From Planctomycetota bacterium (lineage in GTDB: Bacteria; Planctomycetota; UBA8108; SXIK01): DNA of 64,000 nucleotides. The position numbers and the translations under genes were made by a program. Positions 1-64,000 of this stretch are shown piece after piece. The stretch lies in contig OZ244999.1 of the NCBI GenBank assembly GCA_965223265.1, positions 5,024,001-5,088,000 on the forward strand, read 5' to 3'. Below the pieces are notes generated by a model, which saw nothing but the letters and a program-made list of their open reading frames with translations, did not search any database and was not told the origin of the DNA. Each line of letters opens with the position of its first letter. The first letter of the stretch is position 1.

Positions 1-108
1 ACAAAGCCGTCCCGGAGGACGTCTTGGCAGCGTACGACGCCCCGCGAGGCCTCTGCCTGAACTGAGGGCGAGAATCATCCAAACCACGGTTGTCGAAGAA
101 GAGAGGTC

Positions 109-1995
109 GTGATGGAACTTCCGCACGGTTTTCGCAGGTACCGTTTTTCTGGGCTGGGCATTCGCAAGGTGAATTTTAGAGGCTCGAACCGCTGCAGCCG
201 ATCGGCGGTTGTCTCTCGGCTGGCCAGCGCATGCGTCAGTGCGGTCCTCCTGTTCGCGATTCCGCTCACCGTCTCCTCGTGTGGCGGTGGGGAAGCTGAA
301 GAAGCTCCGAAGGCTCAAAAGGCCGAGAAAAAGCGCGCCGACAACTATCGCGCGGCCGCCAAGCTCCGCAAAGAATTGAGGAAGCTCGGTGCCTCAAAGT
401 TGGTGGCGAACGATTGGAAGCGCTTTGAGCGATCGTACAACGCCGGCAAGAAGGCGAACAAGGCAGGCGACTACGCCGAGGCCGAGGACAAGTTCGACTC
501 CGCGATCAGTCGCGGCAAGAAGCTGAAGAAGTCTCTTGCGGTGGTGAAGGAGCTGAAGGAAGAAGTCGGCGAGGTCCGTAACGCAGCCTACACCGCCAAG
601 ACGGCGGCCGATGCTGCCGAGGCGGCAACCTTCGCCAAGGCGCAGTATGACGAAGCCCGGGCCATCCTCGCGGACGCTGAAAAAGCGTACAAGAAGGGCT
701 CAGTCGAGGCACTGGAGGAAGCGCAAGACCTTTTCAGCCGCGCAGAAAACGTTCTCGCAAGCGCTCAGCAGGCAGCGAAGGAGGGCAAGGAGACCCTCGC
801 TGAAGTGAAAGAAGCGGCTGAAGAGTGCGCCGACGCTAAAAAGAAAGCAGTAGAGGCCGGCGCTGAGGAGCACGCCGCCGCCGACTGGGACGACGCCGTG
901 CAGCGCGAATCCGAGGCGGTTGAGGCGCAGGAAAAAAACGACTACCAGACGGCGCTCGCGAGCTACAACTTCGCAACGCAGCGATTCTCCGCCGCGGTTT
1001 CGACGGCGACATACACCAAGGAGAACAAAGATAGACAAAAACAGATCGACGAGCAGGCGTCGGCGTCGGTGCAGCCACGTGCGCCGGCGCCTCGCACGCA
1101 GGTCAAGCAATGGGGCGTGCCGGTCGTCGAGAATGAGGCGCAGACGAAGTTAGACCAGTACGCCACCGAAATCCAGGCGACGCGCTACGTGCAGGATATA
1201 GATCCCGAAGACGAGGCCTATCTGCGAGCAAACTACAAGAAGCTCAACCCACTCTTGGAGTACGATCCGGAGACGGGTGCGGCGTATCTCGACCTACGCA
1301 GCGGCGCACAGCTTTTGCGTGCGGTCCACGGCAGTAGGGCGGTCAAGATCCTGCGCAGCAAGGAATACCTGCAGTTCCAAGACAAGTTCAACGCGGTCCC
1401 CGGCGACGACCCGAACAGCGCGCCGTTCAGCTTCTGGGCCAATTCGGAAGGCGCGTTCTACATTGAAGTGCCCTTCAAGTACCACGTCAAAGTGACCTGG
1501 AACATGGCCATCCAGACGATGGACCAGAGCAACGACTTCAAGTGCATCTTCATGTTCGACAAGGACAAGAGGAGCTACTACGGCACGAAGTGGACCGCAC
1601 TCGGCTTCGGTGGGGGCCGTGGGGCGTTCAGGACGACAAAACGCAGCCCAAACCCAGAGCACCACGGTAATGCGAATCTGTGGTTCCTGAAAACGCGCGA
1701 CATCCCGATGGTCGTTTCCTTCGAGATGCCAGGCGAGGAAGTCGAAAGCGACGACATGGAGGAGCTCACAGGCAGCGCCAAGCTCACCTGCATCTATGAT
1801 GCTGACGACGGCATCGACGAAGTGAAGACGGAGTGGTTGAGCGACAGACCGCTCAAGGCAGGCGGCTGGGTGGGCTTTACTTGGAACCGCGTCAAGTTTC
1901 AGGTCAAAAAGCTCCAGATCTATGGCATCCTCGACAAAGAGAAGGCGGTGGCTCAGCTGCGGAGCGCGGAAAAGAGGAAAAAGAAGCGCCGCTGA
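109..1995 (+). CDS. Hypothetical exported/lipoprotein with Ala/Glu/Lys-rich helical repeats and a C-terminal beta-rich domain
   Basis: 628-aa ORF. A hydrophobic stretch ends in lipobox-like LTVSS-C-GGG. Repeated helical units (AEAATFAKAQYDEA, AGAEEHAAADWDDA) are reminiscent of DUF4398. The true start may be downstream of 109. Confidence 0.75.
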   Translation: MMELPHGFRRYRFSGLGIRKVNFRGSNRCSRSAVVSRLASACVSAVLLFAIPLTVSSCGGGEAEEAPKAQKAEKKRADNYRAAAKLRKELRKLGASKLVANDWKRFERSYNAGKKANKAGDYAEAEDKFDSAISRGKKLKKSLAVVKELKEEVGEVRNAAYTAKTAADAAEAATFAKAQYDEARAILADAEKAYKKGSVEALEEAQDLFSRAENVLASAQQAAKEGKETLAEVKEAAEECADAKKKAVEAGAEEHAAADWDDAVQRESEAVEAQEKNDYQTALASYNFATQRFSAAVSTATYTKENKDRQKQIDEQASASVQPRAPAPRTQVKQWGVPVVENEAQTKLDQYATEIQATRYVQDIDPEDEAYLRANYKKLNPLLEYDPETGAAYLDLRSGAQLLRAVHGSRAVKILRSKEYLQFQDKFNAVPGDDPNSAPFSFWANSEGAFYIEVPFKYHVKVTWNMAIQTMDQSNDFKCIFMFDKDKRSYYGTKWTALGFGGGRGAFRTTKRSPNPEHHGNANLWFLKTRDIPMVVSFEMPGEEVESDDMEELTGSAKLTCIYDADDGIDEVKTEWLSDRPLKAGGWVGFTWNRVKFQVKKLQIYGILDKEKAVAQLRSAEKRKKKRR

Positions 1996-2062
1996 GCGCG
2001 ACTCGAACCCAGCCTGAGTCGGGCTCAGCTCCGATAGCCGAGCCAAGCGACAAAAACTCATC

Positions 2063-2114
2063 AAAGGCGCAGCTCCGACGACGTATTCTATGCGTTGTCA
2101 GGGCTGCGCCTTTT
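2063..2114 (+). terminator. Rho-independent terminator-like hairpin
   Basis: AAAGGCGCAGC ... GCTGCGCCTTTT perfect 11-bp outer stem with an inner stem, downstream of the 109-1995 CDS. Confidence 0.6.
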
Positions 2115-2249
2115 CGGTATGGTTTGGGCATTCGCACAAGCAATGGGGGTGCGGGAGGCGATTTGATGCAAGGGAACGGCTAGGACGGCTGTTCGCCGCA
2201 CTCGCCAGTTGAAACGAGGAGCCAATGGCCGGAAGAGACGGGCGCGCGC

Positions 2250-3389
2250 ATGAAGAAGACTCCGCTCCTCGCTGAGCACGAGCGTCTCGGAGCCACGCTC
2301 ATCGATTTTCACGGCTGGGAGATGCCCGTGCGCTACGGCAACATCCCCGCGGAGCACGCGCAGGTGCGGCAGCGCTCGGGTCTCTTCGATCTGTGCCACA
2401 TGGGACGCCTTGAGCTCCACGGCCCTGACGCGGCGACGTGGCTCGACCGCGTTCTCAGCTCCGAAGTCGCGTCAATGGACGTCGGCGAGGCGCGCTACGG
2501 ATTGATCCTCAATCCGCAGGGGACGATCATCGACGATGCCATCGCCTACCGACTCGACGACCGGCTGCTGCTCGTCGTCAATGCGTCCAACCTGGCGCGC
2601 GTCGCGGCCTGGATCGCCGAGCATAAGGCCGCCAGCAACGCGACTCTCATCGATCGCAGCGACGAGCTGGCGATGATCGCAGTCCAGGGTCCCGAGTCGG
2701 TGCAGGTACTGCCGCGCGTGGTCGACCGACTCGCGGCGGACTGGTCGGCACTCAGCTACTACTCGATTGCGCCAGCGACCGTCTGCGGCGGGGACGCCTG
2801 GATCGCGCGCACCGGCTACACGGGCGAGGATGGATTCGAGGTCTATCTCGCCGCGGAGAGCGCCGCAGAGTTCTGGCGGCGCCTTCTCGAGGCCGGCGGT
2901 GACGCCATCGCGCCGATCGGTCTTGGAGCGCGCGACACGCTGCGTCTCGAAGCCGCCATGCCGCTCTACGGAAACGACATCGACGAGACGACGGACCCAT
3001 ATGAGGCCGGCCTCGGCTTCGCCGTGCGTCTCGGCAAGAAGCCGGGATTCGTCGGCCAAGAGGCGCTCTCGGCCAAGCGCGCCAGCGGCGCACCGAAGCG
3101 GCGCCTCCGTGGCTTCCGCGTCTTGAGTCGGCGCGCCGCGCGCCAAGGTATGCAGATCTTCGCTGCAGAGGCGGGCGCCGCAGCGGCGGCTGGCAACGCC
3201 CCGCCGGTCGGCGAAATCACCAGCGGCGCCCCGTCGCCGACACTCGGCTTTCCGATCGCCCTCGGCTATCTCTCGACGACCGTCGAGCTGTCCGCGCCGC
3301 TCTGCGTCGATGTCCGCGGCCGGCGCGAGGCGCTCGAGGTCACGCCGCGTCCGTTCTACTCGCAAGTCCGAAAGAAAAAGAGTCTGTAG
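2250..3389 (+). CDS. gcvT: Glycine cleavage system aminomethyltransferase T
   Basis: KKTPL...FHGWEMPVRY, GLFDLCHMG, RTGYTGEDGFE and GLGARDTLRLEA motifs. Confidence 0.97.
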   Translation: MKKTPLLAEHERLGATLIDFHGWEMPVRYGNIPAEHAQVRQRSGLFDLCHMGRLELHGPDAATWLDRVLSSEVASMDVGEARYGLILNPQGTIIDDAIAYRLDDRLLLVVNASNLARVAAWIAEHKAASNATLIDRSDELAMIAVQGPESVQVLPRVVDRLAADWSALSYYSIAPATVCGGDAWIARTGYTGEDGFEVYLAAESAAEFWRRLLEAGGDAIAPIGLGARDTLRLEAAMPLYGNDIDETTDPYEAGLGFAVRLGKKPGFVGQEALSAKRASGAPKRRLRGFRVLSRRAARQGMQIFAAEAGAAAAAGNAPPVGEITSGAPSPTLGFPIALGYLSTTVELSAPLCVDVRGRREALEVTPRPFYSQVRKKKSL

Positions 3390-3407
3390 GAGGGAGAGCA
3401 ACACGTC

Positions 3408-3800
3408 ATGGCACGGCCGGAAGGATTGCGATATACGAAGACTCATGAATGGGTGAAGCTCGAGGACGATGTCGCCACGGTCGGTATCACGGACTACGCG
3501 GTCGATCAGCTTGGGGATCTCACCTTCATCGACCTGCCCGAACCCGGTGGCAAGCTGCAAGCAGGCGACACTTTTGGGGAGGTTGAGTCGACCAAGACCG
3601 TCAGCGATCTTTATCTCCCGCTCAGCGGCGAGATCGTTGAAGTCAACAGCGCCATCGCGGACAACCTTGAAGAACTCAGCGGCTCGCCATTCGACGCTGG
3701 CTGGCTCATTCGCATCCGCGTCGATGACGCCTCTCACTTCGGCTCCCTCATGGACGCCGATGCCTACGCCGAACACATCGTCGCGGAGGAGGCGCACTGA
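3408..3800 (+). CDS. gcvH: Glycine cleavage system H protein
   Basis: YTKTHEW, VGITDYA and lipoyl-lysine motif VESTKTVSD; RBS GGAG. Confidence 0.97.
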   Translation: MARPEGLRYTKTHEWVKLEDDVATVGITDYAVDQLGDLTFIDLPEPGGKLQAGDTFGEVESTKTVSDLYLPLSGEIVEVNSAIADNLEELSGSPFDAGWLIRIRVDDASHFGSLMDADAYAEHIVAEEAH

Positions 3801-3948
3801 GCCCACGGGCTATGGGGCGGAAGGAGCGAAACCGAAGGCGCGCGAGACATTCGAGCTGTGGGCAGAGACGGAGAAGTCTCCGTGTCGATGACGTCGCGTG
3901 AACGACCTGCCTGAACAACCGTCATGAACGACTTCGTGAGCGACTTTC

Positions 3949-5370
3949 ATGAGCTACGTACCGCATACGGAATCTGAAACCAAGGCCATGTTGGCGGCCA
4001 TCGGAGTCGAGTCGCTCACCGACCTTTTCACCTCGATCCCCGAGTCGCTGCGACTCAGCCGCCCCCTCGACATTCCGGCGCGGCGCACAGAGGCGGAAGT
4101 TCTCCGCGAACTCGGCGAGCTGGCAGCGCGCAACCGTGACGTCGGTGAACGACCATCGTTTTTGGGGGCGGGCTGTTATCGCCGCTTCATACCGGCCGCC
4201 GTCGACTATCTCGCCAGCCGCGGCGAGTTCAACACGGCATACACTCCGTACCAACCGGAGGTGAGCCAAGGCACACTGCAGGCGATCTTCGAGTATCAAT
4301 CGATGATCTGCCGCCTGACGGCGATGGAGATCTCGAATGCCTCGATGTACGAAGGCGCTACGGCGCTCGCTGAGGCGGTACTGATGTCATACGCTCTCAA
4401 GCGCAAGGGGCGCCGCGTTCTCGTCTCGGAGGCGCTGCATCCCGACTACCGCGGCGTGCTCGAGACGTATCTGCGCAGCCATCCGATCGAGCTCGAGACG
4501 ATACCGCTCGACAGCGGCAAAACCTCGCCGTCAGAACTGGCGCGCCAACTCGATGGCGATATCCTCGCCGTGGTTGTGCAGAATCCCAATTTCTTCGGCA
4601 CCATCGAACCAACCGAGGAGATCGCCGCGGCGCTCGGCGCGAAGGGGTCGAACGCGCGCCCAATCTTCATCGCGGTCGTCGACCCTATTTCGCTGGCGCT
4701 TCTCAAACCCCCTGGAGCCTACGGCGCAGACATCGCTGTCGGCGAAGGGCAGCAGCTTGGTAACTATCCATCGTACGGCGGTCCGAGCTTCGGCTTCTTC
4801 GCAACACGCCAGTCGCATGTGCGCAAGGTGCCTGGGCGCATCGTCGGCGAGACTAAAGATCGCAGCGGCAAGCGCGGCTACGTGCTCACCTTTCAGACGC
4901 GCGAGCAGCACATTCGACGCGAAAAGGCGACCAGCAACATCTGCACGAACCAAGGCCTCTGTTGCCTGCGCGGGGCGATGTACTTAGCGATCATGGGCGC
5001 GGCGGGTCTGCGGGAGGTGGCGTCGAGCTCGACGCGTAAAGCGCACTACGCGCTCGAGCGGCTCTGCCGCATCGGCGGTGTCTCGCAAACGTTCGCGGGA
5101 GCCCCATTTCTCAACGAATTCGCGCTGCGGTTGCCGATCCCTGCTGAGGCGGCGTATGCGGGTCTGGCGGAGCATCACATCGGCGGCGGCTTGCCCCTAA
5201 GCCGCTACTTTCCGGAGAAAACGCACGACATGCTGATCGCCCTCACGGAACTCAACACCGTGGCAGAGATTGAACAGCTGGCAGTGGGGCTCGAAAAGAC
5301 GATTCAAAACGTCGGCAGACAAACAGAATCGCCTCAGAGCGAAAAAGACACGGCGGAATCGACTGCGTAA
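3949..5370 (+). CDS. gcvPA: Glycine dehydrogenase subunit 1
   Basis: FLGAGCY, TAYTPYQPEVSQG, NASMYEG and REQHIRREKATSNICTNQ motifs. Confidence 0.97.
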   Translation: MSYVPHTESETKAMLAAIGVESLTDLFTSIPESLRLSRPLDIPARRTEAEVLRELGELAARNRDVGERPSFLGAGCYRRFIPAAVDYLASRGEFNTAYTPYQPEVSQGTLQAIFEYQSMICRLTAMEISNASMYEGATALAEAVLMSYALKRKGRRVLVSEALHPDYRGVLETYLRSHPIELETIPLDSGKTSPSELARQLDGDILAVVVQNPNFFGTIEPTEEIAAALGAKGSNARPIFIAVVDPISLALLKPPGAYGADIAVGEGQQLGNYPSYGGPSFGFFATRQSHVRKVPGRIVGETKDRSGKRGYVLTFQTREQHIRREKATSNICTNQGLCCLRGAMYLAIMGAAGLREVASSSTRKAHYALERLCRIGGVSQTFAGAPFLNEFALRLPIPAEAAYAGLAEHHIGGGLPLSRYFPEKTHDMLIALTELNTVAEIEQLAVGLEKTIQNVGRQTESPQSEKDTAESTA

Positions 5371-5398
5371 CGTACAACACCACAAGAGTAGGCTCCCC

Positions 5399-6880
5399 AT
5401 GGCGATCGAAACGCTACCGACCATCTTCGAGCTCAGTCGCAGCGGACGACGAGGCCCAGCGCCGCCGCCTGCCGAAGCGGAGCTACCTGAGCTGAATGAG
5501 TGCATCGAGTCACAACACCTTCGGGACGACCCAACCGAACTGCCAGAAGTCGGTGAGCTCGACGGCGTCAGGCATTACACACGCCTGTCATCGCTGAACT
5601 ACTCGATCGACAACGTCTTCTACCCGCTCGGCTCCTGCACCATGAAGTACAACCCCAGACTCAATGAAGTCGCTGCATCGGCGACGGGGTTCCTTCTCGG
5701 GCACCCGCTGGCGCGACCGGAGGATTGCCAAGGCTTCTTGGAACTTTGCTGCCGTTTGCAGGAGTTCCTTGCGGAAGTGAGTGGCCTGCCGCATGTCAGT
5801 CTACAACCAGCTGCTGGCGCACACGGCGAACTGACGGCGCTCATGATCATGAAGTCATACTTCGCCGACCTCGGCGAGGCGGAGCGCGACGTGATCCTGA
5901 TCCCCGACAGCGCCCACGGCACCAACCCCTCCAGCTGCACGCTCGCCGGGTTCAGGACGCGCGAAGTGGCGTCAGGCCCCGACGGCACAGTCGACATGGA
6001 AGACTTTCGCTCGAAGCTCGACGCCAGCGTCGCGGGCCTCATGATCACGAACCCGAACACGGTCGGCATCTTCGAGCGCAATATCGACACGATCTGTGAG
6101 CTCCTCCATGAGGCGGGTGCGCTCGTTTACATGGACGGCGCCAACATGAACGCGATCTTAGGCATCACGCGGCCTGGAGACTTCGGCATCGATGTCATGC
6201 ACTTCAACCTCCACAAGACGTTTTCAACCCCACACGGCGGCGGCGGCCCGGGCTCCGGCCCCATCGCGGTCGACGAAAAGCTCGCGCCCTACCTCCCGCT
6301 GCCGCGCGTCCAGCGCGGCAGCGATGGCACATTTGAGGCGGTGACCGACGGGCCGAAGTCGATTGGGCGCGTGCGGTCATTCTGGGGCAATAGCGGCATT
6401 TTGGTGCGGGCGCTGGCCTACGCGATGGCCCACGGCCCGGCAGAGCTGCGGCGCATCAGCGAATACGCTGTACTCAACGCCAACTACATTCGCGCACAAC
6501 TTACGGATGCCTTTCATCTGCCTTTTCAGACCCCAAGCATGCATGAAGTGGTCTTCACTGCGAAGCGTCAGAAGCAAAGCGGTATCCGCGCTCTCGACGT
6601 CGCCAAACGTCTCATCGATCTGGGGTTCCACCCGCCGACCATCTACTTTCCTCTCATCGTCTCCGAAGCGCTCATGATTGAGCCGACCGAGACCGAATCA
6701 AAAGAGACGCTGGATGCGTTCGTCGCCGCGATGTTGCAGGTGGCGCGCGAAGCGGAGGAAAGCCCTGACATTCTGCGCGAAGCGCCGGTCACGCAACCGG
6801 TGCGGCGCCTCGACGAGGTCAACGCGGTCAAACAGCCAGTTCTCGTCTGTCCATGCGACGACGAAGAGAGCGCCGACTAG
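5399..6880 (+). CDS. gcvPB: Glycine dehydrogenase subunit 2
   Basis: YPLGSCTMKYN, QPAAGAHGE, PLP motif NLHKTFSTPHGGGGPG and EPTETES; start adjusted to ATG 5399. Confidence 0.97.
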   Translation: MAIETLPTIFELSRSGRRGPAPPPAEAELPELNECIESQHLRDDPTELPEVGELDGVRHYTRLSSLNYSIDNVFYPLGSCTMKYNPRLNEVAASATGFLLGHPLARPEDCQGFLELCCRLQEFLAEVSGLPHVSLQPAAGAHGELTALMIMKSYFADLGEAERDVILIPDSAHGTNPSSCTLAGFRTREVASGPDGTVDMEDFRSKLDASVAGLMITNPNTVGIFERNIDTICELLHEAGALVYMDGANMNAILGITRPGDFGIDVMHFNLHKTFSTPHGGGGPGSGPIAVDEKLAPYLPLPRVQRGSDGTFEAVTDGPKSIGRVRSFWGNSGILVRALAYAMAHGPAELRRISEYAVLNANYIRAQLTDAFHLPFQTPSMHEVVFTAKRQKQSGIRALDVAKRLIDLGFHPPTIYFPLIVSEALMIEPTETESKETLDAFVAAMLQVAREAEESPDILREAPVTQPVRRLDEVNAVKQPVLVCPCDDEESAD

Positions 6881-7926
6881 CCCGAGCTTGACCGCAGCGC
6901 CCAATACTCGATCAGTGCTGTGCGGTCGCGCTCGATCTGTGCCTTCAGCTCCGCGGCCGACGCGAAGCGCCGCTCGTCGCGGTGCGCTCGCAGCAGCTCG
7001 ATCTCAAGATCCTCACCGTAGAGATCACCGTCGAAGTCGATGAGCTGAGCCTCCAGCGTCCTCGCGTCACCGCTGCGAAACGTCGGCCGTGTGCCGATGT
7101 TGACGAGGGCGGGAAGGTCCGTAGCCAGTGGCTGCGGCTGCCAAGGAACGGCATCGTGCACCTCCGCTGCGGCGTCCGTAGCGTCGTTGCTGCCGTCCGT
7201 CGCCGCGGTGAGCGTGCCTGCGAGACGCCCCCACCGTGTGACGCTGGCGAAATAGACACCAGACGGCGGCAGCATGTCGGAGTCGACGTCGAGATTCGCA
7301 GTCGGAAACCCGAGCGTGCGACCGCGACCGTCACCGTGCACCACCGTGCCGAGAAGTGAGTAACGTCGCCCGAGAAGAGCTCGGAGACGTTCAAGATCTC
7401 CAGCGGCAACGGCGTTCCGCACGAGCGTGCTGGAGACGCGCTCAGCCGCAACGTGCGCCACGCTGCCTTGTCTCAATTCGATGCCAAGCTGAGCGGCGCG
7501 CGCCGCGAGCGCGCCGAACGTTCCTTCGCGCCGATGCCCCCAAGCACTGTCGAATCCCATGAGGACTTTGTCGGCATGCAGACCGCGCACGAGTACTTTC
7601 TCCACGAACTCGTCTGCCGACCACGCCGCTAGCTCAGCCGTGAAGCGCAGAGGCAGAACCGCAGCCATTCCAGCACCCGCGAAGAGGAGCAACCGGTGAC
7701 GCAGCGACAAGACAAGGGGAGGCGAAACTCCTCTGAGCGTCCGCGCCGGATGCGAGACGAATGTCACCAGAGCGGGCTGACGTGACGTCTCCTGAGCCCA
7801 ATCCGTGAGCTGTCGGAGGAGGGTCTGGTGTCCGACGTGAACACCGTCGAAAAAGCCGACTGTCACGACGCGGCGCTCTCGCGTCGGGTCGGCGCACGCC
7901 TGCGCGAGATCACGGTACACCTTCAT
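6877..7926 (-). CDS. ribF: Bifunctional riboflavin kinase / FAD synthetase
   Basis: GFFDGVHVGH, VSSTLVR, GRTLGFPTAN and NIGTRPTF motifs; start adjusted to ATG 7926. Confidence 0.95.
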   Translation of the reverse strand: MKVYRDLAQACADPTRERRVVTVGFFDGVHVGHQTLLRQLTDWAQETSRQPALVTFVSHPARTLRGVSPPLVLSLRHRLLLFAGAGMAAVLPLRFTAELAAWSADEFVEKVLVRGLHADKVLMGFDSAWGHRREGTFGALAARAAQLGIELRQGSVAHVAAERVSSTLVRNAVAAGDLERLRALLGRRYSLLGTVVHGDGRGRTLGFPTANLDVDSDMLPPSGVYFASVTRWGRLAGTLTAATDGSNDATDAAAEVHDAVPWQPQPLATDLPALVNIGTRPTFRSGDARTLEAQLIDFDGDLYGEDLEIELLRAHRDERRFASAAELKAQIERDRTALIEYWALRSSSG

Positions 7927-7927
7927 G

Positions 7928-8461
7928 TCAGCGTGTTTGTTCACCGGCACGGCGGTCGCGGTATTCGGCTTCGAGCTTTTTGAGAGCCTTGCCGAGCTGA
8001 AGTCGTTCACCAGGGCTCAAGCGGCTGATGAACAGGATACCGTCGAGGTGATCGTTTTCGTGCTGCACGATGCGCGCGGGGAGATCGGTAAGATCCTCTT
8101 CGAACGGCTGGGCGTTCAAATCGAGAGCCTTGATGTGCACCTTCGTGTGCCGACGCACGCGACCATGCACTCCCGGGATCGAGAGGCAGCCCTCTTCTTC
8201 CACGTCTTGCTCCCCCGCCGGGTCGGTCACAACTTGCGGGTTGATGTACACGCGCTCGAGCTCCGGATCAGGCTCGCCGGACGGGTTGACCACGAACAAG
8301 CGCACGCTCCATCCGACCTGTGGCGCTGCGAGACCGACGCCGCGGTGGGCGTACATGAGCTCGAACATCGCCGCCACCTGACGCCGTGTGTCCTGGTCGA
8401 GATGCGTGAGCGGCACCGCTTGCCGGCGAAGAATCGGATCGGGGTAGTTGACGATCTCCAT
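7928..8461 (-). CDS. def: Peptide deformylase
   Basis: GVGLAAPQVG, EGCLS and QHENDHLDG motifs. Confidence 0.97.
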   Translation of the reverse strand: MEIVNYPDPILRRQAVPLTHLDQDTRRQVAAMFELMYAHRGVGLAAPQVGWSVRLFVVNPSGEPDPELERVYINPQVVTDPAGEQDVEEEGCLSIPGVHGRVRRHTKVHIKALDLNAQPFEEDLTDLPARIVQHENDHLDGILFISRLSPGERLQLGKALKKLEAEYRDRRAGEQTR

Positions 8462-8658
8462 CTGAATTCCTGAGCTCTCTCAGAACAAGGTGGCGAACGA
8501 TTCGGTGGATGTTCGGAAACCGCGGTGCGACGCCAAAACCGCGATTGTAGCGAGGCGCGAGCCGGTTCCCATGGAAATCACGGTCGGGTCGACGCAAGCG
8601 TCGTGTTGCGCCGTCATGGCAGAGCGGCCGGACACGGATCGGCGACCCGAGCCTATTC

Positions 8659-8686
8659 TTGAATTCGGCACCTTCGAAACTACAAT
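8659..8686 (+). promoter_or_regulatory. Putative sigma70 promoter for the first vWA gene
   Basis: TTGAAT-16 bp-TACAAT in the divergent def/vWA intergenic region. Confidence 0.45.
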
Positions 8687-8806
8687 TGGACGTTTCTCGG
8701 CTCCACTCCGGGTTCGTCGTCTTGTCCTCAACCGTGCACGGCAGAGGCCAGGATTGAGTGGAGAAACGGGTGTTAGGATCTGGAGACAAAAGAAGGAGTC
8801 TGGACT

Positions 8807-9526
8807 ATGATGATGCGCCTGCGCATCGCGTCGCTCGCTCTTTTCGCGTTTGTCGTGCTTTGTTCGAACGTTGGAGCGCAGGCGCTCGGGGGAGCTGGGA
8901 GCAAGGAGAACCTTGACCTGCCCTATGACGCCGGTCTCTTCAACGGCGAAGCCGAGGACGAGGACGCCCCAGAAGTCATCCAGTTCTATGGCCAACAGTA
9001 CGAAGGGGACGGCGTTTTCTTCGCCATCGACCGCTCCGGCAGTATGCAGAGTAGCGGTGAGCTCGACATCGCCAAACGCGAGGTCTCCAAGAACATCTCG
9101 GAGTTCAGCACCCGCGTTCAGTTCGGCATCGTTTTCTTCGATAACGGCCTGCTCAAGTTCCCCACCAGCGGTCGGCCCGCCGAAGCCTCCCCCTCCATGA
9201 AGGCGGCCGGGCTCAACTGGGTCAACTCCGTCAAAGGCGGCGGCGGCAGCTGCTGCCAGGCCGGACTCGTCGCTGCCATGCAGTACGCCAATTTCTCCAG
9301 CTCCAAGCGTAAAGTTATCATTTACGTCGGCGACGGTGGTGGTACTTGCAACGGCGCCGACGAGGGCACCTATCTCAAGCAGACCCTGGCGATCGTCAAG
9401 GCGCAGAACTTTCAGCGCGCCCAGATCAACGCCATCGGCGTACTCCAGATCGGCTCTATCCAGGGTGACTTCCTGACCTCCCTGGCGCAGAGTAACGGCG
9501 GTACCTACACCAAGGTGACGAAGTAG
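8807..9526 (+). CDS. Secreted single-domain vWA protein, paralog 1
   Basis: Signal peptide (..NVGA-QA), MIDAS DRSGS, FGIVFF strand and YVGDG; RBS AAGGAG. Confidence 0.9.
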   Translation: MMMRLRIASLALFAFVVLCSNVGAQALGGAGSKENLDLPYDAGLFNGEAEDEDAPEVIQFYGQQYEGDGVFFAIDRSGSMQSSGELDIAKREVSKNISEFSTRVQFGIVFFDNGLLKFPTSGRPAEASPSMKAAGLNWVNSVKGGGGSCCQAGLVAAMQYANFSSSKRKVIIYVGDGGGTCNGADEGTYLKQTLAIVKAQNFQRAQINAIGVLQIGSIQGDFLTSLAQSNGGTYTKVTK

Positions 9527-9615
9527 GGAACATTCGGTGCCGGCGACCGCAGAGCTCGGGCTGAGCGGCGCGCCAGCGAGTGAACCATAAAAGATAAAAG
9601 AAAAGAGTAGTGACC

Positions 9616-9658
9616 AAGCTCAGTTCATGCCTGAGGGCGTGAGGCTGAGCTTTTTTTT
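9616..9658 (+). terminator. Rho-independent terminator
   Basis: AAGCTCAG..CATGCC / GGCGTG..CTGAGCTT stem followed by a T8 run. Confidence 0.75.
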
Positions 9659-9866
9659 CGCCCGAGTCGGTCGCTTCGCGCCGCGAACACCGAAAGGAGC
9701 CTCAATCATGGCAACAACTTAAGAACCTTGGCGGCACGAATCGTCCGGCGAGCGCGCGGGATCGCCCTGCAAGGATCGACGGCCTGAAACGTCTGGAACA
9801 ATGATTGTCACGCTCACACGCGGTGTGGGCAGAGTTCTCAAGCAGTTCCCTGACGAGGCGATCCAC

Positions 9867-10613
9867 ATGCAACCGTCCGATTGCTCGCGACTCATGTTTC
9901 CGTCTCTGGTGGCACTTCTTTCCTTGGCGGCTGTGATGTCTTTCTCCAGCTCGCCGCTTGCGGCCCAGGCGCTCGGAGGGGCCGCAAGCAAGGAGAACCT
10001 CGACCTGCCTTACGACGCCGGTCTCTTCAACAGCGAAGTCGACGATGAGGACGCGCCGGAGGTCATCCAATTCTACGACCAGCAGTATGAAGGCGACGGC
10101 GTTTTCTTCGCCATCGACCGCTCCGGCAGTATGCAGGGCAGTGGTGAGCTCGACATCGCCAAGCGCGAGGTTTCCAAGAACATCTCGGAGTTCAGCACCC
10201 GCGTTCAGTTCGGCATCGTTTTCTTCGATAACGGCCTGCTCAAGTTCCCCACCAGCGGCCGACCTGCCGAGGCCGCCCCCTCCATGAAGGCAGCCGCGCT
10301 CAACTGGGTCAACTCCGTCAAAGGCGGCAACGGCAGCTGCTGCCAGCAGGGGCTCGTTGCTGCCATGCAGTACGCCAACTTCTCCAGCGCGAAGCGCAAA
10401 GTCATCATCTACGTCGGTGACGGCGGCGGCACCTGCAACGGCGCCGATGAGGGCACCTACCTCAAGCAGACCCTGGCAATCATCAGGTCGCAGAATTTCC
10501 AGCGCGCCCAGGTCAACTGTGTCGGGGTGCTCCAAATCGGCCCCATTCAGAACGATTTTCTGAGCTCACTGGCGCAGGCTAACGGCGGCACATACACCAA
10601 AGTGACGAGATAG
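9867..10613 (+). CDS. Secreted single-domain vWA protein, paralog 2
   Basis: Mature domain nearly identical to paralog 1; ATG 9867 preceded by GAGG. Confidence 0.9.
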   Translation: MQPSDCSRLMFPSLVALLSLAAVMSFSSSPLAAQALGGAASKENLDLPYDAGLFNSEVDDEDAPEVIQFYDQQYEGDGVFFAIDRSGSMQGSGELDIAKREVSKNISEFSTRVQFGIVFFDNGLLKFPTSGRPAEAAPSMKAAALNWVNSVKGGNGSCCQQGLVAAMQYANFSSAKRKVIIYVGDGGGTCNGADEGTYLKQTLAIIRSQNFQRAQVNCVGVLQIGPIQNDFLSSLAQANGGTYTKVTR

Positions 10614-10840
10614 AGCCAAATTTTTCGAAAGTTTTGCAGGAAATTTGGCGATGCTGCGTCATCATCTCCATTAGGTACGTGTTTTCGCCTGCAAAGACGC
10701 CGCTACGAAGCAGGTCAGCGCGACGGGAAACCTTTACCAGGCCTTCAGTTGCGTGAATACGGTGGTTCGTACCGAGGCGCTTTCAGGCAGGGATTGCTAT
10801 GACGAACGTAGGGTTTAGGTCAGAGTTAAGAGGTCATACC

Positions 10841-11572
10841 GTGAAGCATTGGTTCATCGGCTCGCCATTTGTCTTCGTGCTCCTCGTGGGCGCCTTGTGT
10901 TTCGATGTCTCGCCTCTCGCAGCTCAAGCGCTCGGGGGAGCCGGGAGCAAAGAAAACCTCGACCTGCCGTACGACGCCGGCATCTTCAACGGCGAGGCTG
11001 AGGACGAGGACGCCCCGGAGGTCATCCAGTTCTACGGTCAGCAGTATGAGGGCGACGGCGTCTTCTTCGCCATCGACCGCTCAGGCAGTATGCAGAGTAG
11101 CGGCGAGCTGGACGTCGCCAAGCGCGAGGTTGCCAAGAACATCTCGGAGTTCAGCACCCGCGTTCAGTTCGGCATCGTCTTCTTCGATAAGGGTTTGCTC
11201 AAGTTCCCCAGCAGCGGCCGACCTGCCGAGGCGGCTCCGGCTATGAAGGCAGCTGGGCTCAACTGGGTCAACTCCGTCAAAGGCGGCGGTGGCAGCTGCT
11301 GCCAGGCCGGACTCGTCGCTGCCATGCAGTACGCCAACTTCTCCAGCTCCAAGCGCAAAGTGGTCATTTACGTCGGTGACGGCGGCGGCAGCTGTAACGG
11401 AGCCGATTCCGGCACCTACCTGAAACAGACCCTGGCGATTGTCAAATCACAGAACTTTCAGCGCGCTCAGATCAACGCGATTGGAGTCCTCGACGTCAGC
11501 CAAGAGGGGAAAGACTTCTTGACCGCGCTGGCACAAAGTAACGGCGGCTCCTACACCTACATCGCCAAGTAG
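10841..11572 (+). CDS. Secreted single-domain vWA protein, paralog 3
   Basis: Mature domain nearly identical to paralog 1; GTG 10841 with AGAGG RBS (alternative ATG at 10799). Confidence 0.9.
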   Translation: MKHWFIGSPFVFVLLVGALCFDVSPLAAQALGGAGSKENLDLPYDAGIFNGEAEDEDAPEVIQFYGQQYEGDGVFFAIDRSGSMQSSGELDVAKREVAKNISEFSTRVQFGIVFFDKGLLKFPSSGRPAEAAPAMKAAGLNWVNSVKGGGGSCCQAGLVAAMQYANFSSSKRKVVIYVGDGGGSCNGADSGTYLKQTLAIVKSQNFQRAQINAIGVLDVSQEGKDFLTALAQSNGGSYTYIAK

Positions 11573-11592
11573 GCAAAACATCGCCAAGTAGG
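11559..11592 (+). repeat. 15-bp direct repeat duplicating the stop-codon region of vWA paralog 3
   Basis: ACATCGCCAAGTAGG at 11559-11573 and 11578-11592. Confidence 0.85.
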
Positions 11593-11680
11593 ACCAAAAA
11601 CCCGAGCCCGCTCCTTCGGTGCTTTGTCGCCGGAGGAGCGCTGTTCGCACCCCTCAGGGAGGCGCCCTGGGCCAGTTGCC

Positions 11681-11735
11681 AACTCTTCGCGTTCCGCTCG
11701 GCTAGCAGCCCGTACGGGACGCGAAGAGTTTTTTT
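11681..11735 (+). terminator. Rho-independent terminator
   Basis: AACTCTTCGCGT...ACGCGAAGAGTT 12-bp stem followed by a T run, between convergent genes. Confidence 0.7.
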
Positions 11736-11813
11736 GTCGCGAGAGATCTCGCGGGAGGACAGCGGCCCGGCCCCCAAACACCGAAGGCGGCAAACACCGC
11801 GCGGCCTGTAGAG

Positions 11814-13133
11814 TCACTCGCAACCCGTGGTGTCTGCGCCGCCGCACGCCGCCGCGTTGGCACTCAGCCGGCGTGAACTGCGTGGAAAAAAGCTCGGATG
11901 CACTAGCAGCACGAGGAGGAGGAGAGCCGCCCACGCGTACGGGCAGAATGCCATGGCGTAGGTACTGCCCTGCTTGCCAAGGACCTCTCGGCTGCTCAGG
12001 ACAACGAGAAGAAGCGCCGCGAACCAAAGGGCTGCCCCAACTTTGCGCGTGCGACCCGTTACTTGCCACCAGGCCTCGAAGGCGAGGACGCTCGCCGGCC
12101 AGAGCGCCACGAAACTCGCCTTGCGGCTGAGCGGTCCGAGGAGCGGCATGAGCAGAAGCGCGGCAGCCAGCTCGCTTCCAGTCCAGCTACGAGAGCGACC
12201 AGGGGTGCGGTAGCGAAACCCGGCCAAAACGGCGACATAGATGAGCCCGGCCAGCAGCAGGTAGAGCCCGTCCGCTTGCTTCTTCGTCAAGTCGACCAGA
12301 TGGATCGACACCACCCGATCGTCGTGCGCGGTGGCATCCGAATCACGGCAAAGCCGATGCACAAGCGCGCGCAAACTCTGCCCGGGCACGTAGCCCTTCC
12401 CGGGCTCGGCAGCGTACGCCTGCGAGCTCATGTCGACCCCACTGAGCGTCGATCGATACCATGCCGCCCAAGCACGGCGGCCGCTCTCCCACGCCGCCCC
12501 AACCACCGGGACGGCGACGACGAGCACCGTAGCGATCAGCAGGCAGGCCGCAGCAACGCGCCAACAGCGTCGCGCCAGCATCCACGGCAGTACGATCACG
12601 GGCGTCACCTTCGCGAGCATGGCGCAGCCCAGAGCCGTGCCAGCGCGAGCATCGCGTCCGGTCCGCAGAAAATGAAACGCGAAGATGACGCAACTGACGA
12701 TCACAACATTGGCGTTGCCATTGGCGAAATCGCTGTCGAGAAAGCGCAGCGTCAGCACAAATCCAGCCAGCTTCGCCTCCGCCGAGAGCGGCATGCCGAA
12801 GACTCGATCGAGGTGGCGGAAAATGAGGGCTACAAGCAGGATCTTCAATATCACCCAGACCCAAACCCCGGCAACCTCGGGCAAAAACCCAAGCGGCGCG
12901 ACGAACAATGCAAACGGCGGCGGGTACTGCAGTGGCCGCTGCGGATGCTCGTATGCTGCCACCAAGTCACCGGCCAAGAACGCCTGGGCCGTTACGTGGT
13001 AGGCACGAAAGTCGTGAAAGCGTTCACCGCCAAACCCGCCGCCTTTGTAGAGCCCGCGCTGGGCGAGCACCACAAGCGCGACGAGGAAGACACACCCAAA
13101 GATGACAACGAGGCGTTCTCGGCTCAGCTTCAT
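11814..13133 (-). CDS. GT87 / DUF2029-like polytopic glycosyltransferase
   Basis: DFRAYH, YPPPFALF, NGNAN and KVTP motifs with many TM segments; start adjusted to MKLSRER. Confidence 0.8.
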   Translation of the reverse strand: MKLSRERLVVIFGCVFLVALVVLAQRGLYKGGGFGGERFHDFRAYHVTAQAFLAGDLVAAYEHPQRPLQYPPPFALFVAPLGFLPEVAGVWVWVILKILLVALIFRHLDRVFGMPLSAEAKLAGFVLTLRFLDSDFANGNANVVIVSCVIFAFHFLRTGRDARAGTALGCAMLAKVTPVIVLPWMLARRCWRVAAACLLIATVLVVAVPVVGAAWESGRRAWAAWYRSTLSGVDMSSQAYAAEPGKGYVPGQSLRALVHRLCRDSDATAHDDRVVSIHLVDLTKKQADGLYLLLAGLIYVAVLAGFRYRTPGRSRSWTGSELAAALLLMPLLGPLSRKASFVALWPASVLAFEAWWQVTGRTRKVGAALWFAALLLVVLSSREVLGKQGSTYAMAFCPYAWAALLLLVLLVHPSFFPRSSRRLSANAAACGGADTTGCE

Positions 13134-13212
13134 GTCACCACGCTCACCCAGCTTCGCACGAATGGGAAGAGCCACCACCTTGGCGCGACGCTGCCGCGAA
13201 TGAGTGCGTCCA

Positions 13213-14127
13213 CTAGCTCGCCTCCGCGACAGGGGTGTCGCCGTCCAAGACCTCGAGAATCCCTTCGCCGGTGGTGGCGAAGTAGTGCCGCGGATCGTCA
13301 TCGGCAGACAGAAACCGTCCCGGCTCCGGCGACGTCCCAAAGCCCTGCGCCGGGAGGTCGACCTCCGCGTCGGCGGGCCGCGTCGACCAGACGTAGCGGC
13401 GACCGCTCTCCGTCTCGAAGAAGGCGCCGGGAAACGGACGGGTCACAGCCCGCACCAGATTGTGAATGCGTAGCGCCGTCCAGCTCCAGTCAAAACGGCC
13501 GTCCTCCGCTCGCCGGCGGCCAAAACAGGTGGCACTCAGCTCATCCTGGGCTCGAAGCGTTGCACGACCGGACGCAATGAGCGGCCAGGAGCGCCGCAGC
13601 ATGTCTCCCGCCGCGACTTCAAGCCGCGCTTGAAGCTGCGGCGCAGTCTCGTCCCGATCGATTGACAATTCCATCTGATCGACGATCTCCCCGGCGTCGG
13701 CGCGTGCCACCATTCTATGCAGTGTCATGCCCGTGCGCTGCTCACCGTGGATCAGCACCCAATTGAGCGGCGCGCAGCCTCGATACTTGGGTAAGAGCGA
13801 ACCGTGCAGGTTGAACCCGCCGTGCGGCGCCAAGGCGAGGACTCGCTCCGGCAGGAGCCGTCGAAAACTAGCTGCGAGCAGCACGTCGGGCTGCGCCGCC
13901 CGCAGCGCAGCGATCACGTCGGGCGGCCAAACTCCACGCCGCTCTTGGGGCAACAGAACGACCGGTAATGCCGCTCGCCGAGCTAGCGCCGCTACCGACG
14001 GAAACCAGAGCTTCTCGCTCGAATCGTCATCATGCGTGCAAACACAAACGACCTCCTCGCCAAGCTTTAGCAGCGTCTCCAGCGCGTGAGCGCCGATCGA
14101 GGAGTAGGCGAAGAGTGCGACGCGCAT
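13213..14127 (-). CDS. Stand-alone ArnA-type (UDP-L-Ara4N) formyltransferase
   Basis: NLHGSLLPKYRG, FGRRRAEDG and HNLVRAVTRPFPGAF match the ArnA N-terminal domain; no decarboxylase domain. Confidence 0.85.
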   Translation of the reverse strand: MRVALFAYSSIGAHALETLLKLGEEVVCVCTHDDDSSEKLWFPSVAALARRAALPVVLLPQERRGVWPPDVIAALRAAQPDVLLAASFRRLLPERVLALAPHGGFNLHGSLLPKYRGCAPLNWVLIHGEQRTGMTLHRMVARADAGEIVDQMELSIDRDETAPQLQARLEVAAGDMLRRSWPLIASGRATLRAQDELSATCFGRRRAEDGRFDWSWTALRIHNLVRAVTRPFPGAFFETESGRRYVWSTRPADAEVDLPAQGFGTSPEPGRFLSADDDPRHYFATTGEGILEVLDGDTPVAEAS

Positions 14128-14198
14128 ATTTGGCCAGTGTGTTCTTCGGGCTTCGACGGCAACAAGTCAAGACGAGGGTGCGTCCGACGCTGACGAGC

Positions 14199-14702
14199 TC
14201 ACAAGACGTATAGCATGAGGTACACGATCACGCCGGTCACGGAGACGTAGAGCCACATCGGGAGCGTCCAACGCGCAAGTGCCCGATGCCGCCCCAACTG
14301 CCGTCGCCACGCGAAGACGAGCAGCAAGATAGCAAGGATCGGGACGACACCCGCCAATACGATGTGCGAAATGAGGACGATCAGGTAAAAAACGCGCTGC
14401 GCGCCGACGCCCTCGTAGACCACGTGGCCGGCAAGGGAATGATACGTCAAATAGGAGATGAGGAAGAGGGCTGAGACGACGAAGGCTGCCACCATGGTAC
14501 GCGCGTGGGCTCGCTGATTCCCGGCACGAATGAGCACGTAGCCGCGCACCAACAGGGTCGCTGCCACCGTGTTCAACAGCGCGTTAACGTGCGGAAGCAG
14601 GCGATACCAGGCGTTCTCATCACCACCGTCGGGTACGGAACCGTCAACCAGGGAATTGGCCAGCACGAAACTGTCGAGGTGAAAAACGACCGGTTCGATC
14701 AC
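14199..14702 (-). CDS. DUF420 family membrane protein (oxidase-associated)
   Basis: LPHVNALLN, FLISYLTYH, SHIVLA and WLYVSVTGVIVY; the GTG start overlaps the SCO stop. Confidence 0.85.
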   Translation of the reverse strand: MIEPVVFHLDSFVLANSLVDGSVPDGGDENAWYRLLPHVNALLNTVAATLLVRGYVLIRAGNQRAHARTMVAAFVVSALFLISYLTYHSLAGHVVYEGVGAQRVFYLIVLISHIVLAGVVPILAILLLVFAWRRQLGRHRALARWTLPMWLYVSVTGVIVYLMLYVL

Positions 14703-15433
14703 TCGCGATTCTCCGGCTCCCAACCATCTGCCTCGGCGAGGAGCGCCCGCACGTGGCGCACCACCAGCTCGACGTCGTCAGGATTCTCGGTTGGGCGATA
14801 GTGCGCGCGCACCCGCCCTTGGGTGTCGACGAGTGCAAAGCGATCGCTGTGGGTTGGAATCCCCGTCTTTGACCGCTCTCTTGCCGGCAACAAGAACGAA
14901 CGCTGACTCAAGTCCACGACCTCGGCGCCCGGCCCCGTCAGGAAGTGCCACGTACTCGCATCGGCGCCATATTGGTTCGAAAAAAGTTTCAGGACTTCCG
15001 GTCGATCGTTCTCGGGGTCGACCGAGAAAGAGACGAGTCGCACGCGATCTTTCGCTGTGGGAATCTCCATGAGCCGATCCTGAACCTTCTTCATTTCTCG
15101 TGTCATCGCTGGGCACGCGGCTGCGCAGCCGGTGAATATGAAGTTGGCGACCCACACCTTCCCTTGGAGCGCGGCGGAATCAAACGGTTCGCCGGCTGCA
15201 CTGGTGAATCGAAACTCGGCGACCGAACCAAGGACAGGCGGCGGGGCGGCCGACGTGTCCCGCTGCGCACTCTCGTGCTCCTGCAGATACCAAAACGCCA
15301 GACAGACGCCCGCGAGCACGATCAGAAGAACGACGCTGAACATCTGCCCAGGCAGAGAACTTCGAGGGGGAGATCCCGCGCCGGCGGAATGGGTGCCGAG
15401 CCCGTCCGTTTCGTCCGCTATCGGCTTGTCCAT
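14699..15433 (-). CDS. SCO family copper chaperone
   Basis: FIFTGCAAACP (CxxxC), SVDPENDRP and HSDRFALVD; N-terminal TM anchor. Confidence 0.92.
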   Translation of the reverse strand: MDKPIADETDGLGTHSAGAGSPPRSSLPGQMFSVVLLIVLAGVCLAFWYLQEHESAQRDTSAAPPPVLGSVAEFRFTSAAGEPFDSAALQGKVWVANFIFTGCAAACPAMTREMKKVQDRLMEIPTAKDRVRLVSFSVDPENDRPEVLKLFSNQYGADASTWHFLTGPGAEVVDLSQRSFLLPARERSKTGIPTHSDRFALVDTQGRVRAHYRPTENPDDVELVVRHVRALLAEADGWEPENRE

Positions 15434-15445
15434 AGCGCGTTCGAC

Positions 15446-16021
15446 CTACCAGACGTAGAGGGCCAAGAAAAGAAACACCCACACGAGGGCGACGTAATGC
15501 CAGTACGCCGCGGCCATGCGCACGCCCAAACGTTGATATGCATGGTAGCGACCGCGCAGCAGGCGGACAAAGATCGCCGTTAGGAAGACGACCCCGCCCG
15601 CGACGTGAAGCCCGTGGAGGCCGGCCAGGGTGTAAAAGACGGATCCAAAGTTGTTGCCCGTGAACGGGACGAGTTTGAGGAGACGGCTGAACTCCAGCGC
15701 CTGGCCACCGACGAACATCAGACCCAGGGCGAGCGTGAGCGCCATCCAGAGTTTGGCGGCGGAAGGGTTGTCTCTTCGGACGCTGCGTTGGCTCAAAAAC
15801 ATAGTGGCTGAGCTGACGAAAAGCACAGCGGAGTTGCCGAGGACAAGCGGGGAGATCATCTCAGCGAGGACTTCAGGCCGCCACGTCGGTGATGCCAAGC
15901 GCAAGACGATGTACGCCGCGACGAGAGCGGCGAAGAACATCGTCTCGGCGATCAAAAAGAGCGCCATGCCGACGGTCTCTTTCGAGATTGGCTGCGGCTG
16001 AGATTGAACGGCTGAATGCAT
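15446..16021 (-). CDS. coxC: Cytochrome c oxidase subunit III
   Basis: FLIAETMFF, GLHGLHV and YWHYV; start uncertain (the ORF extends to 16093). Confidence 0.9.
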   Translation of the reverse strand: MHSAVQSQPQPISKETVGMALFLIAETMFFAALVAAYIVLRLASPTWRPEVLAEMISPLVLGNSAVLFVSSATMFLSQRSVRRDNPSAAKLWMALTLALGLMFVGGQALEFSRLLKLVPFTGNNFGSVFYTLAGLHGLHVAGGVVFLTAIFVRLLRGRYHAYQRLGVRMAAAYWHYVALVWVFLFLALYVW

Positions 16022-16107
16022 TTGACTCGGCTCAACGACCCGCGAAGCGACCGACGCGATTCCCAGCGCGCCGCAGGTCAGGGAAAACACCAAGCGTACG
16101 GCGCAGG

Positions 16108-17157
16108 TCAGGAGAAGCGATTCGCGCCAAGCATCATCGCGACGAGGAGGACGGGCAGGTAGACCAGCGACACCAGGAGGACGCGCCGGGCAGCGGCATC
16201 GCTGCGACGGTAGGCGAAATCAACTGCGCACGCGAGCGCCAACGCGCCAACCAGCACGGCCACGATGCCATACTGCGAACCACACTGCCGGGTGAGGAAA
16301 GGAAAGAGACTGACGAGAACGAGAGCGATCGTGTTCGTGATCATTTGGCGCGCGACGATGCCCCCGCGGCGATCCAGGACCGACAGGATCGGATAGCCCC
16401 CCCGCGCGTAGTCGGAGCGAAACAGCCACGCAATCGCAAGAAAGTGCGGCAGCTGCCAGAAGAAGAGCACGCCGAAAAGCGACCATGCGGCGGATGAGAG
16501 CGAGCCACTCGCAGCCGCCCAACCGATGAGCGGCGGCAAGGCGCCCGGAACAGCCCCAGCAATCGTTGACAGATGGCTGAGACGCTTCAACGGCGTGTAC
16601 ACGAACGCATAGGTGATCACTGTCAAAGCGCCAAGAAAGGCGGCCAGAGGGCGACCGAGGGCTACGAAGTACGCAACCCCACACAGTACGCTCACCATGC
16701 CGCACCACCACGCAAGGATAGGGGAGATGCGGCCAGCGGCGACAGGACGCTCGCGCGTGCGAATCATTTTCTGGTCCAGGTCGCGCTCGATCACTTGGTT
16801 GAGCGTCGACGCGCCCACGGCCAAGAGCGCCGTCGCCAGCAAAGACTGAATCAGCAGCGCCGTCGTCGCTCCAGGAGCGGAACCGGCAGCGACGGCGAGC
16901 CAGAATCCCGCCGCTGTGGTCACCAAAACGAGCAGCCCAACCCGCAGCTTGCCGAGAACGCAGAGATCCTGCAGCAGCGACGGAGGCGAGGCAAGAAGGC
17001 TTGGACTGCAATCGCGATCGCCCGCGGCGACGGCGTCTTCGATGTGAGAGGCCGCGGTGGGGACGGACACCTCTGCGGCGGTAGACAGGCTCGCCACGTC
17101 GACGGAAGATACGTCGGTGGAGGATACGGTGATGGAAGATGATGCCGGCTTCATCAT
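16108..17157 (-). CDS. cyoE: Protoheme IX farnesyltransferase (heme O synthase)
   Basis: NQVIERDLDQKMIRTRERP, YTPLKR, GAVPGALPPLIGW and WQLPHF. Confidence 0.93.
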   Translation of the reverse strand: MMKPASSSITVSSTDVSSVDVASLSTAAEVSVPTAASHIEDAVAAGDRDCSPSLLASPPSLLQDLCVLGKLRVGLLVLVTTAAGFWLAVAAGSAPGATTALLIQSLLATALLAVGASTLNQVIERDLDQKMIRTRERPVAAGRISPILAWWCGMVSVLCGVAYFVALGRPLAAFLGALTVITYAFVYTPLKRLSHLSTIAGAVPGALPPLIGWAAASGSLSSAAWSLFGVLFFWQLPHFLAIAWLFRSDYARGGYPILSVLDRRGGIVARQMITNTIALVLVSLFPFLTRQCGSQYGIVAVLVGALALACAVDFAYRRSDAAARRVLLVSLVYLPVLLVAMMLGANRFS

Positions 17158-18203
17158 GCATCGCCTCCGACGAGCAGCGCCGACGGGAAGCCAGCCGCAC
17201 GCGATGGTGTCGAGAGAGTCGGCCCGGATGGTGGGTGAGCGGTTGGAGCCTCACCCGAAGGTGCCCCACCGGAAGGTACCCTACCGGAAGGTGGCGTGGA
17301 AGCTCGCTGCGCCCCGGTGTCACCAGCAACGCCGCGCATCCCGGCCCGCAGCCGAAGGGTTCGTGCGAGCAATACCACCGAAAAGACAAGCATGAGCGCG
17401 CCAGCGACTTGATGCGACGTGGCGATGACTTGGTGCAGCGTGCTGCCAGCGTCGTCGACGCCCTCAGGACGCGTCACGAACGCCGTCAGTCCCAGGAAGA
17501 ACTGCACGACAACCAGAAGCACAAGCACGGTGGCCGGCGCCAACAGAGGCGCCAACTTACTGTGACGCGAAAAAACGCGCGACGCGGTCAGCGCCACTAG
17601 TGTGAACACAACGAAAGCCCACACGATGTGAGGCACTTCCCCGACATATGCGTGTCGCAGGACCGCGCCAAAGAGAATCTGCAAATAGACAGAACCAACG
17701 AGGATCCACGCAGCGTTACGCATCCAAAAGGAGTCCTCGGCGCTGAGACGATCAGCCAGCTCGTCAAGGCGCTGCCACTTCGAACCACTAACGACCGTGA
17801 GCACCGTCACGAGCGATAGAAAGAACATCGCCAGCGCGACGTGGACAATGGAGGTCCACGGCGGGGTCTCAAAGAGTACCGTCAGGCCGCCCAAAAGTGC
17901 CGGCAGCAGCACGACGAACGCCGCCGCCCACGCAAGGCGACGAACCCAGCGTTGGAGGCGATGTCTAGTCGCCAAGAAAGCCACGCCCCAGGCCAAAAGG
18001 ATCACCACCGCCGCGACGAGCCGATGCGTGTGCTCGTACAGCTTGCCTCGATCGGCTCTCATCTCCTCGACCGAAGGCAACAGCTGACCGTCGAACGAAG
18101 GCCAATGAGGGTCCGCCATGCCCGACTCGGTGCTGGTGACGTTGGCGCCGAGCGTGATCAGCACGAGTGTCGCGACGAGAAGGATCTTGGTTGCCTTTGA
18201 CAT
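17154..18203 (-). CDS. ctaA: COX15/CtaA heme A synthase family protein
   Basis: SGMADPHWP, EHTHR, several TM His residues and oxidase operon context. Confidence 0.82.
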   Translation of the reverse strand: MSKATKILLVATLVLITLGANVTSTESGMADPHWPSFDGQLLPSVEEMRADRGKLYEHTHRLVAAVVILLAWGVAFLATRHRLQRWVRRLAWAAAFVVLLPALLGGLTVLFETPPWTSIVHVALAMFFLSLVTVLTVVSGSKWQRLDELADRLSAEDSFWMRNAAWILVGSVYLQILFGAVLRHAYVGEVPHIVWAFVVFTLVALTASRVFSRHSKLAPLLAPATVLVLLVVVQFFLGLTAFVTRPEGVDDAGSTLHQVIATSHQVAGALMLVFSVVLLARTLRLRAGMRGVAGDTGAQRASTPPSGRVPSGGAPSGEAPTAHPPSGPTLSTPSRAAGFPSALLVGGDA

Positions 18204-18439
18204 GAGAAGTCTTTCAAGCGACCGAACGCACGCAAGAGCGTTCAAGAAAATCGCACGGTGGAGACATCGCGGACGATGGATAAAAGAATCACGCTAGTCT
18301 GTGAAATCTGGTACCGAAGACCGTTCCGCCACTGGGTCTCGCGTCGCCCGGAACCCCAGACAGCCAGTTCGCCGAAGAACACGCGACGCGTCCGTCCGCC
18401 CGAAGACCCGAGAGCCACTCTCACCGTCGCCAACCGCAC

Positions 18440-20173
18440 TCAGGCGTGACCGAGCGCTTCCTCCTGGCGAGCGGCCTCGCCCTCCAGCTTTCTTGTCTGC
18501 GGCAAGTAGTCTTCCTCGACGACCGGCGAATTGAACTCATAAGGGCCACGGTAGACCGTCGGCACGGGATCGAAGTTCACATGTGCGGGCGGTGACGGCG
18601 TCTGCCATTCGAGGCTGTTGGCCTTCCACGGGTTGGAATCGGCAACCTTTCCCTTCTTCATGCTCCAGAAGAGATTGATCAGAAAGATAATCTGAGCCAG
18701 CCCAAGACCAACCGCCGACACCGTCATGAACACGTTCCACGACTGCATGTGAGCCCACGTCGTGGTCGTACCTGGTTCGACCGCATAGGCGGCGTAGCGG
18801 CGGGGCAAGCCAGCGGCGCCGACGATGTGCATGGGAAAGAATGTACAATTGAACGCGATGAAGGAGAGGAAGAAGTGTACCTTCCCCATCGTTTCGTTCA
18901 TGAAACGCCCGAACATCTTCGGGAACCAATAATAGGTCCCCGCAAAGACCCCCATGAGCGTACCACCGAAGAGCACGTAGTGGATGTGCGCGACGATGTA
19001 GTAGGTGTCATGAATCTGAATGTCGACGGGTGTGGCGGCCATGAAGATGCCACTCAAGCCGCCGATGACGAACATGGAGACGAACGCCAAGCCAAACAGC
19101 ATCGCCGACGTGAACATGATGTTGCCGCCCCAAAGCGTACCGAGCCAGTTGAACGTCTTCACGGCGGACGGCAGTGCGATCAGCATGGTGCCGATCATGA
19201 ACGTCGTGCCGAGCTTTGGGTTCATGCCGCTCTGGAACATGTGATGGCCCCAGACGATGAAACCGAGCCCGGCGATGCCCGCCATGGAATAGGCCATGGC
19301 GCGATAGCCGAAAACGGCGCGGCGCGCGAAAGTAGCCAGGACGTCGCTCGCCATCCCCATCGCCGGCAGGATCATGATGTAGACCGCCGGGTGGGAGTAA
19401 AACCAAAACAGGTGCTGCCAGAGGAGCGGCTGGCCGTCGTGCGTGAAGAAGGTCGTGCCGAGGTGACGATCGAGGAGGAGCAGGATCAGCGCCGAGGTCA
19501 ACACCGGCGTGCCGAAAAGAATCAAAATCGATGTAATGAACACGGACCAGGTCGTCAGAGGCATGCGAAAGAAGGTCATGCCCGGCGCACGCATCTTGAT
19601 GATCGTCGTGATGTAGTTGACGGCTCCCATGATGGAGGACGTTCCGACGATGATCAGGCTGATGCACCAGCACGTCTGCCCGGCTGAAGCGATGGTGCTG
19701 AGCGGCGGATACGATGTCCAGCCGCCCGCCGCCGGGCCGCCGTCGAGAAAGAAGCCGAGGAACATGATGATGCCCGCCGGCGGCATGATCCAGTACGACA
19801 GCCCGTTCATGAACGGAAATGCCATGTCAGCGGCACCGATCTGCAGCGGCACCACGAAGTTGCCGAAGGCGCCGACGAGGAACGGAATGATCGCGAAAAA
19901 GATCATCACCGTCGCGTGCATGGTGAAGAGTTCCGCGTAGGTCTGTCCGGTCACCTCGCCGAGTAGCGGCACTTCTCTGTCCGGCCAGGCGATACGGTAG
20001 CGCACCGCCAGCGCGAACAGACCGCCGATGATCAACATGACGACCGCGGTGAAAAAAAACTGCAGACCGATCGTCTTGTGGTCACGGCTGAAGATGTACC
20101 TGCCGATGAGGCCCGGCTCTGGATGCGCGTGGCTCGCGTGGGTCGCGGCTTCGCCGGTGGTCGTCGTACTCAT
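18440..20173 (-). CDS. coxA: Cytochrome c oxidase subunit I (A2-type)
   Basis: DHKTIG, MHAT, WFYSHPAVY, WGHHM, HDTYYIVAHIHY and PRRY. Confidence 0.97.
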   Translation of the reverse strand: MSTTTTGEAATHASHAHPEPGLIGRYIFSRDHKTIGLQFFFTAVVMLIIGGLFALAVRYRIAWPDREVPLLGEVTGQTYAELFTMHATVMIFFAIIPFLVGAFGNFVVPLQIGAADMAFPFMNGLSYWIMPPAGIIMFLGFFLDGGPAAGGWTSYPPLSTIASAGQTCWCISLIIVGTSSIMGAVNYITTIIKMRAPGMTFFRMPLTTWSVFITSILILFGTPVLTSALILLLLDRHLGTTFFTHDGQPLLWQHLFWFYSHPAVYIMILPAMGMASDVLATFARRAVFGYRAMAYSMAGIAGLGFIVWGHHMFQSGMNPKLGTTFMIGTMLIALPSAVKTFNWLGTLWGGNIMFTSAMLFGLAFVSMFVIGGLSGIFMAATPVDIQIHDTYYIVAHIHYVLFGGTLMGVFAGTYYWFPKMFGRFMNETMGKVHFFLSFIAFNCTFFPMHIVGAAGLPRRYAAYAVEPGTTTTWAHMQSWNVFMTVSAVGLGLAQIIFLINLFWSMKKGKVADSNPWKANSLEWQTPSPPAHVNFDPVPTVYRGPYEFNSPVVEEDYLPQTRKLEGEAARQEEALGHA

Positions 20174-20274
20174 CTCGTCTCTCGTTGACTCTCGCTCATG
20201 AGGATGGTGTCCGCTCAGGGGCGAACACCGCCGAAAGTGGAATTCTTTGTTGGATCGTTGCTTAGGGTTCGCGC

Positions 20275-21273
20275 TCAGTCACCCGGAGTGACCGGAGCCG
20301 GTCGGCGCGGGGCGCGCACCGTTCGCTTGTCGACGCCCTCAAAGGTCGCTCTGTGCTGTCGCCAGTCGTAGCCGAGTTGCTGCTGGAGCTCCTCGTTCGT
20401 CATGACGACCAGGTCCGCACGCATGGTGTAGTGGCCTTGGCCGCAGAGCTCGGCACAGGCGATTTCGTAGGTGCCGGTCTTCGTCGCCTCGAACCAGATG
20501 TAGCCCGGATAGTACGGCACGAGATCCTGCTTCACGCGCAGGTTCGGCGCAAAGAAGCTGTGCAGCACCGCCGCCGTCTCCCGGCCGCTCTCCTGGTCGT
20601 ACTTGGAGAGCGAGTTGATCTGCAGCAGGACCTTCGTGTTCACCGGTACGTGCAGGTTTGCTAACACCTTGTCGGCGCTGGGATTCGCGAGTCCGACCGG
20701 ATTGAAGCCAGGAAACTGATCCTGGAGCCGCGTCGGCTCGAACTTTCCGTCTGTCCCCGGATAAACAAAGTGCCAGTTGAACTGCTCGCCGAAGACACGG
20801 TTGACGAACACTTCTTCGGTCTTGGGATCCGGAAACTCCTGCTTGATGCGAATCCACGTGTCGCGCTGCACGAAGGCCAAGAAGATTAAGATGACCGCGG
20901 TCGCCAAGGTCCAGAACACTTCGAGCTTGTGGCTGCCGTGGGTGTAGACGGCTTTGCGGCCCTCGCGGTAGCGATACTTAACCATGAAGATTGCCATCAG
21001 CGCCAAGACGCCGATGAGGGTGATCGTGGTGATCACCAGGATCAGGTTGAAGAGCCAGTCGACATCACCGCCGTAGGTGGAGATGTTCTCGGGCAGCATC
21101 GACAGGGACGCGGCCGGTTCGCTGACGGCGTCAGCACCGGCAGCGTCTTGCGCGGACGCCGGTAGCGCCCAAGCACCCGCGACCGCCAAGAAGCCGGCGA
21201 CGAGGGGGCCGCGCCACAGCCGCACGGCATGAAATGGGTTCTCTCTTACGACGGACACGATGAATCGTCTCAC
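20275..21273 (-). CDS. coxB: Cytochrome c oxidase subunit II
   Basis: HGSHKLEVFWT, HSFF and the CuA motif CAELCGQGHYTM. Confidence 0.94.
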   Translation of the reverse strand: MRRFIVSVVRENPFHAVRLWRGPLVAGFLAVAGAWALPASAQDAAGADAVSEPAASLSMLPENISTYGGDVDWLFNLILVITTITLIGVLALMAIFMVKYRYREGRKAVYTHGSHKLEVFWTLATAVILIFLAFVQRDTWIRIKQEFPDPKTEEVFVNRVFGEQFNWHFVYPGTDGKFEPTRLQDQFPGFNPVGLANPSADKVLANLHVPVNTKVLLQINSLSKYDQESGRETAAVLHSFFAPNLRVKQDLVPYYPGYIWFEATKTGTYEIACAELCGQGHYTMRADLVVMTNEELQQQLGYDWRQHRATFEGVDKRTVRAPRRPAPVTPGD

Positions 21274-21309
21274 TCTTCGTTGTTCGTTAGTTGAATGAAG
21301 CCGGGCGGC

Positions 21310-22155
21310 TCAGAAGCTCACTTCACCAATGTCAGCGGCGGCACCAGCGGCGACCTCGACCTCAACGTCCTCGGGCTTCTTGAGTCCCGGTGCCGTTTCG
21401 TGCCAAAAAGAGATCGTGTACTTACCCGGCGGGACACCTTTGATCTCGAACTTGCCGTTCGAATCGGTCACAGCATAGCACGGGTGATCGACAACACAAG
21501 CCCAGGACTGCATCCAGGAGTGATAGTCACACTTGAAGGCATTCTTGCCTGTCTTCTTGAACCACTTCTTCTTGGTCAGAGGCTGGCCGGCGTTGACTCC
21601 TTCGTTGAACGGGCGTCCCGATTCGACCTTGACGTTGTGCGGAAAGGCGTCGCTGTTCTTGATCAAAATGTCTTGATTGACGCGGACCCCGAAGACGTGC
21701 GGCAAATAGACGCACCCCTTTTGGTCGATCGTCACCTGGCCAGACGGTGCAGGAACCTCGTAGGCCTCGTGAAGTCCCTTCGTCACCTCGACGAAGACGT
21801 CGCGCAGACCGCCGCCCTCCCCCTTGACGATCAGCTCCAGCTTCGGCGTTCCCTGCGGGTGCAGGTGCGCGCATTCCGCCTTGGCCGACATGTCGTAGTT
21901 TTGCATTGGCGGCACGTTGGCGGGCGCCTTCACGGTGCCGGTGATACTGCCGGTTTCGCTCGGCCAGGGCTTCTTGCTGACTGGCGGGGGTGTGTCGCCA
22001 CCGTCGCCACCGTCGCCGCCGTTTACAATAAGCTTCTCACTCTTCTTCTCACTCTTCTTCTCACACCCAGTCCCCACAACCAAAAACGAAGCAAAAGCCA
22101 GCATCGCGGCAAGTTGAAGCGCTGCTCGGAGTCTCATGATTTGTTCCTTTCTCAC
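21310..22155 (-). CDS. Lipoprotein with cupredoxin-like and carboxypeptidase-regulatory-like domains
   Basis: Lipobox VGTG-C; IDQKGCVY, PHNV and CDYHSWM; HPCYAVTDSNGKFEIKGVPPGKY. Confidence 0.8.
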   Translation of the reverse strand: MRKEQIMRLRAALQLAAMLAFASFLVVGTGCEKKSEKKSEKLIVNGGDGGDGGDTPPPVSKKPWPSETGSITGTVKAPANVPPMQNYDMSAKAECAHLHPQGTPKLELIVKGEGGGLRDVFVEVTKGLHEAYEVPAPSGQVTIDQKGCVYLPHVFGVRVNQDILIKNSDAFPHNVKVESGRPFNEGVNAGQPLTKKKWFKKTGKNAFKCDYHSWMQSWACVVDHPCYAVTDSNGKFEIKGVPPGKYTISFWHETAPGLKKPEDVEVEVAAGAAADIGEVSF

Positions 22156-22259
22156 CTCGGGAGTTGCGTTCCCCGAGGGCTACAGTGAGTGAGTTTTGAT
22201 GGTGTCTTTGAAATCTGTTCTAAGAATCTCGCGGCCGTCCCAGCGACAAACTTCGAGGC

Positions 22260-23702
22260 TCAACTGAGCGCCTCGAGCACGCGCCAGGCCGTGCGCTCGG
22301 CATCGACGACACAGTCGTTGACGCCGACGCCGCGGTAGGCGTTGCCGGTGAGGCAAAGCCCAGGGATCTCGGCGCAGCGCGCGTCGATGCGCCTGAGTCG
22401 CGCGAGGTGCCCAACGTTGTACTGTGGGATGCCAAGAACGTGTCGGTAGACCCGCGTCACCGTCGGTTCGCCGCCGAGGCCAAGTAGCGGCCCGGCGTCA
22501 CTGGTGACGAGGTCGATCAATTCATCTGCGGTCTTGCCGACGGCCTCGGGGTCATGCGCGCCGCCGATCATGGAGCGAAGGCTGACGCTGCCTTCCGGAG
22601 CGTGATCGGGAAAAACGCTCGAAACCCAAATCGTTCCGAGGGTGCGCACGCCGCTGGCGCGCGGCGCCAAGAAACCAAAACCTTCGAGAGGGTGCCCCAC
22701 GTCCTCGCGGCGATAGCCAAGGCAGACGACGGCAATCGAAGCGTACGGAATCGCCTCAAGATCGCCGGCCAGCTCGGGCGCCACGCCAGCGACCAGAGAC
22801 CCGGCCTGACGTGCCGGGGTGGCCAGCACGAGCGCCCGCGCTGAGAACTCTCGGCCGCTCACGGCGCGCACGCGGAATCGAGGCGCTTCCGCGCCGGCGA
22901 GAGAGCTCTCGCCCGTAACGGTCACCGACTCGAGTGGCGAGTCCAGGATCAGCCGATCACCGAGCCCTTTCGCGAGCGCCTCCACCAGCTCGCCCATGCC
23001 GGAGCGAAACGAATAGAGCGTGCGCTCTCGGCGTTTCAGCTCGCCGTCCATGCCAGTGTCGCCACCCTTTTGCGCTCGACGGGCTCGCCCGCGTTCGCGG
23101 GCTTTGGCGAACATGCCGCGCACCAGGCTTCCGTGCTCGCGCTCGAGCGCCGCCAGACGCGGAAAGGCCGCTGCGACACTCAGGCGCTCGACGTCGCCGC
23201 CGAAGATGCCGGTGACGAGCGGGTCGAGAACGTTGCGCACGACTTCAGGCCCGAAACGGCGCGATCCGAAGGCCGCCACGGTTTCTTCGCTCGTGTCATC
23301 AGCATCGAATGAAGGCGCCGCACGGAACGGCTCCGAAAGCGCACGCAGGCGGCCGCGGAGCGACACGATGGGCGTTCGCAGCAGCCCCAGCGGCGAGCTC
23401 GGCAGGGCGCAGAGTTGACCGCCGGCGAGCACGAAGCGCTTTTTGGCGGCCGCATCGGCCACGACGAGTCGGTCGTCGAGGCCAAGTTCGCTGACGAGCG
23501 TGAAGGTTTCAGGGACGGTGCCTAAGAACCCGTTCGGCCCCCACTCGAATGTGAAACCGTCAACGTGGTCGCTGCGGATGTTTCCACCCGCGCGCGCCGC
23601 GCCTTCGACGACGGTGACGTCAAGGTCCGGCGACGCCGCGAGGAGACGGTGCGCCGTCACTAGACCACTCACCCCGCCGCCGACGATCAACACACTACTC
23701 AT
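22260..23702 (-). CDS. hemY: Protoporphyrinogen/coproporphyrinogen III oxidase (HemY family)
   Basis: IVGGGVSG FAD motif, EWGPNGF, GIFGGD, IPQYNVGH and GVGVNDCV. Confidence 0.92.
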   Translation of the reverse strand: MSSVLIVGGGVSGLVTAHRLLAASPDLDVTVVEGAARAGGNIRSDHVDGFTFEWGPNGFLGTVPETFTLVSELGLDDRLVVADAAAKKRFVLAGGQLCALPSSPLGLLRTPIVSLRGRLRALSEPFRAAPSFDADDTSEETVAAFGSRRFGPEVVRNVLDPLVTGIFGGDVERLSVAAAFPRLAALEREHGSLVRGMFAKARERGRARRAQKGGDTGMDGELKRRERTLYSFRSGMGELVEALAKGLGDRLILDSPLESVTVTGESSLAGAEAPRFRVRAVSGREFSARALVLATPARQAGSLVAGVAPELAGDLEAIPYASIAVVCLGYRREDVGHPLEGFGFLAPRASGVRTLGTIWVSSVFPDHAPEGSVSLRSMIGGAHDPEAVGKTADELIDLVTSDAGPLLGLGGEPTVTRVYRHVLGIPQYNVGHLARLRRIDARCAEIPGLCLTGNAYRGVGVNDCVVDAERTAWRVLEALS

Positions 23703-23875
23703 GAAGGTCCAGAAGACTCTCATCAAGGAGACCGACTACTAAGATTCGGACGAAATCGAAGGGAACTAGCGCGGCGAACCACAATCGCTCCGCGCTTCGC
23801 TGGCTCATTCGACGCGTGGCGACGGTCGCGATCGCCCGGCTTCACCGGCACAAGTCCGCGACCAATCGTGCGCCA

Positions 23876-26800
23876 TCAATTCTCATCTTCTTTCGCAGCG
23901 TTGAAGGCGTGCATGTGCATGAGGTAACGAATCAACGCGTCGATTTTCTCTTTGTTCTCCGCCGACGGGAACTCCACCTCCCCTGGCTTCGCCATCGCAT
24001 CCCGCGTGCTGAAAAAGTTCGGCATCTTGGTGCCTGGCATGAAGTCCGGCGGGCTACCGAGCCAGTCGCCGACCCAATCGGGCCGCAGCCGCTCCGCAGC
24101 GAGGGCCAAGTCCGGTCCCCATGTGTCCTTTTCCCAACGTTTGCCCACCGCCCACTTGGCGCCGGCCGGTACGTTTTCCTCCGCCCACGCCTTGGCGGCC
24201 GCGACACTCTCAAATCCTTCCTGATGGCGGAATTCGCCGTTCTCGGACCAGACGACGTAGTCGGAGCTATCCGGAATGCTGAACTTGAACTGCTGCCAAT
24301 CGAACGCCTCCGCCGGTTCAAAGGTGGGGTAAATCGGCAACACGTCGCCCGACGGATGGCAGCCGTTACAACTCAGCCCGCCCGGCACCTTGTCCGACTT
24401 AGCAAAGAGCTCGTAGCCCCTCTGCACCGCCGCCGCGTCGTCACGGTCGGCATCGAAAACCTCGCCGTCAAAAGGCAACCCGGAGCGCACCTTGAACCAG
24501 CGCACGATCTTGCGCGAGTCTTCGGGTGAGAGGTGGAAAGAGGGCATCTTCACCTTGAGCCACGGCCGGATCGTGTCGACGTCGAGAAGGAAATCGAAGA
24601 GCCACCGGCTCCGCACGCGCTCGCCCTGGCGCACGAGAGGCGGCGGTGCGTAGGCGCGCTGCGTCACGTCAGTGCCAAAGTAGAAACGAATCTCGCCTTC
24701 GTGGTAGCCCGCTACCGGCAGCCTCTGCGAGTGCAGCGCATGCTTCGGCACACCCCGGGCCTCCGCGTCACGGATCGCCAGCTCAACCACCGAAATCGGC
24801 TCGTCGTCCGAGTCATCATCGTCGTCGAGGCTCATCGTCGAGTGATCGTAGACCTCCTTATTGAGGAGCGTGCCGAACGGCAGCTTCAGGCCGCTCGCAC
24901 CGGCTTTCGCCTTCGCGCTCAGCGTCACCTCACGGTTGAGCCACGTCTCCTTCTCGAGCTCGAACATGGCGACGACGTCTTCGCGATCCTCGTAGAGACT
25001 GAACGTCGGCAATTCATCGAGCGGCACGAACTGGTCCTCGGCGCCGATGCGGTGGCACCCTTGGCAGTTGAGCTTCTCAATGATGCGAGCGCCCTCTTCG
25101 AGAATCTTGGCGTCACCAGTCAGCTTCCGCTTCTTCGCCGGCTGCACAGGATCGTTGACCAACCCAACGATGAACGTGGCAACAGCCTCGACCTGGTCCG
25201 GATCGTCGTGAAACGCGAACAGCGGCATCTTGAGGAGCTCTTCCGGAGTCTTTTGCACCAGCTGCCGCGTCACGGCATACGTGTAGACGTCATCGTCGAC
25301 CTCTTGCTCCGCCGGGATCACGTCGAAGCGGCGCGTGTCGCTCAGCTTCGCTTCGATCCAGGCGTAACGGTTGCCGTGAGGAATCGCTTCGCGGCCCGAA
25401 TGCTGATGTCCCCAAAGGCCGTAGTCGAGGCGATCGGGAAGCTTGCTGCCCCAGCCGTTGAGCTCAGCGCCAATGCGCTGGGCTGCGTCCATGGAACCCT
25501 TGATGTCGATCGCCACTTCTTCGCCTGTGAAGTCGAACTGCGCGTCGCTAATACCGTCGTGGCAGGCGAAGCAGCCGTAACGACGAATGAGTCGCTGCCC
25601 GGCGAAGAGGAGCTTCTGTTCTGCGCTCATCTTCTCCAGTTTCTGGTTCGCTCTGGTGCGCCCGACGGCGGACTCACTCTTGAGGTAGTTGTGGACGAGG
25701 TCGTCGAGCTGCGCGGTCGACTCGGCGTTCATCGAGAAAGGCGGTAATGCCGCGAAGCCTGGATCCTTCAGCGCCATCAAGTAAGCCACGAGATCGGCGA
25801 CCTTCTGGTCGCCTCCCGGGTCGTCCTCGAGCCTGAGCCGCGGCATGATGGTGTTCGGGTCATGCGCGCGCGGGTTCACGATCCAGTCAGCCAGCCACGC
25901 GGCACTGGTGATCTTCGAGCCGAGACCGCTAAGATCAGGCGCCCGGGTGTTGTGAATCCAGCGATTCTGAATCGCGGTGATCGCCTGCTTGACCGCAGCG
26001 ACGTCAGCGCCGGCCTTCTCGATCTCGAGGGTGGGCATGATCACACGGCGGTGCTGTTCGACGACTTTCTCGCCGACCGGAAGTCGCTCGTAAAACTCAA
26101 CAAGGTCGAGAAGCGCGGCGAGCGCTTTCGTCGCTAAGCTCTTCTGGTCGGGAGCATCATGGACCGAAGCGCGCTCTGCTTCCGCTTTCTCCGCCAGGAC
26201 GCGTTCGGTCGTCGGGAATTCCGCACCGAGCCCGACCAGCTGCTCCTTCGCGGCGTCGACGAGCGCCATCAGGCTCTCCTCGGTGCCGCCAAGCTCGGGC
26301 GTCATGCTCTCGGACTTGACGCTGTGGCAGCCAAGGCAGCCGCTAGTGCGAAACACCTCACGGCCGGCTTTCGGGTCTCCCTGCAGCGCGGGATCGAGCT
26401 GATAGGTGAGAGCCAGCGGCAGGCTCGTCTCGGCAATGTATGTAGCGATGGCGAAAGCTTCGACCGTATTGCGTGAGTGGAAGTCGATCGACTCGAGCTG
26501 GCCGCCGCTGCGCTGCACGAGCATTTCGCCGCCACCTGCTGCGGCAGGATCCGCCGCATCGTAGTGGCCACCACTGTTGGTCAGGTCAAAGAATCGCGGC
26601 ATGCGCGCCGACGGTCGAAACTGCTGCGGATTGCGGATCTGCTGATAGACAAACTTGGCATCGGTCTTGGCGGTGAGGTGGGCGAGATGCGGGCCGACCT
26701 TCGGCTCCGCCTCAAAGTTCTCGATCTTGTGGCAACCGAAACAACCGTAGGTCTTGACGAGCTCGTAGCCGCGGTTCCAATTGCCGCCACCTTCGAGGCG

Positions 26801-28522
26801 ATGCTCCTCTGAGTGGCACTTGCCGCAGCTCGAGGTGACGTACTTACTCTCGAACATCGGCCAGTCTTGGTGGTGCATCTTGTGCCAGTGGTACTTCTCC
26901 TCCCATTCCTCGCGCTGTGCTTCGCTGTTCGGCGTGTGGGAGGCGCGCGTGAAGTCGGTTGCGTGACCGTCGCCGGCGTGACAAACCGTGCAGCCGAATT
27001 CGCCGTACGGATGCGGACTCGCGCTGCCGACAAAAAGATCGAGCCGTGGGTGACTGGCGTAAACGGAGCCCCAGTCGTCGCTCTGGAAGTCAACGACTTC
27101 GGGGGCCGGGTTGTCGATGTTGATGTGGCAAGTTTGGCAACGATCGATGCGCGGCATCGTCAGCAGCTGCAGGTCCTCGTGAAGATCTGGGGTCACCACC
27201 TTCTGAATCGTATAGCTCGGCGCCAACATGTCGAGGATCGGCAAATTGCGCGTGACGTTAGCAAAATTCGTTGCGACGAGATTGAACCGCTGGCGTACCT
27301 GCTTGACTTCGAAGTCGAGCGCCGCCAGTTCGGTCTCGAGGTCGGCCAGTGAGCGGCCATCCGCACCGGTGAGCTCGGTGCGCTGTTTCGCGACCACGGC
27401 CGCCGCCGCGTCGGCCGCGTTTTTCAACTCTTCAACGCGGCGCTGGTCCGCTTCGATTTTGATGGACCATTGTTCCGCGAACTGCCTGTCGGTGCGCCGG
27501 ATCGCCTCTTCCCCCTTGGGGGTCTCACGGTGTTTGTCGAGGATACTTCGTTTCTCCTCCTCGAACTTAAAACGCTCAGCGACGGCCTTGCCGCGGTCGA
27601 CCTTGAGCTGCTTTTCGGCGAGCGAGAACGCGGTTGTCTTTTCAACCAACTCCCTCTTGAGGTCAGCGTAGTCGGAATTCGACGTCTCGAGCGCCTCTTC
27701 CGTGTCCGCGAGGAGCGCTTCGAAACGGTCGAGCCCGCTTCCTGACGCGGAAGCGAGAATGTCCGCGGCCGAGTCAGGTGCAATGGATGCGAGAATGCTC
27801 TCGAGTTTTGGCTCAAGGTCGCCGAGGGTTTTCTGGACGCTCGCCTCAGCTTCGACGAGTTCCGCCCCGTACTTCTTCTCGAGCTCGCCCTCCCAGTTCG
27901 ACTGGATCTGCTTCCACGGACGGTTGTAGTCCTTCCACATGATCGCCACGGTGTAGACGAGAAGAAGGATGCTCAAGATGAAGAAGGCGACGTTCAGCGA
28001 CGTCACCTTGTAGAGAGTCGTCTCGCTGTCGGGCTCGTCGAAGAGGTGCGAACCCGCAGAGGCGCCGATCGTCGATCCGGTGAGCGTTTCGACCGTGCGC
28101 ACAGAATCTCTCTCCGGGTCGATCTCCGGCGCTTTCGCCGCCGGCGCTGCTGACGCGGCTGCCTTCTTGGCTGCCGCCGGCTTCGGCTTCGCGGCTTTCG
28201 CCGCAGCAGGTTTGGCCGCCGCTGGCTTCGCCGCGGCCGCCGGCTTTTTCGCCGCCGCCGGCGCGCTCTTCTTGGGAGCGGCTGCGCTCGCCGTGGGTGC
28301 ACCGCCGCCGGCGCCGCACGTGAAGTACCCGCGCGTCGGCGCCCAGACTTTGGAACCGCCGCCGGTCGCCGCAGCGGGAGCTGCTGCAGCGGCCGTTGGT
28401 TCGGCACTCGCGGCTTCTTCGCTACTCGCATCCGACGCTGGCGCGGCGGACTCAGCAGGCGCGGAACCTCCCGCGCCGATTTCGAAGTAGCCGCGTGTTG
28501 GACACCAAAGTCGGTCTGCCAT
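23876..28522 (-). CDS. Large membrane-anchored octaheme cytochrome c of the Rieske/cytochrome b complex
   Basis: Eight CxxCH motifs (CQTCH, CTVCH, CGKCH, CFGCH, CLGCH, CFACH, CQGCH, CNGCH), one TM helix, a coiled coil and MP distal-Met motifs. Confidence 0.9.
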   Translation of the reverse strand: MADRLWCPTRGYFEIGAGGSAPAESAAPASDASSEEAASAEPTAAAAAPAAATGGGSKVWAPTRGYFTCGAGGGAPTASAAAPKKSAPAAAKKPAAAAKPAAAKPAAAKAAKPKPAAAKKAAASAAPAAKAPEIDPERDSVRTVETLTGSTIGASAGSHLFDEPDSETTLYKVTSLNVAFFILSILLLVYTVAIMWKDYNRPWKQIQSNWEGELEKKYGAELVEAEASVQKTLGDLEPKLESILASIAPDSAADILASASGSGLDRFEALLADTEEALETSNSDYADLKRELVEKTTAFSLAEKQLKVDRGKAVAERFKFEEEKRSILDKHRETPKGEEAIRRTDRQFAEQWSIKIEADQRRVEELKNAADAAAAVVAKQRTELTGADGRSLADLETELAALDFEVKQVRQRFNLVATNFANVTRNLPILDMLAPSYTIQKVVTPDLHEDLQLLTMPRIDRCQTCHINIDNPAPEVVDFQSDDWGSVYASHPRLDLFVGSASPHPYGEFGCTVCHAGDGHATDFTRASHTPNSEAQREEWEEKYHWHKMHHQDWPMFESKYVTSSCGKCHSEEHRLEGGGNWNRGYELVKTYGCFGCHKIENFEAEPKVGPHLAHLTAKTDAKFVYQQIRNPQQFRPSARMPRFFDLTNSGGHYDAADPAAAGGGEMLVQRSGGQLESIDFHSRNTVEAFAIATYIAETSLPLALTYQLDPALQGDPKAGREVFRTSGCLGCHSVKSESMTPELGGTEESLMALVDAAKEQLVGLGAEFPTTERVLAEKAEAERASVHDAPDQKSLATKALAALLDLVEFYERLPVGEKVVEQHRRVIMPTLEIEKAGADVAAVKQAITAIQNRWIHNTRAPDLSGLGSKITSAAWLADWIVNPRAHDPNTIMPRLRLEDDPGGDQKVADLVAYLMALKDPGFAALPPFSMNAESTAQLDDLVHNYLKSESAVGRTRANQKLEKMSAEQKLLFAGQRLIRRYGCFACHDGISDAQFDFTGEEVAIDIKGSMDAAQRIGAELNGWGSKLPDRLDYGLWGHQHSGREAIPHGNRYAWIEAKLSDTRRFDVIPAEQEVDDDVYTYAVTRQLVQKTPEELLKMPLFAFHDDPDQVEAVATFIVGLVNDPVQPAKKRKLTGDAKILEEGARIIEKLNCQGCHRIGAEDQFVPLDELPTFSLYEDREDVVAMFELEKETWLNREVTLSAKAKAGASGLKLPFGTLLNKEVYDHSTMSLDDDDDSDDEPISVVELAIRDAEARGVPKHALHSQRLPVAGYHEGEIRFYFGTDVTQRAYAPPPLVRQGERVRSRWLFDFLLDVDTIRPWLKVKMPSFHLSPEDSRKIVRWFKVRSGLPFDGEVFDADRDDAAAVQRGYELFAKSDKVPGGLSCNGCHPSGDVLPIYPTFEPAEAFDWQQFKFSIPDSSDYVVWSENGEFRHQEGFESVAAAKAWAEENVPAGAKWAVGKRWEKDTWGPDLALAAERLRPDWVGDWLGSPPDFMPGTKMPNFFSTRDAMAKPGEVEFPSAENKEKIDALIRYLMHMHAFNAAKEDEN

Positions 28523-28530
28523 GAGGACTC

Positions 28531-29613
28531 CTAGATGTTAAAGAAGTACTCCGGGATGGCCACGATGTACTTGAGGTTGAAAATCCACCGCAGCAGCATC
28601 TTGATCGGAAGCGCGGCCATAAAGAGAAAGAGATTCACCATGATGTTGAAGCGCACGAAACCCATCTGGACGTACGTCTTGCGAAAGACGGTCTTGGCCA
28701 AGATCGGCGGCAGCACGGCGAAGTAAAGGATCACCATGACGAAGCCTAGCCACTCCCGCGCCAGAATGTTCTGCGGCAACGCCACGCCAAGAAACTCGTT
28801 GTAGAGATACTCCGAGACGTTGACGTTGCTCAAAGCTTCGATCTTGTGCGCGTCCCAATATTCGTACGGCCCAAAGAAGTTCCAGTTGGGTCCACGCAGA
28901 AACGTCCCGAGAATGATGAGCATGATCCACAGCGGGATGAATCCGAAAAGGAACGTTGAGATCGCAAAGGGCCGCTCCTTGAAGGTGTAGTAACCATTGC
29001 CCTTTGGATTGGGATCGATGTAGGGGATGGCCATGAGTCCGACGATGATCTGCGTCGGAAAAACCACGCCGGCGAGCCACGGATCGTAGTAGACGAGCAT
29101 CTCCTGCAGTCCGAGGAAGTACCACGGCGCCTTCGACGGATTGGGTGTTCGCGCCGGGCTCGCTGGTTCCTCCAGCGGCGCTTCCAGGTAGTACGCCCAA
29201 ATCAGAAGCAGGACGGTGCAAAGAATCAGTACCAAGAACTCGCCGTAGACAAGATCCGGCCAGCACAGCACACGTCGGTTGCTCTCGCGCTGTTCAAACG
29301 TTGGCAGACCGCGATCGATCAGACGGTCATTGATGACCATCTTGCGAAACGCCAGCCAGAGGAGGAACCCGAGCGTGAACATCATGATCGTGATGGGCAC
29401 GTTGTCCGGTTTGGCGACGATCTTGGTGAAGTCGGGATCGGAAAGGCTGAGGATGAATCCGACAACACTGATCACGAGCACCGATCCGGCGAACCAGGCT
29501 TGGGTCCAGAAGGACCGGAGCACGATGATCAGAAGGAGACCGACGATCGAGATCAAAAAGAACGTCGTTGGCCCGAGGAGACCGTCGATGAAATTCTTGA
29601 GAAACTCTGGCAC
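28531..29613 (-). CDS. Cytochrome b C-terminal / subunit IV-like protein
   Basis: WPDL, APLEEPASPARTPNPSKAPWYFLG (PEWY-equivalent) and PYID; extra TM helices. Confidence 0.88.
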   Translation of the reverse strand: MPEFLKNFIDGLLGPTTFFLISIVGLLLIIVLRSFWTQAWFAGSVLVISVVGFILSLSDPDFTKIVAKPDNVPITIMMFTLGFLLWLAFRKMVINDRLIDRGLPTFEQRESNRRVLCWPDLVYGEFLVLILCTVLLLIWAYYLEAPLEEPASPARTPNPSKAPWYFLGLQEMLVYYDPWLAGVVFPTQIIVGLMAIPYIDPNPKGNGYYTFKERPFAISTFLFGFIPLWIMLIILGTFLRGPNWNFFGPYEYWDAHKIEALSNVNVSEYLYNEFLGVALPQNILAREWLGFVMVILYFAVLPPILAKTVFRKTYVQMGFVRFNIMVNLFLFMAALPIKMLLRWIFNLKYIVAIPEYFFNI

Positions 29614-29633
29614 AGGACCTTTCTCCTATCGAC

Positions 29634-30407
29634 TCACATCGGGCCTGAGATACCGCCGTCCTTGCGGACGCGCCAGAAGTGCACCGCCATGAGCACCCCG
29701 GCGGCGAACGGAATCGCGATGCAGTGCAGCACATAGAAGCGCAGTAGTGCCGCAGCGCCGACGCTACGACCACCGAGCAGCGCGAACTTCGCATCACTGC
29801 CGGCGGTGACAAGCGGGATGTCGCCAAGCATGACAAACGCCGCGCCAGGTCCTTCGTGACCGGCGATCGGTGTAGCGCGAGCCATGTTACTGCCGACCGT
29901 GATCGCCCAAATCGCGAGCTGATCCCACGGCAAAAGGTATCCCGTAAAGCTGAGCAGCAACGTCAAGACGAGCAGGATCACACCGACGTTCCAGTTGAAC
30001 TCGCGCGGCGGCTTGTACGACCCCGTGAGGAAGACGCGCAGCATATGAAGCCAGACGGTGATCACCATGGCGTGCGCGCCCCAGCGATGCAGCTCGCGCA
30101 TGATGCCGAGCGGCACGTGCTCACGGAGCGCCTTGATATCGGCGAACGCGTACTCGACGGTCGGCCGGTAGTAGAACATGAGCAAGATGCCGGTGATCGT
30201 TTCGACAAGGAACAAAAAGAACGTGATCCCTCCCATGCACCACGTGAAACTCATGCGAACGCCTGACTTTCGCACTTTGATGGGATGGAGGTGTAGAAAC
30301 ACGTTCGACAACACGGCGAGCGCCTGGTCGCGCGCGTTGTCGGGATACTTGTGCCGGAAGATCGACTTCCAGACGTGGGTATCCGTGATTTTCTTGAACA
30401 GCGTCAC
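29634..30407 (-). CDS. Cytochrome b6-like N-terminal subunit
   Basis: [35 protein letters not shown] and VHF heme ligands. Confidence 0.95.
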
Positions 30408-30437
30408 CTGTTGCTCCTTCGTATTCCTGGCCGTCCG

Positions 30438-30974
30438 TTACGTCGCCGAGTAGGCGATGTTGAGCGACGCCTCAGGGTCCGACCACTGGCCGAGCTCTTG
30501 CTGAAACTTCTTCGATTTATCCACCTCGATCTGGCCGTCGGGCGCCAGCGACAGCTTGAATCGCTCCAGCGGGCGCGGTGCTGGTCCTTCGAAGTTGATC
30601 CCCGTGACGTAGAATCCGCTGCCATGGCACGGGCACTTGAACTTACGCTCCGTGGAGAGCCAGTTCGGGGTACAGCCGAGGTGCGTGCACGTCGTCGACA
30701 GGACGTAGAAGCCACTGAAGTCGCGCACGATCCAGATTCCGTTCTTAGCTTTGAAACGCTCGTCGACCGCACCGTCGGCGGCCGCAGCGAAGTCTTCTGG
30801 TCGCCCCACCTTGAAGCGCGTCGGCGGCTCGAAGAGGTCGTTGGGGAAAAAGAAACGCGCGGTCGCCAGAAGCCCCGCGAGGCTGGCAGCCGAAAACGCG
30901 ATCCAGCCTGCAGAAACCTTCTGCATGAAACTGCGGCGGCTCGAAGTCGGTGCATTCGGTTCGGTAGCGTTCAT
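30438..30974 (-). CDS. Rieske iron-sulfur subunit
   Basis: CTHLGC and CPCHGS boxes, GPAPRPL and Tat-like SRRSF; the ATG overlaps the upstream TGA. Confidence 0.95.
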   Translation of the reverse strand: MNATEPNAPTSSRRSFMQKVSAGWIAFSAASLAGLLATARFFFPNDLFEPPTRFKVGRPEDFAAAADGAVDERFKAKNGIWIVRDFSGFYVLSTTCTHLGCTPNWLSTERKFKCPCHGSGFYVTGINFEGPAPRPLERFKLSLAPDGQIEVDKSKKFQQELGQWSDPEASLNIAYSAT

Positions 30975-32206
30975 ACCTTGCCTCGCGTCACTGTCAGAAA
31001 GCTCACGGTTACAAAGCTCACGGCCGCGGCGAGTTGACTCTGCGGCGACGGCGCATGGCCGCGAGGCTCTGCACCGGCACTGCAGCGCGCACTGGCACTG
31101 CGAAGCGCACCGCGCAAAGAATCGGGGCACGTTTGGAAAAAGGCGCTTTCTATCACAAACGAACCCTGCAGTGCCAGCCTCGAAACCGAGACGGCATCGG
31201 GGCACGGAGCTGCTCCCGTCTTGGTAGGCTCCGCGGTCGCCGGAGCCTCCCCTGCCCCAGAGGCATCAGTGCCGACGTCGGGCTCGGGTGCTGGCGAAAG
31301 ATCCGGCTCACGGCCGGGTGCGGCGCCGATCGCGTCGATCGCCCGAAAGGCCGCATTACGCACCTTCGCGCTGCGAGAGTCCTTCTGCAGCGACAGAATC
31401 AGCTCTCGCGACGCCTCACCGCGCAGGGCCGCAATCGCCTCCATCGCCTGGATCATGTAGCCTTCTGCCTCCTCAAGCCGCAGAGGCTGACGCGCGTCCC
31501 CGCGCTGCTCGTCAAAAAACTCCCACGACAGCAGGTCGAGCAGAAGTGGTTCGGCAGCGGCGTTTTGGTAGTAGCGCCCAAGCCAGCAGGCCGCGCTCCA
31601 TTGAATCTCGCGCCGCGGCTCGCTGAGCGCGGCAACCAGGAGCGGCTCCGCCTCCGCGCTCCGCATGTTCACCAGTCCGCCGAGCGCGTGCCAGCGAATC
31701 TCCCACTCTTCTGCGCCCGGCCGCTGGCGGACGAGGTCGACCAAATAGGCCGCCGCTCCGGGAGCGTGCGACAGCCCGAGCGCCACCACCGCAGCCATAC
31801 GCGTCTGTGGTTCAGTGTCCGCGGACTCAACAAGACGTTTCATCAGCGGGAGCGACAGCTCCGGCCGCCCAGCACGGCCAATCGTCGTGGTCACGAACTG
31901 GGAAAAATCGGCTTCATCGGAGTAGCGCTCCCGAAGCCGCAGGAGCTGCTCGGTCTGGGTTCGTGTCAAATACTCGCCCGGGGCGAATTCCTGCACGCGC
32001 TGCGCCAACTCATATGCGTCCCGCTGCCGCGCTTGAGAGCCGCCGCTCGCGAGCGCGGCGATGAGCTCATCGTTGGTGCGTCCATCCTCAGCCGACGCAG
32101 CGACGAAGAGATAGACAAGAACACAGACGATGACGATCAGCAGCGGAAACAGGAAAAGCTGAGGAATCAGCTGTCCGAAGGTGGTCCGATTCGAGACTGG
32201 AGCCAC
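30971..32206 (-). CDS. Membrane-anchored HEAT-repeat protein
   Basis: N-terminal TM (LFLFPLLIVIVCVLVYLF) and HEAT-like units (RMAAVVALG, IRWHALGGL, IQWSAACWLG, VRNAAFRAI). Confidence 0.8.
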   Translation of the reverse strand: MAPVSNRTTFGQLIPQLFLFPLLIVIVCVLVYLFVAASAEDGRTNDELIAALASGGSQARQRDAYELAQRVQEFAPGEYLTRTQTEQLLRLRERYSDEADFSQFVTTTIGRAGRPELSLPLMKRLVESADTEPQTRMAAVVALGLSHAPGAAAYLVDLVRQRPGAEEWEIRWHALGGLVNMRSAEAEPLLVAALSEPRREIQWSAACWLGRYYQNAAAEPLLLDLLSWEFFDEQRGDARQPLRLEEAEGYMIQAMEAIAALRGEASRELILSLQKDSRSAKVRNAAFRAIDAIGAAPGREPDLSPAPEPDVGTDASGAGEAPATAEPTKTGAAPCPDAVSVSRLALQGSFVIESAFFQTCPDSLRGALRSASARCSAGAEPRGHAPSPQSQLAAAVSFVTVSFLTVTRGKV

Positions 32207-32358
32207 TGCTTGCCGTTCCGGACTCGTGGCGGACGCCAGCGAAGCCCACAGACACCATCTTAAGTCATTCTAAAGACGAAACTTAGGAAGCCTCCGCAGC
32301 TTCCCACTGAGTATCATAGGAAGCGGCGAATGCCGGTTCAAGTGAGGGCGGGCGCGTC

Positions 32359-33231
32359 TTATTGTCGCACCGGTGGCCCGAGCTCGCGGCGACACTTCCC
32401 CGCCAGCTCGGTAGCCGCCTCCCGCACAAGATCCGGCTCTCCCTGCTGGAAGGCGCCCAGCACGAGAGACACCGGACTGAACGTCACGTGCTGATCCGCA
32501 GCTTCTTCGTTGGCTTCACTGGACGTAAAGCTGAGACACGGCCAGGGCCCCATCCCTTTGAGCATCAACCAACGCCCCGGATAGCCCAACCTCGCGCGCT
32601 GCCGCTCACCGAAAAGAAAACCCAAGGCAACCAGCGTGTTCAGGGGCACGCCGTCGGCGGGAAAGCGCTCGACGGGCAATTCAGCGGCGAGGGCCTCCGC
32701 CAGTCGAAGCTCGCCGTCCTCATCCCAAAAATCCGTCCGCAGCCCGAAGACCTCGCGAAGGAGGAACATGCCCACGGTGGCAACTTGAAACGCCACGTCG
32801 GGTTCGAGCCCGTTGCCAAAGCAGACCACGGGGACGGCGAGACACTCGAACTCGGAGACTTTTCCCCGTCCAAAAAGCGTCCCAAGGACCGCCGGGATCG
32901 GGTGCAGGGACGCGAACCGGATCCTTCCCGCCGCCGACGTCACTTCGCCCTTGATCTCTAACAGCACGTTGATGACGTGGACGAGGAGCTCCTCCTCCCA
33001 CTCTTTCACCATGACGACGAGAAAGCAATCGGCGGAATCGAGTCGAGTTTGAAAGAACCGGCAGGCATCAGAGTTCGGGTGACGGGAGTTGTGAGGTTCG
33101 ATGGAGAACAACTCTTCCCCTCGGGCGCGGCAGGCAAAGACCACTTTTTCCACCGCACGCTCCACAGTGTCGCCCGGTTCCAGCTGAACACCCGGAAATT
33201 CCATCACAGCGATCTCGTCGTCTCTTTTCAT
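32359..33231 (-). CDS. Hypothetical protein
   Basis: Protein-like ORF filling the gap; probable start MKRDDE; no motif recognised. Confidence 0.6.
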   Translation of the reverse strand: MKRDDEIAVMEFPGVQLEPGDTVERAVEKVVFACRARGEELFSIEPHNSRHPNSDACRFFQTRLDSADCFLVVMVKEWEEELLVHVINVLLEIKGEVTSAAGRIRFASLHPIPAVLGTLFGRGKVSEFECLAVPVVCFGNGLEPDVAFQVATVGMFLLREVFGLRTDFWDEDGELRLAEALAAELPVERFPADGVPLNTLVALGFLFGERQRARLGYPGRWLMLKGMGPWPCLSFTSSEANEEAADQHVTFSPVSLVLGAFQQGEPDLVREAATELAGKCRRELGPPVRQ

Positions 33232-33640
33232 TTTGCCGCGCGAACGCCACCGCACGCCCCGCTGCGGTGCCACCGACCGCCAGCGATTGGCAACTCGACA
33301 GCGGGAATCGATCGTGCTTGGCACTCCGCGCCGGAGAGCGCAAGGGAGTTGATCCCCCACCAGGATTGTCGGGATACGAACAAGGTGTCAGGTCCAATAA
33401 CTCGCGGGCCGGGGCGCGCGGAATGACCAAACTCGCGTTCGTGGGGCCTGGCGTCGGTGCGCACCTTTGTCGCAACCTATTAGCGACCCAATGCCTACGA
33501 TTTCAAAGGTATTCTTCCGCCGGTATCAGAAAGACGCCGATCAACGGCTCATTTCGCCGCCTCCAGGCTGGAGCGGCAAACTCCGCTAGCGGCGGCCTCT
33601 TTCCCTTCGGCTCGCGCGCTCCAACGGACGAAGAAACGGC

Positions 33641-35320
33641 ATGACTATGGTCTTGACGGCATCCTCTGAGCGATCGGCAAAGCGGCGATTCAACGTTGCT
33701 TCGGTAGCCGTAGCGTTAGCGGCCCTGTGGGCGACGCATGTTATCGGCCGTGGGAGCCCAGGCGCTGTCTGGTCGCAGTCCGTCTTGTCCACGGTCGTCA
33801 TGACACTAGCGGGAGAGAGCTTGCGGAACGGTCTGTGGTCACTCATCGTCGAGCGCCGTGCCGTACGGGCGGGCATTCTGAGCGCCGCTTCGCTCCTCGC
33901 CTACGCCGCCGGGTGCCTGGCGGCGGTGTGCGGCGAGCTGGGCCTGTCCTTGCCGGCGGCGGCCGCCGCGGCACCGCATCTCCTGACGGGGAGTGCGACC
34001 GCGATCGGCGCGCACCACCTGGCTCGCGAATTCGACCCGGCGCCGCTGACTCCGGCGCCGCGGGCGGTGACGATCGCAGTGACGACGGCGCTGCTCTCAT
34101 GCGTCGCTGCGGCCTGGTTCATGGCTGGCCCAGAGACCGCCCCGGCTGCCCTCTTGTTGGTCCTTGGAGTCGTCGCTGCCACGCCCTGCTGGCTCACGAC
34201 GGCTGAGCCGCCAGCCTCAAGCGACGCGGCAGACCACAACCTGGCTGACATCAACTCGGTCGTGCTTGAGAAGAGCGAAGTGGTCACAAGTGGGCACTGC
34301 GAAATCGAAGCCATCCTTCCGATTGCCCCTGAGGCCACAGATGAAGAGGTCGTCCACCTGGCGGCGGTGTCTGAATACGTGCTACCGCCCCACCCTATTC
34401 GCGACGCGATTCTTCGCCACACTCAGGGTGGCTTTACTGTACCGTCGATCAAGAAGCACCAACATTCACCGGGCCGCGGCGTGGCAGCACAGCTCGCCGG
34501 CAAGGATCTTCGCTTCGGCAACGTCGAGTGGATGCGTGAGAGTGGATGGTCCGACGACGAACTCACGCAAGCACTTGAGATCACCCGCGATCAATACGAA
34601 AAGGGACGCTCGGTGCTGTATGTCGGATTCCGCGGCAAAATCGTCGGTGCCGTGTGCCTTCGCGAGGAGCTGCGCCCGGGAATCGAGGAGTTCGTCGCAA
34701 CGCTGCAGGCGATCGGCGTCGAAGTCGGCATCACGAGCGGAGACAGCCCTACCACAGTCGCCGCGTTGCTCCCGGAGTTTCGCGACATACGCGTCTTCGC
34801 TGGACTTCACCCCGACGGTCGTTTAGACGCTCTCAAGGAGTTGGCACGTCAGCGGAAAGACGTCGCCCTCATCGCGAAACAGAACTCGCCGATCAGCCGA
34901 CGTGCGACTGAGATTGGGGCCGTCTTCGAACTACGCCAAAACGGCGACGTCTACCGGTTGAAGCGCGCCTCGTCGCCCCCGCAGCGCTGCGGAAAGAATC
35001 TAGCGCATGTTGCAACTCTGCTGCAAGATGCGAAGCGAGAACGCGACCGCAAACGACGCCGGCGCGTCTTCGCGGCAGCCCACAACTTCGTCATCGTCCC
35101 AGGAGCCTTCGGTGCCGCCGCCGCACTGCTCGGAAGTTGGTCATGGCCACTCGTCGGTAGCTTGCTTGGAGTCGGCTCAGCGGCTGTAATGCATAGGGTG
35201 CACGCCCAGACCGCGACGCCAGGCGATCAGCAAAAACCCCCGGAGATGACGACACGCGAGGCCCCGCAGGCCGACTCGCTGAAGCTCGAAGCGTACAGCG
35301 AACCGATCGGACCGCGTTGA
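33641..35320 (+). CDS. Degenerate P1B-type ATPase-like membrane protein (predicted inactive)
   Basis: N/P-domain remnants (SE..HPIRDAI, PGRGV, ELRPG, TSGDS, VFAGLHPDGR), but EKSEVVT replaces DKTGTLT and no TGE actuator motif is visible. Confidence 0.7.
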   Translation: MTMVLTASSERSAKRRFNVASVAVALAALWATHVIGRGSPGAVWSQSVLSTVVMTLAGESLRNGLWSLIVERRAVRAGILSAASLLAYAAGCLAAVCGELGLSLPAAAAAAPHLLTGSATAIGAHHLAREFDPAPLTPAPRAVTIAVTTALLSCVAAAWFMAGPETAPAALLLVLGVVAATPCWLTTAEPPASSDAADHNLADINSVVLEKSEVVTSGHCEIEAILPIAPEATDEEVVHLAAVSEYVLPPHPIRDAILRHTQGGFTVPSIKKHQHSPGRGVAAQLAGKDLRFGNVEWMRESGWSDDELTQALEITRDQYEKGRSVLYVGFRGKIVGAVCLREELRPGIEEFVATLQAIGVEVGITSGDSPTTVAALLPEFRDIRVFAGLHPDGRLDALKELARQRKDVALIAKQNSPISRRATEIGAVFELRQNGDVYRLKRASSPPQRCGKNLAHVATLLQDAKRERDRKRRRRVFAAAHNFVIVPGAFGAAAALLGSWSWPLVGSLLGVGSAAVMHRVHAQTATPGDQQKPPEMTTREAPQADSLKLEAYSEPIGPR

Positions 35321-35353
35321 GAGCGACTCGAGCCCCCAACACTTGCACCGAGA

Positions 35354-36586
35354 GTGATGACCGAATCCTCCCCTCCTGACAGTCACGCCGACTTCATTCG
35401 CCTCAGCGGCCGCCTCGACCGCCTGCCGGCATACATGTTCGGTCAGATCAATGCTCTCAAGTTGAAACTGCGTCGCTCCCAAGTCGATATCATCGACATG
35501 GCGATGGGCAACCCAACGGATGCCACGCCACAGTTGATCATCGACAAACTCTGCGAGGTCGTCCGCGACCCGCGCAACCATCGGTACTCGACGGCGGGGG
35601 GCATCGACAATCTGCGACGCGAAGTGGCAAAGTACTACCGCTCGCAGTGGAGCGTGGATCTCGACCCGGAAAGCCAAGTGATCGCGACGATCGGGTCCAA
35701 GGAAGGGTTCAGCCACCTTTGCCTTGCCCTCCTCGGTCCGGGGGATACAGCACTCGTGCCGAGCCCAGCATTCCCGATTCACTCCAATGCGGTCGTGCTG
35801 GCCGGAGCGAGCTACATCGCACTCTCAGTCGTCGACGATGAGCAACTGCTCAGAAGCGTGAGCGACACCTGCGGCACGCTCAGACCGAAGCCAAAGGTCT
35901 TGTTCCTCAACTACCCGCACAACCCCACCGGCCACACCGTTGAAGCCGACTTCTTTAAGGAAATCGTCCGCATCGCGAAAGCGCACGAGCTGATCGTGGT
36001 TCACGACTTTGCGTACGGTCAGCTGTGCTTCGACGACTACCGGGCCCCAAGCTTTCTGGAGACACCCGGGGCGGTTGACGTCGGAGTCGAGTTCATCACG
36101 ATGTCGAAGGCGTTTAACATGGCAGGCTGGCGCATCGGATTCTGCGCCGGTAACAAAAAGATCATCGGCGGCCTCGCCGCCATCAAGGGGTACTACGACT
36201 ACGGCATCTTCCAGGCTATCCAGATCGCGTCGATCATCGGCCTCCGCCACTGCGCAGACTTCGCCCGCCAGCAGGCAGAAAAGTACGCACGGCGCCGCGA
36301 CGCGCTGGTGACGGCACTCAGACGCATGGGCTGGGAGGGTGTGAAGAATCCGCGCGCAGGGATGTTCGTTTGGTCCGCGATTCCGAAACCCTTTGGCGAG
36401 CGGGGCTCGCTCGAGCTGTCGCGCTACCTCATGGAGGAGGCCCGCGTGGCGGTTTCGCCTGGGATCGGGTTCGGCCCCGATGGCGAAGGGCACGTCCGGC
36501 TGGCGCTGATCGAAAACCGCCAGCGACTTCTGCAAGGCGCGCGTCAGATGAAGCGCGCGCTGCAAAAGTGGAATGCGCCCGCGTAG
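35354..36586 (+). CDS. PLP-dependent class I/II aminotransferase (AlaC/LL-DAP-like)
   Basis: RLPAY, DMAMGNP, GSKEG, NYPHNPTG, HDFAY and SKAFNMAGWRIG. Confidence 0.93.
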   Translation: MMTESSPPDSHADFIRLSGRLDRLPAYMFGQINALKLKLRRSQVDIIDMAMGNPTDATPQLIIDKLCEVVRDPRNHRYSTAGGIDNLRREVAKYYRSQWSVDLDPESQVIATIGSKEGFSHLCLALLGPGDTALVPSPAFPIHSNAVVLAGASYIALSVVDDEQLLRSVSDTCGTLRPKPKVLFLNYPHNPTGHTVEADFFKEIVRIAKAHELIVVHDFAYGQLCFDDYRAPSFLETPGAVDVGVEFITMSKAFNMAGWRIGFCAGNKKIIGGLAAIKGYYDYGIFQAIQIASIIGLRHCADFARQQAEKYARRRDALVTALRRMGWEGVKNPRAGMFVWSAIPKPFGERGSLELSRYLMEEARVAVSPGIGFGPDGEGHVRLALIENRQRLLQGARQMKRALQKWNAPA

Positions 36587-36973
36587 CCACAGGCCAAGCC
36601 GCAAACCACGGCGAGGCCAAGGCCTGCAGCCGCTCCTCGCGAGGCCGGCGACGGCCGCCGCAACCGCGACTCCCAGCCGGATGGTGAGTGCAGGTTGAAT
36701 TTCCCCCCCGCGAGACGCTAAGATTAGGCCTTTCTTCGGCGAGACCCTCGCAACACTTAGGCCCACATCCGTGGCACAAGTCCGGAGCGCGGTCTGACGC
36801 GAATACGCGTCGTGCACGCTGCACGAAGAGTCGGCGGCGCTGTCGGTCGAAGAGGAACACTCCCATCAATGGTCATGGGAGGCTCGTACCGGTAGTCTCC
36901 GCTTCGCCTCGGGCACGGAAAGCACTACACAGTTCAACAGTTCGGATCCGCTACAGCAAAGCAAAGGAGAACA

Positions 36974-38104
36974 ATGGCAGCTGACAGTTCGCAAGAGGTC
37001 CGCGAGGGACTCGTTGGTGTCGTTTCGAATCGTTCATCCGTCTCTTCAATCATCGGTACGACGCTGACGTATCGCGGGATCAACATCGACGATCTGACAG
37101 AGAATGGGACGTTTTCCGAAATCGTCTATCTTCTCTGGAACTCGAAGCTGCCGAATCAGAAGGAGCTCGACGATCTACGCTCGGCGTTGTGCAAGTCGTT
37201 CACGCTTCCAGAGGCGGCGCTCGTCTACCTGCGGGCGATTCCGCGCGATGCAGACCCGATGCGCGTCCTCCAGGGGGGGATGTCGATTCTCGGAATGTAC
37301 GACGCGGATGCAGATTCGAACGACGACGCAGCAAACAGACGCAAGGCCATCCGGATCACGGCGCAGCTCACAGCTCTCACCTGCGCGTATCACCGCATCC
37401 GCACTGGCAACGAACCAGTGGAGTCGGATGCCTCGCTCTCCTTCGCGGGCAACTTCTTCTACCTCCTCAACGGACGCAAGCCGGATGCGATCGAGGTCGA
37501 AGCCATCGACAAAGCGCTCATCCTGCACGCCGATCACGAACTCAACGCCTCAACGTTTTCAGCGCGGGTGACGGCGAGCACGCTGTCAGACATGCACTCG
37601 TCGTTGGCGTCGGCAATCGGCACCCTGAAGGGACCGCTCCATGGTGGCGCGAATCGGGCGGTCATGGAATCCCTACAGGAAATCGGCTCGATCGAGAATG
37701 TTGAGCCGTGGCTCGAAAAGAAGATCGCCAACAAAGAGAAAATCATGGGATTCGGCCATCGCGTCTACAAAGAAGGGGACCCGCGGGCGAAGCACTTGAA
37801 GCTGATGTCCAAGAAGCTCGGTGAGCTCACCGGGCAGCCCCATTGGTACGAGATGTCGAACCGGCTCGAAGAGCTGTTCACGAGCAAGAAGCCTTTTCCG
37901 CCGAACGTCGACTTCTACAGCGCGTCGACCTACTACTGTCTGGGACTGCCAGCCGACCTGTACACACCGATCTTCGCGTGTAGTCGAGTGGCGGGGTGGA
38001 TCGCGCACCTCTTCGAGCAGTACGCAGAGAACGCGCTCATCCGTCCACGCGCGCTCTACACCGGCCCGCAGAAGGCAGAGTGGGTTCCCATCGAGAAACG
38101 TTGA
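36974..38104 (+). CDS. gltA: Citrate synthase (short type)
   Basis: HADHELNAST, KGPLHGGAN, GFGHRVY and PNVDFYS; a methylcitrate synthase role cannot be excluded. Confidence 0.92.
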   Translation: MAADSSQEVREGLVGVVSNRSSVSSIIGTTLTYRGINIDDLTENGTFSEIVYLLWNSKLPNQKELDDLRSALCKSFTLPEAALVYLRAIPRDADPMRVLQGGMSILGMYDADADSNDDAANRRKAIRITAQLTALTCAYHRIRTGNEPVESDASLSFAGNFFYLLNGRKPDAIEVEAIDKALILHADHELNASTFSARVTASTLSDMHSSLASAIGTLKGPLHGGANRAVMESLQEIGSIENVEPWLEKKIANKEKIMGFGHRVYKEGDPRAKHLKLMSKKLGELTGQPHWYEMSNRLEELFTSKKPFPPNVDFYSASTYYCLGLPADLYTPIFACSRVAGWIAHLFEQYAENALIRPRALYTGPQKAEWVPIEKR

Positions 38105-38206
38105 GCCCGGATGGAACGCGCTCGTCGCGGCGCGCCAGCCCCCCAACAGTGTGTTGACAGCACTTTGAAACACGCCGCGGGGAGCTGGTGGGCCCGCGGC
38201 GCTAAA

Positions 38207-38458
38207 CTCGAGTTTGGCCATCTCGCGTCGAGCCTGCCAGCGCCAGGAGCGTCGAGGCCAAGGAGCGACTCGGGCACGATCCCGCTCGGGTCGTGGCGGA
38301 GGACGGGCGCGGGCATCGGCGCTCCTGGCGTTCCCCGAAGGGCCGGACAGGAGTTTTTGAACGTGCACAAGGGTTCTCAGGGTACAAAAAAGTTGAAGGG
38401 CCTTTGAATCCCCGCGAAACTCGTCCGGCCAGGCCGGCGCGAAATGGCCAAACTCGAG
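38207..38458. repeat. Nested inverted-repeat element (candidate ncRNA or MITE)
   Basis: 15-bp perfect terminal IR CTCGAGTTTGGCCAT / ATGGCCAAACTCGAG plus two internal stems. Confidence 0.6.
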
Positions 38459-38543
38459 ATGAACGGGAAGTGAAGAATCAGCGTTTTTGAGCGGGCCTGC
38501 CCGCCCAGAATCGTCTGTAGGCGCTACAGGGGAGAAGACGGCC

Positions 38544-40595
38544 ATGGCGTTTTCGCCGCAGCCAGATGAACATCGTCGCTTGCTGTCGCGTCTCAACAGC
38601 GCTCAGCGCGAAGCGGTCTCAACGACCGAGGGACCGGTGCTGGTGCTGGCTGGTGCGGGCACCGGCAAGACGCGGGTGATCACCTACCGCATCGCGCATC
38701 TCCTCAAACGCGGCACGCCCCCGAGATCGATCCTGGCGTTGACGTTCACCAACAAAGCGGCGAAGGAGATGCGCGAACGCATCTCCAAGCTTCTCGGCCA
38801 GCGCCCCAAGGGACTGGTTCTGTCAACGTTTCATTCGTTCGGCATGCGGATCTTGAAGAGTCACGCGGCAGCCCTCGGGTATCGCGCCAACTTCACGATC
38901 TACGACACAAGTGACCAGCTGGCTCTCTTGCGGACAGTGGCGAATGAAGTGCGTGGGACGGCGGCTTGTCCCGATCCGAAGACGATCCTGCATGCCATCT
39001 CACGCGCGAAAAGCCAGTTCTTGCTCCCTGAGGACTACATGGATCAGGCGGACGACGACTGGAGCTTCTTCGTCGCGGTTGTCTACAAGAAGTACCAAGA
39101 GCAACTGCAACTGCTCAACGCGACCGACTTTGACGACTTGATCTTGCTTCCGGTTCGCCTCCTAGAACGAAACGCCGAGATCCGAGACCGATATCGACAC
39201 CAACTGCGCTACATCATGGTCGACGAGTATCAGGACACGAACTCGTCTCAGTACCGCATGCTCCAGGCACTCGTTAGCCCGGAGCAGAACATCTGTGTCG
39301 TCGGCGACGACGACCAGTCGATCTACGGATTCCGTGGTGCCGACCACCAAAAAATCCTCGGTTTCGCGCGAGACTTTAGGGGCGCCAGGACCGTGACGCT
39401 CGAAGAGAACTACCGCTCGACATCCTCGATCCTCGAGTTAGCCAACGCGGTCATCGCGTGCAACGTCGAACGTCACGCCAAGCGCCTGCAGAGCAAGCTT
39501 GGCGAAGGAGTGCCGGTACGCTGGGTCACCGTCGAAGACGAAGCGACTGAGGTGTCCTTCGTCGTCAGCGAGATCGACATTTTGCGGCGCGACCCGAGCA
39601 CCAGCCAACAATCGATCGCCATCCTCATGCGCTCTTCGCAGCAGGGGCGTGCATTCGAGAGCGAGCTGCGCCTGCGCTCGATCCCGTACCGCGTCGTTGG
39701 CGGCCCATCCTATTTCGACCGCAAAGAGATCCGTGACATCCTCGCGTACTGGAAGGTGGCCTCCAACCCGGACGACGACGTATCCCTCCTTCGTATCATC
39801 AACACCCCGCGCCGTGGCTTCGGCAAAACCACGCTGAAGCAGCTGGACGAATTCTCACAGGAGCGACGTATCTCGCTGCGCCGCTCTCTGCCGCTGATCG
39901 CCTCCGGAGAGGGCGAGTTTGCCCCAAAGATCCGCACCGCGGCATCACACCTCGACGCACTCTTCGCCCAAGCGGAAAAGCAACTGGCGCGACGTGAGTT
40001 TCCACAGATGGCCCGACAACTCCTCGCCGACGCTTGTTATGACGAGGTTCTCAACAGCCTCTACACAGATCCACTCGTCAGACAAACGCGCCAAAACGCG
40101 ATCGAGGAACTTTTGGTCTCTCTCGAACGCTGGGCAGAAACGAATGCGATCGATGGCGATTTCGGCGACTTTCTCGCCGCCCTCACTCTCGAGGAGCAGG
40201 ACGCGTCAAAGGACGAAGCGCTCACACAAGGCCAAGTCGTACTCATGACGCTGCACAGCGCCAAAGGCTTGGAGTTTCCTTTCGTCTTCCTGGTTGGTGT
40301 CGAAGAAGACGTCTTACCGCACAAAAAGTCGGCGAGCGAAGGCGACCGCGCTATCGAAGAGGAACGCCGCCTCTTTTACGTCGGTATCACACGTGCGCAG
40401 CGCCAACTCGTGCTGACGCAAGCTGCCTCACGAACGCTTTACGGTAAACACCAGGCGCGACGGCCATCACGTTTTCTCGAAGAGGTGCAGCACCTCAACT
40501 TGGTGACCCACGAAACTTTAGCGGCTGCCGAAGAAGTCCCGATCGACGAGCTCGGCGGCGTCAAAGACCTCTACCGCAAGCTCACGCAGGAGTAG
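38544..40595 (+). CDS. UvrD/Rep/PcrA family SF1 DNA helicase
   Basis: AGAGTGKT, TFTNKAA, VDEYQD, VGDDDQSIY, NYRS, TLHSAKGLEF and EERRLFYVGITRA. Confidence 0.96.
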   Translation: MAFSPQPDEHRRLLSRLNSAQREAVSTTEGPVLVLAGAGTGKTRVITYRIAHLLKRGTPPRSILALTFTNKAAKEMRERISKLLGQRPKGLVLSTFHSFGMRILKSHAAALGYRANFTIYDTSDQLALLRTVANEVRGTAACPDPKTILHAISRAKSQFLLPEDYMDQADDDWSFFVAVVYKKYQEQLQLLNATDFDDLILLPVRLLERNAEIRDRYRHQLRYIMVDEYQDTNSSQYRMLQALVSPEQNICVVGDDDQSIYGFRGADHQKILGFARDFRGARTVTLEENYRSTSSILELANAVIACNVERHAKRLQSKLGEGVPVRWVTVEDEATEVSFVVSEIDILRRDPSTSQQSIAILMRSSQQGRAFESELRLRSIPYRVVGGPSYFDRKEIRDILAYWKVASNPDDDVSLLRIINTPRRGFGKTTLKQLDEFSQERRISLRRSLPLIASGEGEFAPKIRTAASHLDALFAQAEKQLARREFPQMARQLLADACYDEVLNSLYTDPLVRQTRQNAIEELLVSLERWAETNAIDGDFGDFLAALTLEEQDASKDEALTQGQVVLMTLHSAKGLEFPFVFLVGVEEDVLPHKKSASEGDRAIEEERRLFYVGITRAQRQLVLTQAASRTLYGKHQARRPSRFLEEVQHLNLVTHETLAAAEEVPIDELGGVKDLYRKLTQE

Positions 40596-40923
40596 CCGAG
40601 CGCCTGCAAAACTGGCGAGCAAAAAACGGCGCAGAGAGCGTCCGCCGCGACGTCCCGAGACGCCGCGGCATGGAGAGCGTACGTCACCGCGCGTGAGCAT
40701 TGCCGACTCGGCTCAAACTCAGTCATGACGCGCCATTCGCAAAGACTTGTCGCACCAGCAGCAGCAAGAAGCCAACCGCAGACGGCGCGTCCCGGAACGC
40801 CCGGATCGAGCCAAGTCCGTAGATGCTCCATGAACTGCATGGCGAAGTGCGCTGGCGTTCTGCATGATGGCGGGTCGACTCACCATTTCTGGTACCAACA
40901 TGAATCGCTGGGAGAGTATCAAG

Positions 40924-41916
40924 ATGCAGATCATTCCTGACTCAGAAACCTCACTCGCACCGCTCGAGGGGCAGACGATCGCGATCCTCGGATACGGCAA
41001 CCAGGGCCGAGCGCAGGCGCTCAACCTCCGCGACAGCGGTCTCAAAGTCATCGTCGGCAACCGTGACGACGAATATCGTGCCCGCGCGGCGGGCGATGGT
41101 TTCGAGCCAATGGAGATCAAGGCGGCGGCGCGCGACGCGGATGTGATGCTGATCCTGACCACCGATGAATCGCAGCCTCAGGTGTGGACCGATGAGATCG
41201 AGCCAGGAGTGGAGGCCGGGAACCTGCTCGTCTGGGCAAGCGGCTACAACGTCGGGTACGAGCTGATCACGCCGGCGGCGGACGTCGACGTGGTCATGGT
41301 GGCGCCGCGCATGCCGGGTGACATGGTGCGAACTCTCTTCGAGCGCGGCAAGGGCACCGTCGCTCAGTTCGCGGTACAGCAGGACGCCACTGGAGACGCT
41401 CGAGCACGCGCACTTGCGGTCAGCAAGGGAATCGGCGCCACGCGCGGAGGCGTCTTCGAATCGTCGTTTCGAGAGGAAGCCGAACTCGACCTTTTCGCAG
41501 AGCAGGTCATTTGGGCTGGACTGACGGCGTGGATCGTTGAGTGCTTCTCAATCGGCGTCGAGAAAGGATTCTCGCCGCAGCTCATGGTCATGGAATTGTA
41601 TGCGTCGGGGGAAGCGAGTGAGATCCTCGGCCTCATGGGTCGCCGCGGTTTCTTTCGCCAAATGGCGCTGCACTCAACGACGAGCCAGTATGGAACGCTG
41701 TCGCGCGGCCCGACGTTGATCTCAGACGAGATGCGCACGAAGGCGCGAGAACTCTTTCAGCGGGACATCCGCGAGGGTGCCTTTGTCGACGAATGGAATC
41801 GAGAACAGGCGGCGGGATCTCAGCGCTTGTCGGAGCTGACAAAGAAAGCCCTCGCCCATCCGATGAGCGTTGCTGAGAAGACAGTCATCGATCTACTCCA
41901 ACAGTCGCAGGCTTAG
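40924..41916 (+). CDS. ilvC: Ketol-acid reductoisomerase-like protein (divergent class I)
   Basis: ILGYGNQGRAQALNLRDSG, MVAPRMPG, DLFAEQ and HSTTSQYG; ATG 40924 with GGAG. Confidence 0.8.
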   Translation: MQIIPDSETSLAPLEGQTIAILGYGNQGRAQALNLRDSGLKVIVGNRDDEYRARAAGDGFEPMEIKAAARDADVMLILTTDESQPQVWTDEIEPGVEAGNLLVWASGYNVGYELITPAADVDVVMVAPRMPGDMVRTLFERGKGTVAQFAVQQDATGDARARALAVSKGIGATRGGVFESSFREEAELDLFAEQVIWAGLTAWIVECFSIGVEKGFSPQLMVMELYASGEASEILGLMGRRGFFRQMALHSTTSQYGTLSRGPTLISDEMRTKARELFQRDIREGAFVDEWNREQAAGSQRLSELTKKALAHPMSVAEKTVIDLLQQSQA

Positions 41917-42013
41917 CCTCGAGCTAGCAGCCTGTTGAAGAAAGTCAATCAGCTGGGAGCCGCCCTAACTTTCGAGAGCTCGGAACGAAACGCGGCGGGG
42001 GAGGCCCTGTTCT

Positions 42014-43036
42014 TCACTTTGCCCCGGTGGCCTCGTCCTGACGAACCCCTTGCAGCGCGACGGTAGCGTGCTGTGTGAACTCAGCATAGCGCCCGCCAAG
42101 GTAGCTCAACTTGCCTTTGACGTCGATGACTGCCCAGTGCGGCGTGCGCGGAATCGCGTAGGCGCTCGCGATGTCGGAGTCGAAACCTTCGGCGGCGTGA
42201 AACTGCGGCCAGCGAACCGCCCAGTCCGCAACACCCGTCTCAAAGGTTTCCGCCGATCGATCGAGATTCACCGCGAGAACGACGATGCGGCCGCGCAGGT
42301 GGGGATACTCTTCCATAGTGCGAACCCGGCTGTCGGCGAGATCTTGGGCATTTGTTTTTTGCTGCTCATTCGCGGCGCGCCAAAAGCAGAGCAACACGAC
42401 GTTTCCTCGGAGCTCGGCGACGGAGTAACGCTTCGATTTGCGGTCCAGGTCGAAGGTGAGGTTGAATTCCGGCGCCTGCTGGTCACCTCGCGCGAGTTCG
42501 AGATAGCGAAAGTCCCGCGCGGCACGCTGCGACCATTCGCTCTGGGGATACGCGGTCGTCAATTGCTGCCAGTAGTCATACGCGCCGCGAAGCTCTCTGC
42601 CGGATCGCCGCGAGATCCGCGCGTAGTGGAGCCCGCGCAGGTACTGCTCCAGCCCGAGCACAAAGAGCGCCCGACTGCGCTGCTCGTCCGCTGGCGCGGC
42701 GACTGCGATCTCTTCGTAGAGGGCCTTCGAGCGCGCCCACTTGCCCGTGAGGCGGTGGAGCTCCGCCATCAACTCCCGCGCTTCGGAGGTAACCCCCGCA
42801 AGCTCAGGATGGCCGGCGCAGCGGAGGACGAACTCCTCCAAGTCCGCCGCCACACGGGCAGCGTTGAGTCGCACCGCGTATTCATCCGGGTAGCGTTCAC
42901 GCAGAGATTGGCGCAGCCGAGACCATTCCTCGGCAGTCGGTTTGGCGGCGGTGGAAGCGTTGTCGCCCGCTATCGCTGGCGCGAAGAGAAAAAGCAGACA
43001 AACAGTAGCCTGGAGGAAGAAACAACAGGTTCTCAC
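42014..43036 (-). CDS. Exported TPR + TlpA/thioredoxin-like protein lacking CxxC
   Basis: GTG start with GAGG RBS, signal peptide, YPQSEW TPR-like segment, APEF...LRGNVVLLCFW, VNLD and YAIPRTPHWAVID. Confidence 0.75.
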   Translation of the reverse strand: MRTCCFFLQATVCLLFLFAPAIAGDNASTAAKPTAEEWSRLRQSLRERYPDEYAVRLNAARVAADLEEFVLRCAGHPELAGVTSEARELMAELHRLTGKWARSKALYEEIAVAAPADEQRSRALFVLGLEQYLRGLHYARISRRSGRELRGAYDYWQQLTTAYPQSEWSQRAARDFRYLELARGDQQAPEFNLTFDLDRKSKRYSVAELRGNVVLLCFWRAANEQQKTNAQDLADSRVRTMEEYPHLRGRIVVLAVNLDRSAETFETGVADWAVRWPQFHAAEGFDSDIASAYAIPRTPHWAVIDVKGKLSYLGGRYAEFTQHATVALQGVRQDEATGAK

Positions 43037-43117
43037 TTTAACCTCATAGACGTGGGTCGGCTTGACTTCCGGCACCAAAAAAAATGCAATTTTTCCCTTG
43101 ACCTGAAACGAAAAGAC

Positions 43118-43145
43118 TTGACACTCGTCCTTCGTGGCATACAAT
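43118..43145 (+). promoter_or_regulatory. Near-consensus sigma70 promoter
   Basis: TTGACA-16 bp-TACAAT with an AT-rich upstream region, pointing into a region with no convincing ORF. Confidence 0.7.
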
Positions 43146-43149
43146 TTTT

Positions 43150-43874
43150 GAGCGAGAACGTTTGATTTGCCACGTGGAAAAAAGACCGTGGGTTCACAGG
43201 TGGTTGTTCTCGGTGGTCCTCGGCCGTAGTGACGGTCGAAGCCCAACCGGGCCGCTTGAGACTCGCCGCTGAGAGAGCAGCTCGAACGAAACGCTCGAAC
43301 AATCATGCTCGACCGAACGTAAGAGACGGCCGCACGAAAGAAAACGATCCGAGCGGATCAATGATGCGCGGACCAACAGTGCGCAGATCATTCACGCGCA
43401 GATTATTCACGCGCAGATCATTGATCTGCAGAGTAACAGTGACGCGCAGATCATTGATCTGCAGAGTAACAGTGCAGAGCCGGCTCCTCATGTCGCCGAC
43501 ATGGAGCTCAGACTCGGGACAGCCCAAACACCCAAGAAAGAACTAGCAAGCATTAGAAGCAGCTGTAGATCGATCATCTCCGATCGGTCACGCGAAGCCC
43601 TCCGCACCTGGGACGCGGCTGAGCGACGCGCCGAGATCGCAAACACGAGTCTAACAAGCGCAGCGAGCTGACGCAAGTTATCGAACCGCCGGACTGAACG
43701 CCACCGAGTTGTTCACGAACAACTCCCGGCGCTCGAGTCTACGAGAGACGGACAAAACAGAATAGAAAAGCCGAGGTTGTCCACCACCACGTAAAATCGA
43801 GGGATCACTCCACCAACCACCAGTTCCTCGGTTCCCTGGGCTTTTCTATCTTTGTCTCTTAGCTCGCCTCGCTC
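43150..43874 (+). ncRNA. Candidate large structured non-coding RNA (~720 nt)
   Basis: Strong promoter, no convincing ORF, 5'/3' end complementarity and several nested long-range stems. Confidence 0.5.
43381..43474. repeat. Tandem repeat: 2 x 15 bp plus 2 x ~33 bp with palindromic core
   Basis: GCGCAGATYATTCAC x2, then GCGCAGATCATTGATCTGCAGAGTAACAGTG x2. Confidence 0.9.
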
Positions 43875-43891
43875 TGTCCCCTAGCCCAGGC

Positions 43892-44182
43892 CTAGTCCTC
43901 ACGGGCGCCGGCGAGAGGATTGCGCAAGAAACGTCGCCAACACGCCGGACAAAGGTCAAACGCGAACGTCCGGTGAACGTCGTCTTGAGCCTCCGTTGCG
44001 TCTTGTCGCTCAAGCGCCTCGATCGTCGCCTTCATCTCCGCTTTGAGATCCCGGGCGAGCGAGTCCGTAGAGATCTCCAGCACGTCGTAGGCGGCGAACC
44101 CTTCCACCTTCAGGACGTATCGAACGTCGGAATCGAGAAGGAGATTGTCGTTGCAAGAGTCGCAAACTAAGCCGTCCACCAT
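43892..44182 (-). CDS. Small hypothetical protein with two CxxC motifs (putative Zn-binding)
   Basis: CDSC and CPAC; RBS AAGGAGG before ATG 44182. Confidence 0.75.
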   Translation of the reverse strand: MVDGLVCDSCNDNLLLDSDVRYVLKVEGFAAYDVLEISTDSLARDLKAEMKATIEALERQDATEAQDDVHRTFAFDLCPACWRRFLRNPLAGARED

Positions 44183-44271
44183 CCCTCCTTCTCCCAAGCC
44201 GCTGACGCACTCGACCTCCACGAACAGCGCGCCCAACACGCCGCGCCAACACTCAACCCGCGGAGCACACG

Positions 44272-46197
44272 CTACTGGGCGGCAGAGCCGGAACGCCGTT
44301 TCGTAACAGCCTGGAGGTGCTGGTGCAGCTTGTCGAAGCGAGAGGTGAGTTCCTCACTGAGACTGAAGAGCGGAATCTCAGGTCGCTCAACTTGGGCATA
44401 GTAACCCAAACGCCCGACACCATCTACGGGACGCCCGATGCGAAGCGAAAAGGTCTCTTGTCTTCGATCCCGAAGATAGACGATGCGGACCTGCCAAGCC
44501 TCTCCCGGTTCGGCCAAGCCCGTGACGGCGGGATCAACGGTTTCGAAGAACTGCTCAGCGCGCAGTCGGTGACGATCAGTCGCGTTGACCAGTTCGTCGA
44601 CCAAACGGCTGTCAAGCTGTGCGCCGTCGACAAGGCTGCCGACCTCGAGCGCCCACGTTTCTTGTCCGACAGGTCGCAGAAGGTTCCAAAAACGACCGGC
44701 ACGTCCGATCTGAATTTCGACAACGCCTGCGGCGTTGACGTCAGAGATCGAGCGATCGTAAAAAGTGAACGCTCCCCCACTCAAAATCTTCGGCACCGGA
44801 GAGAACACCAAGTACCCCCCGACTTCGCTGCTACGCGCGGCAAAGAACACGTCGGAGTCGGCGTCGAGCGGATCGGTAGAGCGATCACCGAGCAAGATCT
44901 CCTCCTGGCGGCCAGACTGCAACTTGACGGTGATGCGAATCGCCGCTGGGTCTAGATTGACAGAGGTGCGATCCAGAGCATCCAAGAACTTTTCGATCGG
45001 CATTCTTCCAAGCTCACCGATCAGGTTCGCGATCCGCTCTTCGTCGCCCGTGAAAACGTCATTCTGGGCAGCGCGGTGGACGCGCCAGATTTCTTTCGTA
45101 CGCTGCGATTCTGATGGCTCTTCGACTTCCATTCTTGTCATGACGTACTCAGCTTCAGGAACGCGCGTCGAGATCGCCACACTCTTGACGTCGACGAAAT
45201 CCCAGTCGAGCAGGTATCGACTACGAAAAAAATCTGCGTCCTTCGCTGCGTACGTAGCGACGTCATTCGCGGCGGTGAACACGAACGGACGATCACGGTG
45301 GCGCACATGTACGAGCTTCCGTCCGCTCACCTCAAACGGCGGACTCACGTCGAGCGTCAGCGACTGTCCGCCTAACCGTTCGATCGTGAGAGTGATGGCG
45401 GGGTTATCGAGACCATACTTTGCCAGCTCTTCAGGGCGCTCCGCTGCTTCGTCGACAAAATCGACGACGGCCCAAGAGTTCAAGTCAGCCACGAGTTTTC
45501 CGACGTTCTCCCGGTCAGCCGGTACGTCAACAGGCTTGGTCATTCGCCACTCTCGCGATTCCTTGCCATAGGTGAGCTCCACCGCGTGGTCGGTGTGTAT
45601 GTTCACTCGGCTCACCTCGTCGGGCGGGATTGGAACCAGTGCGCGAGAGCGCAGCTCGTCAAGTGTGACGACGAAAGCCTGCCGCATGTCTTTGCGCGTC
45701 CAGAAAAACTCACCGTCGACACGCACAGCTGTGAAGTGCACGGAATCGTCCGGGTGATCATCCCCGATCTCGATAACGACCTCTCTTCCGGAGGCGGTCT
45801 TCAAATCAATCCGTGCGAACGCATTCTCTGCAAAGGCCTCCGCATCCTTATCTTCACGAATCTCACCGACGCGCACCATGTCGACGATGGCGAAGATGAG
45901 CCCTTGTACCCGTGGGTGAAACGCTGGAAAGTGAAACGGCTCCACCACCCACCACCGCGGCAACTGTTGCTTGTGGCTTTCGTACTTGAGTGCAATCGGA
46001 CGAGCATCAACGCCAACTTCCGCGTCAAGGAGAGCCGACGGCCTGGCGATCGAAAGTGCGACGACATCGGACGGCTCCAGATCAGAGAACACACGTCCGC
46101 GTCGCTCCCAGACCGGTGCACTCATTTCGAAGAACCGAACGTAGAGAGTGAGGAGCACGGCGATGGCGAGCAGTTTCGCATTCGATGCCCAGGTCAT
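44272..46197 (-). CDS. DUF4340-type repeat protein
   Basis: N-terminal anchor, W.M..P...AD and YGLDNP motifs; downstream of a GldG-like gene. Confidence 0.75.
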   Translation of the reverse strand: MTWASNAKLLAIAVLLTLYVRFFEMSAPVWERRGRVFSDLEPSDVVALSIARPSALLDAEVGVDARPIALKYESHKQQLPRWWVVEPFHFPAFHPRVQGLIFAIVDMVRVGEIREDKDAEAFAENAFARIDLKTASGREVVIEIGDDHPDDSVHFTAVRVDGEFFWTRKDMRQAFVVTLDELRSRALVPIPPDEVSRVNIHTDHAVELTYGKESREWRMTKPVDVPADRENVGKLVADLNSWAVVDFVDEAAERPEELAKYGLDNPAITLTIERLGGQSLTLDVSPPFEVSGRKLVHVRHRDRPFVFTAANDVATYAAKDADFFRSRYLLDWDFVDVKSVAISTRVPEAEYVMTRMEVEEPSESQRTKEIWRVHRAAQNDVFTGDEERIANLIGELGRMPIEKFLDALDRTSVNLDPAAIRITVKLQSGRQEEILLGDRSTDPLDADSDVFFAARSSEVGGYLVFSPVPKILSGGAFTFYDRSISDVNAAGVVEIQIGRAGRFWNLLRPVGQETWALEVGSLVDGAQLDSRLVDELVNATDRHRLRAEQFFETVDPAVTGLAEPGEAWQVRIVYLRDRRQETFSLRIGRPVDGVGRLGYYAQVERPEIPLFSLSEELTSRFDKLHQHLQAVTKRRSGSAAQ

Positions 46198-46198
46198 T

Positions 46199-47734
46199 TC
46201 ACTTTCGCCTCACAAAATACACGATCGCGCCAACGAGGACGAACAGGCCCGGAAACACAATCACCGGCACCCAAAAGAGAAACCTCTCGATTTGCCGGCT
46301 ACTCCGAAGCGTCCGACGCGTCCACTCTTGGTTGCCGAACGTTGCTTTCTCTTCTTCGCCAGCAAGCCATGCCACCGCGTTCAGCGTGAAGTCACGGTGA
46401 CTACGTTGCAGCAGGCTATGGTCGTGCAAAAAACTCGCCGACGAAACGACGACGAGTCGGTAGTCGCGGTGCTGAAAATCCGGAGGGGGGCGATCGGGGA
46501 CAAACTGCGACAGCGCTGCACCCACAACGAAATCTCCCGGTTCCGGAAGTTGTCGCGTTTCCCGCGTCAAACGGTGGTAGTAGAGTACACCCTCGGTCTT
46601 CGATGAGACGAGGTCGAGAAGACGAGCAGCCTCGACACCGAGAGCTTTGGCTTTGAGGACGAGTGGCCGCGGCGCGAACATCATCATCTCGAACGCGGCA
46701 GCTTGGGCGAATACGTCGGTAATCGGATGCGTCGTGCTGTGGCGCTGGACAATCGAATTCTCCGATTGCTGCACAGTGGCCGCCAATTGACGGCGCTCGA
46801 CGATCGAACCGGTCAGCGCCTCGATCCCCCACGACTCCAAAAGCGTCTCGATGCCGGTCACCTTCGGTCCGAGGGCGACGAAGAGACGCCCACCTTGTTG
46901 CAGGTACGCCTCCAACACATCGAGCTCGTTTTGCGAGAAGGACTCCAGCGGTCGTATCACAAACAGGATAGCGCAGTCTGAGGGGATGCTGTTGACCCGC
47001 GACAAAGCGAGCGGTCGCGCCTCGTATCCTGAGGTCTCGAGCTCCCGCTTCAGGGTCGCGGCGCTCGGCTCGGTCCCAACGACATTCAAACGCAGCTCTT
47101 GCTTGTCCTGCGTGAAGTAAACAGGACGGCGCTGCAGATTGATGAGACGCGTGATCGCTGCGGTCAATGCCGACTCGCCGAGGAACGCTTTCACCTCAGG
47201 TTCCTCAATGGCCGCGTCTCTCACCTCTCCGAACAGCGCAAGATCCCTCGGGGTCACCGTCTGACGGTACTCGCCTGCATCACCTGAGACGAAAATGAAC
47301 CGATTCCGTTGAGTCACTGCTAGGTCGTAACGCTCCCGGACCTGCAACCAACGCCCATCTTCGACAAGGATATCGATCTCTTCCAACTCAATGAGCGGCT
47401 GAACGGCCATGTATTCTCGCAGCAGCAAACGTGCACGCATCAAGACCTTAAGGTGAGCCCGCTCCAGGTTGCTCTGCGACGAGTACAACTTCGGAAAGAC
47501 GACCCGAATCTTATGGTTGACAGCAGCCAAGCGCGCGAGCGTTTCACGTGACAACGTATTTAAGCTCTCCGCAGTCAGATCGAAGCGGGCGGGGTGGCGA
47601 AAGATGATCAGATTGAGAATCAACAGGATGTAGAACGCCAGGAAGACGCCGACGAGCAGCTGTAGACGCCCACTCCAACGCTTGCCACGACTGAAAGTTT
47701 TCGCCCGTTTCACTTCCAACTCCTTCATCGCCAT
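46199..47734 (-). CDS. GldG-like ABC transporter auxiliary protein
   Basis: RFDLTAESLNTLS, ESALTAAI, YLQQGGRL, HPIT and NAVAWL; TM at both ends. Confidence 0.82.
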   Translation of the reverse strand: MAMKELEVKRAKTFSRGKRWSGRLQLLVGVFLAFYILLILNLIIFRHPARFDLTAESLNTLSRETLARLAAVNHKIRVVFPKLYSSQSNLERAHLKVLMRARLLLREYMAVQPLIELEEIDILVEDGRWLQVRERYDLAVTQRNRFIFVSGDAGEYRQTVTPRDLALFGEVRDAAIEEPEVKAFLGESALTAAITRLINLQRRPVYFTQDKQELRLNVVGTEPSAATLKRELETSGYEARPLALSRVNSIPSDCAILFVIRPLESFSQNELDVLEAYLQQGGRLFVALGPKVTGIETLLESWGIEALTGSIVERRQLAATVQQSENSIVQRHSTTHPITDVFAQAAAFEMMMFAPRPLVLKAKALGVEAARLLDLVSSKTEGVLYYHRLTRETRQLPEPGDFVVGAALSQFVPDRPPPDFQHRDYRLVVVSSASFLHDHSLLQRSHRDFTLNAVAWLAGEEEKATFGNQEWTRRTLRSSRQIERFLFWVPVIVFPGLFVLVGAIVYFVRRK

Positions 47735-48471
47735 TTGCGAGCCTCGACGATACGAACCGAAAAGAGCAGGAACAACGCTGCGAATGAAACGTAAAAGAAA
47801 ACGTAGCGCAGGTCCACGATCCCGCGCGTGTAGTCAGTGCTGAAGTGAGAGGTGTAGCTGACATACCGAATCAATCGAACGACCTCAGGATCATGCCGAA
47901 AGAGGGCGTACAACATCGACACCAGCGTCAGCAGCAAATTGCCGGTGAGCGCGAGGATCGCAGCGATGAGCTGATTGCGCGTGCCGGCAGACGTCAGCAG
48001 TCCAATCGAATTGGTCAAGAGACCCAACGAGAAGAGACCGATGTAGACGGCGATCACCGGCCCCCAATCAGGACTACCGAGGACCTCGAGTATGAAAAGG
48101 AGCGGCAGCATCGTCAACCAAACGAACATGTAGAACGTTTGCGCGGCGAAAAACTTGCCTAGGACGACTTCGACCTCACGCACCGGCGCAGTCATCAACA
48201 TCTCAAGGCTCCCGGTGCGTTTCTCCTCGGCAAACAGTCTCATGGTCAGAAGTGGCGAAAGAGGTAGGATCCAGATCAAGTTGAGACCAAAGAGACTCTC
48301 CACGATGAGAGTGATTTGCTGAGGCTGCCCCGCGTGATAGCGACAGTAGTACAAAAACAAGATGCCGTTCGTCAGCGCGAACAGAAAGAGAACCACGTAG
48401 GCCATCGGCGAGTAGAAGTAGGCACCGAACTCGCGGAGAAAGATGGATACCGAGTTTCTCACAAGCGTCAT
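47725..48471 (-). CDS. GldF-like ABC-2 permease
   Basis: REFGAYFYSP, TMRLFAEEKRTGSLEMLMTAP and RGIVDLR. Confidence 0.9.
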   Translation of the reverse strand: MTLVRNSVSIFLREFGAYFYSPMAYVVLFLFALTNGILFLYYCRYHAGQPQQITLIVESLFGLNLIWILPLSPLLTMRLFAEEKRTGSLEMLMTAPVREVEVVLGKFFAAQTFYMFVWLTMLPLLFILEVLGSPDWGPVIAVYIGLFSLGLLTNSIGLLTSAGTRNQLIAAILALTGNLLLTLVSMLYALFRHDPEVVRLIRYVSYTSHFSTDYTRGIVDLRYVFFYVSFAALFLLFSVRIVEARKWR

Positions 48472-48564
48472 AGGTGTGCGCGCCAGTCGGCGGCCTCGTC
48501 ACTTCTTCTTTTTTCTGAGCGGAAATTCGAGATCAATCTGTCGCGGCGCGACGGTTGTTTCCAA

Positions 48565-49506
48565 CTACGCCACGGCCTGCTCGATGATATCCACGAACAC
48601 GTCCTCGAGCGGGCGTTCTTCGCTGCGCAGTTCGCGCAGACTCCAGTCATGCTTGCGGACCGTCTCGAAGACAAACGGGCGAATGTCAAGGTCACCGCTG
48701 ACGTCGATGACGAAACGACGATACCCATCATCGACGTCAGCCGAGACTTCAACTCGGTGGATTCCGTCACCGTGCCGGAGAGCGGTTCTTGCGTCCTTCG
48801 CCGGCGCGGCGATCTCGGCGATGACACGCAGTGAGCTACCGAATCGTTTGCGGAGCCCAGAAGCCGCATCCCTAGCGACGATCGTGCCCTTGTTGATGAT
48901 CACAACGCTCGAACAGACCAGCTCGACCTCGCTGAGGATATGCGTCGACAGAACGACGGTCCGGTCTGCACCCACATTTTTCAGCAATTGACGGAACTGT
49001 CGCACTTGCTCGGGGTCAAGCCCGACGGTCGGTTCATCCAAGATGAGAACCTTCGGTTCCGCGAGAAGCGCGTCGGCAAGACCGACGCGCTGACGATATC
49101 CTCGCGAGAGCGTGCCGATGATCCGCCGCCCCACAGCCTCGATGTCTGTGGCGCGCAGCGCTTTCTCGATCAGCCGCCGGCGATCGCGCCGTGGGACCTG
49201 CTTAATGCGAGCTCGGAACTTCAGATACTCCGTCACGCGCATCTCCGGGTAAAGGGGGACGCCCTCCGGCAAGTATCCCATCGACTGCCGTACGCGTACG
49301 GACTCCGTGCGTACGTCAGCACCAGCGACGCGAACCGTGCCGCTGTCGCCAGGCAAAAAGCCCGTAATGATGCGCATCGTCGTCGATTTACCGGCGCCGT
49401 TCGGCCCGAGAAACCCGAGAATCTCCCCCTCCTGGACAGAAAAAGAAACCCGATCGAGCGCCTGCACACCACTGAACGACTTGGAAAGCTCGTGGACTTC
49501 AATCAA
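48565..49506 (-). CDS. GldA-like ABC transporter ATP-binding protein
   Basis: GPNGAGKST, LSRGYRQRVG, LDEPT and STH. Confidence 0.94.
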   Translation of the reverse strand: MIEVHELSKSFSGVQALDRVSFSVQEGEILGFLGPNGAGKSTTMRIITGFLPGDSGTVRVAGADVRTESVRVRQSMGYLPEGVPLYPEMRVTEYLKFRARIKQVPRRDRRRLIEKALRATDIEAVGRRIIGTLSRGYRQRVGLADALLAEPKVLILDEPTVGLDPEQVRQFRQLLKNVGADRTVVLSTHILSEVELVCSSVVIINKGTIVARDAASGLRKRFGSSLRVIAEIAAPAKDARTALRHGDGIHRVEVSADVDDGYRRFVIDVSGDLDIRPFVFETVRKHDWSLRELRSEERPLEDVFVDIIEQAVA

Positions 49507-49821
49507 CAGACGTCTCCATGGGCCGGTTTATCTCAAAGGGAGGAGGAGCCAATGGCTGTGAGCGACCATTGTAGAGAGCACGACGGCGTTTGCCAGACGC
49601 TAGGTAGCTGCACACGACTCTGAATGAGCCGGCCATTGACGGCCGCAGTAGCGGCAACTTGAGCAGGCATCCTGTCCAGACGAGAATCGAGCGGGCAACG
49701 TTGCATGGATTCGAAGGAGCCGCAGCGGCAGGTTGGTGAAAACGGGGCAGGGGCGGGTGGAAGAAGGTCAAGTGCGGCCTGAGCCATCTAACAGCCCAGG
49801 GAGAAGGACAAGGCGGGAGGT

Positions 49822-51273
49822 TCAATAGGAGCGGCGTTCGCGCGAGGAGGCGATGCCTTCAGCCTCGCGATACTTTGCGACTGTGCGGCGAGAGATGTGA
49901 ATCTGGTGCTGTTCGGCGAGAGTTCGCGCAATATCGATATCGCTGAGCGGCTGTTCCTTGCTCTCCTCGGCGATCATCTTTTTGATGCGCTCGATAATGC
50001 TGCCACGCGCCTCGGTGCTTCCATCGGACTTCGTTGCCCCTCCAGTGAAGAAAAACTTCATCGGATAGATTCCACGCGGCGTCTGCATGTATTTGTCGCT
50101 GATAGCGCGACTGATCGTCGAGACATGCACGCCGACACGTTCGGCAACTTCGACCATCTTGAGCGGCTTGAGGCGAGAGACACCGTGGTCGAGAAACCCA
50201 GCCTGGATCTCAACCAGTTCGTTCGCAATGCGCTGGAGCGTTGACTGACGTTGCCGGATCGCGGCCATGAGCCATTCGGCACCATCGATCTTCTTCTTCA
50301 GATACTTGCGGATCTCGGGGTCACTACGCTGCTTGTAGAGCGTGTGGTAGTGGGGACTGATACGGAGCCGAGGCAAGTAGTCCGCCTCCACGCGCACGAC
50401 ATACTTTCCCTCGACCTCCTCGACGATGACGTCGGGCTTGATGAACCGAGGCGTTTCGCCACCGAACAACAGCCCCGGCCTGGGGTTCAAACTGGCGATG
50501 TTCTCGGCGGCCACCTTGACCATATCGATCGTGACCCCAAGACTCTTCGCGATCTTCGGCAAACGGTTGTGCCCCAGATCGGCGAGGTGTTCCCGCACGA
50601 TTCGCTCTTCGAGAGGGTATTGCTGAGGATCCCGCCGAAGCTGCAGCAACAAGCATTCCTGGAGATCTCGTCCGCCGATTCCTGGAGGGTCGACTCCCTG
50701 GACGACGCGCAGTGCCCGCTCGAGATCTTCGAGGGAAGGCCGCGGCTCTTCAAGCGACGCGAAGATCTCATCGAGTGAATACATGAGGTAGCCGCGATTG
50801 TCGATGTTGTAGATGAAACTCCGACAAAGGTCCCTGATGCGGTCGAGTCCGGTTTCAGTACCTGCAAGTCGCGCCAACTCTTTGGTATCGAGGAGATCGA
50901 CCTGAGTCTCAAGGTGCTCTTGGAGAGACTCTGGACGCCCCTCAGTGTTGCTCAGTGCCTCCAGCTTGCCGTCTCTCTCGCCGGAATATGAACGCCGCGT
51001 CGACGCTTCCTCGCGAGCATAATCCGTCCAGCGCTCGAACCGCTCCTCGAAGTTGTCACCGCTGGGATCACGGTCCTCGAGCGACTCGCGCTCGGTGTCC
51101 TTTGGCGCCTCCGCAACCTCGAGTGCGACGTTGTTGCCCACTTCGGTCTCGATGCGCTCTTCCAGGTCGAGCGAGTTCAGGCACAGAATCTCCATCGACA
51201 TGTACATCTGCGGAGACAGTGTCTGAATCTGTTTGATGGTCTGCTGCTGAGAGAGACCAAGCTCCATTCTCAT
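49822..51273 (-). CDS. rpoN: RNA polymerase sigma-54 factor
   Basis: Gln-rich N-terminus, ECLLLQL, HVSTISRA HTH and RpoN box RRTVAKYRE. Confidence 0.96.
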   Translation of the reverse strand: MRMELGLSQQQTIKQIQTLSPQMYMSMEILCLNSLDLEERIETEVGNNVALEVAEAPKDTERESLEDRDPSGDNFEERFERWTDYAREEASTRRSYSGERDGKLEALSNTEGRPESLQEHLETQVDLLDTKELARLAGTETGLDRIRDLCRSFIYNIDNRGYLMYSLDEIFASLEEPRPSLEDLERALRVVQGVDPPGIGGRDLQECLLLQLRRDPQQYPLEERIVREHLADLGHNRLPKIAKSLGVTIDMVKVAAENIASLNPRPGLLFGGETPRFIKPDVIVEEVEGKYVVRVEADYLPRLRISPHYHTLYKQRSDPEIRKYLKKKIDGAEWLMAAIRQRQSTLQRIANELVEIQAGFLDHGVSRLKPLKMVEVAERVGVHVSTISRAISDKYMQTPRGIYPMKFFFTGGATKSDGSTEARGSIIERIKKMIAEESKEQPLSDIDIARTLAEQHQIHISRRTVAKYREAEGIASSRERRSY

Positions 51274-51347
51274 ACGCTGGAAGCCCTAACCGAAAGCCTG
51301 AGGTCGCGGACCCCACGGGGGATCCGACGCTTGAGACCGCAGGAATT

Positions 51348-51375
51348 AGTATAGCAGTGAAGCCCCCGTGGTCGA
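51348..51375 (-). promoter_or_regulatory. Putative extended -10 promoter of rpoN
   Basis: Minus strand TCGACC-16 bp-TATACT with TG at the extended -10 position. Confidence 0.45.
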
Positions 51376-51471
51376 CAAGGCACTATGCCTAAGTTTATCC
51401 AATTAAACAGCTTACAACAAAGGCCGAGGCGTCACCAAGGGCCAAACGAGCCTCATTTATAAGCAAATTCC

Positions 51472-53124
51472 TTACCGTGCGACGGTTTTTTCCGTCCGTG
51501 CCGGGCGCCGACGCACCGTTCGCAGGCCGCCGCGCAGCACCGAAAGACAGAGCAGAGCAGGGGCAAACCAGTGTCCCCCGGCACCATACAGCGTCGGCAT
51601 TCGCCCCGGCCGCACCTCTTTGACCACGACCTCGCGCGACAAGATGTTCTCGCCCTGGTCGAATCGTCCACTAGCATGCACCACTCCCGACGGCCCTACG
51701 TTGGTGCAGCGCACCAAAGGTGTCCGATTCTCCACCACCCGCAACTGCAACACCGCGGCGTGCTGCGGAATGTGAGCCGTGAGCCCGTACCAGATGTCCT
51801 CCGTGATGTTGACCATGAAATCTACGCCGCGAGAATTCTGGCGGACGAACTCCGGCAGAATGGCTTCATAGCAAATGAGACTGCGAAATTGCGAATCCCC
51901 CAGCTTCAGCCGCGAGTTCTTCTCGCCGGCGGCGATCGTGCCGACGGGAATGTCAAAACGCTCGAGGACAGACTCCGGCAACAAGGTCGCAAACGGTATC
52001 ACCTCCCCGAATGGCACGCGCACGATCTTTTCATAAAACTCCGGTGTGCGCCCAGGGACGAGGTAGACGGCGACATTGGAGAGAGGTAGTTTGCGTCCAG
52101 CAACAAACCCGGTGCCGCCGGCGAACAGCGGGACCCCAACGTCGGGCCGCTCCACCCCAAAGCTCCGAAACCCCAACCATGGATCCGCCCCCGCAGTCAG
52201 GTTGAAGACCGCGTCGTCCCGAATCCCTTGGCCGACTCGTCGCGCCTGAGAGATGGCGCCTTCCGGCCAGACCACGAGGTCAACCTCGCCGTCGCTCAGG
52301 TCGGTCAGCGTCTTCTGGGTGAGTCGCCGGTAGGTTTCGAGACCGGCCGCCAACCGCTCACCAAATCCAAGTGCGCCCTGAAGAAGCAGGACGCGAATCG
52401 GCTCGCGAGACTGCTCAAACCGCTGCACCTGCTGCAGACGGATCGACCCGTAGACGTTGGCGAACACAAGCGCGACGATCCACGTGGCGACGCTCTTCCA
52501 CGGCAGCGGCAGGCGCCGGTGACGCGCCCGCCAAACGAGAAAGAGAACCACGTTCGTCAGCAACATGAGCGCCGTCAAACCACTCGCCCCGAAGAGATCA
52601 GCACACTGCAGGAGAGTCTCCCGTGGCGCCAAGGCGACACCGAAATGCCACGTCCAGAGGCGCGGAAAGTAGTGCTCGACGCCGACCCAAAAGGGCACGA
52701 CCCACAGAATCGAGGTTGCGCCCCGGCAGCGCCCCAGTACCCCCCCTAAAAGAATCCACGGCAACATCGAATACGTCAGCCAGAAGAGAAAAGCCACGAC
52801 CGCAAGCACGCGGGGCATCTCCGTGAAGACGCGGGCGGCGTGATAGATCCAGATGAAGCCGCCCGCTTCGATCGCACAGCCGAGCGCGGCGCCGAGCAGG
52901 ATTCCGCTCCACCCTCCCCGGCCTGCGGCTGCAACGAGAAACGGCACCAGCGCGAACCATGCGAGGACGTCGAGGTGCCACGCGCCGCCGTACTGCGGAA
53001 ACGCGAGCACGAAGAGCAGGCTCGAGAGGAGCGTCGCCGCGGCCTGGCCGCGAGAGACTGTGGCGACGGGCATCCCTGGAACCGAAGCGGACTCCGCCTC
53101 CCCGCGGCGGCGCGCTGACGACAT
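51472..53124 (-). CDS. lnt: Apolipoprotein N-acyltransferase
   Basis: TM N-terminal half and nitrilase triad motifs WPEG, K..VPFGE and ICYE. Confidence 0.9.
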   Translation of the reverse strand: MSSARRRGEAESASVPGMPVATVSRGQAAATLLSSLLFVLAFPQYGGAWHLDVLAWFALVPFLVAAAGRGGWSGILLGAALGCAIEAGGFIWIYHAARVFTEMPRVLAVVAFLFWLTYSMLPWILLGGVLGRCRGATSILWVVPFWVGVEHYFPRLWTWHFGVALAPRETLLQCADLFGASGLTALMLLTNVVLFLVWRARHRRLPLPWKSVATWIVALVFANVYGSIRLQQVQRFEQSREPIRVLLLQGALGFGERLAAGLETYRRLTQKTLTDLSDGEVDLVVWPEGAISQARRVGQGIRDDAVFNLTAGADPWLGFRSFGVERPDVGVPLFAGGTGFVAGRKLPLSNVAVYLVPGRTPEFYEKIVRVPFGEVIPFATLLPESVLERFDIPVGTIAAGEKNSRLKLGDSQFRSLICYEAILPEFVRQNSRGVDFMVNITEDIWYGLTAHIPQHAAVLQLRVVENRTPLVRCTNVGPSGVVHASGRFDQGENILSREVVVKEVRPGRMPTLYGAGGHWFAPALLCLSVLRGGLRTVRRRPARTEKTVAR

Positions 53125-53606
53125 TCAGCGTCTCCCCTTGAATGCGCAGCGCTCGGGCAGACGAGCGAGGCTCCTCATTCGTCGTTCGCTCAGCTCGGCA
53201 GTCGGCCGGGCCGAACAAGCGCGCAAGCGCCGTCGCGGCGATGAGCGATGCTCCCCAGTGGCCGATAATCTGCGCCGTTTCGCGGCCTGTGCCGGCCGCA
53301 GCTCAACGTCGAATTCCAACATGTTGCTGGCGTATAGATGACCGGTGATCGTCATAAATCAAGGCACTACACCCTCTTTTCTTGATTTCTCGACAACAAG
53401 ACGGTAGGTAGACCCGAATACCGCGTGCGCTGGCGAGAGGAAATACCGAGCGTGCGCGTGGACTGAGCCTGTGCAGCCTTCTCTCTGTGAGGTCAACGCC
53501 CACGCGCCCCGGCAGGGGGACCCTGGAACCTTGCCACCGGACTGACGCGACAGCGCCGCGGAGCGCGTCCGACGGCCCTGGCTGAAGAGAACGATTGAAG
53601 AGACTC

Positions 53607-56600
53607 ATGCGGTACACATTCTGCGTCGCGTTCCTCGCTCTTGCCGTCGGCTCAGGCGCCGCCGCGCAGGAGGAAGGCGGCGACGAGGCAGCGAGCGGCG
53701 CTGCAGAGACTCCGTCGCCCCCGGAATCGCCAGCGGACGAAGCTGCGAGCGTCGACCCGGTCGCTCCCGACAACGTGCCGACAAGTGAAATCCCTCGCGA
53801 TACGTACGAGCCGATCGGCCCACAGCTGTTTCCGGTCTACTGGCGGACCTATCGTACGGTCGACGAGACGACGATTCTCAGCGTGCTCTACGTCTTTCGC
53901 ACGACGTCCAGAAAGGACGGGAGCTATTCGACTCTACTCGCCCCGATTTTCTACTCCGATCGACGCGTCGAGCCGCCGGGAACGCGAATGTACCTCTTTC
54001 CGCTCCTCTACTTCAGCGGCGAAGACGACGACGCGTCGTTTCGCGTCTCGCTGCCGTTTTACTACGATTTTCAGCGAGCGGAATCGGGTTTTCGATATCT
54101 GTTTCCGCTTTGGATGCAGACCGCGACAGACGAGCGCAAGTTGACACGTGACCACGTCCTCTTCCCGCTCTACCGATTGACGCACGATCTACGCGACGCC
54201 GAGGAACCCGTGGTGCGTTCGCGCTTGGGAATCTGGAAGATCCTCGAGCTGTGGGAGTCGCGGTCTTCGGAGACGCAGACGGATGTCGCCAGTCTCACGC
54301 TCTTCAACTGGGGCGAAGAGGCGCAGTGGCCCGTCTCGCTCTTTCGCTCCTCGTGGGAACAGGAAGGAGAGTCGACGAACGGATTCACGTACCTCTTCCC
54401 TCTCTACTGGCATCGTGAGCGAATTCATGCGTCAGACCTCGCCATCCTGCCGCTCTTCGGACAATTCTCCGGCGGCGGACGCAGCGACCTCTTTCTCTTT
54501 CCGCTGTTGTCGCGATTCGGCGGCGGACCCGGACCAGAGAGTCGCGCCGACGTTCTCTTCCCGCTGTTCAGTTACCGCAGTGCTCCTGAATCTCTCTGGG
54601 TGGGTGTTTTGACCCCCATCTTCTCGTATTCGCGCCGGCACGAGAGTTTCTCCGTGGCAACTCGCCCGTTCTACTCGTACATGCGTTCCAATGAAGAGAT
54701 GCCGTGGTTCTCGCGACTCGGGGTCTACAGCCAAAGCTATACGCCGGCGACGGACAAACGCGCCTACTCTGTGCTCTTTCCACTCGTATACCACAACGTT
54801 GAGCCTGACGATTCGGCTGGCAACCGCTGGTTTTTCCCGTACTACGAGACCTTCAACGAAACTCGTGGATGGCGATTTCTGTTACCCCTCTACCTGCAAT
54901 GGCGGGCACGCGCCGGCGGCACCACAGACCGGTTCTTCAGCTACGGCCTGCCAACGTATTTTGCGTGGGGCAATCCAGATGACTACTTCGCTTTTGCTTT
55001 CCCGCTTTACTGGGCAGATCACGAGGGTAAGAGAGGCTGGCGAGTCCTCGCGCCTCTTTACTACGATTTCTACTCGGCGACGTCGCGCGGGCTCTACGCT
55101 CTGCCCTTGTTCGTTTGGCGAGATCTGCCGTCGCGAAATCAGCTAGCGATCGCATGGCCGGCCTACGTCTACCAGAAGTTCTTCGGACTCGACGGTGAAC
55201 CAACCGGTAGTTCGCACAGCCTCCTATGGCCGCTCACCAAGGTGGAGTCGCGAACGGACGGCTATGACTACCGCCTCTTGCCGCTCTTTTGGTTCTCCCG
55301 TCAAGGAGACTACCGCGGCATGCTGTTGTCGCCGCTCTACTTCCAGCAAGATGGGCCACGGGGAACGCACAGATACTTCATTCCGTTCTACGGTCGCCAT
55401 GAGACGGCCGGCGTCACGACAGACTACTACGCTGCGGGCACAGTGATTCGAAGCGAAGAAAAGAGCGACGCGGGAGAGGTCCAGCGGTCGAAACTTGACC
55501 TGCTTTGGTCGCTTGCAAGCTTCGAGGACGACTATGTCACTGGCGGTGGACACACGCACTTTCTTCCGATCGGCTATTGGAACACACGTTCACCGCAGAC
55601 CGACCGTACGATCCTGGGACCGCTGCACTACTCGCACCGAATCATTGAGGAAGAGAAAGAGCACAATCTGTCGCTCTTCTTGGGCAATCTCTTCTTTTCG
55701 AAGACGGTGACCGCACCGGCGCCGCCGGCCCCATCGGCGCCCGAAGGAGAAGATGAGGTCCAAGTCGACCAGCCAATCGGCGCCGGACGACCAAACTCCG
55801 GGCGCGGCGGGCGCGGCGGACTCACCGTGCCCGCAGTCAGCCGAGATCGAGACCTGGCAACACCAAGCTGGCAGGACGCCTCCATGGCGTCACGTGCTGC
55901 TGCAGCTGACTCACCGCTCTTCCCGCTCCAGGTGCCGAGTGGCGAGCCGGCCTCCCCGCCTTTGGATTCGACCGCTCCCGATCTCGACAGAGCTACCGCC
56001 GTCGTCCAAAACCTTGGCGCGCCGCCGCAAGTCGAGCGCCAGGAAGTCTGGCGCGATCGAGGGGTCTTGTGGCCACTCTCGCGGTGGTACCAGTCGGCCG
56101 ACGGCGATCGTGGCGCATGGGTGATACCCTTCTACTTTGACACCGAAGACGAATTCACCAAGACCGACGCACTCTTTCCGCTCTATTTCCGACAGAAGCA
56201 AGAGCGCAAGTACGACCTCAGTTTCTTTCGATATTTTTTCCTCTACAACCACGAGACATGGCTCGGTGGCAATCGGACAACCGTCGGCCAGCTCTTGTTC
56301 GACTGGTTCGCCGATGAAGTGAGTCAAACGTTTCGCCTGCGGCTTCTCTATCCCATCGTCGAATTCGAGACCAACCGCGAAGGGTTTAGTTTCGAATTCA
56401 CTCCGGCATGCCGCTTCGAGCAGCGACTGGTTGGCGGCGAACTGGTCAAAACGAACCGCTTCTTTCCGTTCTATTGGCAAGGATCGACCGAGCGACTTCA
56501 GGAAGGCGACGGTGACGCCGAGTCACGCTGGCAAACCGACCGCAGCCATTTCTTCCTCTTCCCTTTGTTCGGCTACAGCTCTCGGAGCACACGAACCGAC

Positions 56601-57353
56601 TACCACGTCGTTTTCCCTCTGTTTCACCTGCAAGATTCGCAGGACGCGCTCAGGTTCGAAGTGTGGCCGTCGATCTTCTACCGCGACGAACCAAGCCTTT
56701 TCGGATTGCGCCTCTGGCCGCTACACGCCGACGAGACGGGCGAAGTTGCAGGCGAGTTTTGGGTTTCGCGATACTTATTCTTCTCAAAGCGGTTCGTCAG
56801 TACCGACGGCGTGTCCTACCGTTTCGATCCGTTTCTCTTCCGGTACGGTTCGGGTCCGGAGAGTTTCGGCATCGGGGCGCTGTTCGAAATGATGGCCTAC
56901 GATCGCGACGGATCCGACTGGTCTTTTCATGCCCTGCCCTTCGCTTTCGGGAGTCGCGATGGGGACCAAGCGACGTGGGGTATGATCCCGCTTTACTATT
57001 CACAAGATTTCGGCGCCAACGTCATCGATCACGCCGTACCGTGGCGTTTTTTCTTCCCCGTCAATCATCTCTACAACGCCGCGGGCGAGCACCACACGTC
57101 CATCCTGTGGTTCCTCTATGATCAGACAACAAACCCGACGCGACCGGACTACCACGAACGCAGCGTGCTGAAAGGTCTCTTTCTCGATCGCAGCACGGAG
57201 ACCTCACGCCAATTCTCAATTCAGCCGTTCTATTCGTACTTTCGCGACGACGCCACCGACGAGACCGATGTCTGGTACTTCCTCTACTTCTACCGTTACC
57301 ATAAAGAGCACGGAGAAGAGAAGCGAAGGATCTTCTGGTTCATTCCGTTTTGA
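53607..57353 (+). CDS. Large secreted protein with ~40 Phi-Phi-P-Phi-aromatic (LFPLY-like) repeats
   Basis: Signal peptide (..GAAA-Q), regularly spaced LFPLY/LWPL/FIPFY motifs and C-terminal RIFWFIPF. Confidence 0.85.
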   Translation: MRYTFCVAFLALAVGSGAAAQEEGGDEAASGAAETPSPPESPADEAASVDPVAPDNVPTSEIPRDTYEPIGPQLFPVYWRTYRTVDETTILSVLYVFRTTSRKDGSYSTLLAPIFYSDRRVEPPGTRMYLFPLLYFSGEDDDASFRVSLPFYYDFQRAESGFRYLFPLWMQTATDERKLTRDHVLFPLYRLTHDLRDAEEPVVRSRLGIWKILELWESRSSETQTDVASLTLFNWGEEAQWPVSLFRSSWEQEGESTNGFTYLFPLYWHRERIHASDLAILPLFGQFSGGGRSDLFLFPLLSRFGGGPGPESRADVLFPLFSYRSAPESLWVGVLTPIFSYSRRHESFSVATRPFYSYMRSNEEMPWFSRLGVYSQSYTPATDKRAYSVLFPLVYHNVEPDDSAGNRWFFPYYETFNETRGWRFLLPLYLQWRARAGGTTDRFFSYGLPTYFAWGNPDDYFAFAFPLYWADHEGKRGWRVLAPLYYDFYSATSRGLYALPLFVWRDLPSRNQLAIAWPAYVYQKFFGLDGEPTGSSHSLLWPLTKVESRTDGYDYRLLPLFWFSRQGDYRGMLLSPLYFQQDGPRGTHRYFIPFYGRHETAGVTTDYYAAGTVIRSEEKSDAGEVQRSKLDLLWSLASFEDDYVTGGGHTHFLPIGYWNTRSPQTDRTILGPLHYSHRIIEEEKEHNLSLFLGNLFFSKTVTAPAPPAPSAPEGEDEVQVDQPIGAGRPNSGRGGRGGLTVPAVSRDRDLATPSWQDASMASRAAAADSPLFPLQVPSGEPASPPLDSTAPDLDRATAVVQNLGAPPQVERQEVWRDRGVLWPLSRWYQSADGDRGAWVIPFYFDTEDEFTKTDALFPLYFRQKQERKYDLSFFRYFFLYNHETWLGGNRTTVGQLLFDWFADEVSQTFRLRLLYPIVEFETNREGFSFEFTPACRFEQRLVGGELVKTNRFFPFYWQGSTERLQEGDGDAESRWQTDRSHFFLFPLFGYSSRSTRTDYHVVFPLFHLQDSQDALRFEVWPSIFYRDEPSLFGLRLWPLHADETGEVAGEFWVSRYLFFSKRFVSTDGVSYRFDPFLFRYGSGPESFGIGALFEMMAYDRDGSDWSFHALPFAFGSRDGDQATWGMIPLYYSQDFGANVIDHAVPWRFFFPVNHLYNAAGEHHTSILWFLYDQTTNPTRPDYHERSVLKGLFLDRSTETSRQFSIQPFYSYFRDDATDETDVWYFLYFYRYHKEHGEEKRRIFWFIPF

Positions 57354-57561
57354 GCCGCGGTCAGCGCTCGAAACACTGAAGCACCGACGCGCAGCGATTT
57401 CGATCCTACCGTGACCATTCTTGCGTCTGTCCCACCGTACTGGTATGCGATCGTAGCGATCGTGATTGCGACGCCACTCTACTTCCTGATCACGCGTCCG
57501 CGCCGCCGCAAACATGACTCGAAGTGGAAAGGCTGAGTAGATTCGGAGATCAGGCTCACCG

Positions 57562-59160
57562 GTGTCCCCCCATCAGTCGAACGATCAACGCGACCTACGT
57601 AGCACGCTGATCGTCGGGCTCCTTACGGTCTGCAGCCGCGTTGCTGGCCTGGCGCGCGAGGCGGTGCTCGCGCTTTTTCTTGGAACGCGGGTCGAAGCCG
57701 ACGCGTTCCGAGTCGCGTTCTTGCTGCCAAACTTGCTCCGACGCCTAGTGGGCGAAGGAGCAGCGACGAGCGCTTTCGTCGCCGTCTATAGCCGCCACGC
57801 GCGCTCCGAAGGCGATGAAGGCGGCGTCGATTTCGCTGAGCGGTTCCTCACGCTTTGGATTTGCGGCCTCGCTATCATCGCGCTGGCCGGTGCCTACTTC
57901 ATGTCCGACCTTTTCCACGTGATCCGCCCGGCACTCGGTGACGGCAAGCTCACCGAACCCGCGAACTTCGCGCTCACGATTGATGTCAGCCGCATCGTCT
58001 TCGGCTATGTTTTCTTCATCGGCGGCGTCGCTGCGGCGCAAGGAATCCTGAACGCTCGTCGCATCTTCGGGGCACCAGCCTTTGTCCCAGCGCTCTTCAA
58101 CGTCGTCGTCGTCGCCGCCGCGTGCATCTTAGCTACGCTCTTCGCGCCTGGACGCGCGGTGTTCGCCATCGCGTATGCGATCCTCATCGGCGGAGCTTTT
58201 CAGCTCGCCTGGTTGATCCCGCCGCTGTGGAGGATCGGCGTGCGGTTCAAGCTCCGCTCTCCATTCGGCCACGCGGGGGTCTCAGACGTCCTGCGGTTGA
58301 TGGTGCCAGGCATCATTGGCGCTGGTGTCTATCAGTTGAGCGTCGTCTTGAGCACCCTCATCGCCGGTCGTTTGCCCCATACCGGTTCGATCGCGTCACT
58401 TGCCTACTCGAATCGCTTCATGGAATTCGTTCTCGGCGTCTTCGTTGTCGCCTTGAGCACGGTCAGCCTCACCTCCCTTGCACGCTTCGCGGCGGCCGGA
58501 GACGAAGAGCTGTTTGCTACTCGAGCTCTTGAGATGGTCCGCCTGATCCTCTTCGTGACCATTCCAAGTACCGCAGGGCTCTTCGTCATCCACTCACCGC
58601 TGATCTCCCTCGTCCTTGAGCAAGGAGAGTTCGGAGACACCTCACTCGCCATGACCGTCGCAGCCTTTCGCTGTCACCTGCCGGGTCTCGTGGCCATCGG
58701 TGTGAGCAGGGCGCTCGTCGCCGGCTTTCATGCGCGCAAGAACCTTCGTACGCCGGTCGTGGTGGCCGCTTGGATTTTGCCGTTCAATCTTGCGCTGGCG
58801 TACGTACTGTCCCTTGGCCCGCTGCGCCACGCTGGGATCGCACTCGCGGCAAGCGTCGCGGCATGGGTGCAGTGTGCGACTCTTTTGAGTCTCTTCTATC
58901 GGGAGGTTCCTCGCTTGCGCTTGACCGGCCTCCCCCGATTCCTCGCGCTCACGATCGTGGTCAGCGCGGTGATGGGGGCGATCTGTCAGCTCAGCGCGGC
59001 CGCAATTCCACTTCCTGAAGGTAAAATCCTGCGCGCGGCGTGGATCCTCATCGTCGTCGGCATCGGCGTCGTGAGTTTCTTCGGTCTCGCGACACTTTGT
59101 CGACTTCCGGAGTCGCGCGCGCTACTTGGACTTTTCCGACGCAGCCGGCATGTCGACTGA
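57562..59160 (+). CDS. murJ: Lipid II flippase MurJ
   Basis: SRVAGLARE, DAFRVAFLLPNLLRRLVGEGA and YSNRFME. Confidence 0.93.
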   Translation: MSPHQSNDQRDLRSTLIVGLLTVCSRVAGLAREAVLALFLGTRVEADAFRVAFLLPNLLRRLVGEGAATSAFVAVYSRHARSEGDEGGVDFAERFLTLWICGLAIIALAGAYFMSDLFHVIRPALGDGKLTEPANFALTIDVSRIVFGYVFFIGGVAAAQGILNARRIFGAPAFVPALFNVVVVAAACILATLFAPGRAVFAIAYAILIGGAFQLAWLIPPLWRIGVRFKLRSPFGHAGVSDVLRLMVPGIIGAGVYQLSVVLSTLIAGRLPHTGSIASLAYSNRFMEFVLGVFVVALSTVSLTSLARFAAAGDEELFATRALEMVRLILFVTIPSTAGLFVIHSPLISLVLEQGEFGDTSLAMTVAAFRCHLPGLVAIGVSRALVAGFHARKNLRTPVVVAAWILPFNLALAYVLSLGPLRHAGIALAASVAAWVQCATLLSLFYREVPRLRLTGLPRFLALTIVVSAVMGAICQLSAAAIPLPEGKILRAAWILIVVGIGVVSFFGLATLCRLPESRALLGLFRRSRHVD

Positions 59161-59239
59161 AGCTCAACGGCACACTTTCTTCGTCGAGGCGTGGCCTGGT
59201 TGGCACGGAGGAATTGCAGACCGGGTGTTCAACAGGCTG

Positions 59240-61615
59240 TTAAGCGCGGCCGATCATCACGAGGGGACACGTCGTGCGCCGTGCAAATTCGAGCGTAAAT
59301 GTGCCAAAGCCGCGTCGCCGGCTGGCACGGTGCAGTCCTAAGACGACCAAATCGGCGGCCGTGGCCTGAGCCATCAACAACTCGGACGGAGAGTCACTGC
59401 GCAGCACCTCGATCACCGCCGACTCTCCGACCTCGTCGCGCGAGATCGTGCTGAGCTCTTGTCGCGCCCGTTTCATTTCGCGCGCCGTCGCGCGTTCCGG
59501 CAGAATCCTGACGTATCTGACTCTCATCTCGGCACACGGTGCATCGGCGACCTGAACGGGCTCACTCGAAGGGATCGCCGCCATGCCTGAAGCTTGTCGA
59601 TCGACGGAACGCTCCGCAGTAGTGGCGCCTGTCGACACACCAACGAGTGCTGGCAAGGCAGTTCGTTTCGAAATGTCCCGAGACGACGAGTGAGAGACAC
59701 GCGTCAGGCTTCCGAGAAATCGCGCTCGAAGCGTGTCGTGAACGCCACGACCACTCAGCGGTACGAGCACTTCGCGCACGGCTGAAAGCGACCACCCCTT
59801 CTCGGCGCGAAGGACGACGACGTCGGATTCGACCGTCTCGATCAACGTCTCGAGAGGCGTAGCCGCGCGGCTCAAGTCACTCAGTCCGACAAGGAGACTC
59901 TCGCACCGATGCAGAGTCGCGACGCGACTGATCTCCTGCCATGGGCCGGTACCAATCGTCGTCAGCGTCTCCGGGCAGAGACCTGCAGCCAGCGACGCGT
60001 TGAGAGCCTCTCCCAAAACCTGTTGAGCCATCATCAATCGCCCGTCATTGGGCGTCACGTCGTCGTCGCTGGGAGCTCGGACGACGTTGAGTAGCAGGAC
60101 GCGACCGACTGCGGGCGGAGCGAGCGCGTTGGCCAGCGCGACCATGGAAGCAGCGCTGTCGGGATTGGCAATGGGGACAAGAACGAGGGGGTTACGCCCG
60201 CGCAATCGCGCCACAGTTGGGTCGAGGGCTTCGGTTGCGGCATCGACGACTCTCGCCTGACGCGCGAAAATGACGATGAAAAGGATCGCTCCAAAACCCA
60301 GCCACGAAACCATGATGTAACCGGCGGCGGGCACAGTCGCTCCCTGAAACGCGGCCAGAGCGAAACAAGTCAGCCCACCGAGTACGGGAACAGCGGGAAA
60401 GAGCGGAGTGCGAAAGCCGCGCAACTGGTCCGAAGCGCGCCGACGCGCCTTGATCGCGATGACGTGAGCGAGTGCGAAAGTGACCAAAAAGATCAGACTC
60501 GACGCGGCACCAGCGGCGGCGAGGTCAGGAACGACGACGATGAGAACCAAGGCGATCGCCCCCGTGGAGACGACGGACACGACGGGAATCCGCCGCCGGC
60601 GGTCGCAGCGAGCGAGAAGCCGCGGCAGAGTACGATCCTGAGCCATGGCGTAGCTGACACGGGAGGCGGCGAAGACGTTCGCCTGGAGCGCGGAGAGCAT
60701 GGAAAGCGTCGCGGCAACGAGCACCAGCCAGTAGCCAAACGAGCCCAGATAGTTGCGCGCAGCGACGGCCACCACAGTCTCAACGTTCGCGGCGCTCAGG
60801 GTCGTGATCGATTCACCCGCCGGTACGCCGGCTGTCGCGATCACCGCCAGGAGAGGCAAGTAGATCACCAGCGCAAGCGACAGCGACCACATCATGGCGC
60901 GCGGAATCACACGCGACGGCTCCTTGATCTCTCCGGCAACTGCCGCGATCAAGTCGAAGCCTTGCAGCGCGATGAACGAGAACCCCATCGCCTGGACAAA
61001 TCCCATCGCTCCGCCAGCGAAAAACGGCTGGAAGTCCTCCATCGAACGAGCTGCAAGATTCTGCGGCACCTTGAACAGCCCAGCAACAATCAGCACGCCG
61101 AAAACGACGAGCTTACCGACATTGGTCCAGCCCGAAGACGTTCGCTGCGAAACGCTCAGAGTGAGGACATAGAACGCCGCAGCGGCGGTGGCAAGAACGG
61201 TGGGCAGTCGATGCGAACCGAGCCAGCTTGCCTCCAGCTGTCCGTCCCCAAAAAGTTGCCTCAGAACCTCCGCACCAAAGTAGCCGAACCCGACCGCATA
61301 GAGCACAGCAGCAACAATCGAAGCGAACCAAACGATCCAGCCCACCATGAAGGCGGCCTCAACCGAGAGCACTTTTTTAGCGAACGTGTAGGTGCCACCG
61401 GATTGAGGAAATGCCGACGAGAGCTCAGCAAAACTCAACACCGTGAGCAGAGCTATGAGTCCGTTCGCCCCAAAGGCCAAGATAGCGCTAGGCCCCGTTT
61501 TCGCGAACGCGACTCCTGCCAGCGCCAGGATGCCCCCGCCGACGATGGCGCCGACGCCGACGCCCGTGGCGCTGAGTAGACCGATTCTGCGTGCCGCTAC
61601 GTTCTGCCGACTCAA
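59240..61615 (-). CDS. APC-family amino acid permease fused to universal stress protein domains
   Basis: GAIVGGGI, AELSSAFPQSGGTY, GFDLIA and SRVSYAMA; USP-like VLVPIAN and VLVPLSG. Confidence 0.88.
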   Translation of the reverse strand: MSRQNVAARRIGLLSATGVGVGAIVGGGILALAGVAFAKTGPSAILAFGANGLIALLTVLSFAELSSAFPQSGGTYTFAKKVLSVEAAFMVGWIVWFASIVAAVLYAVGFGYFGAEVLRQLFGDGQLEASWLGSHRLPTVLATAAAAFYVLTLSVSQRTSSGWTNVGKLVVFGVLIVAGLFKVPQNLAARSMEDFQPFFAGGAMGFVQAMGFSFIALQGFDLIAAVAGEIKEPSRVIPRAMMWSLSLALVIYLPLLAVIATAGVPAGESITTLSAANVETVVAVAARNYLGSFGYWLVLVAATLSMLSALQANVFAASRVSYAMAQDRTLPRLLARCDRRRRIPVVSVVSTGAIALVLIVVVPDLAAAGAASSLIFLVTFALAHVIAIKARRRASDQLRGFRTPLFPAVPVLGGLTCFALAAFQGATVPAAGYIMVSWLGFGAILFIVIFARQARVVDAATEALDPTVARLRGRNPLVLVPIANPDSAASMVALANALAPPAVGRVLLLNVVRAPSDDDVTPNDGRLMMAQQVLGEALNASLAAGLCPETLTTIGTGPWQEISRVATLHRCESLLVGLSDLSRAATPLETLIETVESDVVVLRAEKGWSLSAVREVLVPLSGRGVHDTLRARFLGSLTRVSHSSSRDISKRTALPALVGVSTGATTAERSVDRQASGMAAIPSSEPVQVADAPCAEMRVRYVRILPERATAREMKRARQELSTISRDEVGESAVIEVLRSDSPSELLMAQATAADLVVLGLHRASRRRGFGTFTLEFARRTTCPLVMIGRA

Positions 61616-61745
61616 AGAAAGTGTCCGATAACCGAAAACTCAGGTGTCGATACGGAGTGCCCTTCTTGATCGGCTTGGCGACAAAGTCTCCTGCAGATTG
61701 GATTGCGCCAGGGTCAGAAAGACGCCGGCCGAAACCGCGCTCAAC

Positions 61746-62369
61746 TCACAGCGTCGCCGCGCTCACCGCACGCATGAAAGCTCGGATCTTGGCGTGATCC
61801 TTGCGTCCCGGTGATTGCTCAACCCCGCTTGACACGTCGACAGCCGCTGGTCGCGCCACCTCGATCGCTTCAATCACGTTATCGGGCGTCAGGCCCCCCG
61901 CCAAAATCGCCGGCGTGTGATCTCCGACCCTCCGCGCCACATCCCAATCGAAGACTTCTCCGGTTCCCCCCGGTGTCTTTGGGTGGTACGCATCAAGGAG
62001 AATGCGATGCGGAGCGTACGAAACAACTTCCGACGGCTCAAAACCAGGTCCGACCCGAAACGCCTTAATCACGGCAGGCACTTTCAGCGTCGTCGCGTAC
62101 TCTACAGATTCGCTGCCGTGGAGCTGGGCGGCGCCGAGGCCGGCTCGCCGCACGCACTCTTCGACAACACTCCGCGGTTCGTCAACAAAAACGCCAACGG
62201 TCAAAACATGAGAGGGAATCTCGCGCACGATCGCCGCCGCCGACTCACAATCGATCGCCCGGGGTGACTTGTCGTAAAACACGAACCCGAGCGCCCAACA
62301 ACCAGAGTCGACCGCGACCAAGGCATCTTCGACGTGACAGATGCCACACACCTTCACGTCAACGCTCAC
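61746..62369 (-). CDS. trpF: Phosphoribosylanthranilate isomerase
   Basis: VKVCGI, KSPR, QLHG, GGTG, LAGGL and DVSSGVE; the GTG overlaps the trpC stop. Confidence 0.95.
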   Translation of the reverse strand: MSVDVKVCGICHVEDALVAVDSGCWALGFVFYDKSPRAIDCESAAAIVREIPSHVLTVGVFVDEPRSVVEECVRRAGLGAAQLHGSESVEYATTLKVPAVIKAFRVGPGFEPSEVVSYAPHRILLDAYHPKTPGGTGEVFDWDVARRVGDHTPAILAGGLTPDNVIEAIEVARPAAVDVSSGVEQSPGRKDHAKIRAFMRAVSAATL

Positions 62370-63160
62370 CGCTTGATTCCCGTCAACTGTGTTAGAGCCG
62401 CACCCGGGTCTTCTTGGCGCATAAGACTCTCGCCGATCAGGAAAGCGTCGACGCCCCAAGCGCTCATGCGCTCGAGCTCCTCACGGTCGAAAAAACCGCT
62501 CTCGCTCACCTTCACCACGCCGACTGGCATCTGCGGCATCAGGTCACGACTCGTCTCAAGCCGTACCTCGAACGTCCCCAGATTGCGATTATTCACTCCG
62601 ATGACGCTTGGTTCCAAACGCAGCACCCGTGCCAGCTCATCCTCATCGTGCACCTCCCAAAGAACGTCAAGATCGAGCCCCGCCGCGAGTTGGGCCAGGT
62701 CGCGAAGTTGGCCGTCGTCGTCGGTGGCAGCCATGATCAAGAGGATCGCATCCGCCCCGCAGGCGCGAGCTTCGTAGACTTGGTAAGGATCGATGATGAA
62801 ATCCTTCCGCAGTAGTGGAACACTCGTCGCATCGCGAATCGCCCGCAAAAAATCGAGGTGACCTTGGAAGTACTTCGCGTCTGTCAGCACCGAAATTGCC
62901 GCGGCTCCACCCCGCTCGTAGGATCTAGCGATCTCAACGGGATCGAAGTCTTCACGGATCAAGCCCTTCGAGGGTGACGCTTTCTTGACTTCCGCGATGA
63001 TGCGAAAATCCGCCACGCCGTGCCGCAGCGCAGTCGCGAATCCGCGCGTCTTCGGCGCTTCCCCGCAGGCGTGGATCAATTCCTCAAGCGGCAGCTGCCG
63101 GCGACGATCGCGGACTTCGCCGCGTTTGTCCTCCAAAATGCGCTGCAGAATGGTGGTCAT
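62366..63160 (-). CDS. trpC: Indole-3-glycerol phosphate synthase
   Basis: IAEVKKASPSKG, SVLTD, LRKDF, GVNNRNL, SESG and LIGESLM. Confidence 0.97.
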   Translation of the reverse strand: MTTILQRILEDKRGEVRDRRRQLPLEELIHACGEAPKTRGFATALRHGVADFRIIAEVKKASPSKGLIREDFDPVEIARSYERGGAAAISVLTDAKYFQGHLDFLRAIRDATSVPLLRKDFIIDPYQVYEARACGADAILLIMAATDDDGQLRDLAQLAAGLDLDVLWEVHDEDELARVLRLEPSVIGVNNRNLGTFEVRLETSRDLMPQMPVGVVKVSESGFFDREELERMSAWGVDAFLIGESLMRQEDPGAALTQLTGIKR

Positions 63161-63999
63161 CGAAACGCCCTCAATTTCTCGAGCGTCTCCGCCGTCACAC
63201 CGCCGTCAATCGCGTCACGCGCCAAACCAGCACCTTCGCGCAAGTCGCTTGCCGTACCAGAGATCACGAGCGCTGCGGCGGCATTGAGTAAAACCGCCTG
63301 CCGCGGTGGAGACTTCTCACCGGCGAGAACGCGCTCGATGATCGCGGCGTTTTCCGACGCGTCGCCGCCTTGAAGCGATGCAAGGTCGACTCGCTCCAGG
63401 CCGGCGTCTTCGGGTTCAACCGTCATCTCCTCCACGCCCTTCGTCGTGACGACGCTGACTCGACTCGTCCCGGACGGACTGAGCTCGTCTAGACCACCTT
63501 CGCCATGGACCACCCAGACCTGTCGGCTGCCCAGTTTGGAGAAGACGTCCGCCATCTGAAGTCTCGCCTCGTCGTTAAAAACGCCGACGAGCTGTCTTTC
63601 GACTCCGGCCGGGCTTGAAAGAGGCCCCATGACGTTGAACACCGTACGAACGCCGAGCTCACCGCGAATCGGCGCCACATGCTTCATTGCTGGGTGGTAA
63701 AGGCGCGCAAAAAGGAAAGCGAATCCAACCTCCTCGATGGCTTTCTGGGCTCGCTGCGGTGGTAGATCGACAGGAACGCCCAGAGCTTCGAGGACGTCCG
63801 CGCTGCCGCAGCGACTCGACGCTGCACGATTCCCATGCTTGGCAACGGCGACTCCCGCGGCGGCAACAACCAGCGCCGCCGCCGTAGAAATGTTGAACGT
63901 TCCGCTGCCGTCGCCGCCTGTGCCGCAAAGATCGACGATGGGATCGCGGCGCGGTGCGATCTTTCGCGCAGCCTCTCGCATACCGGAGACGAAGCCGAC
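63157..63999 (-). CDS. trpD: Anthranilate phosphoribosyltransferase (5' end outside the window)
   Basis: GTGGDG, FNIST, KHGNR, GSADVLE and GLDE; the frame is open to the window edge. Confidence 0.96.
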   Translation of the reverse strand, partial: VGFVSGMREAARKIAPRRDPIVDLCGTGGDGSGTFNISTAAALVVAAAGVAVAKHGNRAASSRCGSADVLEALGVPVDLPPQRAQKAIEEVGFAFLFARLYHPAMKHVAPIRGELGVRTVFNVMGPLSSPAGVERQLVGVFNDEARLQMADVFSKLGSRQVWVVHGEGGLDELSPSGTSRVSVVTTKGVEEMTVEPEDAGLERVDLASLQGGDASENAAIIERVLAGEKSPPRQAVLLNAAAALVISGTASDLREGAGLARDAIDGGVTAETLEKLRAFR

Positions 64000-64000
64000 G

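Follow-up and report, generated by a model that had tools for sequence, protein, structure and literature searches.

What does the 855-bp gap between two minus-strand genes of this Planctomycetota genome encode? In the 64,000-nt stretch of DNA that was analysed (the window), the gap carries no convincing ORF and is bounded by a thioredoxin-like/TPR gene (42014–43036, minus strand) and by the gene of a 96-residue CxxC...CPxCW protein (43892–44182, minus strand), one divergent from and the other convergent with an RNA read from the plus strand. A first-pass annotation of the letters had proposed a plus-strand transcript of ~720 nt, folded by nested long-range helices into a large structured RNA in the size class of OLE, ROOL, GOLLD and MISL. 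The gap is as that annotation described it, and an uncharacterized non-coding RNA gene does appear to lie on the plus strand, but only its last ~95 nt are conserved and the class assignment does not hold. We favor instead, with a probability of about 0.6, a small RNA (sRNA) gene consisting of a promoter, an unconserved leader and a conserved hairpin module, which would pair in trans with mRNAs, the dnaA leader being the best candidate target.

The promoter, TTGACA-16-TACAAT at 43118–43145 on the plus strand, was found exactly as first annotated; it matches the sigma-70 consensus at 11 of 12 positions and predicts a start of transcription near 43152. In the 9.18-Mb genome, both strands counted, just 39 sites reach 11 or more matches, the expected count per 700 nt of one strand is 0.0015 and the promoter is thus beyond chance. 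Same-strand sigma-70-like promoters, mostly of the form TTGACA-16-TAnnAT with 10–11 of 12 matches, lie upstream of the hairpin described below at 30 of 35 homologous loci (up to 700 nt scanned), compared with 5/35 on the opposite strand upstream, 0/35 on the same strand downstream and 1/35 on the opposite strand downstream. These 35 are unique loci with 200 nt or more of upstream sequence; duplicates, four truncated copies and the four chance matches named below were set aside, as were L029 and L046, which fall short of 200 nt. From this comparison, the consensus promoter very probably belongs to the RNA gene.

Among the loci, 35 to 623 nt separate the -10 box from the first helix of the hairpin (P1); the spacing is 619 nt in the window, 531 nt in the nearest genus and shorter in genus g5 (~255 nt) and the L032 group (~50 nt). 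No promoter was recognized near the hairpin in this genome, so it is the comparison among loci that ties promoter to hairpin. Since a terminator scan of the window detected no plus-strand terminator-like site between the two, and since a like promoter is present at 30 of the 35 loci, a primary transcript of ~700 nt is plausible, in which the hairpin would be the functional module at the 3' end. The length of ~720 nt first proposed is therefore reasonable, while the notion of one large structured RNA is not. Such a leader is long for an sRNA gene, which counts against the explanation that we prefer.

Conservation within the gap is confined to its 3' part. A blastn search of the whole gap against 40 relatives, a check that had been suggested with the first-pass annotation, did find matches in 12 of them, at 81–90% identity, but only over ~43760–43856, with no match outside query positions 721–817 of 861. 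When one genome for each of 185,579 species was scanned for the exact pattern, 13 stretches were returned, every one with Planctomycetota, Planctomycetia or uncultured in its title, and a metagenome pattern scan returned 32 stretches, of which 28 are members. Four loci were rejected as chance matches: L028 and L033 fail the model, and L040 and L050 share the core of L033. The alignment comprises 33 sequences, that of the window and those of 32 other distinct full-length copies; six more copies were left out as truncated. The window scores 108.6 bits against the covariance model R1, among whose source sequences it is itself included, and this genome has one copy of the element.

The conserved element (43765–43846, ~85 nt) is a hairpin of two helices, P1 and P2, with 12 and 9 bp, respectively. 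The 5' strand of P1 (GAAAAGCCGAGG, 43765–43776) pairs with its 3' strand (CCUGGGCUUUUC, 43835–43846), together forming a 15-nt inverted repeat, and shows changes on both sides at 9 of 12 pairs. The 5' strand of P2 (AUCGAGGGA, 43796–43804) covaries with the 3' strand (UUCCUCGGU, 43824–43832), with changes on both sides at 6 of 9 pairs. In the 33 distinct sequences, 97.4% of the 693 cells in these helices are paired, and the total of 15 of 21 pairs with changes on both sides was reached by none of 500 shuffles; slid controls gave at most 59%. The helix sequences are quite different in L034, L055, L037 and the L032 group. Between the helices lies an unpaired junction segment, which we call seed 1 (UUGUCCACCACCACGUAAA, 43777–43795), and P2 is capped by a terminal loop, seed 2 (UCACUCCACCAACCACCAG, 43805–43823). 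P1 and P2 thereby hold two C/A-rich single-stranded segments, UUGUCCACCACCACGUAAA and ACUCCACCAACCACCAG, that are invariant or nearly so: the unpaired stretches GGUUGU(CC)ACCACCACGUAAAA at 43775–43796 and ACUCCACCAACCAC at 43807–43820 are invariant in all 33 sequences. Both the covariation-supported helices and the invariant segments, by which we define the CCACC clade, are present in the window.

The hairpin is followed by a U-rich tail (UAUCUUUGUCUCUUAGCU, 43847–43864), which is conserved in the alignment and is the probable 3' end or terminator tract. A terminator-like scan match at 43827–43840 is followed by CTTTTCTATC, and canonical plus-strand terminators are found just 3' of the element in relatives of genus g5, in L034 and in L055. 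We assign the RNA to the plus strand because the helices contain 40 G–U cells and only 2 A–C cells, because the fold signal of the hairpin (43763–43852) is stronger on that strand (z of -4.4 on the plus strand and -1.5 on the minus strand) and because the terminators of the relatives are on the same strand. The comparative evidence indicates that the hairpin and its U-rich tail are a genuine RNA gene on the plus strand. The gene would have a promoter and a terminator of its own, separate from its flanking genes, as expected for a trans-acting sRNA.

An element of this kind at the end of a transcript might also act only in cis, as a bidirectional terminator or 3'-end stabilizer that serves both the leader transcript and the operon of the CxxC protein convergent with it, with no function in trans. 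The A-tract upstream and the U-tract downstream of P1 would suit this role, as would the terminator-scan match within the hairpin and the overlap in L010, L030, L038 and L044, where the convergent ORF extends into the 3' strand of the hairpin. A terminator, however, needs neither two invariant single-stranded segments of 14–19 nt nor a conserved junction; the G–U bias speaks for selection on one strand only, the g5 members have a separate canonical terminator after the element and the element keeps its own strong promoter at 30/35 loci. We consider a purely cis-acting hairpin to be very unlikely.

The predicted leader of the primary transcript (43152–43764, plus strand) is unconserved and is without a conserved ORF: a tblastn search with 18 leader peptides against 114 loci gave no match. 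Leaders from the three other genera of the same family (G001, G002 and G003) are unalignable with it, with a mean column identity of 49%. Just 3' of the promoter lies a palindrome (TTTGCCACGTGGAAAA, 43166–43181), which matches at 13 of 16 positions a palindrome, TGTTCCACGTGGAACA, that is arrayed elsewhere in the genome. Further downstream, tandem repeats containing the palindrome GCAGATCATTGATCTGC (43349–43474) are built of 15-nt units and include a 33-nt unit present twice with 100% identity; they are unique in the genome. Between the two is a GGTGG-rich segment (GGTGGTTGTTCTCGGTGGTCCTCGGC, 43199–43224, plus strand), whose complements lie in the loops of the sRNA and in the 5' strand of P1; it is the source of the second to fourth of the long-range helices first proposed. 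Leaders can nevertheless be constrained within one lineage, because that of genus g5 contains a second invariant block of ~65 nt, predicted to form a hairpin with GGUGGA in its loop.

Several properties of 43150–43874 taken as a whole seem at first to favor one large structured RNA. Its minimum free-energy structure pairs both ends, all of the complementary words named in the first-pass annotation exist, and the folding z-score that had been suggested as a check is -4.5 on the plus strand (-3.6 on the minus strand; 20 shuffles each). The score of -4.5, however, is caused by two local parts, the palindromic repeats (43346–43480, z of -5.2) and the 3' hairpin, and the remaining two stretches of the leader fold like shuffled sequence, with z of -1.2 and -1.3. 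Long-range pairs of 7-mers number 11, compared with 4.0 +/- 2.4 in dinucleotide shuffles, and the longest nested chain is 4, compared with 1.6 +/- 0.7. The nesting, which had been offered as the real evidence, therefore exceeds that of dinucleotide shuffles, but when 1500 segments of 725 nt were drawn at random from this genome, 3–12% of them did as well, and the nesting is not convincing as evidence of a large RNA. The outermost helix, GAGCGAG (43150–43156) with CTCGCTC (43868–43874), and the outer and inner helices of AGACTCG with CGAGTCT consist of words that are indeed present.

The other three long-range helices, namely GGTGGTTG (43199–43206) with CAACCACC (43814–43821), GGTGG (43212–43216) with CCACC (43781–43785) and CCTCGGC (43218–43224) with GCCGAGG (43770–43776), are likewise present as words, but they and the local hairpin exclude one another, because they are built on its invariant loops and on P1's 5' strand. 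Covariation, which had been proposed as a further check, is found in the 43765–43846 hairpin, with which these three of the six long-range helices conflict. A short local hairpin at 43706–43725 is present as annotated. The duplex energy of the 43199–43224 segment with the sRNA is within the genomic background, of which a fraction of 0.05–0.57 equals or surpasses it. Words of 7 nt or more that complement the terminal loop occur within 250 nt upstream at 8 of 37 loci, against 3, 3 and 2 of 37 in three control regions, an enrichment that is suggestive but not significant.

The reading of the whole ~720-nt transcript as one large structured RNA is therefore largely refuted, and we regard it as most improbable. 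On its side are the existing words, the paired ends with their low z-score, the excess of 7-mer pairs over dinucleotide shuffles and the invariant block in the g5 leader, with the constraint within a lineage that this allows; against it, conservation is limited to ~95 nt, where a large structured RNA would be conserved and would covary over most of its length, leaders range from 35 to 620 nt among relatives, those of the same family cannot be aligned, and no Rfam family matches (see below). A near-consensus promoter far 5' of a small conserved hairpin can evidently mislead into calling a large structured RNA.

The hairpin of the sRNA gene extends beyond the clade of the window. The covariance model of the clade matches 13 of the 59 genomes of the class, this one counted, with matches in 3/3 genomes of family f1, 9/14 of family f2 and none in the other 41. 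Applied to 150 other Planctomycetota genomes, it gives weaker matches in 13, and a model rebuilt with these, R2, matches 15 of the 150, with up to four copies per genome. These distant members share P1, P2 and the junction GGUUGUG...CACGUAAAAC...GUUCCCUUGG, and have a long terminal loop rich in C and U (CUCC, CCUCC, UCCCC); such a loop resembles the anti-Shine–Dalgarno sequence. In 22 of 24 distant members an additional stem, P1a, of at least 3 bp and with differing sequences stands between GGUU and GUAAAA, where the window has its CCACCACC segment, and the wider family is therefore described as a three-way junction (P1, P1a and P2). The segment UUGUCCACCACCACGUAAA occupies the place of the P1a hairpin. 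In the clade of the window, only a G–C and a U–A pair close the 8-nt CCACCACC loop, short of the 3 bp of P1a. We interpret this clade, linked to the others through the shared P1, junction and P2, as a variant of the family in which P1a has turned into an open C/A-rich loop. The family is patchy within the phylum, with members in ~10% of the genomes sampled, and the search filters may miss some.

The usual neighbor of the RNA is the convergent gene of the 96-residue protein, a homolog of which is convergent downstream of the RNA at 22 of 39 unique loci. The protein has no Pfam or NCBIfam match, its homologs are all hypothetical, its AlphaFold model is of moderate quality (pLDDT of 72) and a Foldseek search of this model against the PDB returned nothing better than an E value of 1.2. 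It is a possible partner of the RNA. In an alternative reading, the hairpin mainly binds protein and is not a base-pairing regulator, serving as a scaffold or decoy (the 96-residue zinc-ribbon-like protein being one candidate to be bound) or as a mimic of the 16S rRNA 3' tail for a ribosomal or translation factor. The frequent pairing of the two genes fits such a role. So does the invariance of the junction nucleotides across a phylum-wide family, which goes beyond the needs of seeds, and so does the resemblance of the loop GGGAUCACUCCACC to the 16S 3' end GGAUCACCUCCUU (likewise, the start of the loop, GGGAUCACUCC, resembles GGAUCACCUCC). The genome, in which Hfq, ProQ and CsrA were searched for and none was found, could also be taken in its favor. 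The protein, however, is not encoded beside the RNA in genus g5 and in distant family members, its model has no informative fold match, and exposed C-rich loops are typical of pairing seeds. A mainly protein-binding hairpin is in our judgement unlikely, though the least improbable of the alternatives to a pairing RNA.

We infer a trans-acting pairing RNA because of the exposed, invariant C-rich segments on their conserved scaffold, the strong promoter of its own, the U-rich tail and the paralogs in some genomes. The near-consensus promoter would start a plus-strand transcript near 43152, which would cross ~610 nt of unconserved leader and end at the two-helix hairpin and its U-rich tail. The hairpin would be the functional module, either cut from the long precursor or working as its 3' end, with P1 and P2 exposing the two C/A-rich segments. 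These would act in trans by pairing with G-rich sites (GGUGG/GGAG) in mRNA leaders, and would need no Hfq, ProQ or CsrA for it.

When the whole genome was scanned for exact complements, the best candidate target of this sRNA proved to be at dnaA. There, 18 nt that are perfectly complementary to seed 1 lie ~65 nt upstream of the start of DnaA homology; the match extends to 20 of 21 positions, and the duplex energy is -31.2 kcal/mol. A 10-nt complement to seed 2 is found at -11 of dnaA, with further GGUGGAG words nearby. Seed complements of at least 8 nt within -100 to +10 of dnaA are present in 4 of 12 relatives (G001, G002, G003 and G017), three of which have two such sites; with a background probability of 0.041, the binomial P for 4/12 is 0.001 if relatedness is ignored. 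Counting this one, 5 of 13 genomes of the order have a seed complement at dnaA.

A role in the control of dnaA is nevertheless tentative, and we place it clearly below even odds, because the 18-mer occurs outside the RNA gene in none of 25 relatives, because none of the six g5 genomes tested, all of which carry the RNA, has any complement of 8 nt or longer at dnaA, because windows with complements of at least 9 nt to both seeds are at chance level genome-wide (five observed besides the gene itself and ~5 expected), and because of a likeness to DnaA boxes. The last point concerns the GTCCAC words upstream of dnaA, which could be protein-binding sites since UUGUCCAC resembles the DnaA-box consensus of high-G+C bacteria. 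A cluster of DnaA boxes as the cause of the dnaA match was considered and set aside, as the scan found no cluster of DnaA-box-like words near dnaA; the same scan met an unrelated palindrome array at 8.05 Mb. A promoter scan found no promoter upstream of dnaA.

A more elaborate version of the sRNA reading is conceivable, in which the transcript is a pro-sRNA: GGUGG anti-seeds in a leader that evolves fast and is specific to its lineage would mask the CCACC seeds until the leader is removed or unfolded, and the freed RNA would pair with the dnaA leader and tune the start of replication, while the conserved junction would dock a chaperone, possibly the 96-residue protein. The anti-seed sites would be the 43199–43224 segment here and the GGUGGA loop of the invariant hairpin in genus g5. 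We hold this combination to be quite unlikely; if true, it would mean that a pro-sRNA tunes the start of chromosome replication in bacteria without Hfq, ProQ and CsrA.

To our knowledge, almost no regulatory RNAs have been characterized in Planctomycetota. The first-pass annotation had seen no signature of RNase P, tmRNA, tRNA or rRNA and had suggested a comparison with Rfam, and indeed no Rfam 15 family reaches its gathering score anywhere in the 64-kb window, which leaves the RNA uncharacterized. With E values of up to 10 allowed over 42900–44100, seven sub-threshold matches were obtained, none of them over 43760–43856; the best (E of 0.17) are microRNA models on the palindromic repeats. On 13 homologous loci the same comparison yielded tRNAs, one sub-threshold match that overlaps a tRNA match and nothing else. 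A description of this hairpin RNA was not found in the full-text literature searched. The Rhodopirellula-1 motif is a candidate RNA motif linked to Planctomycetes, probably cis-regulatory, also present in Proteobacteria and without an Rfam accession (Weinberg et al., 2010; PMC2864571). Its description sets it apart from the hairpin RNA, although the two could still be the same motif, and no other candidate motif linked to Planctomycetes was met in the portions of the literature searched. As judged by sequence comparison, the hairpin RNA represents a previously undescribed family of Planctomycetota, absent from Rfam 15 and from the literature searched and distinguished from Rhodopirellula-1 by description only. 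The family is supported by covariation and has a clear promoter, strand and seed regions across several lineages of the phylum, and the dnaA leader offers a concrete and testable candidate target in a genome that lacks the usual RNA chaperones.

With OLE, ROOL, GOLLD and raiA the present RNA has in common only the ~700-nt size of its predicted primary transcript and the absence of an ORF; unlike them, it matches none of their models, is neither conserved nor covarying outside its last ~90 nt and has a leader that varies from 35 to 620 nt among relatives. EcpR1 of Sinorhizobium is an sRNA that reportedly pairs with the dnaA mRNA. The present RNA resembles it in being predicted to pair with the leader or start region of dnaA, but the two are unrelated in sequence and phylum, and the link to dnaA is here a computational one, seen in 5/13 genomes of the order. 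RsaE/RoxS-type sRNAs of Firmicutes are short and Hfq-independent, expose C-rich segments in their loops and end in a hairpin with a U tail. The likeness extends to each of these features, including C-rich loops expected to pair with G-rich ribosome-binding regions without Hfq; the differences are the lack of a sequence or model match, a two-helix hairpin derived from a three-way junction, another phylum, seeds of the CCACC type rather than CCCC and a leader of up to 620 nt. Finally, Yfr1 of cyanobacteria, which is shorter than 100 nt, has an ultraconserved unpaired C-rich motif that begins with ACUCC and lies between helices. Although its architecture and flanks differ and no Rfam family matches here, the conserved module of the present RNA likewise is an sRNA of less than 100 nt in which an unpaired, ultraconserved C-rich motif beginning with ACUCC is held between helices.

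The predicted leader of the small RNA in the window (43152-43764, plus strand) contains tandem repeats at 43349-43474, consisting of 15-nt units and a 33-nt unit that occurs twice at 100% identity. The palindrome GCAGATCATTGATCTGC forms part of these repeats, which occur nowhere else in the genome; they could have arisen by recent duplication within the leader, or they could serve as an array of protein-binding sites. In the related genus g5 (L004:1240-1626, and likewise loci L005, L006, L008, L013 and L042), ~65 nt of the leader form an invariant block (GCGGGCUCUCGCGGAGCAAAAAGGUGGACCGC...) with a predicted hairpin that displays GGUGGA in its loop. This loop is complementary to UCCACC in the loop of the small RNA. 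Two homologous loci on A+T-rich metagenome contigs, L034 and L055, are full-scoring members of the RNA family (104 and 90 bits, respectively). Both have a canonical terminator and a TTGACA-17 promoter that lies close by, the end of its -10 box being just ~35 nt upstream. On another metagenome contig (L037), the RNA is directly followed, ~10 nt downstream, by the 3' portion of a tRNA-like sequence (GGTTCGAGTCC...CCA).

The convergent neighbour of the RNA gene (43892-44182, minus strand) encodes a 96-aa protein of no known family, which has homologues in 22 loci and the invariant motifs CDxC...CxxC, VRY and AAYD. At four loci (L010, L030, L038 and L044) the last residues of the reading frame of this protein are KKSQGD, and their codons lie opposite the 3' strand of the RNA, in antisense orientation. 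Three terminator-like sites on the minus strand (43360-43345, 43312-43295 and 43199-43186) are located inside the 855-bp intergenic gap, at 43186-43360. If the convergent operon stops at these sites, the small RNA would have an antisense counterpart in the 3' UTR of that operon. Homologues of the RNA chaperones Hfq, ProQ/FinO and CsrA were not found in the source genome (searched as a whole, a single contig with 91.65% marker completeness).

The palindrome TTTGCCACGTGGAAAA (43166-43181) follows the predicted start of transcription at a distance of ~15 nt and is identical at 13 of 16 positions to a second palindrome, TGTTCCACGTGGAACA, which is arrayed outside the window at 8.05 Mb of the same contig (G000:C1:8050081-8051200). 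This array comprises ~23 copies within 1.1 kb, spaced by 35-90 nt, an unusually high density. The arrayed palindrome is similar to the parS centromere consensus.
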